A stretch of DNA of 60,702 bases from a candidate division WOR-3 bacterium (GTDB lineage: Bacteria > Hydrothermota > Hydrothermia > LBFQ01). Of the stretch, positions 1 to 60,702 are shown piece by piece. The notes beneath the pieces were generated by a model, which was not told the origin of the DNA, searched no databases, and saw only the letters and a list, made by a program, of their open reading frames with translations. Position 1 is the first letter of the stretch. Every line of letters starts with the position of its first letter. The DNA lies in the NCBI GenBank assembly GCA_015490465.1, contig WFXS01000042.1, positions 1-60,702 on the forward strand. Reading direction: 5' to 3'. The position numbers were made by a program, and so were the translations under genes.

Positions 1-411
1 ACGTATATCACGTCTAAGACGCAGAAATATGCGGAGAGAGGGAAGAATCGTACAGACACGTCCAGCGATCCTCTTGTTGAGGAAGTAATAAGGTTAATTG
101 AGGTCGTATCGGAAAACGGTCTTCTGCACTTCGCCGCGGAGAACCTGGACCCCGATTATCTGACGGATCTCATCGGCTATACGGGAGGAGCCGTTTTCTT
201 AGTCCTCGCCCTCTATGCGGCCGAAGGGCTTGCGAAACAGCACGAGAAATTTAAGACACTTCCGGATCGTGTGCGTGAGGCCCTTGATAGGGTCCTTGAT
301 AAGGCAGTTATGATGTGGAGCGAGGTGGAGATGTTGAAGAGGGTAAAGGAGGAAGATGAAGAGGAGATTCGCAAGATAGCCGCGTCCCATGAGTTGGGAA
401 TGCACGAATAG
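1..411 (+). CDS. hypothetical protein, 5'-truncated at the window edge (last 136 codons)
   Basis: Frame 1 has no stop from nt 1 to the TAG at 409-411. My translation reads ...GAVFLVLALYAAEGLAKQHEKF...KEEDEEEIRKIAASHELGMHE*. It is absent from the ORF track because it has no in-window start. It has a hydrophobic stretch followed by an acidic helical tail. It overlaps the next gene by 23 nt. Confidence 0.4.
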   Translation, partial: TYITSKTQKYAERGKNRTDTSSDPLVEEVIRLIEVVSENGLLHFAAENLDPDYLTDLIGYTGGAVFLVLALYAAEGLAKQHEKFKTLPDRVREALDRVLDKAVMMWSEVEMLKRVKEEDEEEIRKIAASHELGMHE

Positions 412-694
412 GGTTGAACGAGCAAAAAAGAAGCTGCCCCCAGACGGTCTCAAAGCCCTTGATAAAGCGAGAAAGATTATTGAGGAGGCTAAGGATATCA
501 GCGCTTTTCAGCAACATCCCAAAGTTCGGAAGATGGCTGGAAGTAGAGAGAAATACTACCGTATAGAAGCCTCGTATAGGTGGAGGGTAATATGTCGTGT
601 GGTTGTTGAAAAGAATCTCGTCATAATAACCGATATAGGTCCCCGAAATGATAGCGAAGTGTATAAGGCATTTCATCGTAGGATGGAAAATTGA
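389..694 (+). CDS. RelE/ParE-family type II toxin (mRNA interferase-like)
   Basis: The protein is 101 aa. The core 'KMAGSREKYYRIEASYRWRVICRVVVEKNLVIITDIGPRNDSEVY' matches the RelE/ParE pattern L-x-G...YR-h-R-h-G-x-YR-h-h-Y...V-x-h-h-x-h-G-x-R-x-x-h-Y. The small size and the overlap with the upstream ORF also fit. Confidence 0.6.
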   Translation: MSWECTNRVERAKKKLPPDGLKALDKARKIIEEAKDISAFQQHPKVRKMAGSREKYYRIEASYRWRVICRVVVEKNLVIITDIGPRNDSEVYKAFHRRMEN

Positions 695-935
695 AAGTGT
701 TACACCCCTTCCCCCCATAGAATGCGTGTATGCCCATCCTTGCTTCTTTTCCGTTCATCTCGTTCCCCTATCCCCTTTTTCCTTCTTGATGAACCTGAGG
801 AGGACTTGATCCGCATCCTTCTTCTACAACGATAAAGATTTCGTTCGCTCCTTAACAGGTTATAACTGGATCGTTGAGACACTATCTCATGATGGCGCTA
901 ATTAGTGGAAATGGTATTATATTTCCTAACCCCTC

Positions 936-2729
936 CTAATACGGTATGTCCTCCATCAACTTATCCACCTTGTCCACCTCGTCCAGTTTTCCGAGGGCGA
1001 AGTAAAGTACCTTCGCCTCCTCAAGGTAGTTCCGGGCCTTGTAGGCCTTACCGAGAGCCTTATATGCCATGCCCAGATACTTGTATATATCCGCCCTCTC
1101 GGCGTCCGTGAGGTCGGGCTTCTGAAGTTCCTCCTCAAGCAACCTTATGGCCTCGTAGTCCTTCTTAAGGTTGATCAAAGATACCGCCAGAAGTATCTTG
1201 GCCTCTCTGACGTCCTTATAGTCCGGGTACAGGCTCACTATCTTCCGGAAAGTCTGGGCGGCATCGCTCCACATCTTCAGGTTGTAGTATATCTTACCGG
1301 CGGATAGGAGGGCGTCCGGAGCCTGCGGATGTTTTGGAAACTCCACACCCATCCGGTAGAGATAGCGGGCTGCCAGCGTGTCCTTACCCTCCTCAAGGAA
1401 CTTACCTCCCCAGTAGAGGAAGGCGTCCGCCACCTCGTTACTGTTGGGGAACTCCCTCAGGAACTCCCAGAGGATGGTCGTGTCCTGCTTTGCGAGGATG
1501 GAGTAAACCTGCTGCGCCCTCTGGCGGGCTATCTCGTAGAGGTCGGAGTTCGGATAGTTAGTGTACAGTTGTTTCAGGTACTTGAGGGCCTCCCGGTGTT
1601 CCCCCTCGTTGTAGTAGATCTCGGCCAGAGTGTAAAGCGCCCTCGGGGCGTCCGGATGGTTGGGAAACCTCTCAACGAACCACACGAGGGTCTTCTTCGC
1701 GGCCTCCTGCCTGTTCGTACCGAGGTAGATGGTGTACGTACGGTAGGCGGCATCCCCTGCCCTCGGGAGGTTGGCGTAATCCTCCATAACCTTCTGGTAA
1801 TAACTTATGGCCTGATCGTACTGTCTCATGGCCTCGTACACGAACCCGATGTAGTACAGGACCTCCACATCCGTTGGAGGGTGACCCGTTTTACCTATGC
1901 TCAGAAGGACGTTTAAGGCCTCGTCAAGTCTTCCTATGTTGAAGGCGGATATGGCCAGAGACAGCTGGGCGTGGGCCTTCATAACGCCCGTGAGGTGTGG
2001 AACGGCCTGTTTTGCGTGGTTGTAGGCGTTCTCGTACTTACCGGCGTGCAGGTTACACCACGACGCCCCCATCCGGGATAAGGCTACAAGGAGGGGTTTT
2101 TTGCCCTCGTTAACGTTGCGGACGTAGATGGATTCCGCCTGAAGCCAGTGTTTTCCGTAGAAGTTGGCCTCACCGGAGGCCCAGATGACCCATCCTATCC
2201 CCTCGTTCCATGGTCTGTTGTAGTAGTCCGACAGGAATATGCTCCCGTAGGCCCTGCCGCCCTCCGGGTCCTTGCTGTAAACGTAAGCCAGTATATAGTA
2301 CGTCCTCGCAACGTAGGACGACCCACCCGTAAGGTAATCGGACTGCACCACGTCGCTCAAGACCTCAATCCCATCTCTGAAGAGGCCTACCCTGACCAGC
2401 CCCACGCCGTACTTCGCAGCCTGAAGGTACCACTTTTTAAGAGTTTCCTTATCCGGTCCCTTAGAGAACCAGCCCTTCTTCTTCGGTTTAGGCGGCAGCC
2501 TGTAGGAGTTGAAGAACCTCAAAGAGTCCTCAAACCTCAGGGACATTATATCCTTCCAGTCGGGTACGAGGGAACTCATATCCGGCATGTAGAAGTAGAG
2601 AGGGCGTTTGAAGTCCGTTATCTCAAACTCGGCCTCACCGGTTATGACCTCCTCCTCCTCAACGGCCTGACCGGAGGGTGCCTGCTGATTTAAAGTATCC
2701 GGCTCCTGAAGGAGTAAAAACAGCAACAT
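936..2729 (-). CDS. tetratricopeptide (TPR) repeat protein with an acidic N-terminal segment
   Basis: The protein is 597 aa. The C-terminal two thirds are serial 34-aa TPR-like units, for example 'AYRTYTIYLGTNRQEAAKKTLVWFVERFPNHPDAPRALYTLAEIYYNEGEHREALKYLKQLYTNYPNS'. This resembles YbgF/BamD-type repeats. Confidence 0.75.
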   Translation of the reverse strand: MLLFLLLQEPDTLNQQAPSGQAVEEEEVITGEAEFEITDFKRPLYFYMPDMSSLVPDWKDIMSLRFEDSLRFFNSYRLPPKPKKKGWFSKGPDKETLKKWYLQAAKYGVGLVRVGLFRDGIEVLSDVVQSDYLTGGSSYVARTYYILAYVYSKDPEGGRAYGSIFLSDYYNRPWNEGIGWVIWASGEANFYGKHWLQAESIYVRNVNEGKKPLLVALSRMGASWCNLHAGKYENAYNHAKQAVPHLTGVMKAHAQLSLAISAFNIGRLDEALNVLLSIGKTGHPPTDVEVLYYIGFVYEAMRQYDQAISYYQKVMEDYANLPRAGDAAYRTYTIYLGTNRQEAAKKTLVWFVERFPNHPDAPRALYTLAEIYYNEGEHREALKYLKQLYTNYPNSDLYEIARQRAQQVYSILAKQDTTILWEFLREFPNSNEVADAFLYWGGKFLEEGKDTLAARYLYRMGVEFPKHPQAPDALLSAGKIYYNLKMWSDAAQTFRKIVSLYPDYKDVREAKILLAVSLINLKKDYEAIRLLEEELQKPDLTDAERADIYKYLGMAYKALGKAYKARNYLEEAKVLYFALGKLDEVDKVDKLMEDIPY

Positions 2730-2758
2730 TAGTGGTTATTTTAATCCCGTAAAGTAGA

Positions 2759-3628
2759 TCAGGAAGGACGTCCCCGTCTGAAGACCCTTATGCCGTAGTA
2801 AGAGACGAACACGATCCCAGCGATAACTAAGACAAAGACCGCCCCCATGACGTAGTAGAGCAGTTCCTTTTTGACGGGAGGCGTTCCCACGTAGAAGGCT
2901 ATCCTGCCGCTCCCCTCCCACACCCGTATCTTCTCCCCCTCAAACTCCTCCGTACCTCTGTACGTGGCGTACTTCACCTGAACGGGTACCAGCGTGTCTA
3001 CCAGTAGTTTGTAGCTGTCGGCCCCACTCCTCTCCACACCGAAATCCTCCTTAACGACCACGTAAGAGAGGGCGAAGTTCCCCTCGCCCGGAAGTATCAG
3101 GGGGTTTAGAATCACCCAGCCGTCCTTTCTCATTACGTCGTCGTTCCCCGTACTCATGGACAGGGCGGTAGCCCCTTCCGGCACCTTTATCCGTACGGAA
3201 GGGCCCCTGTAGGCGTACTTGCTGTTGTTGAACACGAAGAAGACCTCCACTACCCTGTACCCACCACGATCCCGCAGGAGACCTATGTTTTCGGAGGTTA
3301 ACTTAATAACGGATGAGTCGTAGGTTACGTCGTAAACGAAGATGTCCATGACCGTATCTTTCCCCACCACGACCACCCTTGAGGGAAACACCTCCCCCCT
3401 GTACATTACGTTAAAGGCCAGAACGTGGACCGAAGGTGGAACGTAGGTGTCGCCCATGCCGTAGATCTCAACCGTATCTATCACCCGGATGTTCCCGTCC
3501 GGTGTGAAGGTTACGACCTCGGTAAGGAGGGTGTCGTTTACGTAGGTGTTGGTGGTGAGGTTGAGGACCTTTAAATGTACCGGCTTAACATCAAAGGGAA
3601 CATTTTGAGACAGGAGGAACCAGAGCAT
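2759..3628 (-). CDS. hypothetical protein with a C-terminal membrane anchor, beta-rich
   Basis: The protein is 289 aa. A single hydrophobic helix 'LLYYVMGAVFVLVIAGIVFVSYY' lies near the C-terminus, followed by basic RVFRRGRPS. The rest is beta-strand-like. I recognise no family. Confidence 0.5.
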   Translation of the reverse strand: MLWFLLSQNVPFDVKPVHLKVLNLTTNTYVNDTLLTEVVTFTPDGNIRVIDTVEIYGMGDTYVPPSVHVLAFNVMYRGEVFPSRVVVVGKDTVMDIFVYDVTYDSSVIKLTSENIGLLRDRGGYRVVEVFFVFNNSKYAYRGPSVRIKVPEGATALSMSTGNDDVMRKDGWVILNPLILPGEGNFALSYVVVKEDFGVERSGADSYKLLVDTLVPVQVKYATYRGTEEFEGEKIRVWEGSGRIAFYVGTPPVKKELLYYVMGAVFVLVIAGIVFVSYYGIRVFRRGRPS

Positions 3629-3641
3629 ACCGATCCTTCAA

Positions 3642-4469
3642 TCAGAGCGAAAGGGTTTTAAGTACCTTCCTGAAGAGTAGCCCGACTATACCGAGGTTCC
3701 TCTCCTCAAACTCGCCCATCACGTAGAGCGAGCCAACACGTTCACCGTACAGGGTATGGCCGTTCTTCAATAGGAAGGAGAATCTGTTGACCAGTCCCGA
3801 TGCCAGAGTTCCGAGGATGGGGTCGTACTCGTCTGGCCAGTTACCCTTCAGGACGTAAACCTTCCCCTCCTCTATACGGAAAAGGCGTACGAGTTCGGGT
3901 ATGGATACCTCAACGGGCTGCTCCATTATGTCGTACTGCGCCTTCACCTCCGTTTCGGCTTCGGACACGACCGGTTCCGAAACCTCCTCCACTCTCGGCG
4001 TTTTCTCCACCGGGATAGGCGCCTCCTCTACAGGGGCCACCTCCTGCACTTCCTGAGGCTCCTCCTTCTGAACCTCCTCTGCGAACAGAGGGCCGGAAGG
4101 TATCTCTATCTCCTGAGTGGGCTGAGGAGTCTCCTTTTCGGTGACTTCGGGTATTATAGGGGTCTCCTCCAGTTCCCTGTCCAGTTTCTGTAACAGATCC
4201 TCGGCCTCCTCCTTCTCCTGTCTGCTCTCAAGTACCCTCTTTAACCTCTCTTCAAGACTCTCCACGTCCTTCATGGCCCTCTCCTTCATCTTCTCTATCA
4301 CTTCCGGGAGAGTACGGAGCAACCGGTCGGCCATGTCTATATCAAAGGGAGTATTCTCGTCTATGGCGTCTATATCAACACCTGAGAGTTCCGCCCATAA
4401 CTTTATGGCCTCCGGGTCGTTCCCCAGTTCCTCCTTCCCCTGAAGTACTATCATATAAAGTTCAGACAT
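3642..4469 (-). CDS. hypothetical acidic coiled-coil protein with a C-terminal alpha/beta domain
   Basis: The protein is 275 aa. The central part is Glu-rich and low-complexity (EEVQKEEPQEVQEVAPVEEAP...). The C-terminal roughly 90 aa are globular ('VYVLKGNWPDEYDPILGTLASGLVNRFSFLLKNGHTLYGERVGSLYVMGEF'). It overlaps the upstream gene by 8 nt. Confidence 0.5.
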   Translation of the reverse strand: MSELYMIVLQGKEELGNDPEAIKLWAELSGVDIDAIDENTPFDIDMADRLLRTLPEVIEKMKERAMKDVESLEERLKRVLESRQEKEEAEDLLQKLDRELEETPIIPEVTEKETPQPTQEIEIPSGPLFAEEVQKEEPQEVQEVAPVEEAPIPVEKTPRVEEVSEPVVSEAETEVKAQYDIMEQPVEVSIPELVRLFRIEEGKVYVLKGNWPDEYDPILGTLASGLVNRFSFLLKNGHTLYGERVGSLYVMGEFEERNLGIVGLLFRKVLKTLSL

Positions 4470-5448
4470 GTGCTACCTCCTTTATTCTCTCCGGACTCAA
4501 ACCGAAGGATTTCGCGTAAACGATCGTCCTGAGCCGTATGGCTTCCCTCTCCAACAGCCATAGGTACTCCATCACGGCGAAGAAGCTCACCGGCTCAACC
4601 GCGAAGCCCCTCTTAACGTCCTCAAAGAACCTCCTCTCAAAGGCCTCGTCTATCTTCTCAAGCGAGAAGGGGCCGTCAAAGGATACGTACTTACGTACCA
4701 GATTCTCCAGTTCCTCCACGTCCTCCATCACCATAACGTGGCGCTTTATCTTCGGGCTTATGTACCCCCCATCTATCCAGTAGGAGGGACGCTCCCCGGA
4801 AGATAGGGATATGTACGCCATGGCGATGTTCTTTGAGTCAACCGTATAGGAGTAGAACTCCCTCACCAAAGGATGAACGTCCCTCGCGAAGACGGTGGAG
4901 AAGAAGGACATGTAAACGTTGTACTCAAATCCGGCGAGGTTACCGTTTCTCAACTCCACTATGGCCTCACGGCTTATGGTAAACGGCAACCCCTTAAAGG
5001 CCATCTTTGCCCTCTCCGCCGCAGAAACGGCGTCCTCCTCCTGAAGGAGTTCCTTGAGCCTCACTTCATCAAGCGCCCCGGCGGGAAAGAGGCTCCTCTC
5101 TATGGCCTTATCGTCCACACCGTAGAACTTACCCCTTACGACCGTTATGAAGTTGTGAAGGTCCCACCTGCCGAGGTAAACGTCCAGAGACTCCCTGTAC
5201 CTGCCCTCGTCCATCAGGGACCTCACCTTCCGGAGTTCGTCAGCGAACGCCCGGTTTACGGCGGAGACGTACAGGTCTACCCCCTCCTTCACGCTCTTGA
5301 GCTGGGAAACGTACAGACCGTAACGGGTATCCTTCAGAATGTTCTCGTAAGCGCCCATATCCTCCCTTACAAGCATCTCGTAAACTTCCGGTTTCAGGAG
5401 TTTGGCTCTTCTGCCTCTCAGTCTGCCGTAAACGTACTCTATACTCAT
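4462..5448 (-). CDS. V-type ATPase subunit C (AC39/d) family protein, orphan
   Basis: The protein is 328 aa. The N-terminal 'YVYGRLRGRRAKLL', the mid-protein 'WDLHNFITVVRGK' and 'DSKNIAMAY', and the C-terminal 'FFAVMEYLWLLEREAIRLRTIVYAKSFGLSPERIKE' follow the layout of A/V-ATPase subunit C, for example Thermus AtpC. No other V-ATPase subunits are in the window. Confidence 0.65.
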   Translation of the reverse strand: MSIEYVYGRLRGRRAKLLKPEVYEMLVREDMGAYENILKDTRYGLYVSQLKSVKEGVDLYVSAVNRAFADELRKVRSLMDEGRYRESLDVYLGRWDLHNFITVVRGKFYGVDDKAIERSLFPAGALDEVRLKELLQEEDAVSAAERAKMAFKGLPFTISREAIVELRNGNLAGFEYNVYMSFFSTVFARDVHPLVREFYSYTVDSKNIAMAYISLSSGERPSYWIDGGYISPKIKRHVMVMEDVEELENLVRKYVSFDGPFSLEKIDEAFERRFFEDVKRGFAVEPVSFFAVMEYLWLLEREAIRLRTIVYAKSFGLSPERIKEVAHV

Positions 5449-5449
5449 G

Positions 5450-6913
<1,464 letters not shown>

Positions 6914-7861
6914 TTACTCCCTGAAACGGACCTCTATACGCTCGTACTTGGCCCCCTGTCCGAAGTATCCGCGCTTGACGTGGAGCTTCTCCGGGTCTAT
7001 GGGTGCGTTCTTAAGGATGAGTTCCTTGATAATCTTGGAACGGTCCTCCCAGAGGAAGGTCCCCTTGGAGTAAACGTAGACGTCCACGGGTCCCTTGCCC
7101 TTGTAGTAGTCCTTGACGTAGTTCAGCATCTCCACGATGCGCTCCTCGCCGTCGGGCTGGAGAACCGCCCTGCCGGGCTGGAAGATGTGTTCAAGGTTCA
7201 GGAAGACCATGTGGTCCCCCTTGTTGGTCATAGTAAAGAACCCGACTATTTCGGGAAGCTCCCTGACCTCGCGGCGACGGGCCCCGCTCTTGCGCATCAG
7301 GATCACCCGGTAGGTGAACTTCTCACCGGGTTTAATTACGGGCTTCCCCTTGTCGGAGAAACCGTCCCACTCTATGCGCTTGGGAAGGCCTCCACGACCT
7401 TCAAACGTCTTAACGGGTATACCGGCCGAGTTGTAGATTATGATCTTCCACTTATCGGGCTTGGGGAACTTGCCGAGCTCTATAACTATCTTGTCGTGTA
7501 TCATCCGGGGGTAAACGGGACGTTTGAGGAAGGGGTTGTAGAGCTTTATAACCTCGGCCAGCTCCTTTTCCACACCGGGAGGAAGGCGTTTCTCAAGGCC
7601 CCTCTCCCGCCTGACGATGAAGCTGTCCAGAGGCTCAAAGGGTCTGAGCTGTACGTCCACTATGGGCTTTACGGCGTCCTCTATCTTGTACTCGGCCTCG
7701 GCTACGATCTCCTCCTCTTCGGCTATTTCACCACCACCCTGAGCGGGGGCCTCGCTACCCTCCGCAGGGGCGGCCTGCTGCTCGCCGCCCTCCGCGGGAG
7801 CCTCCTGAGCGTACGCAAGGGCCGGCACACCCATGAGCAGTAACAGAATAAGGTTCCTCAT
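6914..7861 (-). CDS. secreted protein with an FlgD-Ig-like domain (possible Pal/OmpA-like partner of the Ton/Tol cluster)
   Basis: The protein is 315 aa. The signal peptide is MRNLILLLLMGVPALAYAQ. An acidic linker follows. The segment 'WKIIIYNSAGIPVKTFEGRGGLPKRIEWDGFSDKGKPVIKPGEKFTYRV' is an FlgD-Ig/FlgD-like beta-sandwich signature. It lies directly upstream of guaB and downstream of tonB. Confidence 0.5.
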   Translation of the reverse strand: MRNLILLLLMGVPALAYAQEAPAEGGEQQAAPAEGSEAPAQGGGEIAEEEEIVAEAEYKIEDAVKPIVDVQLRPFEPLDSFIVRRERGLEKRLPPGVEKELAEVIKLYNPFLKRPVYPRMIHDKIVIELGKFPKPDKWKIIIYNSAGIPVKTFEGRGGLPKRIEWDGFSDKGKPVIKPGEKFTYRVILMRKSGARRREVRELPEIVGFFTMTNKGDHMVFLNLEHIFQPGRAVLQPDGEERIVEMLNYVKDYYKGKGPVDVYVYSKGTFLWEDRSKIIKELILKNAPIDPEKLHVKRGYFGQGAKYERIEVRFRE

Positions 7862-7872
7862 TTTTGTCCTCC

Positions 7873-8958
7873 TTACTGCAGTATGAACCTGAAGGTTATC
7901 TTACCGCTACATCCGTCCGGTACGTTAGAGGAGAACACCCACCCGCGCACAGCGTTTAGGGCGGCGTTATCAAGGACGGGGTAACCGCTGGATTTGATGA
8001 GGTTGAGGCTCTTAATGGTTCCGTTGGAGTTGAGGACTATCTGAACGACCACGGTTCCCTGCCAGCCCTCGCGGCGGGCGCGCCTCGGATACCTCGGCCT
8101 CACCTTACGGACTACTTTACCGCGGATACATCCCTCTATCTGGATGGCGCCTCCACCCTTAACCTGAACGGGCTGGGCGGGACCGGCTATCTGCTCGGCG
8201 GATACGGCGGCCTTGGGTACGGCCACGTCCACGTTGGACACGGCTTCGGCGAGACCACCGCCGCCACCACCACCGAGGGATATACCGCCGCCACCACCTT
8301 CACCACCGAGACCGAGGCCACCGGAGAGGGATCCCTCAAATCCACCGCCACCGAGGGAGACGGCGGGGACGGCCTCCTGGGCGAGTATGTCCGCGGTACT
8401 CACGCCCTTCGTAGGTACGGCCACGACCACGTCGGCCGCTTCGGCGGATAGGGACTGATCCATATCCGCGAGATCTATCTTGGCAGCAGTCTCAAGGTTG
8501 GCGCTCAGGTCCACCTTCTGGACCTGAACCTGCTCGGGGAGCATCTGGGTCTGGGCTATCTGGACCTTAACGTTCTGAGGAACGTCCACCTTGAGCTTGG
8601 GGCCTCCGAGTTTTATGGTGGGGCTTACGGTCTTACTCAACTTGGCCTTCAGGCTGATCTTGGTCTGCTTGCCGGGTTCCTTCTTATCTCCGGGTTTCTT
8701 CTCGTCCTTCTTGGCCTCCTGCTTTTTCTTTTGCAACAACCTTTTAAGTTTAGGCGGAATCCTCTTCTTCTTCTTTAGCTTCTCCTCAAGGAGCTGGATC
8801 TCGCGGAGACGGGCCTCCTCAAGGGCCGCTGCTATTTGTTCCCTCATCGTGTAGGCAAGAACTGCGAGGACCGCCACACCGAACCAGAAGAACACCGCCA
8901 ACCTCTTCGTCGGCTTATCCTCCTTATCCTCCGGCAGTTTAACCGTTATCTTTGCCAT
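7873..8958 (-). CDS. tonB: energy transducer TonB-family protein with a Lys-rich and Gly-rich linker
   Basis: The protein is 361 aa. The N-terminal TM helix is 'LAVFFWFGVAVLAVLAYTM'. The C-terminal TonB_C signature is 'RPRYPRRARREGWQGTVVVQIVLNSNGTIKSLNLIKSSGYPVLDNAALNAVRGWVF'. Confidence 0.8.
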   Translation of the reverse strand: MAKITVKLPEDKEDKPTKRLAVFFWFGVAVLAVLAYTMREQIAAALEEARLREIQLLEEKLKKKKRIPPKLKRLLQKKKQEAKKDEKKPGDKKEPGKQTKISLKAKLSKTVSPTIKLGGPKLKVDVPQNVKVQIAQTQMLPEQVQVQKVDLSANLETAAKIDLADMDQSLSAEAADVVVAVPTKGVSTADILAQEAVPAVSLGGGGFEGSLSGGLGLGGEGGGGGISLGGGGGGGLAEAVSNVDVAVPKAAVSAEQIAGPAQPVQVKGGGAIQIEGCIRGKVVRKVRPRYPRRARREGWQGTVVVQIVLNSNGTIKSLNLIKSSGYPVLDNAALNAVRGWVFSSNVPDGCSGKITFRFILQ

Positions 8959-8991
8959 ATCTACCTCCTATTATAAGGCCGATTACGGCCA

Positions 8992-9447
8992 TTATCCTCC
9001 ACCCTTGCGTTTCACCACGGCGAGGGCTACCCTCTTGGCCTTGCCCCTCTTAACGGCGTCAAGGACCTCAAGGACCCGCCCCCACTCTATGGACTTGTCG
9101 GCGCGCAGAACGGTGAGCTGCTGCCCCATTAACTCGGGGTCGTTGTTCTCGGCCGCGTACTTCTCCTGCAACTCCCGTACCTTCTGGGTTATGGCCTGAA
9201 GATCGGGCATCTCGTAGTCCTGCACGTACAACTTCCCTTCCTTCGTGACCGTTACGGGTATGCTCTGCTCCAGCTCAACCTCTATGACGTTCGCCTTCGG
9301 TATGTCCACCTTTATGGACGTGTTTGAGAAGAGGGACTGGGCGTCCATAATCATTGTAGCCAGGGTCAGGATCATCACTCCGGCCATAGGAAACAGGAAC
9401 TGACCTACGTCCGGTGGCTCTTTGGGCTTCGGTTTCTCCCTAGCCAT
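8992..9447 (-). CDS. exbD: ExbD/TolR biopolymer transport protein
   Basis: The protein is 151 aa. It has an N-terminal TM helix 'FLFPMAGVMILTLATMIM' and a periplasmic domain 'VTKEGKLYVQD...LRADKSIEWGRVLEVLDAVKRGK'. It sits in the exbB-exbD-exbD-tonB context. Confidence 0.8.
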   Translation of the reverse strand: MAREKPKPKEPPDVGQFLFPMAGVMILTLATMIMDAQSLFSNTSIKVDIPKANVIEVELEQSIPVTVTKEGKLYVQDYEMPDLQAITQKVRELQEKYAAENNDPELMGQQLTVLRADKSIEWGRVLEVLDAVKRGKAKRVALAVVKRKGGG

Positions 9448-9458
9448 CTTCCTACCTC

Positions 9459-9902
9459 CTACTTACATTTGCTCCGCTTGCGCTTCATGATTAGCACGTC
9501 GGACGCGCCCTTCTCCTTAAGGAGGTCTATCATCTGGATCACGTACTCGTATATCACGTCGTTGTCGGCCGAGAGGAGGGCCTGCTTCTTGACGCTTCTG
9601 GCCAGCAGTTTGGGGATTATATCCGGGAGACGGTTGGGGTCAAACGGCTCCTCGTTGAGGAAGACCGTACCGTCGGCACAGAGGTGGAGGTTGACCTTGA
9701 TATCGCTCTTCTTTTTCTTGGGGATAACCACGTTACGACGCTTGGCAGCGAGGGACCTGGAGACGAATATACCGGACTCCACTATGAAGGGGATGGTCAG
9801 CATGAACATTATCAGGAGCGATGTGGTCATATCGGAGAAGGGCCCCAGGTTGGGAGTAGGGGCCCCTTTAGCCTCAGGTTTCTTCTTCCTCCTTGCCATC
9901 AC
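9459..9902 (-). CDS. exbD: ExbD/TolR biopolymer transport protein (second copy)
   Basis: The protein is 147 aa. It has 'LGPFSDMTTSLLIMFMLTIPF' and 'LSADNDVIYEYVIQMIDLLKEKG'. It overlaps exbB by 4 nt. Confidence 0.8.
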   Translation of the reverse strand: MMARRKKKPEAKGAPTPNLGPFSDMTTSLLIMFMLTIPFIVESGIFVSRSLAAKRRNVVIPKKKKSDIKVNLHLCADGTVFLNEEPFDPNRLPDIIPKLLARSVKKQALLSADNDVIYEYVIQMIDLLKEKGASDVLIMKRKRSKCK

Positions 9903-10603
9903 TCAGCGTGCTGCAGCTGGTTGATCATTATCAGCAAGCGGCGGGCGGCGACGTCTACAGTGGCGATGATCCTCTCGGCGGTATTGGTGACGTAGTTGTA
10001 TACGGCTATGGAGATCATGGCTATGATGAGTCCCCACCAGGTCGTCACCAGAGCCGTGGATATACCCTTACCCACGACCTCAGCACCACCCGTACCGCTT
10101 ACGGCTATCTGGTGGAAAGCGTCAATCAGTCCGTCCACCGTACCGAACAGTCCGAGGAGCGGTGCCACGGCGATTATGGTACCGAGGGCGGTGGTGAACC
10201 TCAGGAGCTTGAACCTCTCAAACGTCATAACGGAGTCCATCATGTCGTAGATCTGATCCAGAGGCAGGTGGATGTTCTCAAGCCCGGCCTTCAGGGTGTT
10301 GTGCAGGGGATGATCCACGCGGTTGAGGTAGGAGATGGCCCCCTCTATCTCTCCGCTCTCAAGGTAGGCCTGGATGTCGGCGAGGACCTTGTTGTGGTTG
10401 AAGGAGGACTTGCGGTAGATGTACCATATCCTCTCCGCGGAGAGTACGATCGTCACGAAGAAGGTGATGAGGAGCAAGACCATCGTGAGGTTGTCAAAGA
10501 ACCCCATGAAGGTCACTACGCCGTCTACCACGGCGTAAAGCCTGAACATATTCAGGATGTTGAAACCCTCCTGAACCGCCGGTAGCGCCATAAGCATTTC
10601 CAT
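9899..10603 (-). CDS. exbB: MotA/TolQ/ExbB proton-channel protein
   Basis: The protein is 234 aa. 'LGTIIAVAPLLGLFGTVDGLIDAF...GKGISTALVTTWWGLIIAMISIAVYNY' is the canonical ExbB/TolQ TM2-TM3 signature. Confidence 0.85.
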   Translation of the reverse strand: MEMLMALPAVQEGFNILNMFRLYAVVDGVVTFMGFFDNLTMVLLLITFFVTIVLSAERIWYIYRKSSFNHNKVLADIQAYLESGEIEGAISYLNRVDHPLHNTLKAGLENIHLPLDQIYDMMDSVMTFERFKLLRFTTALGTIIAVAPLLGLFGTVDGLIDAFHQIAVSGTGGAEVVGKGISTALVTTWWGLIIAMISIAVYNYVTNTAERIIATVDVAARRLLIMINQLQHAE

Positions 10604-10625
10604 GGTCTTTTCCCTCCTTTTTTCC

Positions 10626-13190
10626 TTACTGTGGCAAGCTCTTCAAAAGGTCGCGCATCTGCTGGGCCTCCGTGGCCCTGCCCTGCTGCTCGTAGAGGTC
10701 GGCAGCCTGTCTGAGAGAAGCGGCAGCGTTCCTCACGTCCCCCAGCTCTATGTACGCGGCACCCATTATACGGTAGGCGTCCGGTGCCTTCTGGCTGTTG
10801 GGGAACCTCTTAACGAACTCCTTGGCGGCGTCTATGGCCTGAGCGTACTCCTTAACGGCAAGGTAGGCCGAGGCGAGGTAGAACATCACGTCCTCTATGT
10901 GCTGTCCGTCGGGGAAGAAGTCCCTGTACTTCTTGAAGGCCTCTATGGCCTCGCGGGCCTTCTTGTTCTTGAGGTAGAGCGATCCAGCGTAGAAGAGGGC
11001 CTCCTCCGCCTTACTGCTCCTGGGATAGGTGTTACCCATCTCAAAGAAGATATCCGCGGCCTTCAGCTCGTCTCCGGCCTGCATGGCGTCCGCAGCGGAC
11101 TTGTAAAGGGCGAGGGCGGCGACTTCGCTGTTGGGCAGTTTCTCTGTCATCTCGGTTATACGCTCAGGGTTCTCCTCAACTATCTTGAAGTACACACGCT
11201 CAAGACCCTTCTTGGCCGTCACGGCGACGTCGCTGTCGGGGAACTGGGACAGTATGGTTTCGTACTCCTGACGGGCTTCGTCCCAGGCCTGCTTACCCTC
11301 GTAGCTCTCTGCTATCCAGAGGTGGGCCTGAGGTATACCCTCGTGATCCGGACAATGCTCAAGGAACCACCTCAGACGGGCTATGGCGTTGTCCCACTCA
11401 CCGGCCATGCGGTATATCTGTCCGGACTGGTAGGCGGCATCGCAGGCCTTGGGCTGATCCGGGTACTTCTGCATGGTGAGATCCCAGTTACGTACGGCAT
11501 CTCCGTAGGATTGCAGGGCCTTGGCGGCGTACCCGGAGTAATAGAGGGCCTGAGAGGCTACCTCGCTCCTCTCGGGTGCGAAGACGTATATCCCGTAGAA
11601 CTTGGCGAAAGCGTCCTGATACTGACCGAGGTTGAAGAGTACTACCCCGAGGCCGAGGTGGGTGGCTATGACGACGGAGGTGTCCGCGGACTGCCCCTGT
11701 ATGGACTCAAGGTAGGCCTTGGCGTCCTGCAGCCTGTCCTGATGTATGTATACCCATCCGAGGCCGAGACGAGAGAGTACGATTATGTCCCTGTGGAGAC
11801 CGGCGCGGAGGTTCATGTTGTACAGTTTTTCAGCATTGGCGTAATCACCCTTGTAGTAATGCGCCTCCGCCAGAGCGTGGACGAACCAGGAGTTCCAGAG
11901 GGTGAAGGTCGTATCCTTGGATACCTCCTCGTTGTAGAGGTTACCGCGGGCCATGGCGGCGTCAAACTCCCTCTGGTTTATGAGGGCGAATACCATAAGG
12001 GCCATGGCGGGCCTGCGGAAGAAGGACTTCTCGTAGTTCTCTATCAGGAACTGGTACTGCTCCATGGCGTCGGGGTACTTCTTGAGCAGGTAGTGGATGG
12101 ATCCGGTGAGATACTCGCTTATGCCCTGCTCCTCCTGTCCGAGGGGGAAGGAGGAGAGCTGGTTGGCCAGAAGGTAAGCGTTGGAGGTGTCTCCCTTGTA
12201 GTAGTAGGCCTGGGCCATACGCAGGAAGGATATGAAGGATACCACGTTGTCGTTAGCGCGGGCGCGGGCCGTCTGGTAGTACCTCAGGGCGTCGTCGTAG
12301 TCCTTGAGAACCATCTTTATGTTACCCACGAAGTAGGCGGCCAGACCGGCCAGTTCAAAGTTCCTCTTCTTGGTAAGGAGGGTGAGCTTCTCAAGGGCCT
12401 TTGGCAGGAGAGTGGTATCCTCCTTTCCACCCTCCCCCAGGGCCATACGGTACAGGGCTATGCCCCAGTAGTACTGGACGTAGTCGGAGAGTTTATGTCC
12501 GTGGAAACGCTCCGTGAAGACCTTCGCCAGCTCTGCCGTAGCCTTGTAGTCGCCGTACATGAAGTTGGCCTCAACCATACCGTAGTAGATCAGGGCCTCC
12601 TGAGGGGTCCCGGTGTACTCCTCAAGGAGCTCCTTGTATATGGCCACGGCGTCAAGCGGCCTCTTGAGTATGGAGAGGGAGCGGGCGTAGTAGAACTTGG
12701 CCTCTACAACGTGATCCTTGGCTTCGGCGAGCTTTTCGGACGCCTCAAGGAACTTACCCTCACGGTAAGATATGACCCCGTCAAGGAACTTCGTCCTCGG
12801 TGAGTTCTTGTAGTAGGGGTACTGCTGGAGGGCGAGGAGCTTCTGCTTTGCGAGGTTTATGTCTCCCTTTATGGCGTAGGCCAGGGCCACCTCGTAGGCT
12901 ATCTCCTGTTCAAGGTAGGTACCCTTTACCTCTTTCTCCTTGGAAAGCTTCTCCCACTCACGGATGGCCTTGTCAAACTTGCCCTGATTGTAGAGGGCCT
13001 CGGCTATCCGATACCTGACCTCTTTACCGAAGCCGTACTTGTACGCCGGGCGCAGTATCTTCTTGTAGATCCTCTCCGCCTTCCGGTAATCCCCCTTGCG
13101 GAAGAGTTCCTCCGCATCCTTGTGCGCCCTGTAAAAGTCCTTGTAGCTAAAGCCACCACCGAAAAGTCCTGCTACTATGAGCGTTATCAT
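10626..13190 (-). CDS. large TPR repeat protein
   Basis: The protein is 854 aa and is almost entirely 34-aa TPR-like repeats (AxxxYxxGxYxxAxxxFxxxxxxYPxS pattern throughout). It lies immediately upstream of exbB. Confidence 0.8.
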   Translation of the reverse strand: MITLIVAGLFGGGFSYKDFYRAHKDAEELFRKGDYRKAERIYKKILRPAYKYGFGKEVRYRIAEALYNQGKFDKAIREWEKLSKEKEVKGTYLEQEIAYEVALAYAIKGDINLAKQKLLALQQYPYYKNSPRTKFLDGVISYREGKFLEASEKLAEAKDHVVEAKFYYARSLSILKRPLDAVAIYKELLEEYTGTPQEALIYYGMVEANFMYGDYKATAELAKVFTERFHGHKLSDYVQYYWGIALYRMALGEGGKEDTTLLPKALEKLTLLTKKRNFELAGLAAYFVGNIKMVLKDYDDALRYYQTARARANDNVVSFISFLRMAQAYYYKGDTSNAYLLANQLSSFPLGQEEQGISEYLTGSIHYLLKKYPDAMEQYQFLIENYEKSFFRRPAMALMVFALINQREFDAAMARGNLYNEEVSKDTTFTLWNSWFVHALAEAHYYKGDYANAEKLYNMNLRAGLHRDIIVLSRLGLGWVYIHQDRLQDAKAYLESIQGQSADTSVVIATHLGLGVVLFNLGQYQDAFAKFYGIYVFAPERSEVASQALYYSGYAAKALQSYGDAVRNWDLTMQKYPDQPKACDAAYQSGQIYRMAGEWDNAIARLRWFLEHCPDHEGIPQAHLWIAESYEGKQAWDEARQEYETILSQFPDSDVAVTAKKGLERVYFKIVEENPERITEMTEKLPNSEVAALALYKSAADAMQAGDELKAADIFFEMGNTYPRSSKAEEALFYAGSLYLKNKKAREAIEAFKKYRDFFPDGQHIEDVMFYLASAYLAVKEYAQAIDAAKEFVKRFPNSQKAPDAYRIMGAAYIELGDVRNAAASLRQAADLYEQQGRATEAQQMRDLLKSLPQ

Positions 13191-13191
13191 C

Positions 13192-14448
13192 TTACCATAC
13201 CTCCCTTCTCTTAACCGTTACCAGATAACCTCCCCTCTCGTACTCCTCACCGCTTATGTCTATAACCTTGTAGTAGTAGTAGTAGTTTCCGGGGGGTACT
13301 ATGCGGCCGGCGTCGTCCCTGCCGTCCCACTCTATGCGGATGGGAGGCTCACCCTCCCCGTAGAAGGTGCGCACCACCTCTCCGCTCTGCTTCTTGATTA
13401 TGAGCTCCCACTCCTCAACCTCCTGACGGGGGAAGGTGTGGAGGTAGAGGAAGGTTATGTTGCTCTCACCTTCGGCCGGGGATATGAGTTTGGGGTCGGA
13501 GGATACCCAGACCCGGTACCCGCCGAACTTGATGGACGTGGAGAACTGCATGTAGTCGTCAAACGCCCCGTTGGAGGCGTAGTTAAACGTATAGTTTCCG
13601 TCTATACGGAAGATTATATCCCTGATGGTGAACTCAAAGCTCCCCCCACCCGTCACCTCCTCGTTGTTTATGCCACCCCTGACGTACAGGAAGGAGAGGA
13701 GCCTCGCCTCACCGCCGCCGTAGAACTTAAATCCGTTGTAGTAGGTGGAATATGCGGCGTCAACCACCACCTTTACCCAGTTGAAAGGTCTGAGGCCCAG
13801 ACCGAACCTCCAGATCTGGGGGTAGGAGACCTCACTGTCGTAGAAGGTGTACTTGGGAGGGATGAAGTGCTGTCCGACGAGACCGAAGGAGAAGTACCGG
13901 TTGGGCTTGAACATCATACCTATGTTCAGACCGGCACTCGCGGGTGAGGACTGGTATATACGGTGATACACGAACTCAAGGGAGGCACCGATGGATATGG
14001 CTCTTGAGAAGGACTTGGAATAACCCAGAATTCCGGCGTTATAGGGAGGAGCATCGTCGCTACCGGGGAATATGGCGTATGACTGAACTGAGTCCAGACA
14101 CACGGGGCCGTCCCAGTTGGAACATACGAGGGAGTCAACGAACCGGGCGGAGGCGGGGGAGGAGAGCTGCATTACGGCCACACCGAAGCTTCCGAAGGTG
14201 GACGTGGGGAAGGTGAAGGCGGCGTAGTAGTACTGGAACCCCGTTACGGGGAGCTGGAAGTAACCTCCGGAGAAGTTCACCCTCTGGAGGAAGGCCAGAG
14301 CTCCGGGGTTAAAGTAGACGGCCTCCACGTCGTCCGACAGACCCGTGAAGGCTCTACCGAAACCGTAGGGCCTAGCCCCTATGGCGTACGAATAGATGTA
14401 GCCCGGTATTCCACCGGTACCCATCTGAGCAAAGAGCAGGATAGTCAT
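13192..14448 (-). CDS. PorV/PorQ-like outer-membrane beta-barrel protein fused to a C-terminal FlgD-Ig-like domain
   Basis: The protein is 418 aa. The N-terminal 'GARPYGFGRAFTGLSDDVEAVYFNPGALAFL' is the PorV/PorQ (UPF0164-like) motif. The body has an alternating aromatic beta-barrel pattern. The C-terminal 'WELIIKKQSGEVVRTFYGEGEPPIRIEWDGRDDAGRIVPPGNYYYYYKV' is FlgD-Ig-like. Confidence 0.6.
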   Translation of the reverse strand: MTILLFAQMGTGGIPGYIYSYAIGARPYGFGRAFTGLSDDVEAVYFNPGALAFLQRVNFSGGYFQLPVTGFQYYYAAFTFPTSTFGSFGVAVMQLSSPASARFVDSLVCSNWDGPVCLDSVQSYAIFPGSDDAPPYNAGILGYSKSFSRAISIGASLEFVYHRIYQSSPASAGLNIGMMFKPNRYFSFGLVGQHFIPPKYTFYDSEVSYPQIWRFGLGLRPFNWVKVVVDAAYSTYYNGFKFYGGGEARLLSFLYVRGGINNEEVTGGGSFEFTIRDIIFRIDGNYTFNYASNGAFDDYMQFSTSIKFGGYRVWVSSDPKLISPAEGESNITFLYLHTFPRQEVEEWELIIKKQSGEVVRTFYGEGEPPIRIEWDGRDDAGRIVPPGNYYYYYKVIDISGEEYERGGYLVTVKRREVW

Positions 14449-14454
14449 TTTCCC

Positions 14455-15003
14455 TTACCTCGCCTTTGGTGGTACCTTTACAAGAATGTACTGCTGGCGC
14501 GCGGCTCCTCCGAGCGTTCCCCCTGCGAGGCGCCTGAGGATTGCGAGATATACGCCGGGGCTTACGGGCTTTCCGGCCGAGTTGTACCCGTACCACGTGT
14601 AGGTACACTCCCTGACGTGGGGATCGGTCACGTTACGAGGCTCATCGCGGGGATACTCAAGTCTCCTGACGAGAACGCCGAAGGGGTCGTAGATTTCAAC
14701 GACGTCGGAAGGCTGGGTCTTGTAGAAGACGGCCGGTCGCGTCTCCCCGTTCGGAGTAAGGGCAACGACGCTGGGGAAAGCGAAGGCGTAGTAGGTGTTC
14801 CCGAGATCGTCCAGATTCAAGGCGTCCTTTGAAGGGATAGTTTTAGGCCATACGTCAGAGCAGGGCCCAGTCTCCGGACCACTATCCTGAGCGTACAGTG
14901 TTGCACCCGCTATAGTCAGCACAACCGCGACAAAGATCTTCATTAAACCTTTCATTTTCAACGGGTATTTTAAGGCTTGAACGTACATGGTGTTCCCCTT
15001 CAT
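14455..15003 (-). CDS. secreted hypothetical protein with an FlgD-Ig/T9SS-CTD-like C-terminus
   Basis: The ORF is 182 aa. The likely real start is the internal Met at nt 14955, which gives the signal peptide MKGLMKIFVAVVLTIAGATLYAQ. The C-terminus is 'YTWYGYNSAGKPVSPGVYLAILRR'. Confidence 0.45.
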   Translation of the reverse strand: MKGNTMYVQALKYPLKMKGLMKIFVAVVLTIAGATLYAQDSGPETGPCSDVWPKTIPSKDALNLDDLGNTYYAFAFPSVVALTPNGETRPAVFYKTQPSDVVEIYDPFGVLVRRLEYPRDEPRNVTDPHVRECTYTWYGYNSAGKPVSPGVYLAILRRLAGGTLGGAARQQYILVKVPPKAR

Positions 15004-15512
15004 TTCAACAGTACGTTCCTCTTAAAACTTTCGTACTTACCCTTCTCTCCGAGCTTGTTTTCAAGCTCTAACACGAGCTTTTCCAGTTCCTTATAGTAGG
15101 GAGAGCCTTTCTTCACGGGTCGGGTTTGGTACTCGTTGTCCCACGGCCGTGGGCCAAGAACCTTTAGAACTCCCTGAACCTTTATGTAGTTCAAGGTGTC
15201 CCCTTCCACACGCCCCACGTACGCTGTCACCTTCATTTTGGCGTCCTTTACGCCGTCCCAGACGTAAACGCAGCAGGATATTCCCTTTTTAACGTGCTTC
15301 CAGTCGGTCTCTATTATTCCCTCGTCGGGGGAGAAGGTGGCCACGGCGTAGCCGTTGTTGTAGAGTACGGTTTTAAAGGTCTCTATTATGGAGTCTCTAC
15401 CGGCTTTGAAGCGCACCTCTATGATGTCGGGGTAGCCGGCCTTGGGCGGAAGGGTGGAACAGGCACCGAAAAAGAGCGATACACCCACACCTACGGTGAA
15501 CAACCTATGCAT
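15000..15512 (-). CDS. hypothetical lipoprotein
   Basis: The protein is 170 aa. It has a signal peptide plus lipobox, 'VGVSLFFGAC|S'. I recognise no family. Confidence 0.5.
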   Translation of the reverse strand: MHRLFTVGVGVSLFFGACSTLPPKAGYPDIIEVRFKAGRDSIIETFKTVLYNNGYAVATFSPDEGIIETDWKHVKKGISCCVYVWDGVKDAKMKVTAYVGRVEGDTLNYIKVQGVLKVLGPRPWDNEYQTRPVKKGSPYYKELEKLVLELENKLGEKGKYESFKRNVLLK

Positions 15513-15725
15513 AGATGGTATTATATGGGCAGAACATCTGTCGTGGGGGAAACAGTTGGAATAAGATATATGGAGTGCGGGTTCCTACCGCTTGGCTCAA
15601 ATATCGGAAATTTAACCGACCCGTACACAACAAAACCACTCTTAGGCGATAAAAATTTGTCCAGGCCTGTCCCGAGGGGGATATGTGAGTTGAGGCGAAT
15701 TCGCGTGCCTTAGAATAGGGGTGTG

Positions 15726-15878
15726 ATGGGAAGGATCGTAGAAATATTTGAAGGCGTTGCGCACCGCATATTCGGATTGGGAAGCGGTAAGGGGACGCAT
15801 ATATGTGCGATAGCAATGATGAGTATAGTGGTAATAGGGGTAGTAGCCATGTTATCCATCGTGGCTATAAGCAGGTAA
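15726..15878 (+). CDS. candidate small membrane protein (50 aa)
   Basis: I translated this myself from the 421-bp intergenic gap: MGRIVEIFEGVAHRIFGLGSGKGTHICAIAMMSIVVIGVVAMLSIVAISR*. It has a C-terminal TM-like helix. It is below the ORF-track size cutoff. I see no clear SD sequence. Confidence 0.2.
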   Translation: MGRIVEIFEGVAHRIFGLGSGKGTHICAIAMMSIVVIGVVAMLSIVAISR

Positions 15879-15933
15879 ACCGTAGCCCGTCGCTGGCCAA
15901 CGGCCCACCCCTACCCCTTTAAACTACTCCCCT

Positions 15934-17112
15934 ATGAAGAAGCCCGTAATTCTCTCAGGTGTAAGGACGCCAATCGGTAAGATACTCGGCAACCTGGCCA
16001 GTTTTAAGGCAACGGACCTCGGTGCCATAGTGATAAAGGAAGCCGTAAAGAGGGCCGGGGTGAAGCCGGAGGACATAGACGAGGTCATGATGGGGCAGGT
16101 GATACAGGGGGGAAGCGGACAGAACCCCGCCCGCCAGTCGGCAATAAAGGCCGGACTTCCCGTAGGTATACCCGCCGAGACCATAAACAAGGTGTGCGGT
16201 TCCGGTCTGGAGGCCGTAATGCAGATGGCCAGGGCCATAAAGGCAGGAGATATTAAACTGGCCGTGGCCGGAGGTCAGGAGTCCATGACCAACGCCCCCC
16301 ACGCCGCCCTCGTCCGTAAGGGGGTGAAGTACGGAACCCTGCCCATGGAGGACCTTATGATAAAAGATGGCCTGTGGGACGCCTTCAACGACGTCCATAT
16401 GGGCAACCTCGCCGAGTACACCGCCGAAAAGGCCGGGGTGACGAGGGAGGAGATGGATAAACTCGCCTACGAGAGCCACATGAAAGCCATAAGGGCTATA
16501 GACAACGGCTGGTTCAAGGAGGAGATAGTACCGATTGAGGTTAAGACAAAGAAAGGCTCCTTCGTCGTGGATACGGACGAGACTCCCCGCAGGGACACCT
16601 CCCTTGAGAAGCTGGCCAAACTGCCCCCCGCCTTCCAGAAGGACGGTAAGGTAACGGCCGGGAACGCCCCTCCCCTATCCGACGGCGCCGCAGCGCTGGT
16701 CGTAGCGGAGGAGGAGTGGGCGAAGGCCAACGGCTTCAAGCCTGTAGCCCGCATTCTGGCCTACGCGAGCGGCTTCACAGATCCGAAAGACCTCTTCTTT
16801 GCCCCACCCATAGCCATAAAGAAGGTGATGGATCAGATAGGTATTAAGGATATAAACGAGTTTGACCTGATAGAGATAAACGAGGCCTTCGCGGCGCAGG
16901 TTCTGGCCGACTACAAGAAGATGCCGTGGGACTGGAGCAAGTTCAACGTCCACGGTGGGGCGATAGCACTCGGCCACCCCATAGGAGCATCGGGGGCGAG
17001 GATACTCGTAACCCTCATCCACGCCCTCAAACGTACCGGAGGTAAGCTGGGTCTGGCGGCCCTGTGCCTCGGTGGAGGTGGATCCGTGGCCATGGCCATA
17101 GAGATGTTATAA
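15934..17112 (+). CDS. acetyl-CoA C-acetyltransferase (thiolase II)
   Basis: The protein is 392 aa. It has 'NKVCGSGLEAV' (active-site Cys), 'NVHGGAIALGHPIGASGARILVTL' and 'GLAALCLGGGGSVAMAIE'. Confidence 0.93.
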   Translation: MKKPVILSGVRTPIGKILGNLASFKATDLGAIVIKEAVKRAGVKPEDIDEVMMGQVIQGGSGQNPARQSAIKAGLPVGIPAETINKVCGSGLEAVMQMARAIKAGDIKLAVAGGQESMTNAPHAALVRKGVKYGTLPMEDLMIKDGLWDAFNDVHMGNLAEYTAEKAGVTREEMDKLAYESHMKAIRAIDNGWFKEEIVPIEVKTKKGSFVVDTDETPRRDTSLEKLAKLPPAFQKDGKVTAGNAPPLSDGAAALVVAEEEWAKANGFKPVARILAYASGFTDPKDLFFAPPIAIKKVMDQIGIKDINEFDLIEINEAFAAQVLADYKKMPWDWSKFNVHGGAIALGHPIGASGARILVTLIHALKRTGGKLGLAALCLGGGGSVAMAIEML

Positions 17113-17121
17113 ACGGTACGG

Positions 17122-17829
17122 TTAACCGGCAGATAGACCCGTTTCCCTGAGGGCGTGGAGGGTTTCCTCTAAAGCCTCCACCCACTCGTCTATGCCCTCG
17201 CCCGTCTTTGCGGACGTTCTGAACACCCGCAGGTCGGGACGGAGTCTCCTCGCCTCCTCTATCACCTTTTCGGGTGAAAAGTCAAAGTAGGGGAGGAGGT
17301 CCATCTTCGTAAGGACGAGCCATCGGGAGGTCATGAAGGCTTTGGGGTACTTGGCCGGCTTGTCGTCCCCCTCGGGTACGGAGATGAGGACGACCCTTAG
17401 ATGCTCCCCAAGGTCAAATCCGGCCGGACATATCAGGTTCCCCACGTTCTCTATGAACAGGAAGTCCCAGTCCTCCCCGGACACCTCCTCCCACGCCCGC
17501 ATCACCATGTTGGCCTCAAGGTGGCACGTCCCACCCGTGGTTATCTGGACGGCCTCAACACCCTTCGCCCTTATCCTCTCGGCGTCCCTCTCCGTGTCTA
17601 TGTCCCCCTCCAAGACGAGGACGCGGTACTTATCCTTCAGGGCCTCAACCGTCCTCTCAAGCAGGGCGGTCTTTCCGGAGCCGGGAGAGGAGAGGAGGTT
17701 TACGACCAGTATCCCCCTGTCCTTCCATTCTCTGCGGAGCGTCTCGGCCAGCATATCGTTGGCCCTTAACACTTCCCGTTTAACGTCAACCTTTATCCTC
17801 TTCATGGTCTTCCGGTACATCAAGCTCAA
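17122..17829 (-). CDS. hypB: hydrogenase nickel-incorporation GTPase HypB
   Basis: The ORF is 235 aa. It has the P-loop 'SSPGSGKTALLE', 'CHLEANMV', 'ENVGNLICPAGFDLGE' and 'LTKMDL'. The start may be the internal Met at nt 17805. Confidence 0.9.
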   Translation of the reverse strand: MSLMYRKTMKRIKVDVKREVLRANDMLAETLRREWKDRGILVVNLLSSPGSGKTALLERTVEALKDKYRVLVLEGDIDTERDAERIRAKGVEAVQITTGGTCHLEANMVMRAWEEVSGEDWDFLFIENVGNLICPAGFDLGEHLRVVLISVPEGDDKPAKYPKAFMTSRWLVLTKMDLLPYFDFSPEKVIEEARRLRPDLRVFRTSAKTGEGIDEWVEALEETLHALRETGLSAG

Positions 17830-18160
17830 CGTCCCTTAGGAGAATATCCTCCCCGTCTATCACCCTGACGATGGCAGATCCGCACTCCGGACAGGCTACC
17901 GTCCTGTCCCTCCACGGGCCGGTGTATCCGCACTCAAGGCACATCAATGTGAGGGGTACGATCTCGTACTCCATCCTTGCGTCCTTCAGGAGCGGTTCGG
18001 CGGCCTTCAGGACCTTAAAGGCGTCCTCAAGGAGTTCGGGGACGACGTTGGCCATCTCCCCTATCTCCAGTTTGAAGCTTACGACCCTCCTCGCCCCGTA
18101 CTGACGGGCCACCCTCTCAAGGGAGAGGTATATGGCCTGGAGGATGGTTAGCTCGTGCAT
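17786..18160 (-). CDS. hypA: hydrogenase maturation nickel metallochaperone HypA
   Basis: The protein is 124 aa. It has the N-terminal 'MHELTI' and the zinc site 'CLECG...CPECG'. Confidence 0.85.
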   Translation of the reverse strand: MHELTILQAIYLSLERVARQYGARRVVSFKLEIGEMANVVPELLEDAFKVLKAAEPLLKDARMEYEIVPLTLMCLECGYTGPWRDRTVACPECGSAIVRVIDGEDILLRDVELDVPEDHEEDKG

Positions 18161-19194
18161 CAGCAGATCCTCGGCAGTTGCTCCCCGGAGAGCATATCCA
18201 CCACCCTCGTCCCCCCCATCCAGGTCCTCATAACGACCGTTCCGGAGTGTTCTTCCACCACCTCCCCTATCACCTCCGCCCCCTCACCTCCGGGTACCCT
18301 CCTCAAGGCGTTCAGGACGTCATCGGCCACATCCGGGGACACGAAGGATAGAAATCTCCCCTCGTTCGCCACGTAGAGGGGGTCAAGGCCGAGTATCTCG
18401 CAGGCCCCCCTCACCTCCTCCCTTACGGGTATCCTCTCCTCCTCTATCACTATACCGACACCGGCGGATCTGGCCACCTCGTTTAAGACGGTGGCGACCC
18501 CCCCGCGGGTGGCGTCCCGTAGCATATGTATGGCAGGCCCCCCCACCTTCAGGATGGCCTCAACCAACGGCCATAGGTTCATCGTGTCGCTCTTCAGGGG
18601 AGTTTCAAACTCCAGACCCTCCCTGACGGACATTATCGCTATTCCGTGTTCCCCTATGTGGCCGCTAAGGATTACCTTATCCCCCACCTTGACGTTGGAT
18701 GGGGATACATCAACCCCCTCAAGGACCTCCCCTATTCCGGTCGTGTTGATGAATATACCGTCCCCCTTCCCCTTCTCCACCACCTTTACGTCTCCGGAGA
18801 CCACCTCCACACCGGCCTCGTCCGCCCGCACCTTTACCGTGGTCAGTATCTCCCAGAGGTCCTTCAACAGGAAGCCCTCCTCAATTATCAGGGACAGGGT
18901 TATGAAGCGGGGTCTGGCCCCGCACATGGCGAGATCGTTGACCGTCCCGTTTACGGCGAGGTCGCCGATGTTCCCGCCGGGGAAGAAGACGGGGGAGACG
19001 ACGAAGCTGTCCGTTGAGACGGCCACCCGTCCCTCAAGTTTCAGTATGGCGCCGTCGTGGAGCTGCCGGAGGTACTCGTTGTCAAAGAGGGGGGCTATTA
19101 TCTTGGATATCAGCCTGTGGGTCATCCTGCCCCCGCCACCGTGGGCGAGGGTCACCCTGTCGTACTCCCCTATGGGTACGGGACACTCAAACAT
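18160..19194 (-). CDS. hypE: hydrogenase expression/formation protein HypE
   Basis: The protein is 344 aa with a PurM-like fold pattern. It has 'LAHGGGG' and the diagnostic C-terminal 'PRIC'. Confidence 0.92.
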   Translation of the reverse strand: MFECPVPIGEYDRVTLAHGGGGRMTHRLISKIIAPLFDNEYLRQLHDGAILKLEGRVAVSTDSFVVSPVFFPGGNIGDLAVNGTVNDLAMCGARPRFITLSLIIEEGFLLKDLWEILTTVKVRADEAGVEVVSGDVKVVEKGKGDGIFINTTGIGEVLEGVDVSPSNVKVGDKVILSGHIGEHGIAIMSVREGLEFETPLKSDTMNLWPLVEAILKVGGPAIHMLRDATRGGVATVLNEVARSAGVGIVIEEERIPVREEVRGACEILGLDPLYVANEGRFLSFVSPDVADDVLNALRRVPGGEGAEVIGEVVEEHSGTVVMRTWMGGTRVVDMLSGEQLPRIC

Positions 19195-19195
19195 A

Positions 19196-20290
19196 CTAAC
19201 CTCCTTTTATGCGGCCGAAGTTGTAATAGGCGGCGCACGCCCCCTCCGAGGAGACCATGGGCGCTCCGAGGGGGTGTTCCAGCGTACACTCCTTTCCAAA
19301 GGCCGGGCAGTCTATAGGTTTCTTCTTCCCCTGAAGGATCTCCCCTGCTATGCACACCGGGGACTCCTCAACGTTTATCCGGCCTACGGAAAAGCGCCTC
19401 TCGGCGTCGTAATCGGCGTAGGCCTCCCGGAGCTTAAGCCCGCTCTTTGGAATGAGGCCTATCCCCCTCCACACCATATCGCTCACCTCAAAGACCTCCT
19501 CAACTACCCTCCTCGCGTTGGGGTTTCCGAGGCGGCAGACCGACCGGGTGTACTGGTTCTTCACATCCACCTCCCCACTCTCAAGCATATCCACGAGCAT
19601 TGCTATGCCCTGAAGGAGGTCCAGAGGCTCAAAGCCAGCGACCACGAAGGGGACGTTGTACTTCTCGGCGAGGTCCTCGTACTCCGTATAGCCCATGACC
19701 GTACAGACGTGGCCGGGGGCTATGAAGCCGTCTATCTCCACGTCCGGAGAGCTCATAAGGAAATCTATGGCCGGGGGGACGAGGACGTGGGAGACGAGGA
19801 CGGAAAAGTTCCTGATGCCCTTCTCCTTCGCTATCTTTACGGCCATGGCGTTGGCGGGTGCCGTGGTCTCAAAGCCGACGGCGAAGAAGACGACCTGCCT
19901 GTCGGGGTATTTCTCCGCCAGACTTACGGCGTCCAGGGGGGAATAGACCATCCGCACGTCCCCACCCTCCGCCTTCGCAGAGAGGAGGTCTCCGCTGCTT
20001 CCCGGCACCCTCATCATATCCCCGAAGGTGGTGAATATAACCCCCTCCCGACGGGCTATGGCTATCGCCCTGTCTATCTTCTCAAGTGGGGTCACGCACA
20101 CGGGGCATCCGGGGCCGTGTATCAGCTCCACCGCCCCGGAGAGAAGCTCGTCTATTCCGTACCGTATGAGGGTGTGGGTCTGGCCCCCGCAGATTTCCAT
20201 GATTTTCCACGGTTTTGTGGATCTTTTTAAAATATATTTCACCAGTTTTTGGGCAAGATCCGGATTCCGGTACTCGTCCATGTACTTCAT
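19196..20290 (-). CDS. hypD: hydrogenase formation protein HypD
   Basis: The protein is 364 aa. It has 'EICGGQTH', '[10 protein letters not shown]' and 'GFETTAP'. Confidence 0.92.
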
Positions 20291-20351
20291 TGAGGGAGGA
20301 TGATAAGGCGGTTTTCCATCCGGGGTACCCTTTCATCTCTAAAATACGTCC

Positions 20352-21884
20352 GTGTACGCAAAGACCTATTCGGCAATTCACTGGGGAATAGAGGGGATAA
20401 AGGTTGAGGTGGAGGTTGATTACGCCAAAGGGATACCCAAGTTCGTAATAGTTGGCCTCCCGGATGCCGAGGTAAAGGAGAGTAAGGAGAGGATCCACTC
20501 GGCTATAAAAAATTCCGGTTTTCCCTTCCCTCCCGGAAGGGTGCGGGTGAACCTCGCCCCGGCCGACGTAAAGAAGGAGGGGGCCCTTCTGGATCTACCC
20601 ATAGCCCTGAGCGTACTGGCCGCATTCGGATACGTACCCGCGGAGGAACTCCTAAAGTACATGTTCTTGGGTGAGCTCGCTCTTGACGGTACGCTGAGGA
20701 AGGTTTCCGGGGTTCTCCCTGCTGCTATACTGTCCGCCCGCGAGGGTTTGAAACTGGTCGTACCTTCGGAGAACGCCTACGAGGGAGCGGTTATAAAGGA
20801 TGCGGAAGTTTACGGGGTGGCCTCCCTGAAGGAGGCCGTGGACTTCGTTACGGGAAATCTCCCCTTAAAGAGGGCGGTGTACTCACCGGAGGGAGACGTA
20901 CCCCTCTACGACGTTGACATGGCCGATATAAAGGGTATGGACTACGCCAAGAGGGCGGCCGAGGTCGCCGCCGCAGGGTCCCACAACATGCTCATGGTGG
21001 GTCCGCCCGGTTCCGGTAAGACCATGCTGGCCCGCCGCATGCCCACGATACTGCCCCCGATGACCGAGGAAGAGGCCGTTGAGACCACGAAGATATACTC
21101 CGTCGCCGGTCTCCTCCCCTCTGGCATAGGACTCATAAGGAACAGACCCTTCAGGTCCCCTCACCATACGGTTTCGGACGTCGCCCTCATAGGTGGGGGA
21201 AGCGTCCCGAGGCCCGGCGAGGTATCCCTCGCCCATAACGGGGTCCTGTTTTTAGACGAGTTGCCAGAGTTCAGCCGGCAGGCCCTTGAGGCTCTCAGAC
21301 AGCCGTTAGAGGACGGAGTGGTGCGGATAAGCAGGGCGAGGGGGACGGCGACTTTCCCGGCCCGTTTCATGCTCGTTGCGGCCATGAACCCATGCCCGTG
21401 CGGACATTACGGGGATAAGAAGCACGCCTGCACCTGTACCCTGTCGGCTATAAAGAGGTATCAGGGGAAGATATCCGGGCCACTTCTGGACCGCATAGAC
21501 ATCTTCGTGAGCGTCCAGCCTCTGGAGTACGATGAGTTCAGGGGGGCCAGATCCGAACCGTCGGAGAAGATAAGGGAGAGGGTGGCGGAGGCGAGGGAGA
21601 GGCAGTTGCATCGTTTCAAGGAGTTTCCCGGTATATACGCCAACAGTCAGATGACCCCCTCCCTGATTGAGAGGTTCTGTCGGCTTGACGAGAGCGCCGA
21701 GGCTCTACTGAAACAGGCCGCCACCCGCATGGGTATCTCCGCCCGCGGCATAACCCGTATCCTGAAGCTATCCCGTACCATAGCCGACCTTGAGGGTACG
21801 GACAGGATAGAGGTCCATCACGTGGCGGAGGCCGTACAGTACAGGCAGAACGTGGGAGACTACTGGGTGGTGTCCGTGGTATGA
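20352..21884 (+). CDS. YifB/ComM-family Mg-chelatase-like AAA+ ATPase
   Basis: The protein is 510 aa. It has an N-terminal Lon-protease-like domain ('GLPDAEVKESKERI'), Walker A 'GPPGSGKT', 'GVLFLDELPEF' and 'CPCGHYGD...C.C'. Confidence 0.9.
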   Translation: MYAKTYSAIHWGIEGIKVEVEVDYAKGIPKFVIVGLPDAEVKESKERIHSAIKNSGFPFPPGRVRVNLAPADVKKEGALLDLPIALSVLAAFGYVPAEELLKYMFLGELALDGTLRKVSGVLPAAILSAREGLKLVVPSENAYEGAVIKDAEVYGVASLKEAVDFVTGNLPLKRAVYSPEGDVPLYDVDMADIKGMDYAKRAAEVAAAGSHNMLMVGPPGSGKTMLARRMPTILPPMTEEEAVETTKIYSVAGLLPSGIGLIRNRPFRSPHHTVSDVALIGGGSVPRPGEVSLAHNGVLFLDELPEFSRQALEALRQPLEDGVVRISRARGTATFPARFMLVAAMNPCPCGHYGDKKHACTCTLSAIKRYQGKISGPLLDRIDIFVSVQPLEYDEFRGARSEPSEKIRERVAEARERQLHRFKEFPGIYANSQMTPSLIERFCRLDESAEALLKQAATRMGISARGITRILKLSRTIADLEGTDRIEVHHVAEAVQYRQNVGDYWVVSVV

Positions 21885-22873
21885 TATCGGCAATCGTCCC
21901 CATGCGGAACGAGGAGGAGAACGCCGAAGAGTGTCTCCTATCTCTGAAGGAGGCCCTTGAGAATACCGGAGAGGATTGGGAGATAATCGTTGTGGACGAC
22001 GCCTCCCACGACTCCACCTCCTCAACCGTTGAGAGGCTCGGCTTTGCCCGTCTGGTGAGGATAGACCTTGACGAGAAACCTCCGGGAGCCGTGGGGAAGA
22101 ACTACGCACTCGTCAGGGGGTACAGGGAGGCAAGGGGAGATATCCTCCTGTTCATGGACGCCGACGTACGGCTATCGCCCTACAGCCTGAAGAGACTCCT
22201 TAGACTGTTCAAAGACGTTGATATGCTATCGGTGAGTCCGGAGCAGGTGTACGGTTCCCCGTGGGAGGCCTCCCTTCAGCCGATGGTCTTTAAGCTCCTC
22301 GGTTATCTCTACCCCCTTGAGAAGGTGAACGACCCCCACTCCCCTCTGGCCGCCGCCAACGGTCAGTTCATAACGATAAGGAGGGAGGTCTACGAGGCCG
22401 TCGGCACCCACGAGGCCGTACTGGGGGAGATACTTGAAGACGTCAGGCTGGCCGAAAGGGTCAAAGGTGCCGGCTACCGTATCCTTTTACTCCACGGGAA
22501 GAAGTACGGGGTAAAGGCCCGCATGTACAGATCCCTTGACGGTATGGTAAAGGGATGGGCGAAGAACCTCGTACCGCTCCTGCGCGGGAGGGTGCGGGTA
22601 GGCCTGTGGTACGGCCTCATGAACCTGTTTGAGAGCCTTACGGGCTGGACACTGTCGGCGGCCTTTGCGGCGTACGGGGATTACGGTCTCGCCATGGGAA
22701 CATTTCTACTCTTCAACCTCTACTTCGCCTACCGCTTCAGGAGGCACAGCAGTTTCTACACCCTCGTCCATTCAACCGTCGGATCGCTGCTCTTTCTATG
22801 GACGCTCTACACGTCCTGGAGGTGGTACAGGAAGGGAAAGGTCGTGTGGAGAGGAAGGGAGTACGCCGTATAA
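21881..22873 (+). CDS. family 2 glycosyltransferase with C-terminal TM helices
   Basis: The protein is 330 aa. It has 'ISAIVPMRNEEEN', 'IIVVDDASHDST' and 'LLFMDADV' (DxD). The tail is hydrophobic. It overlaps yifB by 4 nt. Confidence 0.75.
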   Translation: MISAIVPMRNEEENAEECLLSLKEALENTGEDWEIIVVDDASHDSTSSTVERLGFARLVRIDLDEKPPGAVGKNYALVRGYREARGDILLFMDADVRLSPYSLKRLLRLFKDVDMLSVSPEQVYGSPWEASLQPMVFKLLGYLYPLEKVNDPHSPLAAANGQFITIRREVYEAVGTHEAVLGEILEDVRLAERVKGAGYRILLLHGKKYGVKARMYRSLDGMVKGWAKNLVPLLRGRVRVGLWYGLMNLFESLTGWTLSAAFAAYGDYGLAMGTFLLFNLYFAYRFRRHSSFYTLVHSTVGSLLFLWTLYTSWRWYRKGKVVWRGREYAV

Positions 22874-22897
22874 AAAGGGGGGCCTGACGCCCCCCTT
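22872..22897. terminator. GC-rich hairpin between convergent genes (works best for the minus-strand gene)
   Basis: G22777... correction: the stem pairs 22877-22883 (GGGGGGC) with 22889-22895 (GCCCCCC), with a 5-nt loop. On the minus strand it is followed by TTTTTA. Confidence 0.5.
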
Positions 22898-22918
22898 AAC
22901 CTCATCCCCGGAAGGTTG

Positions 22919-24835
22919 CTATCTCACTATGAACCTTCCGATCTCCTTCCCGTTCCTGACAAAGTAGACGCCGCTGGGTAGACTGATCCTGCGGCTCCCC
23001 TTACCCTTGATCTCAATCACACCGTAGAGACGGCCACCGGCGTCGTAAACCTTGAGGAGTTTGCCTTCGGATACGTTCCAGCGGACGATGAGGCCACCGG
23101 AGACGGGCGTTACGTTCACGTAGTACCCTCCGGACGGTTTCTCCTCCGTCGCCACCCCTGCGTCTATGGGGAAACGGGAGAGGAAGCTGAAGGTTATACG
23201 ACCTCTCGTATCGTGGGCCTCCACCTTTACGTAGAGGGTATCACCGGAAGGTACCGAGGGTACGGTGAAGTAGGCGGTGGAGTCGGTTGCAACGCTGTCG
23301 GCGGAAACGGTGGTATAGCCCGCCGTGGTATCCACGGAGTAGTGGAGCGTGAGGGTACCGAGGCCGTCAAAGTCGTAAACCCTGGCCGTGACAGTGGCGG
23401 GAGATCCGGATACGGGTGGGTTGGGCGTTATGGTAACGTTCTCAACGTAGGGGGAGAAGTCGTTTATGTACCGCGGGTAAATCTGATAGGTGGTGTTGTA
23501 CTGGCCGAGGACTCCCCAGACCTCAAGGACGCCGTCGGGGGCGGGATTGCCACCCACATCCGTAGCACTGGAAACCCTCAAAACGCCCGTGCCGCTGCCG
23601 TCCTGTATGTCGTAGTTGGTATTCCCGGCGAAAGTTCCCGGGTAGGAGACCCACGTAAAGCCCCTTACGGCGACGAGCATACCCTCGTAGGTCTCCCCCA
23701 TGTCGGCCGTGTTTATGTAGACAGGCGGGTAGACCGGGCCGCTGTCCACCACCTCAAAGACGTGGGCCGGGGAGATCTCCAGAAGGTTGTTGTACTCCGT
23801 AAGCTCTCCTCTGACGTTCACGACGTACCCCGTATCAACGGCGCTCCTCAGGGAGGAGCTGTACACGACTATGCCGCTGCTCATACCGCCGACAGGTTCC
23901 GTACTGTCCTGAACGTAAACAGCGCTCCCTATCTCACCCACTACCCTCACTCTGGTCTGTACGGTATCCCCAACGGTGAGCGCCCTGATCTGGTGAACCA
24001 TGAGGAAGCCGGCTATGTAGTAGTTGAGGTCCGAAACGGCCGTATCCCCGGAGTTGTCCACGGCGCCGGCGACGTAGTAGACCTTCCCGTAGGTGCTACG
24101 GGCCGGTACCGTCGCCGCAAAGGTGTCTCCGGCCAGGGGGGATGCCGATACGAGGTTGAAGGTTGATCCGTCAAAGGAGTAGAGGATCCATGCGCCTGTG
24201 ATGGATCCGTCGGGGTCTGAGGCCGTAAAGGTTATCTCTACCGACGTGTTCGTATCCGGGAAGAGGGGTGAGGGACCAACGACGTTAACCACCGGTGGTA
24301 AGTTCCCCAGAGGAGTTCCGAGGACGGTCACGGAGTCTATGAGGAAGTAGCGGTTCTGGGATATCAGGAGCGTATCGTGATCCACGAACTTCCATCGGAA
24401 TATGATGCTACCCGGACCGGTCAGGGACGTAAGAGGAAGGGATACTCTAACGGACGTGTTAACAACTGCGCTGGCACTGTCAAGGTACCAGAGGTTGATC
24501 CAGGTGGTACCGCCGTCAAGGGAGTAGTCAAGGTATACGGTATCCTCGGAGGAAGGGAACGGGGGCTGGGTGCCGGGGAACTTGTAGTAGAAGATTATAC
24601 TGTCAAGGGAAACGAAGCCTACGGCCGGCGTGGATATCGTGGCCGTACCGGTGTCGCGGTAGGCGCTCTTACCGGTTATTATGCCGGCCGATGCGGAGCC
24701 GAATATTACCCCACTCGTTCTCCTCTGCCAGCTGATGTAATAGTTGGTATAGGTGGTGTCCCACCCGGTGGGGGGAAAGGTCGTACTCTCAAAATCCTCG
24801 TAGAGGAGCGTTACTGCTACAACCGACAACAACAT
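22919..24835 (-). CDS. large secreted surface protein with a T9SS C-terminal sorting domain
   Basis: The protein is 638 aa. The C-terminal 'KLLKVYDAGGRLYGVIEIKGKGSRRISLPSGVYFVRNGKEIGRFIVR' is typical of a T9SS CTD. The N-terminal 'YEDFESTTFPPTGWDT' is a choice-of-anchor-J/MAM-like motif. The central segment 'VRVVGEIGSAVYVQDS...VVNVRGELTEYNNLLEI' resembles the OB-like module of extracellular nucleases. Confidence 0.65.
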   Translation of the reverse strand: MLLSVVAVTLLYEDFESTTFPPTGWDTTYTNYYISWQRRTSGVIFGSASAGIITGKSAYRDTGTATISTPAVGFVSLDSIIFYYKFPGTQPPFPSSEDTVYLDYSLDGGTTWINLWYLDSASAVVNTSVRVSLPLTSLTGPGSIIFRWKFVDHDTLLISQNRYFLIDSVTVLGTPLGNLPPVVNVVGPSPLFPDTNTSVEITFTASDPDGSITGAWILYSFDGSTFNLVSASPLAGDTFAATVPARSTYGKVYYVAGAVDNSGDTAVSDLNYYIAGFLMVHQIRALTVGDTVQTRVRVVGEIGSAVYVQDSTEPVGGMSSGIVVYSSSLRSAVDTGYVVNVRGELTEYNNLLEISPAHVFEVVDSGPVYPPVYINTADMGETYEGMLVAVRGFTWVSYPGTFAGNTNYDIQDGSGTGVLRVSSATDVGGNPAPDGVLEVWGVLGQYNTTYQIYPRYINDFSPYVENVTITPNPPVSGSPATVTARVYDFDGLGTLTLHYSVDTTAGYTTVSADSVATDSTAYFTVPSVPSGDTLYVKVEAHDTRGRITFSFLSRFPIDAGVATEEKPSGGYYVNVTPVSGGLIVRWNVSEGKLLKVYDAGGRLYGVIEIKGKGSRRISLPSGVYFVRNGKEIGRFIVR

Positions 24836-24912
24836 AACTTTGAATTATACGGGAGGATATATCCCAAGATTTGTGAATTTTTAAGGGCGATTATAGGAGT
24901 ATATTCAGAGTG

Positions 24913-27900
24913 TTAATCCTCTAATTTTTCCACTATGTATACATTTATTCCTTCCTTCTTAAAAGCTGATGATAACATCTCCCTTTTATTGGAAAGGTTA
25001 CCGGTGATTTCTACAGAGTATTTAGGAGAGAAGTTTTTTATACTTTCAAGGTCATATTTTATTTGTAATATTTTGGGAGGATAGAAATTAAACCTAAATT
25101 CATCTCCATTTTCCCGCATGAAACGTTCTAGAATACGACTGATAACATTCTTATTTTCCACCTCTATAAAGATAGCTAAACGTCTAGGAAACTCAGGTTC
25201 TTTTTCCCCAAGGATCTTGGCAATAATATAATCCACCCTATACATATCAAACTCCAAAAGCCACATTCCTTTCCTTCTAATCACATTAAAGTGGAAATTC
25301 TTTAACCAGTCCTTTACTTCTTTCCTGTTTGCTTTCTGATGAGCTTTTCTGGATATATTTACAATCTCCCTGTGAAGATCATTGTCGGGATCATACTTAG
25401 GTATGGGTTGTTTAACTATGAGCTTTGTAATATGCCTCTCGCCGTAGAGTCCTTGAACTTGATACTTCTTTATTCTATTACCGAGAATTGGCGAATTTAT
25501 AAAAGCTGATATATAAAAGGCTTCTTCTTTGGATTTAAATATAGCGTAAAAAGTAGTGTAATCAACCACAAACCTTTCATGATTCTCTATCACGCAAGCG
25601 CACGGATTAGAGCCACTGGCAGTATAAATCACCAAATATCCACCTCTTACAGGTTGAGAGATAAGTTTATTTCTATAATTCAACCAGTCAATTATATTGT
25701 AGGATTTCGCTTTGTTTCCTTTATATTTTTCCCAAGCTCTTTGGCAACTAACTAGCCATTCTTTAAAATTTTTTGGGACCTTCTTCGTGTTTTCTATCCA
25801 GTATCTAAATTTCTCACTTGCATTTTCAAACTTTTTACTTTTAACTATCTCGTAGTAGTCAAGAAGTTTATAGGTGTCAGAAAACTCCAATGGAAGAACT
25901 ACATCCTCCATATCCGAATAACCAAAAGGATACATCCTATTAGAAAGTATAGTCATAAAGAAGAATTTTTCTGGAGCTGATCCCCGTATTGTCACCTTTA
26001 TTTTATTGCTGTCAGAGTTTTTAGAACGGATAGGAATACTCTCTTTAGACATACCGAGCGAGGTTTTTTCCCGGTTCACAAACCAGAAGGACCGGGGAAC
26101 TATGGTCGCTCCTTCTTTAAATTTTTGGGCATAAATACTTGAACCCACCTGTGAAGGATCATAAACCCATCTGTATTTTCCTCCTATTTCTACAAGATAT
26201 AAAGTTTTCATCTCTCTAGTAAGCTTTTTCCTTGCCACCTCTATATCTACATTAGATTTTGGGAGCTTTCCTGAGAATACCTCTACAGATATATTCTTAT
26301 TTCCTTTAAAATTAGATAGTTGGTTTTTTCTTTTACCTATTACCACACAGGCAGGTACGTTAAAAAGGGGAGAAACATCCTTTAAATCATAAATTTTCCC
26401 TATTTCTAAAACTTCGCCTTTATATTTGTAATTTTTTCTAAACCATTCATTTTGATCCCCAGTTATAACAGAATAAGGAAGGACAAAGGCTATTATCCCG
26501 TTATTTTTTAGGTAGTTTAAGAAAGATGATATTAAGAATATAAGTGCCAATTCTATATGAGACTTATTATGACCATCTACTTTAATATCTAAATCCTTTA
26601 TATATTCTTCCACAAACTTTTGAAGATTTGGATGCATTTTGTTGTAAGCCATCCATGGGGGGTTTCCTACGACAATATCAAACTGCCCTCTCAAAAGAAG
26701 AGGTTTGTATATATTTTTAAGCACGAAAGCCCATATAGTATCCCCTTTATCTTTTATTAATTCATATACTACATTAACGGTATATTCTAATAATCTTTTA
26801 TCTCGCCACAGGGATAAGATGTTATCTTCCACATCGGGGTAATTGGACGAGATATATTGGTAAAAATTTTGCCCTTCCCCATGAATAACATATTCTATCA
26901 CTATATCAATAAACTTATCTATAAGTGAGATATTATTATTTTTGGGTAAAATTATTTCTTTATCATCAATGGTTATTCTAATCTCACTTCCAAAAAATTT
27001 ATTTTTCACATCTTTTATAAGAGCCATCAAACTGTCGGCAGTATATACAGGAAGGGTTATAGTCATACTCCTATTCTTTAGAAGATCACCAAGTGCTATA
27101 AGGTAGTTGGTTCTAGCTATCAATACTGCTATAGGATTTATATCAAATCCTATAACTGTGTTTATAATGAACTTCAACTTTTCGTCTGTATTTTTTAAAT
27201 GCACAGTCTTCTTCATTTTTATCGCGAAAAATAGAAATGATCCCGAACCACAAGCTGGATCTAAAACTCTAGCTCCCGGATCTTTTATAATATCTTCCAA
27301 AATTTCCTGAACAAGCCAGTCGGGTGTATAGTATTCTCCAAGCAGCTGCCTTTCTTCTTTACTTACTATGTTTTGATAAAGCTCCTTCAATAGATCTTCC
27401 TCTATCTCATCGGACAAATGTTCAAAGAGAAACTTCTTCTGGATTACATCAAATATTGTAAAAGATATATCCTGTATTTCTTGTCTTATCTCTTTATTGA
27501 AGATCCAGCCGTAAAAATCGTTCTCTATATAATTCATTATACCTCTTCTTTCAAAGAATTTGCCTGATAGAATTTCCTCCACTAAAATTTCTTCAATACT
27601 ATCTACAGGTATAAGGTTAAGTATTCTTATTGCAAGTAGTTTTACAACAATACTTAGGTATGTATGTCTAAAAAACAAATCCTCTTCTACTTCTGAACCA
27701 TAGACGAAATTCATGTATTTTTCCCACTGTAAAAATTTGAGTTTAATATCCTTATTCTCCCTAATTTTATCGAATGCTTCCCTTAACATTCTTTTTGCAG
27801 TTTGAAAAACTTGAGAATTATACCCAAGAATATCTATTACCCTATCTGATGTTAATGGAACTTTTTGTGGAGTTAAGAAGTATCTATCAATTTTATACAA

Positions 27901-28335
27901 TATATATCTCATTTCCTTTATATTTTCCTCACTCTCTGGTAGAGAGAAAACATCTATAGGTTTTTCTAGATCTTCCCTACTGTAAACTTCAAATTTTATA
28001 CCGTCAGTAATTATACCAAAAGATGCTTTTTTGTATTCATCTGTATTAAAATATTTCCTCAGCTCCTGAAGAGCTTTTACCTTTAAAGGCCTAGAACTTA
28101 TGTCTTTCTTAAATTCAACGATTACCCCATCCAACGATAGATCCACACGCCCAATAAATAATCCTTCACTTCGAACACTTCTTTCAAGTCTTATATTCTG
28201 GAATTGAGCAAAATTCCCAAGCAGTTTCCTTAAGAGCGTAGAAAATAAATCTCTTCTCTCCGCTTCGGTTTTAGCACCTCTGATTTGTCGTGCATAATCT
28301 ACGAGCTCTCCTATACTATTATCTATTTCCATCAC
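24913..28335 (-). CDS. Type IIG (fused) restriction-modification enzyme: N-terminal PD-(D/E)xK nuclease, gamma-class N6-adenine methyltransferase, and C-terminal target-recognition region
   Basis: The protein is 1140 aa. The nuclease motif is 'GRVDLSLDGVIVEFKKD' (D65...E74-x-K76), followed by 'GIITDGIKFEVYS', as in MmeI/Thermus-family enzymes. Motif X is 'GEYYTPDWLV', motif I is 'VLDPACGSGSFLFFA', motif IV is 'FDIVVGNPPWMAY'. A further ~570 aa of TRD-like sequence follows. The gene is far more AT-rich than its neighbours. Confidence 0.8.
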   Translation of the reverse strand: MMEIDNSIGELVDYARQIRGAKTEAERRDLFSTLLRKLLGNFAQFQNIRLERSVRSEGLFIGRVDLSLDGVIVEFKKDISSRPLKVKALQELRKYFNTDEYKKASFGIITDGIKFEVYSREDLEKPIDVFSLPESEENIKEMRYILYKIDRYFLTPQKVPLTSDRVIDILGYNSQVFQTAKRMLREAFDKIRENKDIKLKFLQWEKYMNFVYGSEVEEDLFFRHTYLSIVVKLLAIRILNLIPVDSIEEILVEEILSGKFFERRGIMNYIENDFYGWIFNKEIRQEIQDISFTIFDVIQKKFLFEHLSDEIEEDLLKELYQNIVSKEERQLLGEYYTPDWLVQEILEDIIKDPGARVLDPACGSGSFLFFAIKMKKTVHLKNTDEKLKFIINTVIGFDINPIAVLIARTNYLIALGDLLKNRSMTITLPVYTADSLMALIKDVKNKFFGSEIRITIDDKEIILPKNNNISLIDKFIDIVIEYVIHGEGQNFYQYISSNYPDVEDNILSLWRDKRLLEYTVNVVYELIKDKGDTIWAFVLKNIYKPLLLRGQFDIVVGNPPWMAYNKMHPNLQKFVEEYIKDLDIKVDGHNKSHIELALIFLISSFLNYLKNNGIIAFVLPYSVITGDQNEWFRKNYKYKGEVLEIGKIYDLKDVSPLFNVPACVVIGKRKNQLSNFKGNKNISVEVFSGKLPKSNVDIEVARKKLTREMKTLYLVEIGGKYRWVYDPSQVGSSIYAQKFKEGATIVPRSFWFVNREKTSLGMSKESIPIRSKNSDSNKIKVTIRGSAPEKFFFMTILSNRMYPFGYSDMEDVVLPLEFSDTYKLLDYYEIVKSKKFENASEKFRYWIENTKKVPKNFKEWLVSCQRAWEKYKGNKAKSYNIIDWLNYRNKLISQPVRGGYLVIYTASGSNPCACVIENHERFVVDYTTFYAIFKSKEEAFYISAFINSPILGNRIKKYQVQGLYGERHITKLIVKQPIPKYDPDNDLHREIVNISRKAHQKANRKEVKDWLKNFHFNVIRRKGMWLLEFDMYRVDYIIAKILGEKEPEFPRRLAIFIEVENKNVISRILERFMRENGDEFRFNFYPPKILQIKYDLESIKNFSPKYSVEITGNLSNKREMLSSAFKKEGINVYIVEKLED

Positions 28336-28364
28336 TGAGTATTATAGGGTTGTAAGAGTTATAC

Positions 28365-30629
28365 TCACCCCCTTATGATCCTCTTCAGTTCCTCCACCGA
28401 CATCAGCAACTTCCTTGGGCGGGAAGTCCCTTCGGACCTGGAGAGGAAACCGAGTCTCTCCAATTGATCCACTATCTTGGCCGCCCTCGGATAACCCACG
28501 CCTAGCCTACGCTGGAGCAAACTCGTGGAGCCGTACCCCACCTCCTGAAAAACCTCCGCAGCCTTCAGGATGAGGGGATCCAGTTTCCTCAGGTTTACCT
28601 GACCTCCACCCTCTTCCTCCTCCTCGTACGTAAAGGGGTAATAACCTTTTAGTGTCTTCTTGAGCCTCCCCATCGCATCCCCCTCACCGAACACCTCCTC
28701 GTAAATCTTCGCCAGTCTCTCCATGCGCCTGTCGTGAGCCGGCTCGTCGTCCCTGAAGAGGGCCGTCAGTACACCCTCCTCCTTCGCCCGCTTAACGAAC
28801 CTCTCCGTATCCACGTACTTCGTTCCCCACTCCCTCGTCAGGCGGTAGGCTATCCACGAGACGAGTACGGGGTTGATGTGTTCGGGGGCGGTGTAGTACC
28901 CGTGGACCCGTACGGGGTCGTGGCGGTCGGCCGTAAGTACGAGCATATCCCCCTTGCCAAGGAGCCTTTCGGCGCCGTCCCTGTCCAGTATGGTACGGGA
29001 ATCAAATCGGGAGGCCACTTTAAGGGCTATACGGGTGGGGAAGTTGGCCTTTATCACCGGTTTGACGACGTCAACCGAAGGTCTCTGGGTAGCCACTACC
29101 ATGTGTATGCCCACGGCACGGGCCAGCTGGGCTATCCTCTGTATTGCGTCTATGGTATCCTTGGAGGCCAGCATCATCAGGTCGGCCAACTCGTCTATTA
29201 CGACCACCACGTAGGGCATGGGTTCAATCTTCAGGCGCTTTGCCTTTCCGTTGTACGCCTCTATATCCCTCGCCCCTACGGAGGACAGTAGTGTATACCT
29301 CTCCGTCATCATATCCACCACCTTCTTCAGGGCGTGGACGGCCTGCGGGACCATCTTAGCCACGGGCATGAGCAGGTGCGGAAGCCCCTCAAACATGGAG
29401 AGTTCAACCATCTTCGGATCTATCAGGACGAGCCGCAGGGTCTCAGGGGTGTTCTTCTTTATAAGGCCGAGGATCATGGTGGAGAGGAGTACGCTCTTAC
29501 CGGAGCCGGTCGCTCCCCCGACGAGGACGTGGGGGGCCTTGTGGAGGTTGAATATGTAGGGTTTACCGAAGACGTCCACCCCTATGGGTACGTCCACGAG
29601 TTCCCCTTCCTTCAGGTAAGGCTCTGCGTCTTTAAACGTGAAAACCTTCCGCCTGTCGTTGGGTACCTCTATACCTATGTTGCCGCTGGGGAGAGGGGCC
29701 ACGATCCGTACCGGCTTCTTCAGAGATACGTGGAGATCGTCCTCCCTGCCCACAACCGAGCTGACCTTCACACCGGGAGCAGGTACGAACTCGTACAGGG
29801 TGAGTACCGGACCCTTCCACACCCTCACGATCTCTCCTTTGATACCGAATTCGGCGAGCTTTGAGAGTATGGCCCTCCTCGTACGCTCTATCTCCTCGTC
29901 CCCGACTCCATCGCCGGCATCCCCCACCCCTTTATCCTGTTCTTCGGTGAAAAGGGGCTTATCCTCATCCACTTTCACATCCAGATTCTCGTCCGTATCC
30001 CCCTTTCCGGTGGAAGTCTCCCCACCGATAGGTAAGACAGGCGGGGGAGGCGGAATTTCCCTCTTATCCCCTTCCATAGAAATAACGGGGGGACGTACGT
30101 CCTCCCTCCTTTCGTCCGATGGTCTTTCCTCTTCAGGTTCAGACTTCTCCGTTGGGGCCTCCTCCTCCACGTCAACCTTTACCTCTATCTCCTCTTCTTC
30201 GGTCGTGCGCAGAAAGTTTGTGAGCCGTTTTATGAGACCAGAACCTATAAGGAACGGCACGGGAGACAGAAGCAAAGAGAGTACACCGATGGGTACGTGT
30301 TTCCCCGATAGGATAGAGAAAATTCCCCACAGGGCAAGGAAGGGGGAGGTCCAGTAGTACTCCGGCATATCACGGAATATCCTCAGGAGCATCCACGCCA
30401 CAGGAACGAGCAGGGACAGGCCGAAGACCTCCCTCATGGGACGGAACATAGGGGATATAAGCGTGGCTATCAGGGCGAGGATCACACCTGCTATGACGAA
30501 GGGTCTCGTCCTCTTATCTCCGAGAGAACGCAAAAACAGGAAGTACAGGACTCCCCAGAGGACGACGTCTATTAGCAGGAGTAACGAGTACAACGGCATA
30601 TTGTACGGAAGAAAGGGAGGGAGGTACAC
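28365..30629 (-). CDS. ftsK: DNA translocase FtsK/SpoIIIE
   Basis: The protein is 754 aa. It has N-terminal TM helices and an acidic linker. The motor has 'HVLVGGATGSGKS' and 'VVVIDELADLMM'. The C-terminal gamma winged helix is 'SLLQRRLGVGYPRAAKIVDQLERLGFLS'. Confidence 0.92.
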   Translation of the reverse strand: MYLPPFLPYNMPLYSLLLLIDVVLWGVLYFLFLRSLGDKRTRPFVIAGVILALIATLISPMFRPMREVFGLSLLVPVAWMLLRIFRDMPEYYWTSPFLALWGIFSILSGKHVPIGVLSLLLSPVPFLIGSGLIKRLTNFLRTTEEEEIEVKVDVEEEAPTEKSEPEEERPSDERREDVRPPVISMEGDKREIPPPPPVLPIGGETSTGKGDTDENLDVKVDEDKPLFTEEQDKGVGDAGDGVGDEEIERTRRAILSKLAEFGIKGEIVRVWKGPVLTLYEFVPAPGVKVSSVVGREDDLHVSLKKPVRIVAPLPSGNIGIEVPNDRRKVFTFKDAEPYLKEGELVDVPIGVDVFGKPYIFNLHKAPHVLVGGATGSGKSVLLSTMILGLIKKNTPETLRLVLIDPKMVELSMFEGLPHLLMPVAKMVPQAVHALKKVVDMMTERYTLLSSVGARDIEAYNGKAKRLKIEPMPYVVVVIDELADLMMLASKDTIDAIQRIAQLARAVGIHMVVATQRPSVDVVKPVIKANFPTRIALKVASRFDSRTILDRDGAERLLGKGDMLVLTADRHDPVRVHGYYTAPEHINPVLVSWIAYRLTREWGTKYVDTERFVKRAKEEGVLTALFRDDEPAHDRRMERLAKIYEEVFGEGDAMGRLKKTLKGYYPFTYEEEEEGGGQVNLRKLDPLILKAAEVFQEVGYGSTSLLQRRLGVGYPRAAKIVDQLERLGFLSRSEGTSRPRKLLMSVEELKRIIRG

Positions 30630-30646
30630 CCTTAGAATATTCCATC

Positions 30647-31306
30647 GTGAGGAGAGGAATCCTTTTCCTTATTGGTGCGGTGCTTGTGGCCCTCACGCAG
30701 ATGTACGCCCTCTTCGTGGTTCCGCCCGTCAAGTGGCCGGGCCCTAACGGTCAGGTTCTTGGAACGGTCCAGAAGATCTTCTACGTCCACGTCCCCCTGG
30801 CGTGGGTGGGCTTTCTAATGGCCTTCGTGTCTGCCGTATTCGCCGTTGCATACCTCGTCAGAAGGGATCTCAGATGGGACAGGGTTTCGGCGGCGGCCAT
30901 GGAGGTGGCCACATTATTTTTAACGGTAGCGATCATCACCGGCTCCCTGTGGGCCAGGCCGGCGTGGGGGACCTTCTGGACGTGGGATCCCCGTCTGGTG
31001 AGCATGACCGTCCTCTGGGTCCTCGCCCTCGGGTACCTCTTCCTCCGGGGACTTTTAGACGAACCGGATCTTCGGGCCAGGATGAGCGCCCTCCTGTCCA
31101 TCCTCATAGTCGTTAACATACCCGTCGTCTTCCTGTCAATTAAACTGTTCAGAACTCTCCACCCCGCCGTGGTTAAGGGACTTTCACGGGGAGACACCTA
31201 CGGTATGGACGCCCCAATACTGTTCGGTCTTATTATCAACCTCCTGTCCATGACCCTTCTCGGCTTTACACTCCTGTACCTGAGGTATAAAAGGGAGGAA
31301 GCATGA
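30647..31306 (+). CDS. ccmC: heme exporter protein CcmC (cytochrome c maturation system I)
   Basis: The protein is 219 aa. It has 'KIFYVHVPLAW' (conserved His), the WWD motif 'WARPAWGTFWTWDPRL', and a second His in 'RTLHP'. It has six TM-like segments. Confidence 0.8.
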   Translation: MRRGILFLIGAVLVALTQMYALFVVPPVKWPGPNGQVLGTVQKIFYVHVPLAWVGFLMAFVSAVFAVAYLVRRDLRWDRVSAAAMEVATLFLTVAIITGSLWARPAWGTFWTWDPRLVSMTVLWVLALGYLFLRGLLDEPDLRARMSALLSILIVVNIPVVFLSIKLFRTLHPAVVKGLSRGDTYGMDAPILFGLIINLLSMTLLGFTLLYLRYKREEA

Positions 31307-32118
31307 CGGCGTTGGTTCTGTCCTTTCTAACGGAAAATTACGGGTTCTCCGGGTACTTTCCCGATTACTCGGACAGCCTTCGTCTCTCGGTTAACTACTA
31401 TACCGGAAGCCGCTATCCCCTGTTCGTGGGGTGCTTCAGGGGTTTCTGTCTGTACGCCGGTACGTACTCCGGCTTTTTCCGGGATTCCTCCTTTTATCTG
31501 AGGGATCACGTCAGGATAATAGACACCATCCGTATGCGGAGAAGTTCCATACAGGAGTGGGCGGTTTTGAACCGTTTCTTCTACTCCGGGAGGCTCCTCA
31601 TGGGGTTTGAGGCCGGCCTCGTGAGGGAGGTGTACGCCTCGGTACTCAACTCCTACAACGACGTATTTCCGGACAACAGGCTCAGCCTCGGAAACGAGCG
31701 GAGGGGGATACTCTTCGGGGGTGTGGTCGGCTATTCGTTCAAACAGGTGTCCGGGTACGCCCTCTTCAGGTACAGGAACGTAACTCAGGATTCGTCCATC
31801 TCGTCCGGGGATACTACCGGTTGGGCCATAACCGTCCCCTCCCCTCCCGGAAGCGACCTTGAGCTGTTGGTTAACCTGCGGTTCAGGGGTCTGCAGTTCA
31901 ACCTCAGCCACAGGAATAGGACGACCGCTTACCTCCGTACCGAGGGGATATTCAGGCGGGTAGTTTACGCCTTCAACCTCGGATACGACCGCGAGATCGG
32001 CCCCATGGTCTCCGGGGGACTCGGGGCGGACGTTAAGGGTACGAGGGTTATGGTGGGCGGAGCGTACATGGGAGGCAGCGTCCTATCGGTCGGCGTACGC
32101 TACCCTGCACAACGGTAG
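31303..32118 (+). CDS. hypothetical protein, beta-barrel-like (possible outer-membrane protein)
   Basis: The protein is 271 aa. It shows alternating aromatic/Gly strands ('GILFGGVVGYSFKQVSGYALFRYRN', 'VMVGGAYMGGSVLSVGVRY'). It shares an ATGA overlap with ccmC. Confidence 0.4.
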   Translation: MTALVLSFLTENYGFSGYFPDYSDSLRLSVNYYTGSRYPLFVGCFRGFCLYAGTYSGFFRDSSFYLRDHVRIIDTIRMRRSSIQEWAVLNRFFYSGRLLMGFEAGLVREVYASVLNSYNDVFPDNRLSLGNERRGILFGGVVGYSFKQVSGYALFRYRNVTQDSSISSGDTTGWAITVPSPPGSDLELLVNLRFRGLQFNLSHRNRTTAYLRTEGIFRRVVYAFNLGYDREIGPMVSGGLGADVKGTRVMVGGAYMGGSVLSVGVRYPAQR

Positions 32119-32164
32119 CAAGGCATCTGGCAAAAACACTACGGCTGGTGTATAATAGCAGGTC

Positions 32165-33397
32165 ATGATCTTTATAGTGGGACTGGAAACAGGGTTAAGC
32201 GGTATAGCATCGGAGAAGGAGACCCATCACACGGAACGGGTACAGATGTTCCCCGTAACGTACTCGGGATGCTCCTACGTAGGTACGGACTACACGATCA
32301 CGAACGGATACATGGAGTGGAACCTGAACATTGACAACACGAGCAGCGACTTCGGTACCTACACCGCCCGCACGGGATCCATGCATACGGATCCTCACGT
32401 TACCATCCTCTACGGCGCCCCCAGCGCCTGGAGCAGCTATACAACCGTACACGTTGAAGGGTCCAACACGGACTACGTCTTTGGAGACGGATCGGCCGTT
32501 GATTACCCGTATCCGGGGTTTACTATAGTATCCGGGCTGAGTTACGCCCAGCAGGTTATATGTCAGGAGAGTGGACCCATAAAGAGCGTTACGTTCGTGT
32601 ACAACCTTAACCGTGGGGGGGATGATCTTACGGTGAGGGAGATCTTCTGGATAACGGGGTCCAACCCCGACGACTCCCGTCTATGGCACAAAACGATAGT
32701 GAAGAACAACGCCTTCATGCCCAACTCCATAGGTATCCGGTGGCAGTACGATACCCACCTCAGGGGGACGGACCACCCCGCCCACTACCAGTGCGATTAT
32801 TACCCGGCATTCAGCATGTCGTGTGGCCCTATGGTAACCAACGAAATTGAAGTGAATCCCGTACCGGATAACTTTGATTACCTCCGTACGTCCGACACCG
32901 ATCCTCCCACGGGCCTTTACCACATATTCGCCGTGTACGAGGGTGGACCGGACAGCGGCATAGTCACGATACCGGACTTCGTGTACCACGCCTACTGGGT
33001 GGACGCCTACAACAACCCGTGGACGTGGGGGCTGTCGGGAACGAACATCTCCCTCGGTAGCGGCTCCGACAACGCCTTCCTCTACTTCTGGCTTCCCGTG
33101 AACCTCACCTACGGCGACAGTATCGTTTACTACCACTACATAGGTGCTACCCGTACACCCGCGGGATGGGACGACCCCACGGACGTTTCCGAGAAGGGTG
33201 ATCTGGCAGGGTCCCCGGCCGTAAAAGTTGTAAGGGGTGGAGTGGTACTCGTGGGTTCCGGCGTGGCCTCAGTCTATGCGGTGGACGGAAGGGTTCTCTT
33301 CAGGGGAGAGGTAGAGGGTAGGCTCTACAGGAGCCTTAAACCGGGGGTTTACGTCGTCCGGTTTGGGGATAGAACCTACCGCATAACCGTCAGGTAA
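32165..33397 (+). CDS. secreted protein with a T9SS C-terminal sorting domain
   Basis: The protein is 410 aa. The C-terminus is 'VASVYAVDGRVLFRGEVEGRLYRSLKPGVYVVRFGDRTYRITVR'. The N-terminal start is uncertain. Confidence 0.6.
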   Translation: MIFIVGLETGLSGIASEKETHHTERVQMFPVTYSGCSYVGTDYTITNGYMEWNLNIDNTSSDFGTYTARTGSMHTDPHVTILYGAPSAWSSYTTVHVEGSNTDYVFGDGSAVDYPYPGFTIVSGLSYAQQVICQESGPIKSVTFVYNLNRGGDDLTVREIFWITGSNPDDSRLWHKTIVKNNAFMPNSIGIRWQYDTHLRGTDHPAHYQCDYYPAFSMSCGPMVTNEIEVNPVPDNFDYLRTSDTDPPTGLYHIFAVYEGGPDSGIVTIPDFVYHAYWVDAYNNPWTWGLSGTNISLGSGSDNAFLYFWLPVNLTYGDSIVYYHYIGATRTPAGWDDPTDVSEKGDLAGSPAVKVVRGGVVLVGSGVASVYAVDGRVLFRGEVEGRLYRSLKPGVYVVRFGDRTYRITVR

Positions 33398-33416
33398 ACG
33401 TAGCCAACAGAAGTTA

Positions 33417-33443
33417 AAGGGGGGGCTAAGGCCCCCCTTTTTT
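33417..33443. terminator. bidirectional intrinsic terminator between convergent genes
   Basis: The sequence is AAA-GGGGGGC-TAAG-GCCCCCC-TTTTTT. It forms a 7-bp GC stem with a tetraloop and a T6 tract. The A-tract on the other side serves the minus-strand gene. Confidence 0.6.
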
Positions 33444-34602
33444 AGTAAACTATCGCCAGAAACCCCCTCAGGTACTCCGCATCCGGGAAGTAGACCGGAA
33501 CGGGATGGTCCGGGGACTGGTGGAGTTTGTATAGGATCTTCACCTCCCTGAGCAGCCTCTTGGCCGCCCTCGTCATCTCCCCCTCAAGGAGATCAAACCC
33601 GATATGCCGGGAGCAGGAGAATACGGCGAGAAGGCCCCCTTCGTCAAGCAGTCTTAATGCCCTGTCAAATAGGGTGAAGTACCCCCTTCTGGCGCCGGAT
33701 ACGTTCCTCCCCTTAGCGAAAGCCGGAGGGTCAAGTACTATCCCGTCAAACCTCTCGTGGGCCAGAAGAAAACTGTCAAGCATATCAAATACGTTGGCCG
33801 TGAAGGTTTCAACGGTCTTTTTATGGAACCCGTTCGCCTCCACGTTCTCCCTGAGGATTCCCAGAGCATCACCGTCCTCGTCTATGGCCACGACCTTCTC
33901 AACCCCGTACTTCAGCAGATGCAGGGTAAAGCCACCCGTATACGAGAAGGCGTCCAGAACCCTACTCCTTCCCCTCATCGTACGCCCCACTATCTCCCAG
34001 TTCAACCTCTGGTCAAGGTACATTCCCGTCTTCTGGCCTCCTATGGGGACCCTGAACTTCAGGCCGTTTATCTCAACCCACACGTGGGAGATCTCCTCGT
34101 CGTAGAAGTGCCAGCCTTCGTAAGGCTCAAGACCCTCCTGCCTCCGGGCGTAGGAGTCGCTCTTCTCGTAGAGCCACCTGTAACCCGCCATACGGAAACC
34201 TTCCACTATCTCCCGGCGGAGTTTGTCCGCCCCGTAGGAGGATATCTGGATAACCGCCCCCCTGCCGTAGACGTCGGCTATTATTCCGGGCATGTTGTCC
34301 GCCTCCGCGAAGAACAGGCGGTAGGCGTTCTTAAAACCGAGGATCTTTTCCCTTTCGTACCTCGCCCGCTTTATACGGGAGTACACTAAGCCTGCCGTGA
34401 AGTCCTCCTCGTCCCGGCTGTAGAAACGCAGGGCCAGTTTGCCTTCGGGGTTGTAGAAGGCACTTCCGAAGAACTTTCCCTTAACGTAAACCGCCGCCTC
34501 AAACCCCTGCCCTATCACCCCCTTTACCCTGTCCCGGAATATCCAGGGATGCAGGCCGTAGTCGGAGGGCTTTCCCTTGAGGTTCACCCTTATGCGTGGC
34601 AC
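33442..34602 (-). CDS. rlmI: class I SAM-dependent rRNA (cytosine-C5) methyltransferase, RlmI-like
   Basis: The protein is 386 aa. It has a PUA-like N-terminus ('HPWIFRDRV'), 'VLDAFSYTGGFTLH', 'IVLDPPAFAK' and 'FSCS'. Confidence 0.85.
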   Translation of the reverse strand: MPRIRVNLKGKPSDYGLHPWIFRDRVKGVIGQGFEAAVYVKGKFFGSAFYNPEGKLALRFYSRDEEDFTAGLVYSRIKRARYEREKILGFKNAYRLFFAEADNMPGIIADVYGRGAVIQISSYGADKLRREIVEGFRMAGYRWLYEKSDSYARRQEGLEPYEGWHFYDEEISHVWVEINGLKFRVPIGGQKTGMYLDQRLNWEIVGRTMRGRSRVLDAFSYTGGFTLHLLKYGVEKVVAIDEDGDALGILRENVEANGFHKKTVETFTANVFDMLDSFLLAHERFDGIVLDPPAFAKGRNVSGARRGYFTLFDRALRLLDEGGLLAVFSCSRHIGFDLLEGEMTRAAKRLLREVKILYKLHQSPDHPVPVYFPDAEYLRGFLAIVY

Positions 34603-34620
34603 GACGGAATTCTAAGACCG

Positions 34621-37083
34621 TTATTCCCCCACCCTCTTTTTGAGCTCGTAGAGGACGTCTAAGGCGTCCTTCGGGGATAGGGAGTCAACGTTTATGCTCC
34701 TTATGAAGTCAACGATGTCGCTTCCGTCTCCGGAGGTCTTCAGAAGGAACTCCCTCTCAAACTTCCTCTGCAGCTCCTCAGCCCTCTCTATCACCCATTC
34801 GGGCAGACCGGCCAGACGGGCGACGTATATACCGTAACTCCTGTCCGCACTTCCCGGCACTATGCGGTAGAGGAAGACGACCTCTTCCTCCTCCTCCCTG
34901 ACCGCCGCCTGAAGGTTGAAGGCGTTGGGATGCTCCGATGCTAACCGTGATAACTCGTGGTAGTGGGTGGCGAAGAGGGTTCTGGCCTTTATGCGGTTGA
35001 GGATGTACTCGGAGACGGCCCACGCTATGGCGAGGCCGTCGTGGGTGCTGGTACCCCTCCCTATCTCGTCCAGGAGGATGAGGCTGCGCCCCGTGGCGTA
35101 CCTGAGTATGTTGGAAACTTCGTTCATCTCGGCCATGAAGGTGGAGACCCCCCGCGTGAGGTCGTCGGAAGCCCCTATACGGGTGAATATCCGGTCGGTG
35201 AGGGGGATCCTCGCCTTCTCCGCAGGCACGTAGCTCCCCATGTGGGCCATGAGGACTATGAGGCCGACCTGTCTGAGATAGGTTGACTTGCCTCCCATGT
35301 TGGGGCCGGTTATGAGGGCGAAGAACCTGTCCCGGGATAGGTGGGTGTCGTTCGGGACGAAGGATACGTCCATGAAGGCCTCCACCATAGGGTGCCTGCC
35401 CCTGATTATCTCAAGGTCGTACCCGGTGTGTATCTCCGGTTTCACGTAGCCGTAGTTGTAGGCCACGTCCCCAAGGGCGAGGGCGAGATCCGTTTCGGCG
35501 ATGAACCGGCTCAGCTCCTTTATTTCGGAAGAGCGTTTTACCACATCCGAGAGGAGAGCGCGGTATATCTCCCGCTCAAGGCTTACGGCCCTCTCCTTTG
35601 CGGAGAGGATCTTCATCTCCAGTTCCTGAAGTTCCGCCGTCTTGTACCTCTCTGAGTTCTTGAGGGACTGGATCGGAAGGAAGTCCTCCGGAACCCTCCT
35701 CCTCTGACTGCGGGGGACCTCGTAGTAGTACCCGAAGGCCGAAACGTACCCCACCCGGAGGTTCTGTATACCCGTCCTCCTCCTCTCCTTCTCCTCCAGC
35801 TCCTTGAGTAGCCTGTCCCCCTCCCTCTGTATCCTCCTCAGCTCGTCAAGGTTGGGGTCCACACCGTCCTTTATCACGCCACCGGAGGAAAGGTCGGAAG
35901 GTGGTTCCTCCTCAAGCGTGTCCCTTATCTTTCGGCTTAACCCCTTAAGTTCTTCAAGGAGGGCGGGGGGTAAACCCTTCAGTTTATCCGCAACGGCCAC
36001 GGCCGACTCAAGGGAGGAGGCGAATCTCAGGAGGTTCCGGGGTGAAAGGCGGAAGGAGGAGGCCCTGGCCGTATCCCTCTCTATGTCCCCCACCCCCTCA
36101 AGGAGGCTGCCTACGTCCCTCGCGAGGAGGCGGTCGTCAACGAACGTACCTACCCTTTTCTGGCGTTCGGTTATATCCCCGATATTTCTGAAGGGATGGG
36201 ATATGGAGAAGCGGAGGAGCCTCTTACCCATGGGTGTGCGACACCTGTTTAATAGGGCGTACAGGGACCTTTCCCCGAAGAGGTCAAGGGTGTCCATGGT
36301 ACGGAAGTCAAGGGGGATGTACCTGCCCTTGAGGTACTCCACGGGTCTCTGGAGGTGGGATAGGGCGGTCGGTCTCTTCTCTTTGAGGTAGGAGACGAGG
36401 GCGGAGAAGGCGCTGAGGACGAGGGGCGGGAGGTCGTAGGTTTCCCCGTAGATTTCCCCGAGGAGTTCCATGCCGAGTTGGGACGAGAACACTTCCCGGT
36501 CCCTCTCGGTTACGGCACCGACCTTAACGGGTGGCTTCTTCCCCTTCGGGAGGATCATCTCCCCCACGTTCAACCTCTCTAACTCCTCTCTTACCTCCTC
36601 CTCCTTTCCGTGGATGTAGAGGACGTCCCCGGTGGACACGTCCACCAGGGCGGCGCCGGCCTCCCCGAGGGCCGAAACGTAGGCCACAAGGTAGTTGTTG
36701 GCGTCCTCCGGAAGTATCCCTTCGGAGAGTACGGTTCCCGGCGTTATTACCTCCGTTACCACCCTCTTGAGGAGGGTACGCCCCTCCTTCTCGTCCGTCT
36801 GATCGCATATAGCCACCTTGTACCCCGCCTTCAGAAGTCGGTTTATATAGGACTCGGCGGCACGGACAGGTATCCCGGCCATCGGCACCCTGATCCCCTT
36901 TCCCATCGGGCGACTTGTCAGGACTATGCCGAGGACCTTAGAGACGGTTTCGGCATCCTCGTAGAAGGTTTCGTAAAAGTCCCCGAGATGAAAGAGGAGG
37001 ATCTCCTCCGGATGTTCCGCCTTTATCCTCTTGTACTGTTCAAGGAGGGGGGTATCCCTCTTCGCCTTCTTAACCCTCGCCAT
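34621..37083 (-). CDS. mutS: DNA mismatch repair protein MutS
   Basis: The protein is 820 aa. It has 'TPLLEQYKRIKAEHPEEILLFHLGDFYETF', Walker A 'ITGPNMGGKSTYLRQ', 'LILLDEIGRGTSTHDG' and 'FATHYHEL'. Confidence 0.95.
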   Translation of the reverse strand: MARVKKAKRDTPLLEQYKRIKAEHPEEILLFHLGDFYETFYEDAETVSKVLGIVLTSRPMGKGIRVPMAGIPVRAAESYINRLLKAGYKVAICDQTDEKEGRTLLKRVVTEVITPGTVLSEGILPEDANNYLVAYVSALGEAGAALVDVSTGDVLYIHGKEEEVREELERLNVGEMILPKGKKPPVKVGAVTERDREVFSSQLGMELLGEIYGETYDLPPLVLSAFSALVSYLKEKRPTALSHLQRPVEYLKGRYIPLDFRTMDTLDLFGERSLYALLNRCRTPMGKRLLRFSISHPFRNIGDITERQKRVGTFVDDRLLARDVGSLLEGVGDIERDTARASSFRLSPRNLLRFASSLESAVAVADKLKGLPPALLEELKGLSRKIRDTLEEEPPSDLSSGGVIKDGVDPNLDELRRIQREGDRLLKELEEKERRRTGIQNLRVGYVSAFGYYYEVPRSQRRRVPEDFLPIQSLKNSERYKTAELQELEMKILSAKERAVSLEREIYRALLSDVVKRSSEIKELSRFIAETDLALALGDVAYNYGYVKPEIHTGYDLEIIRGRHPMVEAFMDVSFVPNDTHLSRDRFFALITGPNMGGKSTYLRQVGLIVLMAHMGSYVPAEKARIPLTDRIFTRIGASDDLTRGVSTFMAEMNEVSNILRYATGRSLILLDEIGRGTSTHDGLAIAWAVSEYILNRIKARTLFATHYHELSRLASEHPNAFNLQAAVREEEEEVVFLYRIVPGSADRSYGIYVARLAGLPEWVIERAEELQRKFEREFLLKTSGDGSDIVDFIRSINVDSLSPKDALDVLYELKKRVGE

Positions 37084-37111
37084 ATTTAAGTCCCCAATTC
37101 TAAGGACGCCT

Positions 37112-38515
37112 TCAGTGGGCGCTTCCCTCCAGATCTACCTCCGGGTACTTCCTCAGTTCGGAGTATACCAGTTCCCTCAACTCCTCCAACCTCTCCGGCG
37201 TCTTCGCCTCAAACCTCATTACGAGTACGCTCTGCGTGTTGGATGCCCTCACGAGGGCGAAACCGTCCGGGAACTCTATCCTCGCCCCGTCAATGTCTAT
37301 GACGGGCAGACCCATGGCCTTGAACTTCTCCACGAGTTCAGCCACTATCCTGAACTTGACCTCGTCGTTGGTGACTGGTACCCTTATTTCCGGTGTGGAT
37401 ACGTACTGGGGTATCTCTGCAAGAAGCTCCGTAAGGGACTTCTCTTCCTGTGAGAGCATCTCAAGAAAGCGAAGGGAGGCGTAAATGGCGTCGTCGTGGC
37501 CGAAGAAACGGTGTTTAAAGAATATGTGTCCGGACATCTCCCCAGCTATGGGGGCGTTCACCTCCTTCATCTTGGCCTTTATGAGGGAGTGGCCGGTCTT
37601 CCACATGATCACCTTCGCCCCCAGTCCTTCAAGGTACTCCACCACACCCTTTGAGCATTTTACGTCAAGGATAACCGGAGCGCCGGGGAGTTCCCTCAGA
37701 ACGGGTCGGGCGAGGAGGGCGAGTATCTTGTCAGCGAACACCATCTCCCCGTCCGGCCCAACGAGACCAAAGCGGTCGGCGTCCCCATCAAACCCGAAGC
37801 CCATGTCCAGCCCCCTGTCCACGACCAGACGGGACAGCTCCTTCATGTAATCCGGAACGGTCGGATCCGGTATGTGGTTGGGGAACCTCCCGTCCGGCTC
37901 TAAATATAGGCCCTCGTACTTTATACCCTTCTTCGGATAGAGCATCTCCACGACCGGACCCGCCGCGCCGTTCCCCGTATCCACACCGACGTGGAACTCC
38001 TTCGTTATGCTTACGTTCTTTCTTACCCAGTCCACGTACTCCTTAAGGGCATCGTGGGGTACGACCTTGCCGTTGGGGTAAGGGTACTTAGGAGAGAGGT
38101 GGGGGTCGGAGAAGATCCAGTAGAGTTTCTGTATATCGTCTCCGTAAAAGGGATCCCCTCCGAGGACTATCTTAAAACCGTTAAACTCCGGCGGGTTATG
38201 GCTGGCGGTTACCTGGACGCCGGCGTGGACGTTCATCGTCCTGGCGGCGAAGTACATAACCGGTGTGGGTACGGTGCCTATATCCACGATGGTCATACCC
38301 ATGTGCGTGAGTCCCCTGACGAAGGAGTCCTTTATGGCTGGTGTATGGGTACGGACGTCCCCACCCACGACTACGGTGTTGGCCCCCATATCCTCAAGGA
38401 TCTTGCCGAACGCTACGGCAAGGCGGTAGGCAAAGCCTTCGTTTATCTCGTCGGGATAGGTTCCCCTTATGTCGTACTTCCGGAATACGTGCTTCAACTC
38501 CTTAAAGTCCTTCAT
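37112..38515 (-). CDS. phosphomannomutase/phosphoglucomutase (alpha-D-phosphohexomutase)
   Basis: It has the active-site loop 'VTASHNPPEFNGFK', the metal loop 'GFGFDGDADR' and 'GEMSGH'. I chose the ATG at 38515 (MKDFKELKHVFRKYDIRG), which matches the family N-terminus. The track ORF extends to a GTG at 38572. Confidence 0.9.
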   Translation of the reverse strand: MKDFKELKHVFRKYDIRGTYPDEINEGFAYRLAVAFGKILEDMGANTVVVGGDVRTHTPAIKDSFVRGLTHMGMTIVDIGTVPTPVMYFAARTMNVHAGVQVTASHNPPEFNGFKIVLGGDPFYGDDIQKLYWIFSDPHLSPKYPYPNGKVVPHDALKEYVDWVRKNVSITKEFHVGVDTGNGAAGPVVEMLYPKKGIKYEGLYLEPDGRFPNHIPDPTVPDYMKELSRLVVDRGLDMGFGFDGDADRFGLVGPDGEMVFADKILALLARPVLRELPGAPVILDVKCSKGVVEYLEGLGAKVIMWKTGHSLIKAKMKEVNAPIAGEMSGHIFFKHRFFGHDDAIYASLRFLEMLSQEEKSLTELLAEIPQYVSTPEIRVPVTNDEVKFRIVAELVEKFKAMGLPVIDIDGARIEFPDGFALVRASNTQSVLVMRFEAKTPERLEELRELVYSELRKYPEVDLEGSAH

Positions 38516-38634
38516 GGGGGGTATTCTAAGAGCGGACGATATGGCACCCCGTTGAAAGTGACCGAACGGCACTTGAACGGTAAATCAAACCGGACTTAAA
38601 TTTTGCCCATGTATCAGATGAGAGTCGGGATCTT

Positions 38635-39624
38635 ATGCGATGTGGCCCTCGCGAACACTTCCTTTTGCCCTCGTATAATTCCTGCCGCTTGAAGGGTAGG
38701 AAACTGTTTACTAACCTAATTAAAGTTTTGCTCACTGTGGCCGCCATTTACTGGGTTTTCCGTACGACCGATATTAAAGCCGTATATCACCTGATCCTTA
38801 AGATGGACGTACTTCTGGGGCTTCTCGGCGTCCTCTTCATATTCCTTGGCCTCTCCCTGTCCGGCATACGGTGGTGGATATTCCTGCCCTACAAGGATAA
38901 GATATCCCCGTTCAGGGCGGTCTTTATAACTCTGGGGGCCCTCTTTTACGGTATGTTCCTGCCCGCCGGGGCCGGTGTGGACGCCATAAGGGGGTACTAC
39001 GCCGGTCTGGAGATAAACTCCCATTCTACAAGTTTCGCCTCCGTGTTCATAGACCGTATGGTCGGTTTCCTCGCCCTTACCACCATAGCCGTCATAGGCG
39101 TTCTCCTTGGCAGCAAACCGCTCCAACCCATCGCCCCCCTGATATTTGTGGGCTTTGTCCTGACCTTCTTCGCCTCCGTCGTTATCCTGAGCCGGAGACT
39201 GAGGCATCCCGTGGCCCGGTTGCTCGGCAGGGTACACCTCTGGGGGGTGGGAGATAAACTGGCCCGCTTCTTAATGGCGTTTGACCATTACAGGGACAAC
39301 CCGGGGAAGGTGGGGGTCGGCTTTGTGGTCTCCTTCATCATGCAAAGCCTCCTCGGTGTGGGAGCCTACTTCATAGGCAGAGGCCTCCACCTTGACCCTC
39401 CGTTTATAAAGACGGTGGTTTACACTCCCCTCGTAAACCTCATAACCATGCTTCCCGTAACCATAGGGGGGGTGGGTATCCGTGAAGGGGGGTTCATTTA
39501 TCTGCTCTCCCATGCCGTTGGTAAAACCGGGGCGGTATCCCTCTCCATCCTGTACTACTTCGGAAACATACTGGCCGCATCCCCCGGTTTCCTCTTTATA
39601 TGGCTGTCGGATAGGAAGAGGTAA
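38635..39624 (+). CDS. flippase-like / lysylphosphatidylglycerol-synthase-TM-domain (UPF0104) membrane protein
   Basis: The protein is 329 aa and polytopic. It has 'LIKVLLTVAAIYWVFRTTDIKAV' and 'LSLSGIRWWIFL', which are typical of this family. The exact start is uncertain. Confidence 0.65.
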   Translation: MRCGPREHFLLPSYNSCRLKGRKLFTNLIKVLLTVAAIYWVFRTTDIKAVYHLILKMDVLLGLLGVLFIFLGLSLSGIRWWIFLPYKDKISPFRAVFITLGALFYGMFLPAGAGVDAIRGYYAGLEINSHSTSFASVFIDRMVGFLALTTIAVIGVLLGSKPLQPIAPLIFVGFVLTFFASVVILSRRLRHPVARLLGRVHLWGVGDKLARFLMAFDHYRDNPGKVGVGFVVSFIMQSLLGVGAYFIGRGLHLDPPFIKTVVYTPLVNLITMLPVTIGGVGIREGGFIYLLSHAVGKTGAVSLSILYYFGNILAASPGFLFIWLSDRKR

Positions 39625-39676
39625 TGCTATAACGGGTATTATTGTTTCATATACCTTAATTGTCATAAGTGTTTAA

Positions 39677-39700
39677 ATTGCTCCGGTATACCGGAGCAAT
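39677..39700. other. perfect 10-bp-stem hairpin/palindrome at the core-island boundary
   Basis: The sequence is ATTGCTCCGG-TATA-CCGGAGCAAT. No U-tract follows on the plus strand. It lies between the end of the flippase-like gene and the R-M pair. It could be a terminator, an operator or a recombination site. Confidence 0.4.
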
Positions 39701-39933
39701 TCCGGTATCTTGACTTCCCTTTACCGGGGTGTGGTTCTGTGAGGGGGGATATCGTAGAAATGGGCAGAATGTCCGGGACAGAATACGGCGTTAAAATGAC
39801 GTGCTATGAACAGAGAGATGGAGGAGGTTGTTAAGGCATACGCGATGCTGAACACCGATGATTTCGTTTCTGAGCTTACCAAAAAGTCAAAACCCACACT
39901 AATATCAATCATATCTGATCCATATCTGATCTT

Positions 39934-40479
39934 ATGACGGCGTATATGAACGACCTGAACTCGTCCTTCCTGAGGAAACTCGTGACCGTTTCACTGGCCG
40001 GATATTCCCATATTGAGAAAAAAGTGGGATATAACGGAATGCGTCACAATACCTACGGAAAACCCGAATACTGCGAAGCCAAGCCTCAGAATGTAAGGAT
40101 CGATAGGAAGAGAAAGTTAAATGGCGGGGGAAGTTTTAACGATTACACGTGGGAGAGGTTCAGGAAGGACGAAAAGGAAGACCCCAACATACTTACAAGC
40201 GGTTTTGTTGAGGGAAAACTCGTTTTCGTTTACGAATTTCCTTTCCGCTGTATAAAGGAGCGCCTGAGAGAACAGCTAAGAAGGAGATTCCCGGATGGCG
40301 ATATACCCGGCCAGTACCTGCGTAGTGCGTCCTTTACATTCAAGCATTACAAGGATTGCCCTGCCTTAAGGCGTGTTTTTGTCGTGCCACCGTACAAACT
40401 CGTGGAATACCGAGGGTACATAACCCGACCGCTTTTTGATGCTCTGTTAAAATGGAGTAAAGAGTGTGAAAAAGTATAA
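39934..40479 (+). CDS. hypothetical protein, candidate restriction endonuclease partner of the adjacent methyltransferase
   Basis: The protein is 181 aa. Its 3' end overlaps the methyltransferase start (GTG at 40466) by 14 nt. It contains 'GKPEYCEAKPQN' (E-x-K context) but no family I can name. Confidence 0.4.
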   Translation: MTAYMNDLNSSFLRKLVTVSLAGYSHIEKKVGYNGMRHNTYGKPEYCEAKPQNVRIDRKRKLNGGGSFNDYTWERFRKDEKEDPNILTSGFVEGKLVFVYEFPFRCIKERLREQLRRRFPDGDIPGQYLRSASFTFKHYKDCPALRRVFVVPPYKLVEYRGYITRPLFDALLKWSKECEKV

Positions 40480-41335
40480 GGATCTTCTCCCCTTCCTTGA
40501 TAAAGTCGCAGAAGGGGACGTACTTGAGGTTTTAAGACAACTCCCCTCCGACAGCATAGACCTCGGCATAACCTCCCCGCCCTACAACAAGAAAGAAAAA
40601 AACAAAGGTTGGCTGGTGGATAGGGTGATATACAAGGGAGCGAGGGATAAGATGCCCGAAAAGGAGTATCAGAGGTGGCAGGTTGAGGTCCTGAACGAAC
40701 TTTACCGCGTTATAAAGCCCGGAGGTTCCTTCTTCTACAACCACAAGCTCCGCTGGGAGAGAGGCAGGATGCTCCACCCTATGGACTGGCTGCGCAGGAC
40801 AAAGTGGGTAATAAGGCAGGAGATAATCTGGGACAGGATGATAGCCGCTAACCTCAGGGGGTGGAGGTTCTGGCAGGTAGAGGAGAGGATATATTGGCTC
40901 TACAAACCGAAAGGCGGGGACCTCATAGGTGAGGAATTAGAGTCCCGCCACGCCCTCCTGACGTCTATATGGAGGATACCCCCGGAGAGGGATAAGAATA
41001 ACCCTCATCCGGCCCCCTTTCCTATTGCCTTGCCTACTCGGATAATTTACTCCATCTTCGGAGACGAGAGGGGGAAGGTCGTACTGGATCCCTTCTGCGG
41101 TAGCGGTACCACGTTGGTGGCAGCCAAACTCCTCGGCCACCATTACATCGGTATAGACATCTCCCCGGAGTACGTGGAGTACGCCCGCAGGCGTCTTGAG
41201 AGGGCCGAGAGAGAACGGGGGAAGGTGTTGGAGGAGATAAGTAAGCACGTCGTCCGAAAGACGTTCAAGGAGAGGAAGGAGCGAGGAGAATTTGTCGGTA
41301 GGTATCGGAAAAAGCGGAGCCTTTTTGATCTATGA
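40466..41335 (+). CDS. beta-class DNA methyltransferase (N4-cytosine or N6-adenine; N6_N4_Mtase family)
   Basis: The protein is 289 aa. Motif IV 'ITSPPYNKK' is near the N-terminus and motif I 'VLDPFCGSGTTLVAA' is near the C-terminus. That is the circularly permuted beta order. The SPPY form favours m4C. Confidence 0.88.
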   Translation: MKKYKDLLPFLDKVAEGDVLEVLRQLPSDSIDLGITSPPYNKKEKNKGWLVDRVIYKGARDKMPEKEYQRWQVEVLNELYRVIKPGGSFFYNHKLRWERGRMLHPMDWLRRTKWVIRQEIIWDRMIAANLRGWRFWQVEERIYWLYKPKGGDLIGEELESRHALLTSIWRIPPERDKNNPHPAPFPIALPTRIIYSIFGDERGKVVLDPFCGSGTTLVAAKLLGHHYIGIDISPEYVEYARRRLERAERERGKVLEEISKHVVRKTFKERKERGEFVGRYRKKRSLFDL

Positions 41336-41430
41336 TTAGCCACATTTGCCCCACCGTATTATAGAATAGTTCATTCCTGTTTTTAGAAGCAGAGTTCCAT
41401 TCATCTACATCGCCAGGTCCCCCGTCAGTA

Positions 41431-41859
41431 TTATGAAATTTCAATTTTATCGCCACATTTTATCATATAGATCTTATGTTTTCTGAGTTCGCGTCCGTAG
41501 CTGTCCATAAATTCCTTACTTCCTCTGGAGTATACAAGGATTCTCTTAATTTTAGCATTCGGCCCAAAGCAGTGTTTTACATCATAAGTGCTGCCAAGTA
41601 GTTGAAGTATAGGCTTCCTATCGTTGGGTTTCTCTTTGATTTCAATAAGGATATACTGTTCGCTTTTCTTTACAATTACAACACAATCACAGGCCTTTTT
41701 GTTAGGTCGTCCCGGCGCCTTAACGGTATTCCTTAAACATTCTCCTTTCAAGATGATAATAGACTTGGAAGAAATACTAAGTTTCACTTTACATTTACCT
41801 TCTTCACAGCTTTTAATTTTACATTTATGTAGGTTCTTGATGGTGCAATTACCGCTCAT
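41431..41859 (-). CDS. small Cys-rich protein with a PD-(D/E)xK-like motif (candidate nuclease effector)
   Basis: The protein is 142 aa from the ATG at 41859, or 151 aa from the TTG at 41886. It has nine Cys. The segment 'ACDCVVIVKKSEQYILIEIKEK' gives D67...E82-x-K84 in track numbering. It overlaps the upstream ATPase gene by 11-38 nt. It is very AT-rich. Confidence 0.4.
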   Translation of the reverse strand: MSGNCTIKNLHKCKIKSCEEGKCKVKLSISSKSIIILKGECLRNTVKAPGRPNKKACDCVVIVKKSEQYILIEIKEKPNDRKPILQLLGSTYDVKHCFGPNAKIKRILVYSRGSKEFMDSYGRELRKHKIYMIKCGDKIEIS

Positions 41860-43072
41860 GCTCCTTTGTTGATTTGAGTTCCTCAATTTCCTCCATCATG
41901 TCAATGGTTTCGTTATGGAGCTCCACAAGAATATCCGTAAACTCGTCTTCACTTACTCCATCCTCCATAACTTCCAGGTCCTTTATGACCGAACGCTTCC
42001 CGCTCTTTTCAAATAGGTATACCCCGACCTTCTCCGGAGGGATGTTAGGACGATCTAACCTCCCGGCTGTGTTTCTCAAAATGAGGTGGTTGAGTATAGA
42101 GATGATGTAATCACTGTGGGTGGTAATGATGAATTTATACCCTTCCCTTACAAGGAAAGCGATAAACTCCATAAGTTCCTTCTGGGCGCCGGGATGGAGG
42201 GAAAGTTCAGGCTCCTCCACTATGAACATCGTTCCCTTAGGCAGATATGCGAACAGGTAATAGAAAGGTAATAGTTGTTTCAAACCTGAAGATAGGGAGC
42301 TGCGGCTCAACTTCTTTCTCCCGTACTTGAAAACCCATCTTCGTAATTTTGGACTGTAAGATACTTTTACATCCGCTATGTTCAGTATCTGATAAGCGAA
42401 CGCAGAGATAGATCCTTTGGATCTTGCAACGTAATCCATGGAATCTCGTAAAACTTTCCTGAATTCTCTGTAAAGTATGGCATTAGATGGAAGATCCAGA
42501 ATATCCATAAATTCAAATATATAACCTCTGTGTTCCGGCACATAGACTACGTCCTCATCCGACATTATTCTATAAAAGTATGACAAAATTTTTAAGTTAT
42601 TCTTATCCCTAAGGTACTCTTTGCCGGAATAGTAAGCAACGAACTTCAAATACTCCTTGAAATCACTCTTATTAACAGGTTTAAATGCGATCTCATTCTT
42701 AGTTCCCAGCCTGAGGTTAAACTTATCCGTTTCCACGTATATATTTTCAAAGTTAGATATCTCATCACCAAGAATACCCACGATATCCCTTCTGACTTCG
42801 TCCATAATCCATCTCTTGGCCTCTTCCTGCCCTCCGGCTATATACGGTATTACCGCATCCTCGTACTCTAACGCATAGCGTATTACAGATTTCCCCAAGA
42901 AATCCATAGGTTTCATAAGGAACCTTGTAAGAGCGTAGTACAGTTTAGCAATAAGGGACTTTCCGGAGGAGTTGGGACCTATGAAAACCGTTAAGGGTTT
43001 GAACTCAACTCTTCCCTCTTTAACAGGACCAAACCTACGAATTTCCAGACTTCTTATAAAAGGACGGGCCAT
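41849..43072 (-). CDS. ABC/OLD-type (AAA_15/AAA_21-like) ATPase without a fused nuclease domain
   Basis: The protein is 407 aa. It has Walker A 'GPNSSGKS', ABC signature 'LSSGLKQ', Walker B 'MFIVEEPELSLHP' and H-loop 'ITTHSD'. A long helical insert separates Walker A from the signature. Confidence 0.8.
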   Translation of the reverse strand: MARPFIRSLEIRRFGPVKEGRVEFKPLTVFIGPNSSGKSLIAKLYYALTRFLMKPMDFLGKSVIRYALEYEDAVIPYIAGGQEEAKRWIMDEVRRDIVGILGDEISNFENIYVETDKFNLRLGTKNEIAFKPVNKSDFKEYLKFVAYYSGKEYLRDKNNLKILSYFYRIMSDEDVVYVPEHRGYIFEFMDILDLPSNAILYREFRKVLRDSMDYVARSKGSISAFAYQILNIADVKVSYSPKLRRWVFKYGRKKLSRSSLSSGLKQLLPFYYLFAYLPKGTMFIVEEPELSLHPGAQKELMEFIAFLVREGYKFIITTHSDYIISILNHLILRNTAGRLDRPNIPPEKVGVYLFEKSGKRSVIKDLEVMEDGVSEDEFTDILVELHNETIDMMEEIEELKSTKEHER

Positions 43073-43118
43073 ATGGAGGATATTGTACAGGGGATGGATC
43101 CTGTAAGTAGGCTGCCCT

Positions 43119-43640
43119 TTATCCCCCTTTCAGATTGAGATTCTCCGCAAGTTTATAGAACAGTTCCTCCCTGTTTTCAAGGGTTATCAGGATGGGCCGG
43201 AAGGTTCTCCTTATCCTCCTTACAAGAGGGTGAACGTCCTTTATAGGTACTGTGGCCAGAACCCTTATGTTCCTCCGAAAGGCTATCCCCTCAACCACCC
43301 TGACGAACCTATCACTGAAGAGCTCCATTTTACCTATTTCGTCCACAAGTACGATCTCTGGACAGAGAGGTAAGCACGACTCAAGCACGGGTACAACCAC
43401 CTCCTCAAACCCCCGGACGTTCACCCCGTACTTCCCCACCCTGTAGGGACTCTCAAAATCTACGTGGGCAAGAATACCTTCCTTCCCTTCCGTCGTTATC
43501 ACCTTAAACCCCACCCTCCTTCCCCTCTCCCTTATCTCCTCCGTCCAGAAACCCCTGAACCTTTCAGGAGCGAGAGCGTACAACCTCTTAATCAGGGTAG
43601 TTTTTCCTACGCCCGGTTTACCCGTAACGAATACCTTCAA
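43119..43640 (-). CDS. THEP1-like nucleoside-triphosphatase
   Basis: The protein is 173 aa. It has 'MKVFVTGKPGVGKTTLIKR' and Walker B 'IVLVDEIGKMEL'. The size matches Aquifex THEP1/NTPase family members. It shares a 4-nt overlap with trxB. Confidence 0.75.
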   Translation of the reverse strand: MKVFVTGKPGVGKTTLIKRLYALAPERFRGFWTEEIRERGRRVGFKVITTEGKEGILAHVDFESPYRVGKYGVNVRGFEEVVVPVLESCLPLCPEIVLVDEIGKMELFSDRFVRVVEGIAFRRNIRVLATVPIKDVHPLVRRIRRTFRPILITLENREELFYKLAENLNLKGG

Positions 43641-44623
43641 CCCCCGTGGGCCTCCAGTTCCCTTATGTACTCGTCGGCCATCATGGCGGCCACGGCACCG
43701 TCCGCTACGGCCGTAACCACCTGCCTGAGGGGTTTGACCCTGCCATCGCCGGCGACGAAGAGGCCGGGAGTCTTCGTTCTGGTGTCCTCACCCACGAGGG
43801 CAAAGCCCCTCTCGTCCAGATCAACGAAATCCTTAACTAAGTCGTTCATAGGACGGAGACCTATGTATATGAAAGCGGCGTCTACCTCAAGGAAGCTCTC
43901 CTCCCCCGTCTTCGTATCTCTTAAGCGCAGGCCTTTGAGCATCTTATCTCCCACGAACTCCACCACGACCTTGTTCAGAAGGAACTCAACGTTCGGTTTC
44001 TTCTTCATCTGCTCAACGTATATCTTCTGCGCCCGGAACTGATCCCTGCGGTGGATGAGGTAGACCTTCTTTACGATGTTGGTCAGGTACAACCCCTCGG
44101 TAAAGGCGGAGTCCCCTCCCCCTATGACTGCCACCTCTTTGCCCTTGAAAAAGGGGCCGTCGCATACTGCACAGTAGGACACACCCCTGCCCGTGAACTC
44201 CTTCTCACCCGGAACGCCGAGTTTCCTCGGCTCGGCACCTGTAGCCCATATAACGGCCTTCGCCCTGAACTCCCCTTCCGTCGTTTCCAGAACGAACTTC
44301 CCTTCCCCCTCCTTCCTTATGCGTGTCACCTCGGCGAAAACTATATGAGCGCCGAACTTCTTGGCGTGCTTCTCCATCATTTTGGCCAGCTCCGGTCCCT
44401 TTACGCTCTCTATACCGGGGTAGTTGTCAACGTCGTCCGTAACGGCTATCTGACCTCCTATGGAAAGTTTCTCAAATACGACGGTCTTCAACATGGACCT
44501 TCCGGCGTACAGGGCGGCGGTGAGTCCGGCGGGTCCTCCACCCACTATGGCCACGTCCAGGTCTCTCTCCACATCGCTCTCACCGGATATGTCCTCAAGG
44601 GTTATCTGGAACATAACCGGCAA
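43637..44623 (-). CDS. trxB: thioredoxin-disulfide reductase
   Basis: The protein is 328 aa. It has 'VAIVGGGPAGLTAALY', the redox-active 'CAVCDG', 'VIGGGDSA' and 'GLFVAGD'. Confidence 0.93.
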   Translation of the reverse strand: MPVMFQITLEDISGESDVERDLDVAIVGGGPAGLTAALYAGRSMLKTVVFEKLSIGGQIAVTDDVDNYPGIESVKGPELAKMMEKHAKKFGAHIVFAEVTRIRKEGEGKFVLETTEGEFRAKAVIWATGAEPRKLGVPGEKEFTGRGVSYCAVCDGPFFKGKEVAVIGGGDSAFTEGLYLTNIVKKVYLIHRRDQFRAQKIYVEQMKKKPNVEFLLNKVVVEFVGDKMLKGLRLRDTKTGEESFLEVDAAFIYIGLRPMNDLVKDFVDLDERGFALVGEDTRTKTPGLFVAGDGRVKPLRQVVTAVADGAVAAMMADEYIRELEAHGG

Positions 44624-44651
44624 TTATACCGGTGAAACGGGAAATATAACC

Positions 44652-46673
44652 TTACTTCCCTGCGGTTGAACCTACCTTCATTACCCTGTCTCCCACCCTT
44701 TTGGACGGTAGATCCAGAGGTATCCTGTACTTCCCCGCCGGCAGGTACCCGATATACGCCTATTCACGAGACGCCCATCACCGGAGAATACGTCGTATCC
44801 GACGTAGGCGGGACTATCCAGTACCACGACGACCCCATTCCCCTGAAGTTTGACCTTATCCGGAAGCTCAGGAGCCTCGCAAACGTCCACAACACCCGGA
44901 TCCAGTTTCACGATAACCACACCGTCGCCACCCACGGCTCCGAAGACTGTCCTTGAGGGCATGAAGTTCGTAGCCCGCGACGAGAAGCCGACGACGAATA
45001 CGCTCCCGTATCCTCCAACGGCGACCCCTACACCCCCCTCGCCGGAAGGGCCCCGCAAAGACCCGGCTCTCAACGTGGGTAGTCAGGGTTCCGTCCAATC
45101 TCGTGAGGAATATGTCCGATCCCCCCTCCGTCCCTATAACGGTCCTTGAAACCGAGTACCTTGAGGCGTTGTAGGTCGTACCGGTCACTAAGACGTCCCC
45201 ATTCCCGGCTACGGCCATACCCCCGAAGGTCACGTACATGGAATCCCCAAATACGGCCGTAGACAGGTGGGACGAAAGGTCCGGTGTAAGTCTGGTCACA
45301 AAAGGCGAGATTCTCGTCGCTGACCCGTACACGGTTCTGGAGTCGGAGAAGGTAAGTGCGGATCCCGTGGTACCGCCTACGAGAACGTTCCCGGCGCTGT
45401 CCAAAGCTACCCCTTCGGCACGGTCGGCGTCCTCGCTTGGGACGATGGCCGTGGCCACGTGGGAGTTCAGATCGTCGCCGAACTTCGTAACGAAGGCCGC
45501 CTGATAGGCGTCCAGCGTACCGAATCCCGTACGCCACGGCATAAAGTCGGATCCGTCCCCTGTCTGCCCCACCACGTAAACGTACCCCGAAGGGTCGTAA
45601 GTAAGGGCGTGGGCCGCGTCAGTTCTGCTGGACGTCAGTATGGCAGTGGCGATATGGTTGGACAGGTCTCCGCTCAACTTAGTGACGAAAGCGTTCCCGC
45701 CTTCCGGTGTGCCGAAAACCGTCCTGCCCGGAGCAAAGTCGGAAGACGACGTGCATCCGGCCACGAACACGCTGCCGCTGTCATCCGTGGCCACGGCGTG
45801 GGCCTCGTCGGAGGAACTTCCCCCGAGAATAACGGTCGCCCGGTAGGTACTCAGGCCCCCGGACAGACGGGTTATAAAGGCGTCCCTACCCCCTGCGGTT
45901 CCCAGAACCGTACGGGAAGGGGCGAAGTCGGAGGGTGAGTACGTCCACCCGGCCACCACGACGTCCCCGTCGGCCGTCAGAGTGATGGCGTTCCCCCCAT
46001 CCCGTCCACTGCTGGATAGGATAACTGTGGCCACATGGCCGGTGAGATCGGGGGTTAACTTCGTTACGAACACGTTGCTCAGGGTCTCGGATGCGGAGGG
46101 TCCCAGAAAGGTTCTGGAGGGAGCGAAGTCAAACGGGAATCTGGTCGTTCCCACGACGTACACGTACCCGCCGTTGTCCACCGCCACCCCTCCGGCTCTA
46201 TCTTTCCCGCTCCCCGATACGACGACGGTTACTACGGGGTCTATCACCAGAGTGTCCGAGGGGTCGTAATCGTTGACCATAAATCGGATCACGTTCCTCT
46301 TCATCTTCGCAGAGACGTCCACCTCCCGCGTTCCCTGAAACGCCCTGATCTCGCCTACCCTCGCGACCTTCCTTCCATCGTTGTCTTTCAAGAACTCCGC
46401 CCCCTCAACCTCAAGTCCCACCTGAGAGGAGTCCCTTCCGGGATGGACGAAGAACTGCACCTCCACCCCTCCGTTCGCCCTCGTAAGGGTGACGTCGGCC
46501 TCCTCTCCCACGAACCTCAACCTCCCGTACAGGGCGTACGCAGAAGACGTGCCACGACCGAAGAACGTAACCTTCCCCTCCGGCATTTCAGGTAACATCG
46601 TACCGTTAAGCAGAACCGTAGGCCTTGCGGTTATACCGGATATACGTACGGAAGCGTCCTTCCCCACGCTCAC
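44652..46673 (-). pseudogene. SBBP (beta-propeller) repeat surface protein with a T9SS-type C-terminus, interrupted by two compensating frameshifts
   Basis: About ten repeats follow the pattern 'D.a.avA.D..G.V.V.G.T.S.DFAP.RTV.G......FVTKL...L..H.AT'. The repeat pattern continues from track ORF 44868..46673 into ORF 44681..45073, which is in another frame; the switch is at the GGGCCCC run near 45048-45054. At about 44750-44760 the pattern returns to the first frame, giving '...GYLPAGKYRIPLDLPSKRVGDRVMKVGSTAGK*' with the stop at 44652-44654. The annotated start is GTG. The upstream in-frame extension has no canonical start. Confidence 0.6.
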
Positions 46674-46823
46674 GCCGTCCGACCACGCCGATTCACGGGC
46701 CTCACTAAGAAGAAAACCGTCCGGGAACAGGCCGAACGAATTGAGAAAAATACAAAACGTGCTATCTCCTTACCAACAATTGTACGGAAGATTTGCAAAA
46801 TTTTCACACACTCAGCAAAATAA

Positions 46824-46837
46824 TTCAAATTTTTGAA
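46824..46837. promoter_or_regulatory. inverted repeat TTCAAA-TT-TTTGAA upstream of the peroxiredoxin gene (candidate operator)
   Basis: The arms are a perfect 6 bp. The repeat sits about 95 nt upstream of the ATG at 46930, inside an AT-rich promoter region. Confidence 0.25.
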
Positions 46838-46929
46838 CAGATGGAACGAGTAAGGCTCAATAAAATCCGACTTTGCAGCTCAGGATTCACCCTTAAAATA
46901 CCTTCGCAAACCCAAAAGGAGGTAGAAAG

Positions 46930-47574
46930 ATGAGGCTGATAGGAGATAAGTTTCCAGAGATAGAGGTGGAGACGACCCACGGAAAGATAAAGCTGCCCGA
47001 TCACTTTGCGGGTAAGTGGTTCATACTCTTCAGCCATCCCGCCGACTTTACCCCCGTCTGTACGACGGAGTTCTACTCCTTCCAGAAGCACTACGACGAC
47101 TTCCGCAACCTCGGGGCAGAGCTGATAGGTCTGTCCGTAGATCAGGTCTTCTCCCACATCAAGTGGGTGGAGTGGATAGAGGAGAAGCTCGGTCTGAAGA
47201 TAGAGTTCCCCATCATAGCCGACCACACCCTTGACGTCTCTAAGGAGCTCGGCCTGATACACCCCAACAAGGATACGACCACCGTCCGCGCCGTCTTCAT
47301 AGTGGACCCCAACGGTGTAATCCGCGCCATAATCTACTACCCGCAGGAGATCGGACGTAACATTCCCGAGATTGTACGCGCCCTCAAGGCCCTCAAGACC
47401 TTTGACGAGAAGAAACTCGCCGTACCCGCCAACTGGCCCGAGAACGAACTGATAGGGGACAGGCTCATAGTACCGCCGGCGAAGAGCGTGGAGGACGCCA
47501 AGGCCCGCCTTGAGGCCGCGAAGAAGGGCGAACACGAGTGTTACGACTGGTGGTTCTGTCACAAGAAGGCCTGA
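46930..47574 (+). CDS. peroxiredoxin (Prx6/1-Cys-like, thermophile type with a C-terminal Cys pair)
   Basis: The protein is 214 aa. It has '[14 protein letters not shown]' (peroxidatic Cys) and the C-terminal '[11 protein letters not shown]'. A strong SD (AAAGGAGG) lies upstream. Confidence 0.92.
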
Positions 47575-47597
47575 GAGAGGGAAATTCGGAAAGGATA

Positions 47598-47623
47598 GGG
47601 GAGGCTACGCCTCCCCTTTTTTT
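47598..47623 (+). terminator. intrinsic terminator after the peroxiredoxin gene
   Basis: The sequence is GGGGAGGC-TAC-GCCTCCCC followed by T7. Confidence 0.65.
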
Positions 47624-47630
47624 GTTCCAC

Positions 47631-47660
47631 TTGACGTACCTGTCCTCGCGCCTTTAAAAT
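47631..47660 (+). promoter_or_regulatory. candidate sigma70-type promoter (TTGACG-N18-TAAAAT) giving a near-leaderless transcript
   Basis: The -35 is at 47631-47636 and the -10 at 47655-47660. The ATG of the next gene is at 47670, only 9 nt after the -10. Confidence 0.35.
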
Positions 47661-47669
47661 CCACTTACC

Positions 47670-48464
47670 ATGCGTAGAGTTTTGATGGCGTTTCTTCTGG
47701 TTGGTGTTATAGCTTCGTGTAAGAAGGCCACGGAACCGGATACGGGATCTGGACCGGAACCGGAGCCGACCCCCACACCGGAAAGTACGGTGGTGTACTT
47801 CGGACTTGACAGTACCTTCGTGTACAGGGATAGCCTCTACATCTTCAGCTCGGACAGCTCCTCCATAGATACCGTGAAGAGGACCTTCTTTGACGGTATA
47901 ACCTCAGGTGGGTTCTACCTCGTCCCCTTCAGGGACTCTACCTACTCCAGCGGTCAGGTGAGGGAGGATACCTTCAAGGTGAGCGGCGACACCCTCTACC
48001 TGAAGATCCGCTTCGCCATGGATACCGTAAGCCTCGGTCTGGTCCTTGACTACCTCGTAGGGGTCAAACCCCTCGCCGTGGGTCAGTCCTGGACCCCTCT
48101 GACCCCCGCCGTGTATCCTCTTACGGATTCCCTCATAAGTCCCCAGAGCGGATGTACCCTCTACGTTTACTTTGACTCCCTGAGTGTAGACTCCTCCTTC
48201 GCCAGCGTTCTGGATACCACCACCGTAACCACGCCTCTGGACACGTACACCGGCGTTTACCGGGTGATCTACCGCCACTACCTCAAGCTCTACTTCCACA
48301 CCACCGGGTGCTTCACCCTGAACGGCACGGCCGATATAGCCATGAGGGACACCTCCTACTTCAAGACGTACTACGGCCTCGTGCAGTCGGACGTGTTTAC
48401 GCGAATAGTATCTCTGGTTAGTACGGACTCCACGAAGAACCACAGGGTACTCATAGGGAGGTGA
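47670..48464 (+). CDS. hypothetical lipoprotein
   Basis: The protein is 264 aa. It has a signal peptide plus lipobox, 'LLVGVIASC|KK', then a Pro/Glu/Thr linker and a beta-rich body. Confidence 0.5.
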   Translation: MRRVLMAFLLVGVIASCKKATEPDTGSGPEPEPTPTPESTVVYFGLDSTFVYRDSLYIFSSDSSSIDTVKRTFFDGITSGGFYLVPFRDSTYSSGQVREDTFKVSGDTLYLKIRFAMDTVSLGLVLDYLVGVKPLAVGQSWTPLTPAVYPLTDSLISPQSGCTLYVYFDSLSVDSSFASVLDTTTVTTPLDTYTGVYRVIYRHYLKLYFHTTGCFTLNGTADIAMRDTSYFKTYYGLVQSDVFTRIVSLVSTDSTKNHRVLIGR

Positions 48465-48706
48465 GCATGGAGATCACCCCCGAGACGACGGTTGAGGAGG
48501 TAGTCATCAGGTATCCTGAGTCCGTGGATATCTTCTTCAAGTACGGTATACCGGCCATAGCGTGCGGTGCCCCCATCTGGGGGACGATAGGGGAGAACGC
48601 CGAGAAGTACGGCGTCAAGGATCTGGACGCCCTCCTCAGGGAGCTGAACGACCTGGCCAGAAAGAAGGGAGGGAAGATAGACGTAAAACTCATGCCCGGC
48701 TCGTGA
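48461..48706 (+). CDS. DUF1858 (hybrid-cluster-protein-associated redox-disulfide-like) domain protein
   Basis: The protein is 81 aa. 'ITPETTVEEVVIRYPESVDIFFKYGIPAIACGAPIWGTIGENAEKYGVKDLDALLRELN' matches the DUF1858 pattern. Only one Cys of the usual pair is retained. Confidence 0.7.
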   Translation: MSMEITPETTVEEVVIRYPESVDIFFKYGIPAIACGAPIWGTIGENAEKYGVKDLDALLRELNDLARKKGGKIDVKLMPGS

Positions 48707-49155
48707 TGGAGGATCTGCACTGCCTTAAGGAGACTCTGGTGGGTGAGGGCCTTACGGTTTCTGCCGCCGAATCCTGTACGGGTGGGGCCCTCGCCCACGC
48801 CCTGACCTCCATACCGGGATCGTCGGAGTACTTTCTCGGTAGCGTCGTTGCCTACTCCGTGGACGTTAAGGTCAAAGTGCTTGGGGTAAAGAGGGAAACG
48901 GTTGAGAAGTATACCGTGTACTCCCCTCAGGTTGTACGTGAGATGGCCGAGGGTATAAGAAAAATGACCGGTTCGGACGTTGCCCTGTCCACGAGCGGGG
49001 AGTTCAACGGTAGAGGGTACTTCTACTACTGTATAATCACGCCGTACGGGAAAGATGTGGGGAAGGTTGAGGTGGAAGGCGACAGAATAGAAATGAAGGA
49101 GAAGGCCGTACGTTTCCTTCTGCGTAGACTCCTGCGTATCCTCGTTACGTCCTGA
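48706..49155 (+). CDS. CinA C-terminal domain / nicotinamide-nucleotide amidohydrolase PncC-like
   Basis: The start is the ATG at 48706, overlapping the previous stop (TGATG). 'LTVSAAESCTGGALAHALTSIPGSSEYFLGSVVAYS...VKRETVEKYTVYSPQVVREMAEG' is the CinA_C signature. The longer track ORF from 48562 reads like out-of-context sequence. Confidence 0.85.
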   Translation: MEDLHCLKETLVGEGLTVSAAESCTGGALAHALTSIPGSSEYFLGSVVAYSVDVKVKVLGVKRETVEKYTVYSPQVVREMAEGIRKMTGSDVALSTSGEFNGRGYFYYCIITPYGKDVGKVEVEGDRIEMKEKAVRFLLRRLLRILVTS

Positions 49156-50065
49156 TCGGTGAGTACTTCGGATCCATGGGAACCGCCCTTATCCGGTCGG
49201 TTATCTGGGATATGAGGCCGGAAAGTACCCTGCCCGGCCCCACCTCCCAGGCCTCTCTGACCCCAATACCCACGGCCTCCCTGACCATATCAACGAAACG
49301 GACGGGAGAACTGAGCTGCCGTACCACCGCCCGCTTCACATCGCTGGCAGTGAGGGCCACCTTACCCGTCGTGTTCATTACTATGGGGACGACCGGATCC
49401 CTGAACCTTACCCCGTCAAGGATTCGGGCCAGACGGTTGGATGCCCCCTCCACCAGGGGAGAGTGGGAGGCGAAACTGATCTTCAGCCTTACCGCCCGTA
49501 TACGCGCCCTCATCCGTCGGGCCTGTTTTTCTATAAAATCCACTACTTTATCAAGCTCAACCCTATGGCCGGATAACACGATCTGTTTGGGTGAGTTGTA
49601 GTTGGATATGACCACACCGACGGAGGTTAGCCTTTTCAGTACCTCCTCGGCGAGGCTTAAGACGTTCTCCCCTATGAGGGCCACCATGCCCCCTTCCCTC
49701 CCGGAGTCCTCAACTATTATACGTCCTCTCTCAAGGACCAGACTTAAGGCGGTCTCAAAGTCCAGGACGCCGGCGGCGTACAGGGCCGCCAGTTCGCCCA
49801 GGCTATGTCCAAAGACTACGTCGGGGGAGGTGTCGCGTTTCAGAACGTCGTACAGGGCAGCCTCGTAGAGGAATACGGCCGGATGGGTGTTCTCCGTCCT
49901 CCTCAACTCCTCGTCGGACAGGTCGTACAGCAGGTGCCGGAGTGGTCTCCCGCTTATCTTCTCGGCCCGTACGAGGGTTTCCTCAGCCTCCGGGTACCTC
50001 CGCACGAGTATCCTGCCCATACCGGTGTACTGACTGCCCTGCCCCGGAAAAGCGTAAGCCAGCAT
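49145..50065 (-). CDS. fabD: malonyl-CoA:ACP transacylase
   Basis: The protein is 306 aa. It has 'FPGQGSQYTGM', the active-site 'GHSLGE' and 'ASHSPL'. Confidence 0.92.
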   Translation of the reverse strand: MLAYAFPGQGSQYTGMGRILVRRYPEAEETLVRAEKISGRPLRHLLYDLSDEELRRTENTHPAVFLYEAALYDVLKRDTSPDVVFGHSLGELAALYAAGVLDFETALSLVLERGRIIVEDSGREGGMVALIGENVLSLAEEVLKRLTSVGVVISNYNSPKQIVLSGHRVELDKVVDFIEKQARRMRARIRAVRLKISFASHSPLVEGASNRLARILDGVRFRDPVVPIVMNTTGKVALTASDVKRAVVRQLSSPVRFVDMVREAVGIGVREAWEVGPGRVLSGLISQITDRIRAVPMDPKYSPIRT

Positions 50066-50118
50066 ATGCGACTATTCTAAGAGTAAAACCTCACCGTATG
50101 GTCGGACGGTGCAGGTGG

Positions 50119-52254
50119 TTATACTTCGGCCTCCTCCTTTTCCTCAGTCAGTACCCGCGGCCTCTCCACCCTCGTGTAGACCTCAAATACGTCTCCGGGC
50201 TTGAACTTGTTGAAGCTCTCAAGCCTGACACCGCACTCGTATCCCTCCTGCACCTCCCTGACGTCGTCCTTGAAACGCTTCAGGGATGCTATGCGGCTCT
50301 GGGCTATTACCTGTCCGTCCCTGACCACCTTTACAAGGGCGTCCCGGGTTATCTTCCCGGACCTTACGTAACATCCCGCCACCGTTCCGGCTTTGGTGCT
50401 GAAGGTGGCTTTAACCTCCGCTTCCCCTATCTTGACCTCCTCCACCTCAGGTTCAAGGTTGCTGGCGAGGATGTTCTTGAGCTCGTCAAGCAGGTGGTAG
50501 ATCACCTTGTGGGTGCGTATGGGGACACCGCGGGTCTCGGCCAGCTTACGGGCATCGCTGTTGACCTTGGTGTTGAAGCCGAGTATGACCCCCTCCGACG
50601 CCGTGGCGAGGTCCACGTCCGTAACGGTGATCGGTCCCACTCCGCTGTGGATGACCCTCGGCTCTATCTCCCTGTACTTCATCTTATGGATGGCCTGCAC
50701 GAGGGCTTCCACGGATCCCTGAGTGTCCGCCTTGACGATAACGGGGATTCTCAGTTTCTCACCGGCCTGAAGTTTCTCCTGAATCCGGCGCATTATCTTG
50801 ACGTCCACCCGCTTATCTATCTGGTACTTCATCGTACGGCGGTACTCCTCCGCTCTCTCTTTGGCCTCCTGTACGGACGGTACGACCACCAGTATATCTC
50901 CGGCTCTCGGCACCTCCTCAAACCCCTGCACAACTACGGGAGTCGCGGGCGTGGCTTCCTTAACCCTCCGGTTGGTCTCGTCGTACATGGCCCGGACCTT
51001 TCCGTAGGTGGGACCGCACCAGAAGGCGTCCCCGACCTTAAGGGTTCCCTTCTGAATTATCACGCTCCCGAGGGGACCCCTTCCCCTCGTGTCCATCCGG
51101 GACTCTATGACGACGGCACGGGCGGGTCCCTTGTACGGAGCCTTCAACTCCAGTTCTTCGGCTTTTAGAATAATGGCGTCCAAGAGGTCGTCTATCCCTA
51201 TCTTCTTGAGAGCGGAAACCTCCACCATTATCGTATCTCCGCCGTACTCCTCCGGAACCAGACCGTACTTCATCAGCTGGTTCTTCACCATCATGGGATC
51301 GGCACCGGGGACGTCTATCTTGTTTATGGCGACGATTATCGGAACTCCGGCCGTTTTGGCGTGGTTTATGGCCTCAACCGTCTGGGGCTTCACTCCCTCG
51401 TTGGCCGCCACCACAAGCACGACCATATCGGTCACCTGCGCCCCCCTTGCCCTCATGGCCGTAAAGGCCTCGTGTCCGGGAGTGTCTATGAAGATTATCT
51501 CGTAATCCCCCTTCTTCACCCTCCAGGCACCTATGCTCTGGGTTATACCTCCGGCCTCCTGCGCGGCCACGCTGGTTCCCCTTATGGCGTCAAGGAGGGT
51601 GGTCTTACCGTGGTCAACGTGTCCCATAACCGTGACTATAGGGGGTCTCGGTTTCCAGTCGGAGTAGAGGTTTTCGTCCTCCTCAACCAGCTCCTCGGCC
51701 GCCTCGGAGTACTCCACCTCCACGCCGAACTCCCCCGCGAGAACCTCTATGAGGTCGGGTTCAAGTATGTGGTTTATCGTGAGGAGCGTACCCATCTCAA
51801 AGGCCTTCTTGATGATCTCCTCCGGGTCCCTCCCCATGGCGTCGGCGAACTCTCTGAGGGACATGGGACCCGTTACGATTATCCTATCAACCTGCTTTTT
51901 GGGTTCGGCCTTCTGCTTTGGCTTCGGTTTCGTCCGACTCTTGGTCAGCTTCTTCGTCTGGCGGGGTTGCTTCTCGTCCCTCCTCCTGTCGTCCTTCTTC
52001 TTGGTCTTGCGGCCGGGCGGGGGCGGTGTAACCGGCCTGTATATCTGCTTCTTAACGTTCAACTCCCGGGAGATCTGACGCCTCTGCTCCTCTATCTTCC
52101 GGCGTACAAGCATCTCCATATCCCGGTTCAGGTTGTGGGTCTTACTCCGGACGTGCTTGTATCCGTTCTCCCGGAGTATCTGGATGATCACCTTCGGATC
52201 AACCTTCAGCTCTTCCGCCAGTTCGTAAAGCGGAACCGGTCCCTTTCTACGCAT
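50119..52254 (-). CDS. infB: translation initiation factor IF-2
   Basis: The protein is 711 aa. It has a Lys-rich N-terminal region. The G-domain has '[14 protein letters not shown]', 'DTPGHEAF' and 'NKID'. The C-terminal domains are typical of IF-2. Confidence 0.96.
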
Positions 52255-53479
52255 TCTCTCCGTTCTCCTTCTTTTCCTCTTGCTTTCGGGCTTTCTCCCT
52301 TATGGCCTCCTCAACGATATCTATCACCCTTATGGCCGTGGCCTCGTCCACGTCAAGGAGACGCTGGATATGGACGAGAGGAGGCAGTTTCTTGAAGTAC
52401 ACGAGGGCCGCCCTCTTCATCTTCTCGTATATCTGAGGTGGAAGCTTCTCCCTTATATCGTAGAGGGTTACGCCCTCCTCCGGAGGCTCGTACTCCGATA
52501 TGGGAAGGGCCATGATCCTCTTACCTACCAGACGGGAGGCGAGGATCACGTTCAGGCCCTCTTTGCCCTTCGCCTTTCCGAGGTCGTCCTCGTTCTCGTA
52601 GTAGACCCGGATCTCGTCCTCGGTTTCGTACGCGGCGACGGCGTTTTCTGCCGGCGATAGGGCCAGTACGGCGAACCTCACCCTATCGGGGTCGTACTCA
52701 ACCACCTCTATACTCTCGTTCCTTGGCAGCCTCCTCCTCAGGTCCCTGAGACGTATGCCCTTTTTACCCACGAGGCTCGTAACCGGGTTTACGAAGGGAT
52801 CGGTCGTGGAAACGGCCACCTTCGTTAAAACTCCGGCCTCGCGGGCTATCGCCCTTATCTGGACCGTGCCGTCGGAGACCTCAGGGATCTTCTCAAGGAG
52901 CGCCCTGACGTACGAGGGATGGGCCCGGGAGAGTATGAGGGGATAGGCGCTCCTCTCCTCTATACTGAGGACCACGGCATCTATATCCTGACCGGGGCGG
53001 TACACTTCCCCTTCCACCATGCCGGAAGGTTCTATGCGCCCCTCAATGCCTATGTCGTCAATCGTTACCCCGACCAGTATTCCCCGTCTCTTGTCCACCT
53101 TCTGTATCTTTCCCGTGACTATCTTTCCGATGTAGGGGGTAAGTTTGGCCAGCTTGGACCTCTGGATGTCGTACTTGATCATCTGGACGAAGTAGTTCTT
53201 CAGGGTATGGACGTCGTCTATACTCAGGCTGGAGGGATCTATTACCTCGGTCTTCTTCTCGTCGTCCGGGTACTTCAGGATGACCTTTATATCCCCTCTG
53301 TCAAGGTCAACGTGGGCCTCAACCTCCGGTTTGGGATGGGCGTACCTGTACTTATGCTCAAACGTGCGCTTTAAGGCCGCTTCCAGGACCTTACCGACCC
53401 TTCTGGAGTCCACGCCGTGCCTGTTGGCGAACTCTTCCAGAGCCAGTCGCAGTTCGTCAAACCTTATTCTGGTTTCCAT
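52247..53479 (-). CDS. nusA: transcription termination/antitermination factor NusA
   Basis: The protein is 410 aa. It has a NusA N-domain, an S1 domain ('GKIVTGKIQKVDKRGILV') and KH domains ('REAGVLTKVAV', 'VGKKGIRL'). It sits in the rimP-nusA-infB order. Confidence 0.95.
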   Translation of the reverse strand: METRIRFDELRLALEEFANRHGVDSRRVGKVLEAALKRTFEHKYRYAHPKPEVEAHVDLDRGDIKVILKYPDDEKKTEVIDPSSLSIDDVHTLKNYFVQMIKYDIQRSKLAKLTPYIGKIVTGKIQKVDKRRGILVGVTIDDIGIEGRIEPSGMVEGEVYRPGQDIDAVVLSIEERSAYPLILSRAHPSYVRALLEKIPEVSDGTVQIRAIAREAGVLTKVAVSTTDPFVNPVTSLVGKKGIRLRDLRRRLPRNESIEVVEYDPDRVRFAVLALSPAENAVAAYETEDEIRVYYENEDDLGKAKGKEGLNVILASRLVGKRIMALPISEYEPPEEGVTLYDIREKLPPQIYEKMKRAALVYFKKLPPLVHIQRLLDVDEATAIRVIDIVEEAIREKARKQEEKKENGENA

Positions 53480-53492
53480 TCTTACCTCCTTT

Positions 53493-53939
53493 TTAAACCT
53501 CGTCTAACCTGAGGAGGGCCACGTCCGCGAGGTTGAAGAACTTGCCACTAACCCCTACCGTGTTTTCCTCCTCGTTGTAGTAGTCCAGAACTCCCCTATA
53601 GGTCCTGCCGTCTTTCAGGACGAGGACGACCCTCTTTCCGATCGCCCAGTTTATCTCCCGCGGCTTTACGAGTCTCCTGTCCAGGCCCGGAGAGGACACC
53701 TCCAGAACGTAGGACTGGTCTATGAAGTCCGCCGCATCAAGCATGTCAGAGTAGGTGCGGGAGAACCTCTCAACGTCCCGTATGGTTATGCCACCCTCCC
53801 GGTCAATGAAGATACGCAGGGTTCCCTTCCTGCCCTCCTTCCACTCCACGTCCACCAACGTGAAGTTCATCTCGTCGGCCAGCTTCTCGGCCATCTCCTC
53901 CGCCTTCTTCTCTATCTCCTTCCCTTTTTCCCCGTTCAT
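53493..53939 (-). CDS. rimP: ribosome maturation factor RimP
   Basis: The protein is 148 aa. It has 'LVDVEWKEGRKGTLRIFIDREGGITIRDVERFSR...LEVSSPGLDRRL'. It lies upstream of nusA. Confidence 0.85.
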   Translation of the reverse strand: MNGEKGKEIEKKAEEMAEKLADEMNFTLVDVEWKEGRKGTLRIFIDREGGITIRDVERFSRTYSDMLDAADFIDQSYVLEVSSPGLDRRLVKPREINWAIGKRVVLVLKDGRTYRGVLDYYNEEENTVGVSGKFFNLADVALLRLDEV

Positions 53940-53991
53940 ATAACTGCGTATTATACCGTAGAATTGCGCATTACTTTACGATAAATTCGCC

Positions 53992-55644
53992 TTACGGACA
54001 GACCTTACCCTTGCACACTACCCCCCGCGTCGGGAAGGCGGACCTCACGCTCAGGGAGTCAACGGCCGGGTTGCTGAATCCGAGGCCTTTCCCCCTCAGG
54101 TTGACCTTCAGGTTGCCGTCCATATCCCAGAATACGCCCACACCCTGCGCGTTCCCGCTCCCGAGACAGAGGTTTCCGCACGTGTAGGTGTCCCTTCCTC
54201 CGCCGTCTAAAAGGAGACCGTAGGAGAAGTCGTGTCCCACACCCTGAGACGTGGACCTGGTGGATAGATATACGTCGTCTCCCCCTCTGTCGTAGAGCGC
54301 CCCTATCGCGAAGTGGGCAGCCGCTCCCTGAACGTACCACACTCCGGAGTAGGCGTCGTTGCCACTTCCGTCGTAAAGTACTCCCGTACCGAGCCAGTAC
54401 CCGGCCCCCTGAGCGAATACCCCGGCCTCGTACCTGTCGTCCCCCTCCCCGTCAAGGAGGAGACCCACACCTCCGGCGAGGGATCTCCCGTCAAAGAAGT
54501 CCCTCCTCTCGCCGAATCCCATACCCTGGCCGAGGCTGGAGTTGTGGCGGGGATCCTGCGGGGACGGGAAGAGGATCAGGGAGTCCTCCATGCTGTAGGA
54601 GTCGTTCCCTGAGAGGTCGGCCAGTATTCCAATACCCCTCACCCATCCGAATCCCTGAGCCTTCTGGTAGGCGTAGTAGGTATCGTTCCCGGAGACGTCT
54701 ATGAGGAGGCCCCCACCGTTGTACCCGGCTCCCTGTACGAAGACCTTACCCCTGTACGTGTCGTTTCCGGACAGGTCAAGGAGGACGCCGAAACCGGAGA
54801 ACCCTGCCCCCTGCCCTTCACCCTCGTATACGTCGTCCCCTCCCGCGTCCACGAAGGCGGCTACGGAGAAGAGACCGAACCCGACGGAACCGGTATAGGT
54901 GTCGTTCCCTCCGTTATCTACTCCTATGGCCACGGACTTATAGGTGTCGTCCCCACCGGCGTCCACGACTATCAGGGCGTCGGGGAAGCTGTCGTTCTCA
55001 GGCCCACCGAAGGAGACGTACCCCCACGGTGTCGGAACGTTGAGGCTCTTTATTTTGCTTCCCTCCCTTCGGAGGGCTGACCTCAGGGAGTCCAGAAGCA
55101 GGCACGCCACCTGAAAGGCGTAGGCTTCCTCGTTCAGATTGCTGAGGTTCTTCCTTTCAAATGCCCTCTTTTCCTTAAGGTTCAGGCTGTCCCAGATGTA
55201 CGCCCGGCTCCTTTTGGGGACCTTTCCGTCAAGGGCAATATAGAGCTTTAAGAGGGCGGTAACTATCCGGTTAACGGAACGGGGTACGTACTCCGGTATC
55301 ATCTGAAGGGTGTCCCTGTGGGCCTTCGTGAGTTTCTTCGCCCTGTCAAATACGAACTTTCCGAGGGGATTATCGCCCGTTATGCTGAGGACCTCCTCCC
55401 TGTAAACGTCTCCAACGATGCCGGCGCGGACGTTGTAGCCGGATAGTTTGGTTATCAGGGCGCAGGCGGGGAATAGTTTTAAGGTATCACCCTGGGCCTT
55501 CCACCTACGGGCTATCTTCTCGGCCGTCGTGTACGTCAGGTTGGGGTCGGATAGGTAAAGGTCGGTTATGGGAAGTGTGGTATGCCTGCCCGCCCAGAAG
55601 TTTATGGCGCTTAAAGAGATTACGAAGAGGGAGGAGTCTATCAT
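53992..55644 (-). CDS. hypothetical repeat protein (about ten 'G.G...G.L.D..G.D.Y' units, beta-helix/beta-roll-like), paralog A
   Basis: The protein is 550 aa. It has a helical N-terminal domain of about 210 aa, then repeats with a period of about 23 aa: DAGGDDTY, DNGGNDTY, DAGGDDVY, DLSGNDTY, DVSGNDTY, DLSGNDSY, DGEGDDRY, DGSGNDAY, DRGGDDVY, DGGGRDTY. Confidence 0.55.
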   Translation of the reverse strand: MIDSSLFVISLSAINFWAGRHTTLPITDLYLSDPNLTYTTAEKIARRWKAQGDTLKLFPACALITKLSGYNVRAGIVGDVYREEVLSITGDNPLGKFVFDRAKKLTKAHRDTLQMIPEYVPRSVNRIVTALLKLYIALDGKVPKRSRAYIWDSLNLKEKRAFERKNLSNLNEEAYAFQVACLLLDSLRSALRREGSKIKSLNVPTPWGYVSFGGPENDSFPDALIVVDAGGDDTYKSVAIGVDNGGNDTYTGSVGFGLFSVAAFVDAGGDDVYEGEGQGAGFSGFGVLLDLSGNDTYRGKVFVQGAGYNGGGLLIDVSGNDTYYAYQKAQGFGWVRGIGILADLSGNDSYSMEDSLILFPSPQDPRHNSSLGQGMGFGERRDFFDGRSLAGGVGLLLDGEGDDRYEAGVFAQGAGYWLGTGVLYDGSGNDAYSGVWYVQGAAAHFAIGALYDRGGDDVYLSTRSTSQGVGHDFSYGLLLDGGGRDTYTCGNLCLGSGNAQGVGVFWDMDGNLKVNLRGKGLGFSNPAVDSLSVRSAFPTRGVVCKGKVCP

Positions 55645-55687
55645 GCCCGAATTCTACGGTTGCGGCTGATACGAGGGGGTAAAGGGC

Positions 55688-57184
55688 TTATCTTACAACA
55701 ACTCTAAACACCTTACCCCCGACCTTAACGAAATACACACCTGCAGGCAAGGAGACCCTGCCCTCGCCCCTGAAAACGAGCCTTCCGCTCACGGAATACA
55801 CCTCACCGTACTCCGGAACTTCAATACCACCTCTCACAACCTTGATAGTGGCCTTCCCTGTTTTCCTCACAACCTCCTCAACCCCGGTGATCTCGCTCAC
55901 TATACCCCTGAAGAACCATGCGTTCCCTCCACCGGAGAAGATATAACCATCACGAGACCTATCACCACCAGTGTAGTAATACACCGTATCCCTATACGTT
56001 ATCAAACTCGCATAATCATTGCCCGGTTTGTTGTGGCAGGCGGGAAACATATCGGGATGGTAGCCCCAAGCAGATGCTATCCTTCTGTTCCTCCACACAC
56101 CTCCATCCATCCATCCGTACATCACCATGCTCGTATCGGGAAGGATGTCAGATCTGACTCTCTCAACGAAAAACAAAAGAAGCGTATCTCCAGAGGAGGA
56201 TAAAACGGGATTTCCTTGAATGTTGTCACTTCTGTAAACTGCACTATCTATCCACGTTGTCCCTCCGTCAAAGCTGTAGGAGACGTATACGTTGCACCTC
56301 CCTGTGTCGCTGCGGTCGTTCCCATAGACGTAAGCAACCGCAAGACCGTTTATACCAAAGGCCGATATGCTCTTGAGATTCTTCTTAAACCCTGCTGTGG
56401 GCATATCGCATCTTACGTTCGCAGCCCTCCTGTAGAACCGTGCTGCTATACTCGGTACCTCGTCCCACGTCGTGCCATTGTCCATGGAGTAGAGGACGTG
56501 GATGTAAACGGAGTCAGTAGGTGGTCGTCTTTTCTGCTCCACAGCGAGGTAAAATACACCGTTGTAATACGTAAGATATGGAAGATTAAATTTTGAGTTC
56601 GGAGCAAATATTCTCTTCCTGATCACCCAATCACCCGGCGCACCGTGGTTGTCGTTGGTAAGGATAAAGACTGTGTCCTCCTTCATCCACGCCCCTATCA
56701 CCCTGCTACTGCTTAAAACTCCCATCACCCACGGTTTGTCCCTCCTCGTTGGATTGTATTCGTGCATGTTATAGCACTCCCAGTTGCTTGCCACACGGGG
56801 GTTTAATGAGTCTCTACAGAAAACTATCATACGTGATGTGGGAGAAGTCTTTGAATAAGCCAGACCTATCAGATAGAACCCATTAGGATTGTCTCCCATT
56901 ATGCTGACGGAGGGATCTGCCATCATATACTCGCTCGTATCCATCACCCACCCATCGCTGAAAGTACCCATCAGGTCTTTAACGTGATTCCAGATGTGTC
57001 CTCTGTTGTTGCTCGCAAATATGCTTATCGTCCAGAAGTTATTAGGCCAGTTTCTGTTTAGTACTGCTGCCACTAAATAGCCGTCGTTGAGGGCGAGGTC
57101 TCCTTCAAGGTAGCTCTGGGAACAGTAGTTGGGTATGTCTTTGTTTATGCGTGTTGCGAAGAAGAGGGCCATTAACAGGAGCAT
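55688..57184 (-). CDS. BNR/Asp-box (sialidase-like beta-propeller) protein with a T9SS C-terminal sorting domain
   Basis: The protein is 498 aa. The Asp-boxes are 'SNNRGHIW', 'SMDNGTTW' and 'SFDGGTTW'. The C-terminus is 'VYSVSGRLVFRGEGRVSLPAGVYFVKVGGKVFRVVVR'. Confidence 0.65.
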   Translation of the reverse strand: MLLLMALFFATRINKDIPNYCSQSYLEGDLALNDGYLVAAVLNRNWPNNFWTISIFASNNRGHIWNHVKDLMGTFSDGWVMDTSEYMMADPSVSIMGDNPNGFYLIGLAYSKTSPTSRMIVFCRDSLNPRVASNWECYNMHEYNPTRRDKPWVMGVLSSSRVIGAWMKEDTVFILTNDNHGAPGDWVIRKRIFAPNSKFNLPYLTYYNGVFYLAVEQKRRPPTDSVYIHVLYSMDNGTTWDEVPSIAARFYRRAANVRCDMPTAGFKKNLKSISAFGINGLAVAYVYGNDRSDTGRCNVYVSYSFDGGTTWIDSAVYRSDNIQGNPVLSSSGDTLLLFFVERVRSDILPDTSMVMYGWMDGGVWRNRRIASAWGYHPDMFPACHNKPGNDYASLITYRDTVYYYTGGDRSRDGYIFSGGGNAWFFRGIVSEITGVEEVVRKTGKATIKVVRGGIEVPEYGEVYSVSGRLVFRGEGRVSLPAGVYFVKVGGKVFRVVVR

Positions 57185-57244
57185 GTTTCACCTCCTACCT
57201 CACAAGATATATCGGGCTTAGTTCTATCTCGTACTTGTAGGTAC
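57154..57244. repeat. copy A of a 91-bp direct repeat (the functional gene junction: 5' end of the BNR gene, spacer, and 3' end of the 214-aa gene)
   Basis: I aligned it by eye to 57900..57990 and count 79 of 91 identical positions. Confidence 0.7.
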
Positions 57245-57839
57245 CAAAGGTGTCGGCATATGGCTCAATATATATGTATAAAGGTACAAACCCACTTTTC
57301 TTATCGCCTTTTCCCCATGCCCAACAGGCCGGGGATACTCCCTCATCCCATATCCAGTGTGGAGGATTATAGACATCAAACACCTCTTTTAGGGTATCAA
57401 GGTCTATCCGTATTTCTTTCCACGATGTGTCAAGCACCTGATTTCGCACTATGAAGCCTCTGCAGTATCGGTGATATACGATCTCTCCTCCTATCTCATA
57501 CCTTCCTTTCCCCCTGATATAGAACACGAGGTACCTCCCCCAGTCAAGGAGGTCAAGGGGATAGCCTCTGAGGATAGATCCGAGAAGCGGCTTAAACTCC
57601 ATGGTCTTCCAGTCTCTCCTGTAGTACTCCCACTTACCTTTGACGTGTAGGGGGCCGTAGTCGTCTATCACCCTGTACTCCCCGTTAGGTACGGGGATGC
57701 TATCACTAACAGGCAGGGTGTCAAAGTTCTTGATGTCCCAGCCGTGATAGTGGAACTCAACCACACCCCACGACTTCACTATGCTGTCTGCCTGCCTGCT
57801 TTCGTCAAACTGTAAAAGAAGATAAGTCAAAAGCAGCAT
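57195..57839 (-). CDS. hypothetical secreted protein
   Basis: The protein is 214 aa. It has a short hydrophobic N-terminus and a Trp/Tyr-rich beta-sandwich-like body. I recognise no family. Confidence 0.45.
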   Translation of the reverse strand: MLLLTYLLLQFDESRQADSIVKSWGVVEFHYHGWDIKNFDTLPVSDSIPVPNGEYRVIDDYGPLHVKGKWEYYRRDWKTMEFKPLLGSILRGYPLDLLDWGRYLVFYIRGKGRYEIGGEIVYHRYCRGFIVRNQVLDTSWKEIRIDLDTLKEVFDVYNPPHWIWDEGVSPACWAWGKGDKKSGFVPLYIYIEPYADTFGTYKYEIELSPIYLVR

Positions 57840-57899
57840 AAGGTCATATTTAAAGGGTGAACTGATATGAGTGCAACTGGTTAAAGTTAACCGTACGTA

Positions 57900-57990
57900 T
57901 TGCGAAGAAGGAGACCGCTAACGGCAGCACGTTTCACCTCCTACCTCACGAGGTATATCGGGCTTAGTTCTATCTCGTACTCATAGGTAC
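57900..57990 (-). pseudogene. copy B of the 91-bp repeat: relic of a second BNR-gene start and a second 214-aa-gene end
   Basis: The reverse strand reads '...TYEYEIELSPIYLVR*', compared with 'TYKYEIELSPIYLVR*' in the intact gene. It is followed by GGAGGTGAAAC-GTG-CTGCCGTTAGCGGTCTCCTTCTTCGCA (V-LPLAVSFFA), compared with ATG-LLLMALFFA. Both fragments are truncated after about 15 codons. Confidence 0.6.
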
Positions 57991-58007
57991 GCAAAAGTAT
58001 GGGCCTT

Positions 58008-58598
58008 TTACTTACCCCGGTGTATCGCTTCCACGTTCAGTTCTACCTTCACCTTCCTGCCCACGACCAGACCCCCCGTCTCCATCTTCTTGTTCCACCT
58101 TATACCGAAGTCGTACCGGTCTATGGTGAAACTGGCCTCAACGCCTATGCGAAGGTTTCCCCACGGATCCTTAACGGGTCCGTACCATTTGAAGGGGAAG
58201 GATACCGTCTTCGTTATGCCCTTGATCGTGAGGTCGGCGTCCGCCCACCACTCGCCCCCCTTCTTATAAATCCTCTTCACCACCATCTTCATCCGGGGGT
58301 ACTTCTGGACGTCAAAGAAGTCGGAGTCCCTCAGGTGGTCGTCCCTCTTCTTGTTTCGGGTGTCTATGCTGGCGACGTCCACCCAACCTTCGGCCCGGCT
58401 CCTGGTTATGTCCGAGGTATCCAGATCTATCCAGCCGTCAAAGTTGTGGAAGGTCCCGACGACGGTCGTGACCATCATGTGGCGCACCTTGAAGTTTATG
58501 GACGTGTGGGCCTTATCCACCTTGAAGCGGATGGCCTCCGCCCTCAGAGAAACAAAGGGAAGTGCCGTTGCTATCAGGACGATCGTTAACCTCAGCAT
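58008..58598 (-). CDS. YceI-family (polyisoprenoid-binding) periplasmic protein
   Basis: The protein is 196 aa with a signal peptide. 'FKVDKAHTSINFKVRHMMVTTVVGTFHNFDGWIDLD' and 'ADLTIKGITKTVSFPF' match the YceI-like domain. Confidence 0.85.
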   Translation of the reverse strand: MLRLTIVLIATALPFVSLRAEAIRFKVDKAHTSINFKVRHMMVTTVVGTFHNFDGWIDLDTSDITRSRAEGWVDVASIDTRNKKRDDHLRDSDFFDVQKYPRMKMVVKRIYKKGGEWWADADLTIKGITKTVSFPFKWYGPVKDPWGNLRIGVEASFTIDRYDFGIRWNKKMETGGLVVGRKVKVELNVEAIHRGK

Positions 58599-58621
58599 AG
58601 ACAGTGATTGTAAAGGGGAAA

Positions 58622-60265
58622 CTACCTATCCCAGCCGAGACCCCACTTCGGTCTTACCCATAGGGAGGTGTTCCGGGCGTGGGATTTGAAGGGGTAGACG
58701 TCCATGTCCGTTCCGAGATCAAGGAAGATCCCTATGCCCCCCATCTCCCTCTGTACGTTTGCCCCTCCGAAGGATATGTTCTCCTCCCTCGCCGAATAGT
58801 TGTCCTTTCCGTCCCCGTCCACGAAGATACCCACGGAGTTGGTCAGGCCCACACCGAACCCCCCGCTGGTGTAGTAAGTGTCGTTCCCGGTTGAGTCGTA
58901 GAAGAAGCCTACGGACAGGTCGTGTCCCTCCCCGATGCTGGGGCCGTAGTAGGCGTAGTAGAGGTCGTCCCCGTCCTTATCTACGAGGCCACCGACGGAG
59001 AGGTGAATCCCCGCCCCCTGACAGTACTCGGCACAGGTGTACCTGTCGTCCCCTCCCCCATCGTAAAGGGTGCCGAGACCGTACCAGTAGGAGACTCCCT
59101 GAGCGTACGTCCCGGCCGAATAGTGGTCGTTTCCGGAGGCATCGGCCAGTATGCCCACACCGCCACCGAACCGGTCCCTCCACCCTATGGAGAAGCCCTG
59201 ACCCATGGCCTGCCTCTGCCTGAGGAATAGGGGTTTGTGGATGGGACCGTAGCCGAGGGTGTAGACGTCGTTCCCACCGTGGTCGGAGAGGATACCGACG
59301 CCGTACGTACCGGCGAACCCCTGACCGTATATTACGGCCTTGTAGATGTCGTTCCCGCCTCCGTCTATGAGGTACCCCCCTCCGAAGGTTCCAGCACCGA
59401 TGGAATGGAAACCGCCGGAGTAGTAATCGTCCCCCTCCCGATCGTAGAGGAGTCCGAAACCTCCCAGACCTACACCGCCACACGTCCCCTTACAGACGTA
59501 GACGTCGTTTCCAGCGTAATCGTAGAGGACGGATATTCCCAGAATACCGGCCGCGAACTCCCCGGAGTACCTGTCTTCCCCGGAGAGGTCCACTATCAGG
59601 ACGGGCGCCCTCGTGAGGAGGTAGTCGTCGTCCCCGCCGAAGTCGTATATGGCCACGTACTCCCCCCGGTACGTGTTGTTCCCCTTACCCCCTATCGCCA
59701 CCTTCCCGAAGCCCGTGACGTACTCGTACTGGAAGTCCCCCTCCATCCGGGGAACCGACGAGGTATCAAAGTTAAGAACGCAAACGAGAGCGTTCAACAG
59801 GAGGTTGTAATCCACCGAATCCGAAAGTGTGCGCACCTGTGCGTGGGTAAGGGAGTCCCCCTCCGGTGAGTCGGGATCCCACGTGGCGATCAATCTGGCC
59901 CTCAGGGTATCCCTCTCCCTTTCCTTGAGCTTTACGAAGGCCCTGTTAGTAAAGTAGTCCACGCAGTGAAGTGTTTCAACTATGCCCCTTATTACCGTAT
60001 CCTTCACCGTAAAGCGGGTCCTCATCCGTACGGGCTTGAACCTGACAGGCCAGAAGGTGGAAGGGATATTTCTGGGGTTAAGGGAAGCGTAGGACGGAAG
60101 GGAATCCACGGACCACTTCACGAAACTCAGGGGATCCGATAGAAAGCGGAGAACGGGCCGGGGTTTCAGTGCAGTCCGCGTGGAGAGGTCCTTGTCAAAC
60201 GTGAGATCCTTCCGGGTCAACCCCCCGTAAAACAGAAGGGAATCAATAAAGGGCATAAACCACAT
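58622..60265 (-). CDS. hypothetical repeat protein ('DxxGxDxY' units), paralog B
   Basis: The protein is 547 aa and has the same architecture as 53992..55644. Its repeats are DFGGDDDY, DLSGEDRY, DYAGNDVY, DREGDDYY, DGGGNDIY, DHGGNDVY, DASGNDHY, DGGGDDRY, DKDGDDLY, DSTGNDTY, DGDGKDNY. It shares the same mid-array insertion ('...QAMGQGFSIGWRDRFGGGVGILAD'). Confidence 0.55.
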   Translation of the reverse strand: MWFMPFIDSLLFYGGLTRKDLTFDKDLSTRTALKPRPVLRFLSDPLSFVKWSVDSLPSYASLNPRNIPSTFWPVRFKPVRMRTRFTVKDTVIRGIVETLHCVDYFTNRAFVKLKERERDTLRARLIATWDPDSPEGDSLTHAQVRTLSDSVDYNLLLNALVCVLNFDTSSVPRMEGDFQYEYVTGFGKVAIGGKGNNTYRGEYVAIYDFGGDDDYLLTRAPVLIVDLSGEDRYSGEFAAGILGISVLYDYAGNDVYVCKGTCGGVGLGGFGLLYDREGDDYYSGGFHSIGAGTFGGGYLIDGGGNDIYKAVIYGQGFAGTYGVGILSDHGGNDVYTLGYGPIHKPLFLRQRQAMGQGFSIGWRDRFGGGVGILADASGNDHYSAGTYAQGVSYWYGLGTLYDGGGDDRYTCAEYCQGAGIHLSVGGLVDKDGDDLYYAYYGPSIGEGHDLSVGFFYDSTGNDTYYTSGGFGVGLTNSVGIFVDGDGKDNYSAREENISFGGANVQREMGGIGIFLDLGTDMDVYPFKSHARNTSLWVRPKWGLGWDR

Positions 60266-60291
60266 TTATTCCCCTATTCTAAGGTGGCGTA

Positions 60292-60702
60292 CTACATGCG
60301 AAAGCTCACGCTTCCGAGGAAGGAGTATCCGAAGTCCAGATGGTAGGAGGTTCCGAAGGAGAACTTCCCTCTGCCGTGGTTGTAGGAGAGTCCGAGCCGT
60401 CCCTTCCCTTCAACGAGACCCGCGTAAACGTCCATTCTCCAGAAGGACGCCCTTAAAGATAAGAAGCCGTCCCGCAGGGGTGAGAACCCGCGCCCGTCCG
60501 GTGAGTACTCCCCGCCAAAGAGGAGGTACGTGGACCCGTAAACCTTAACCCTCGCCCGGAGGTCCACGAGAGGAAGGGCGAACTCCCGTCTACCGGTACT
60601 CCATACGACCGGAGACGTGGCCGCGTTTTTAACGCCAGCGTACAGGTCAAGGAGACTGAGAGGGGAGTAAAGGAACGCAACGTCTATCCCACCCCCCACA
60701 CC
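60292..60702 (-). CDS. hypothetical beta-barrel-like protein, 5'-truncated at the window edge
   Basis: The ORF is open to the window end. It shows an alternating-strand pattern ('RLGLSYNHGRGKFSFGTSYHLDFGYSFLGSVSFRM*'). Confidence 0.4.
   Translation of the reverse strand, partial: GVGGGIDVAFLYSPLSLLDLYAGVKNAATSPVVWSTGRREFALPLVDLRARVKVYGSTYLLFGGEYSPDGRGFSPLRDGFLSLRASFWRMDVYAGLVEGKGRLGLSYNHGRGKFSFGTSYHLDFGYSFLGSVSFRM

Follow-up and report, generated by a model that had tools for sequence, protein, structure and literature searches.

The question raised by this locus is whether two overlapping genes, which encode an ATPase and a small cysteine-rich protein, represent an undescribed defense system with an unrecognized effector, as the initial annotation had proposed, or a further member of a type of system that is already known. 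The genes are found in a window of 60,702 nucleotides, which is the whole stretch of DNA analyzed here. Sequence comparison indicates that the pair is probably a two-gene anti-phage module of the kind that combines an OLD-type ABC ATPase with a small PD-(D/E)xK nuclease, as represented by PD-T4-4, PDC-M47, and WonAB.

Organization of the Gene Pair

The two genes are tightly linked on the reverse strand, in the form of a two-gene operon in which gene A is followed by gene B. Gene A (41849..43072, reverse strand) encodes a 407-aa OLD-type ABC ATPase (AAA_15/AAA_21), as identified by Pfam, PADLOC, and the positions of its motifs, and gene B (41431..41859, reverse strand) encodes a 142-aa Cys-rich protein, a putative nuclease effector whose core is predicted to be of the PD-(D/E)xK type (restriction-endonuclease fold). 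Both open reading frames were recovered at the positions first reported for them. The stop codon of gene A (41849-41851) falls within the open reading frame of gene B, and the resulting 11-nt overlap between this stop codon and the gene B start (41849..41859, reverse strand; ATGAGCGGTAA), as initially described, is consistent with the translational coupling of the two genes. An overlap of identical length is found in the homologous loci L001 and L008, and shorter overlaps occur in L005 (1 nt) and L031 (4 nt).

Locus L001, a variant that is 88% identical, retains both the ATG and the reading frame of gene B, and the substitutions between the two copies are distributed over codon positions 3:1:2 in the proportion 24:12:6. 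Given the conservation of the start and the frame, and the bias of the substitutions toward third codon positions, the gene B reading frame can be considered to be coding. The initial annotation had offered two possible starts, the ATG at 41859 and a TTG at 41886, of which the former is favored by its retention in L001 together with the overlap, so that the most likely product is the 142-aa protein that begins at this ATG. The alternative GTG start indicated by one gene caller, which would yield a 118-aa product (P0001), is a GTA in L001.

The ATPase

The product of gene A contains a Walker A motif (P-loop), GPNSSGKS, at aa 32-39, with K38 (42956..42979, reverse strand), an Arg-type Q-loop, PEHRG, at aa 179-183 (R182), an ABC signature, LSSGLKQ, at aa 260-266, a Walker B motif, MFIVEEPE, at aa 282-289, with E286/E287 (42206..42229, reverse strand), and an H-loop, ITTHSD, at aa 316-321 (H319). 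The Walker A, signature, Walker B, and H-loop motifs lie exactly where they had been placed initially, and the LHP motif directly after the Walker B is typical of the OLD-type ABC ATPases. The AAA_15/AAA_21 assignment proposed at that stage is borne out by Pfam (AAA_15, 9.7e-23; AAA_21, 1.1e-22), with a match that spans aa 232-325, and these are the only Pfam domains recovered in the 407-aa protein, in which Pfam detects neither TOPRIM nor HNH, nor a nuclease domain of any other type, in agreement with the earlier reading.

Among the PADLOC models, gene A matches NsnB (1.1e-30), PD-T4-4_A (3.9e-28, 97 bits), AriA (2.6e-25), PDC-M47A (3e-21), HEC-02A (7e-20), AbiLi (6e-15), PtuA (1.8e-14), and Old (2.4e-13). 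Its C-terminal extension (aa ~325-407) aligns with the end of the archaeal partner ATPase, and also with positions 295-450 of the 460 positions of the PD-T4-4_A profile.

The Small Cysteine-Rich Protein

The small protein has nine cysteines in total and includes the stretch ACDCVVIV...YILIEIKEK, both of which had been recognized in the initial annotation. This stretch harbors the putative catalytic core, C57-D58-C59...E73-x-K75 (41635..41691, reverse strand; CDCVVIVKKSEQYILIEIK), and a pair of cysteines, C18-x4-C23, is found toward the N-terminus (41791..41808, reverse strand; alignments A2 and A3). In the numbering from the ATG that is used here, D58/E73/K75 correspond to the residues first designated D67/E82/K84. 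The alignment of 13 members of the family, including those from archaea, reveals eight invariant residues, C18, C23, E40, C57, D58, C59, E73, and K75. The invariance of D58, E73, and K75 supports the PD-(D/E)xK assignment made at the outset, and, together with E40, these residues may provide the acidic side chains and the lysine expected in an active site of the restriction fold. The emphasis placed initially on four N-terminal cysteines was correct in part, given that only C18 and C23 are retained in the family, together with C57 and C59, and these four residues may form a structural metal (Zn) site. A search for the back-translated CDC...ExK pattern gives a single match in the window, and none in 100 shuffles.

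The gene B protein of the window is detected by no Pfam, NCBIfam, or PADLOC v2.0.0 model, although the core itself gives a weak match to the Pfam HSDR_N_2 family, which is found in 3/13 family members (best E 6e-4) and falls on the D...ExK core. The structure predicted by AF2 has a beta-beta-beta-alpha-beta-alpha topology, which would fit the restriction fold, at a low level of confidence (pLDDT 54 with nine sequences and 46 with a single sequence). A Foldseek search of this model against the PDB returns nothing significant (best E 0.07), and the non-significant list is rich in restriction-fold nucleases, that is, MUS81, VC1899/Card1, NucS/EndoMS, the Cas4-family ACE1, and Nt.BspD6I, while the family profile finds no meaningful match among the PDB sequences. 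Overall, the model, the Foldseek list, and the HSDR_N_2 matches lend weak support to a restriction-endonuclease fold.

The observations against which the initial annotation had set its proposal included whether the small protein or its homologues would match RloB/DUF4276, HNH, or TOPRIM profiles, whether the D/E/K residues would vary among the homologues, and whether the two genes would be separated elsewhere. No signal of RloB/DUF4276, HNH, or TOPRIM is found in gene B or the 13 family members (Pfam, PADLOC, and NCBIfam), the three residues are invariant, and the synteny is maintained in every other locus where the DNA upstream could be read, and the finding therefore withstands these tests.

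Homologues and Distribution of the Pair

A full HMMER search of representatives provided the first homologue of gene B, for which a word-indexed protein search had recovered the self match only, and approximately 20 homologues were eventually assembled, from bacterial metagenomes and from archaea of the family Nitrosopumilaceae. The DNA upstream could be read in 16 other loci, and, in all 16, the small gene directly follows an AAA_15/21 ATPase on the same strand. These loci are L005 (P0122), L008 (P0128), L009 (P0129), and L010 (P0130), five JGI metagenome loci, and seven from Nitrosopumilaceae/Thaumarchaeota. The tight coupling of genes A and B is thus conserved in both bacteria and archaea, and the initial description of a translationally coupled pair, with the ATPase first and the effector second, is supported by both the overlap and the conserved order of the genes.

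The pair is nevertheless very rare and patchy. The scan of 185,579 species-representative genomes with the back-translated pattern, which covered one D-to-E spacing, recovered 7 true loci, and the same pattern was absent from the viral contigs. Searches by tblastn of gene B against plasmids returned only chance matches to Bacillus transposases, and those of gene A against plasmids and phages matched just part of the sequence, in the conserved C-terminal half. A jackhmmer match to a Cas4-like ORF in L015 does not count as independent evidence, because this locus had been picked by the same DNA pattern. In the distant relative L031, the ExK is replaced by E-I-L, and, in the two nearest relatives of the ATPase, the small gene is either absent (L034) or represented by only a remnant (L035).

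Relationship with Known Defense Systems

PD-T4-4 is reportedly a system of E. coli (Vassallo et al., in 2022), and an "OLD-ABC ATPase + novel REase" operon is said to have been described by Krishnan et al. in 2020. The PD-T4-4_A/B proteins of ECOR58 have the accessions RCO57999.1 and RCO57988.1, and the Anaerovibrio pair of the latter operon type has SHI83489.1 and SHI83462.1. The combination of an OLD-type ABC ATPase and a small PD-(D/E)xK nuclease has already been validated in PD-T4-4 and WonAB (PMC12137116; bioRxiv 10.1101/2025.07.10.664194), with PD-T4-4 assigned to the PD-(D/E)xK + P-loop NTPase systems (bioRxiv 10.1101/2025.07.10.664194). Neither the "unrecognised effector" nor the "undescribed defence system" of the initial annotation stands on these grounds, given that PD-T4-4, WonAB, and HEC-02 are validated systems, and PDC-M47 is listed in PADLOC as a candidate. 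As the layout is known from PD-T4-4, WonAB, and PDC-M47, the pair would represent a divergent, unannotated branch rather than a new kind of system.

The similarities with PD-T4-4 and PDC-M47 include homologous ATPases and the same arrangement, in which the OLD-type ABC ATPase precedes the small protein and the two genes either overlap or lie a few nucleotides apart. The ATPases that partner the homologues of gene B find their best match in PD-T4-4_A (1.6e-52, 2e-39, and 7.6e-34), and gene A of the window scores slightly higher on NsnB (1.1e-30) than on PD-T4-4_A (3.9e-28), on a scale in which bona fide PD-T4-4_A/PDC-M47A members score from 1e-91 to 1e-233. The B proteins share a core that consists of a C-D-x-hydrophobic strand followed by hydrophobic-(D/E)-x-K-S/E-K and then Q. 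The links between these proteins are weak, and exist only at the profile level. Gene B of the window matches neither the PD-T4-4_B nor the PDC-M47B model, even at E <= 10, but one member of its family matches PDC-M47B at 0.004, and the family HMM matches the bona fide PDC-M47B protein of Annamia at 8.2e-6 (1871 ORFs). The hhalign comparison of the family with PD-T4-4_B gives an E of 0.004 and a probability of 8%. Both hhalign and hmmsearch align the gene B core with SCDLVIV...VVLDLKSK of PD-T4-4_B, and the core also aligns with CDFILIS...FIEMKAG of the PDC-M47B protein.

The differences concern both the proteins and their hosts. The ATPase has 407 aa here, in comparison with 460-474 in PD-T4-4/PDC-M47, and the small protein has 142 aa, in comparison with 184-210. 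The Cys-free N-terminal region of PD-T4-4_B, of ~70-85 aa, is absent here, where the C-x4-C and C-D-C motifs provide four invariant cysteines instead. The branch of the window is found in the metagenomes of thermophiles and uncultured bacteria, and in Nitrosopumilaceae, whereas PD-T4-4/PDC-M47 are known from enterobacterial plasmids and P2-like phages.

WonAB, from the WASA-1 prophage of Vibrio cholerae (PMC12137116), is similar in its combination of an OLD-type ABC ATPase with a PD-(D/E)xK partner of ~16 kDa, and is compared here through its published residues and size. WonA and WonB have the accessions AWB73975.1 and AWB73976.1. The residues mutated in WonA are K34/R182/E300/H333, and WonB is a 16.1 kDa protein with an essential catalytic lysine, K71 (K71A; PMC12137116). 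The former correspond to K38/R182/E286-287/H319 of gene A, with almost identical spacing, and the counterpart of WonB K71 is K75 in the E-x-K of the 142-aa gene B product. The published wonB primers, when translated, give NCLKGS and CDWILS, which appear to match the LKG and CD-hydrophobic motifs of the gene B family, and a scan of the viral contigs with one published wonB primer recovered nothing. The authors of the WonAB study consider this system, the "OLD-ABC ATPase + novel REase" operon, and PD-T4-4 to be one larger family (PMC12137116). The WonAB paper makes no mention of cysteines or a metal site (PMC12137116), unlike the four invariant cysteines found here, and WonAB is prophage-borne and occurs mainly in Gram-negative bacteria, in contrast with the branch of the window.

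HEC-02 combines an ABC ATPase with a NERD nuclease, and both genes are needed for defense (Payne et al. 2024 preprint). It resembles the present pair in the association of an ABC ATPase with a separate effector of the PD-(D/E)xK superfamily, and gene A matches HEC-02A at 7e-20, but its effector belongs to the NERD family, and no member of the gene B family matches HEC-02B or NERD. Septu (PtuA-PtuB), PARIS (AriA-AriB), AbiL (AbiLi-RloB), and Gabija/OLD share the ATPase superfamily and the logic of a sensor ATPase and a nuclease. Their effectors, however, are HNH, TOPRIM, DUF4276, or fused to the ATPase, and none of these is detected in gene B or its homologues, while the fusion of a TOPRIM nuclease to the ATPase in Gabija/OLD has no counterpart in gene A.

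Genomic Setting and Alternative Explanations

Around the pair lie genes for an NTPase_1 protein, a thioredoxin-reductase-like protein, and a methyltransferase, as well as a 181-aa ORF. The methyltransferase gene (40466-41335) is convergent with the pair and ends 95 nt away, and the weak, sub-threshold NCBIfam matches include MAD3 and a "restriction system-associated AAA ATPase", so it might be supposed that genes A and B are the ATP-dependent restriction arm of this methyltransferase, with the region from 39.9 to 43.1 kb forming a single R-M-like system, all the more so as the 181-aa ORF upstream of the methyltransferase belongs to no recognizable nuclease family. This is very unlikely, and the single-system reading was rejected, because homologues of the methyltransferase and the 181-aa ORF are found in none of the other loci of the pair. 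No methyltransferase adjoins the pair in the gene tables of L008, L009, L010, L031, and L032, and the methyltransferase of the window already has an overlapping partner ORF of its own. Of the tail-to-tail arrangement with an R-M pair that had been described initially, the convergent methyltransferase is present here, but the adjacency is not conserved elsewhere. The G+C content of the pair is 40.2%, in comparison with 54% in the window, which is counted as evidence of a foreign origin, and an R-M pair adjoins it. The initial hand counts of G+C were right (17/60 at 42541-42600 and 42/60 at 24061-24120), but the claim that the pair exceeds the rest of the window in AT content is mistaken, given that the G+C content is lower, at 32.8%, at 25-28 kb. 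No flanking direct repeats, tRNA gene, or convincing promoter or terminator are found around the pair.

A housekeeping role in DNA repair or recombination, for an ATPase-nuclease pair comparable to SbcCD or Rad50-Mre11 rather than an immune system, is suggested by the setting of other loci, and appears improbable. The neighbors in the archaeal loci, L008, L009, and L031 are housekeeping rather than defense genes, with the archaeal copies flanked by the core genes for SAM synthetase, NFACT, and FAD oxidase, the NFACT-adjacent locus common to two Nitrosopumilaceae species, and L008 and L009 found among haem-biosynthesis genes. Such a role is difficult to reconcile with the rarity of the pair (7 true loci in the 185,579 genomes, at the one spacing scanned), its foreign G+C in the window, the loss or decay of partner genes in some relatives, and the position of gene A in the OLD/PD-T4-4 clade, in which the tested members are defense systems. 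The L010 pair, for its part, lies among McrBC, MNT/HEPN, and MazE genes, and L035 adjoins an AbiL-like pair. Gene B might also act as an adaptor, or as a regulator that binds DNA or RNA, and retain only restriction-fold-like motifs, in which case the effector would be the ATPase or a host factor. The low confidence of the structure model, the lack of any significant similarity, in fold or in sequence, to a characterized nuclease, and the E-I-L of L031 would all be compatible with this, but the invariance of E40, D58, E73, and K75 in 13 members as diverse as bacteria and archaea, and the essential nature of the equivalent lysine in WonB (K71A), make it a very improbable reading. The possibility of a degenerate or partial Menshen system is raised by NsnB being the best single PADLOC model for gene A, which it covers at nearly full length (1.1e-30). 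It is extremely unlikely, and is contradicted by three defining features. The DUF3696 C-terminal domain is absent from gene A (Pfam, E <= 1), no ParB/DUF262 NsnA or NsnC gene is found near the pair, and gene A has EE in the Walker B and SSG in the signature, as opposed to the EN and GxG of NsnB. In BLAST, moreover, a real NsnB (Vibrio phage, L033) gives gene A its weakest score of all the comparisons (53 bits), whereas the other ATPases compared at full length, some of which have Cys-rich partners, score from 119 to 83 bits.

Proposed Mechanism and Scope of the Branch

In WonAB, translation stops while the genomic DNA remains intact (PMC12137116), and the target is likely tRNA or rRNA for this reason. 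[quoted passage not shown] The binding or hydrolysis of ATP, combined with a cue from the infection, which in WonAB follows the start of phage DNA replication, would then license the nuclease, which would cleave nucleic acid, as is likely of tRNA or rRNA in WonAB, and abort the infection. A metal bound by C18, C23, C57, and C59 may fasten a short N-terminal beta-hairpin to the catalytic strand, in a site that would substitute for the larger N-terminal domain, free of cysteines, that is found in PD-T4-4_B.

This replacement by an invariant four-Cys module may be the distinctive feature of the branch. The Cys quartet around the catalytic Asp is a concrete and testable structural difference from PD-T4-4_B, and opens no new class of system. 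It is doubtful that the four-Cys branch is a mechanistically distinct class of effector, in which a metal- or redox-sensitive site on the catalytic strand gates the nuclease, and that it represents the first such abortive-infection system in the ammonia-oxidizing Thaumarchaeota, missed by the current defense-finder models. The validated PD-T4-4/WonAB type of immunity is widened here by a branch that is missed by Pfam, NCBIfam, and PADLOC v2.0.0, and that extends to the Nitrosopumilaceae archaea and uncultured bacteria. An alignment of the small-protein family, and a profile derived from it, could permit defense annotators to call loci of this type. The family profile detects, for example, the Cys-rich CDC partner (9.6e-13) of a ~400-aa relative, P0058, which finds its best match in PD-T4-4_A (9e-47).

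The ATPase gene and its small partner

The first gene of the pair (A; 41849-43072, minus strand) encodes a 407-aa ABC ATPase, matched by the Pfam families AAA_15 (9.7e-23) and AAA_21 (1.1e-22), with the motifs GPNSSGKS (aa 32-39), LSSGLKQ (260-266), MFIVEEPE (282-289), and ITTHSD (316-321), all at the positions claimed in the initial annotation, as well as an Arg-type Q-loop, PEHRG (179-183). The domain search detected no nuclease domain in this protein, in agreement with that annotation. The small Cys-rich gene, B, follows directly on the same strand, from an ATG at 41859 to 41431, and the stop codon of A (41849-41851) falls within its ORF, giving the 11-nt overlap described initially; the nine cysteines and the segment ACDCVVIV...YILIEIKEK reported for its product are likewise present.

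The B ORF was missed by two gene callers, and a third placed its start at an internal GTG, giving a 118-aa product. The locus recurs on a JGI contig, L001, with 87.6% nucleotide identity; the ATG and the 11-nt overlap are retained there, and the B frame is open up to the contig end. The 42 nucleotide differences over 79 codons are biased toward third positions (24:12:6 at codon positions 3:1:2), and the internal GTG is GTA. Given this, the product of B is most likely a protein of 142 aa.

Conserved residues and predicted fold

In 13 diverse B sequences, C18, C23, E40, C57, D58, C59, E73, and K75 are invariant, and G39, I60, and C135 nearly so (numbered from the ATG at 41859; D58, E73, and K75 were initially numbered D67, E82, and K84). 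The E...D...ExK set is the constellation of the PD-(D/E)xK restriction endonucleases, and the four invariant cysteines form a putative metal site. Independent evidence for a restriction fold is weak but consistent. The Pfam family HSDR_N_2 matches the core in three of the 13 members (best E 6e-4), and the AF2 model, built from nine sequences with a pLDDT of only 54, has the topology beta(34-38)-beta(56-63, with D58)-beta(67-74, with E73/K75)-alpha-beta-alpha. Foldseek recovered nothing significant with this model (best E 0.07), and its non-significant list is rich in restriction-fold nucleases, including MUS81, VC1899/Card1, NucS/EndoMS, the Cas4-family ACE1, and Nt.BspD6I. Window B had no significant match among PDB sequences, NCBIfam, or PADLOC. 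The gene pair described initially is real, and the initial reading of an ATPase with a minimal, possibly metal-binding PD-(D/E)xK effector is supported by the invariance of E40/D58/E73/K75.

Homologues and gene order

A word-indexed search with B matched only itself. HMMER, run exhaustively against 1.84 billion representatives, recovered one homologue (P0122; 34% identity across 90 residues, E 1.5e-6), and profile search added P0124-P0130. A DNA pattern back-translated from the C-D-C...E-x-K core, which matched once in the window and in none of 100 shuffles, recovered five true loci in the JGI metagenomes, seven in the GTDB genomes (L019, L021, L022, L024-L027), and nothing in the viral contigs. 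The GTDB loci all belong to Nitrosopumilaceae / Thaumarchaeota MAGs, to which the archaeal branch is limited in that scan; one MAG, CAXXXK01, has two copies, and an NFACT-adjacent locus is common to two archaeal species. In two JGI loci (L012, 103-579, Ga0190304; L018, 435-911, Ga0190303), no ATG, GTG, or TTG precedes the conserved Cys motif in the open B frame. On a Hainich groundwater contig (L015, 4756-5322), the pattern also caught an unrelated 189-aa Cas4/PDDEXK_9-like protein (RCDCII...VIEMK), and the motif is therefore a generic restriction-fold signature.

Outside the window, upstream DNA could be read at 16 loci, and at every one an AAA_15/21 ATPase gene lies immediately upstream of B, on the same strand and overlapping or nearly so; in one (L010) the ATPase is fragmented. 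Two relatives of the window ATPase of about 400 aa also have overlapping Cys-rich partners, with the cores CDCFVV...AVEIL (P0058, locus L031; this partner pulled in by jackhmmer at 9.6e-13) and CDYLVLL...FVELKGR (P0077, L032). Of the two nearest ATPase relatives, one (L034) has no small gene, and the other (L035, a Poribacteria MAG) retains only a 68-aa B remnant (1879-2082, CSGEGCNV...).

Relationship to known defence systems

Among the PADLOC models, the window ATPase matches NsnB (1.1e-30), PD-T4-4_A (3.9e-28), AriA (2.6e-25), and PDC-M47A (3e-21). A Menshen (NsnABC) assignment was excluded, because the DUF3696 domain is absent (Pfam), no NsnA or NsnC gene lies near the pair, the motif variants are unlike those described for NsnB, and BLAST of the window ATPase scores lowest against a real NsnB (L033; 53 bits, against 119 to 83 for the other ATPases compared over their full length, including those with Cys-rich partners). 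PD-T4-4_A is the top model for ATPases partnered with B homologues (1.6e-52, 2e-39, 7.6e-34) and for P0058 (9e-47).

Reference loci that are bona fide members, of PD-T4-4 (on Col plasmids of E. coli and Klebsiella and in a P2-like Vibrio phage) and of PDC-M47 (on an Annamia plasmid), have the same A-then-B order, with B proteins of 184-210 aa without a Pfam family. The window core, ACDCVVIV...LIEIKEK...LQLLGS, aligns with SCDLVIV...VVLDLKSK...IQIENS in PD-T4-4_B (hhalign E 0.004; hmmsearch 1.6e-4 with Z=4) and with RCDFILIS...FIEMKAG...QQFKGG in Annamia PDC-M47B, which the B family HMM matches at 8.2e-6 (1871 ORFs searched). One family member matches a PDC-M47B model (0.004), and five match PDC-M29B weakly. 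These B proteins are linked at the profile level only, and their N-terminal halves differ, the short C-x4-C hairpin of the window family having as its counterpart in PD-T4-4_B a domain of about 70-85 aa that is free of Cys. One preprint (bioRxiv 10.1101/2025.07.10.664194) classes PD-T4-4 with the defence systems made up of a PD-(D/E)xK nuclease and a P-loop NTPase.

WonAB, from the V. cholerae WASA-1 prophage, combines an OLD-type ABC ATPase, WonA, with a 16.1 kDa PD-(D/E)xK protein, WonB, whose predicted docking site is formed by the C-terminal extensions of the WonA dimer; the system arrests translation upon activation, leaving genomic DNA intact, and was linked by its authors to PD-T4-4 and to an operon from Krishnan et al. 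2020, 'OLD-ABC ATPase + novel REase' (PMC12137116). Defence is lost with each of WonA K34A, R182A, E300A, and H333A, and with WonB K71A (PMC12137116); comparable residues here are K38, R182, E286/287, and H319 of A, and K75 of the 142-aa B. The published wonB qPCR primers read, in one frame, NCLKGS and CDWILS, resembling the LKG and C-D-hydrophobic motifs of the B family, a hint only, from primers rather than the WonB protein. HEC-02 is a validated pair of an ABC ATPase and a NERD (PD-(D/E)xK) protein.

The window pair is probably a currently undetected, divergent branch of the PD-T4-4/PDC-M47/WonAB kind. The initial proposal of an undescribed defence system does not stand, given that the partner ATPases match PD-T4-4_A best, the B family HMM reaches PDC-M47B, and WonAB, PD-T4-4, and HEC-02 are already known. 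By analogy, the ATPase would most likely license the nuclease activity of B, aborting the infection.

Genomic context

An NTPase_1 (THEP1-type) gene (43119-43640, minus strand) ends 46 nt upstream of A, with no promoter-like site found between them, and the pair may be co-transcribed with the upstream housekeeping genes. The DNA around the pair showed neither a tRNA gene nor flanking repeats, and no promoter or terminator stood out clearly. Convergent with the pair is a probable type II R-M pair (39934-41335, plus strand), in which the gene of an N6_N4 DNA methyltransferase (2e-39) shares 14 nt with a 181-aa ORF that matches no family and no PDB entry; its endonuclease is unclassified. This R-M pair was found beside no other A-B locus. 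Housekeeping genes surround the archaeal loci, L008, L009, and L031. McrBC, MNT/HEPN, and MazE flank L010, and an AbiL-like AAA + DUF4276 pair lies 1.3 kb from the L035 remnant.

The initial G+C hand counts (17/60 and 42/60) were correct, but the pair (40.2%) is not the most AT-rich DNA in the window, the stretch at 25-28 kb being lower (32.8%). This lowest-G+C stretch (about 33%) holds a 1140-aa ORF (24913-28335, minus strand) for a fused R-M enzyme of the MmeI/Eco57I type (Pfam N6_Mtase 3e-15, Eco57I 9e-12, MmeI_N 5e-5; NPPW motif), a second defence gene in the window gained by horizontal transfer.
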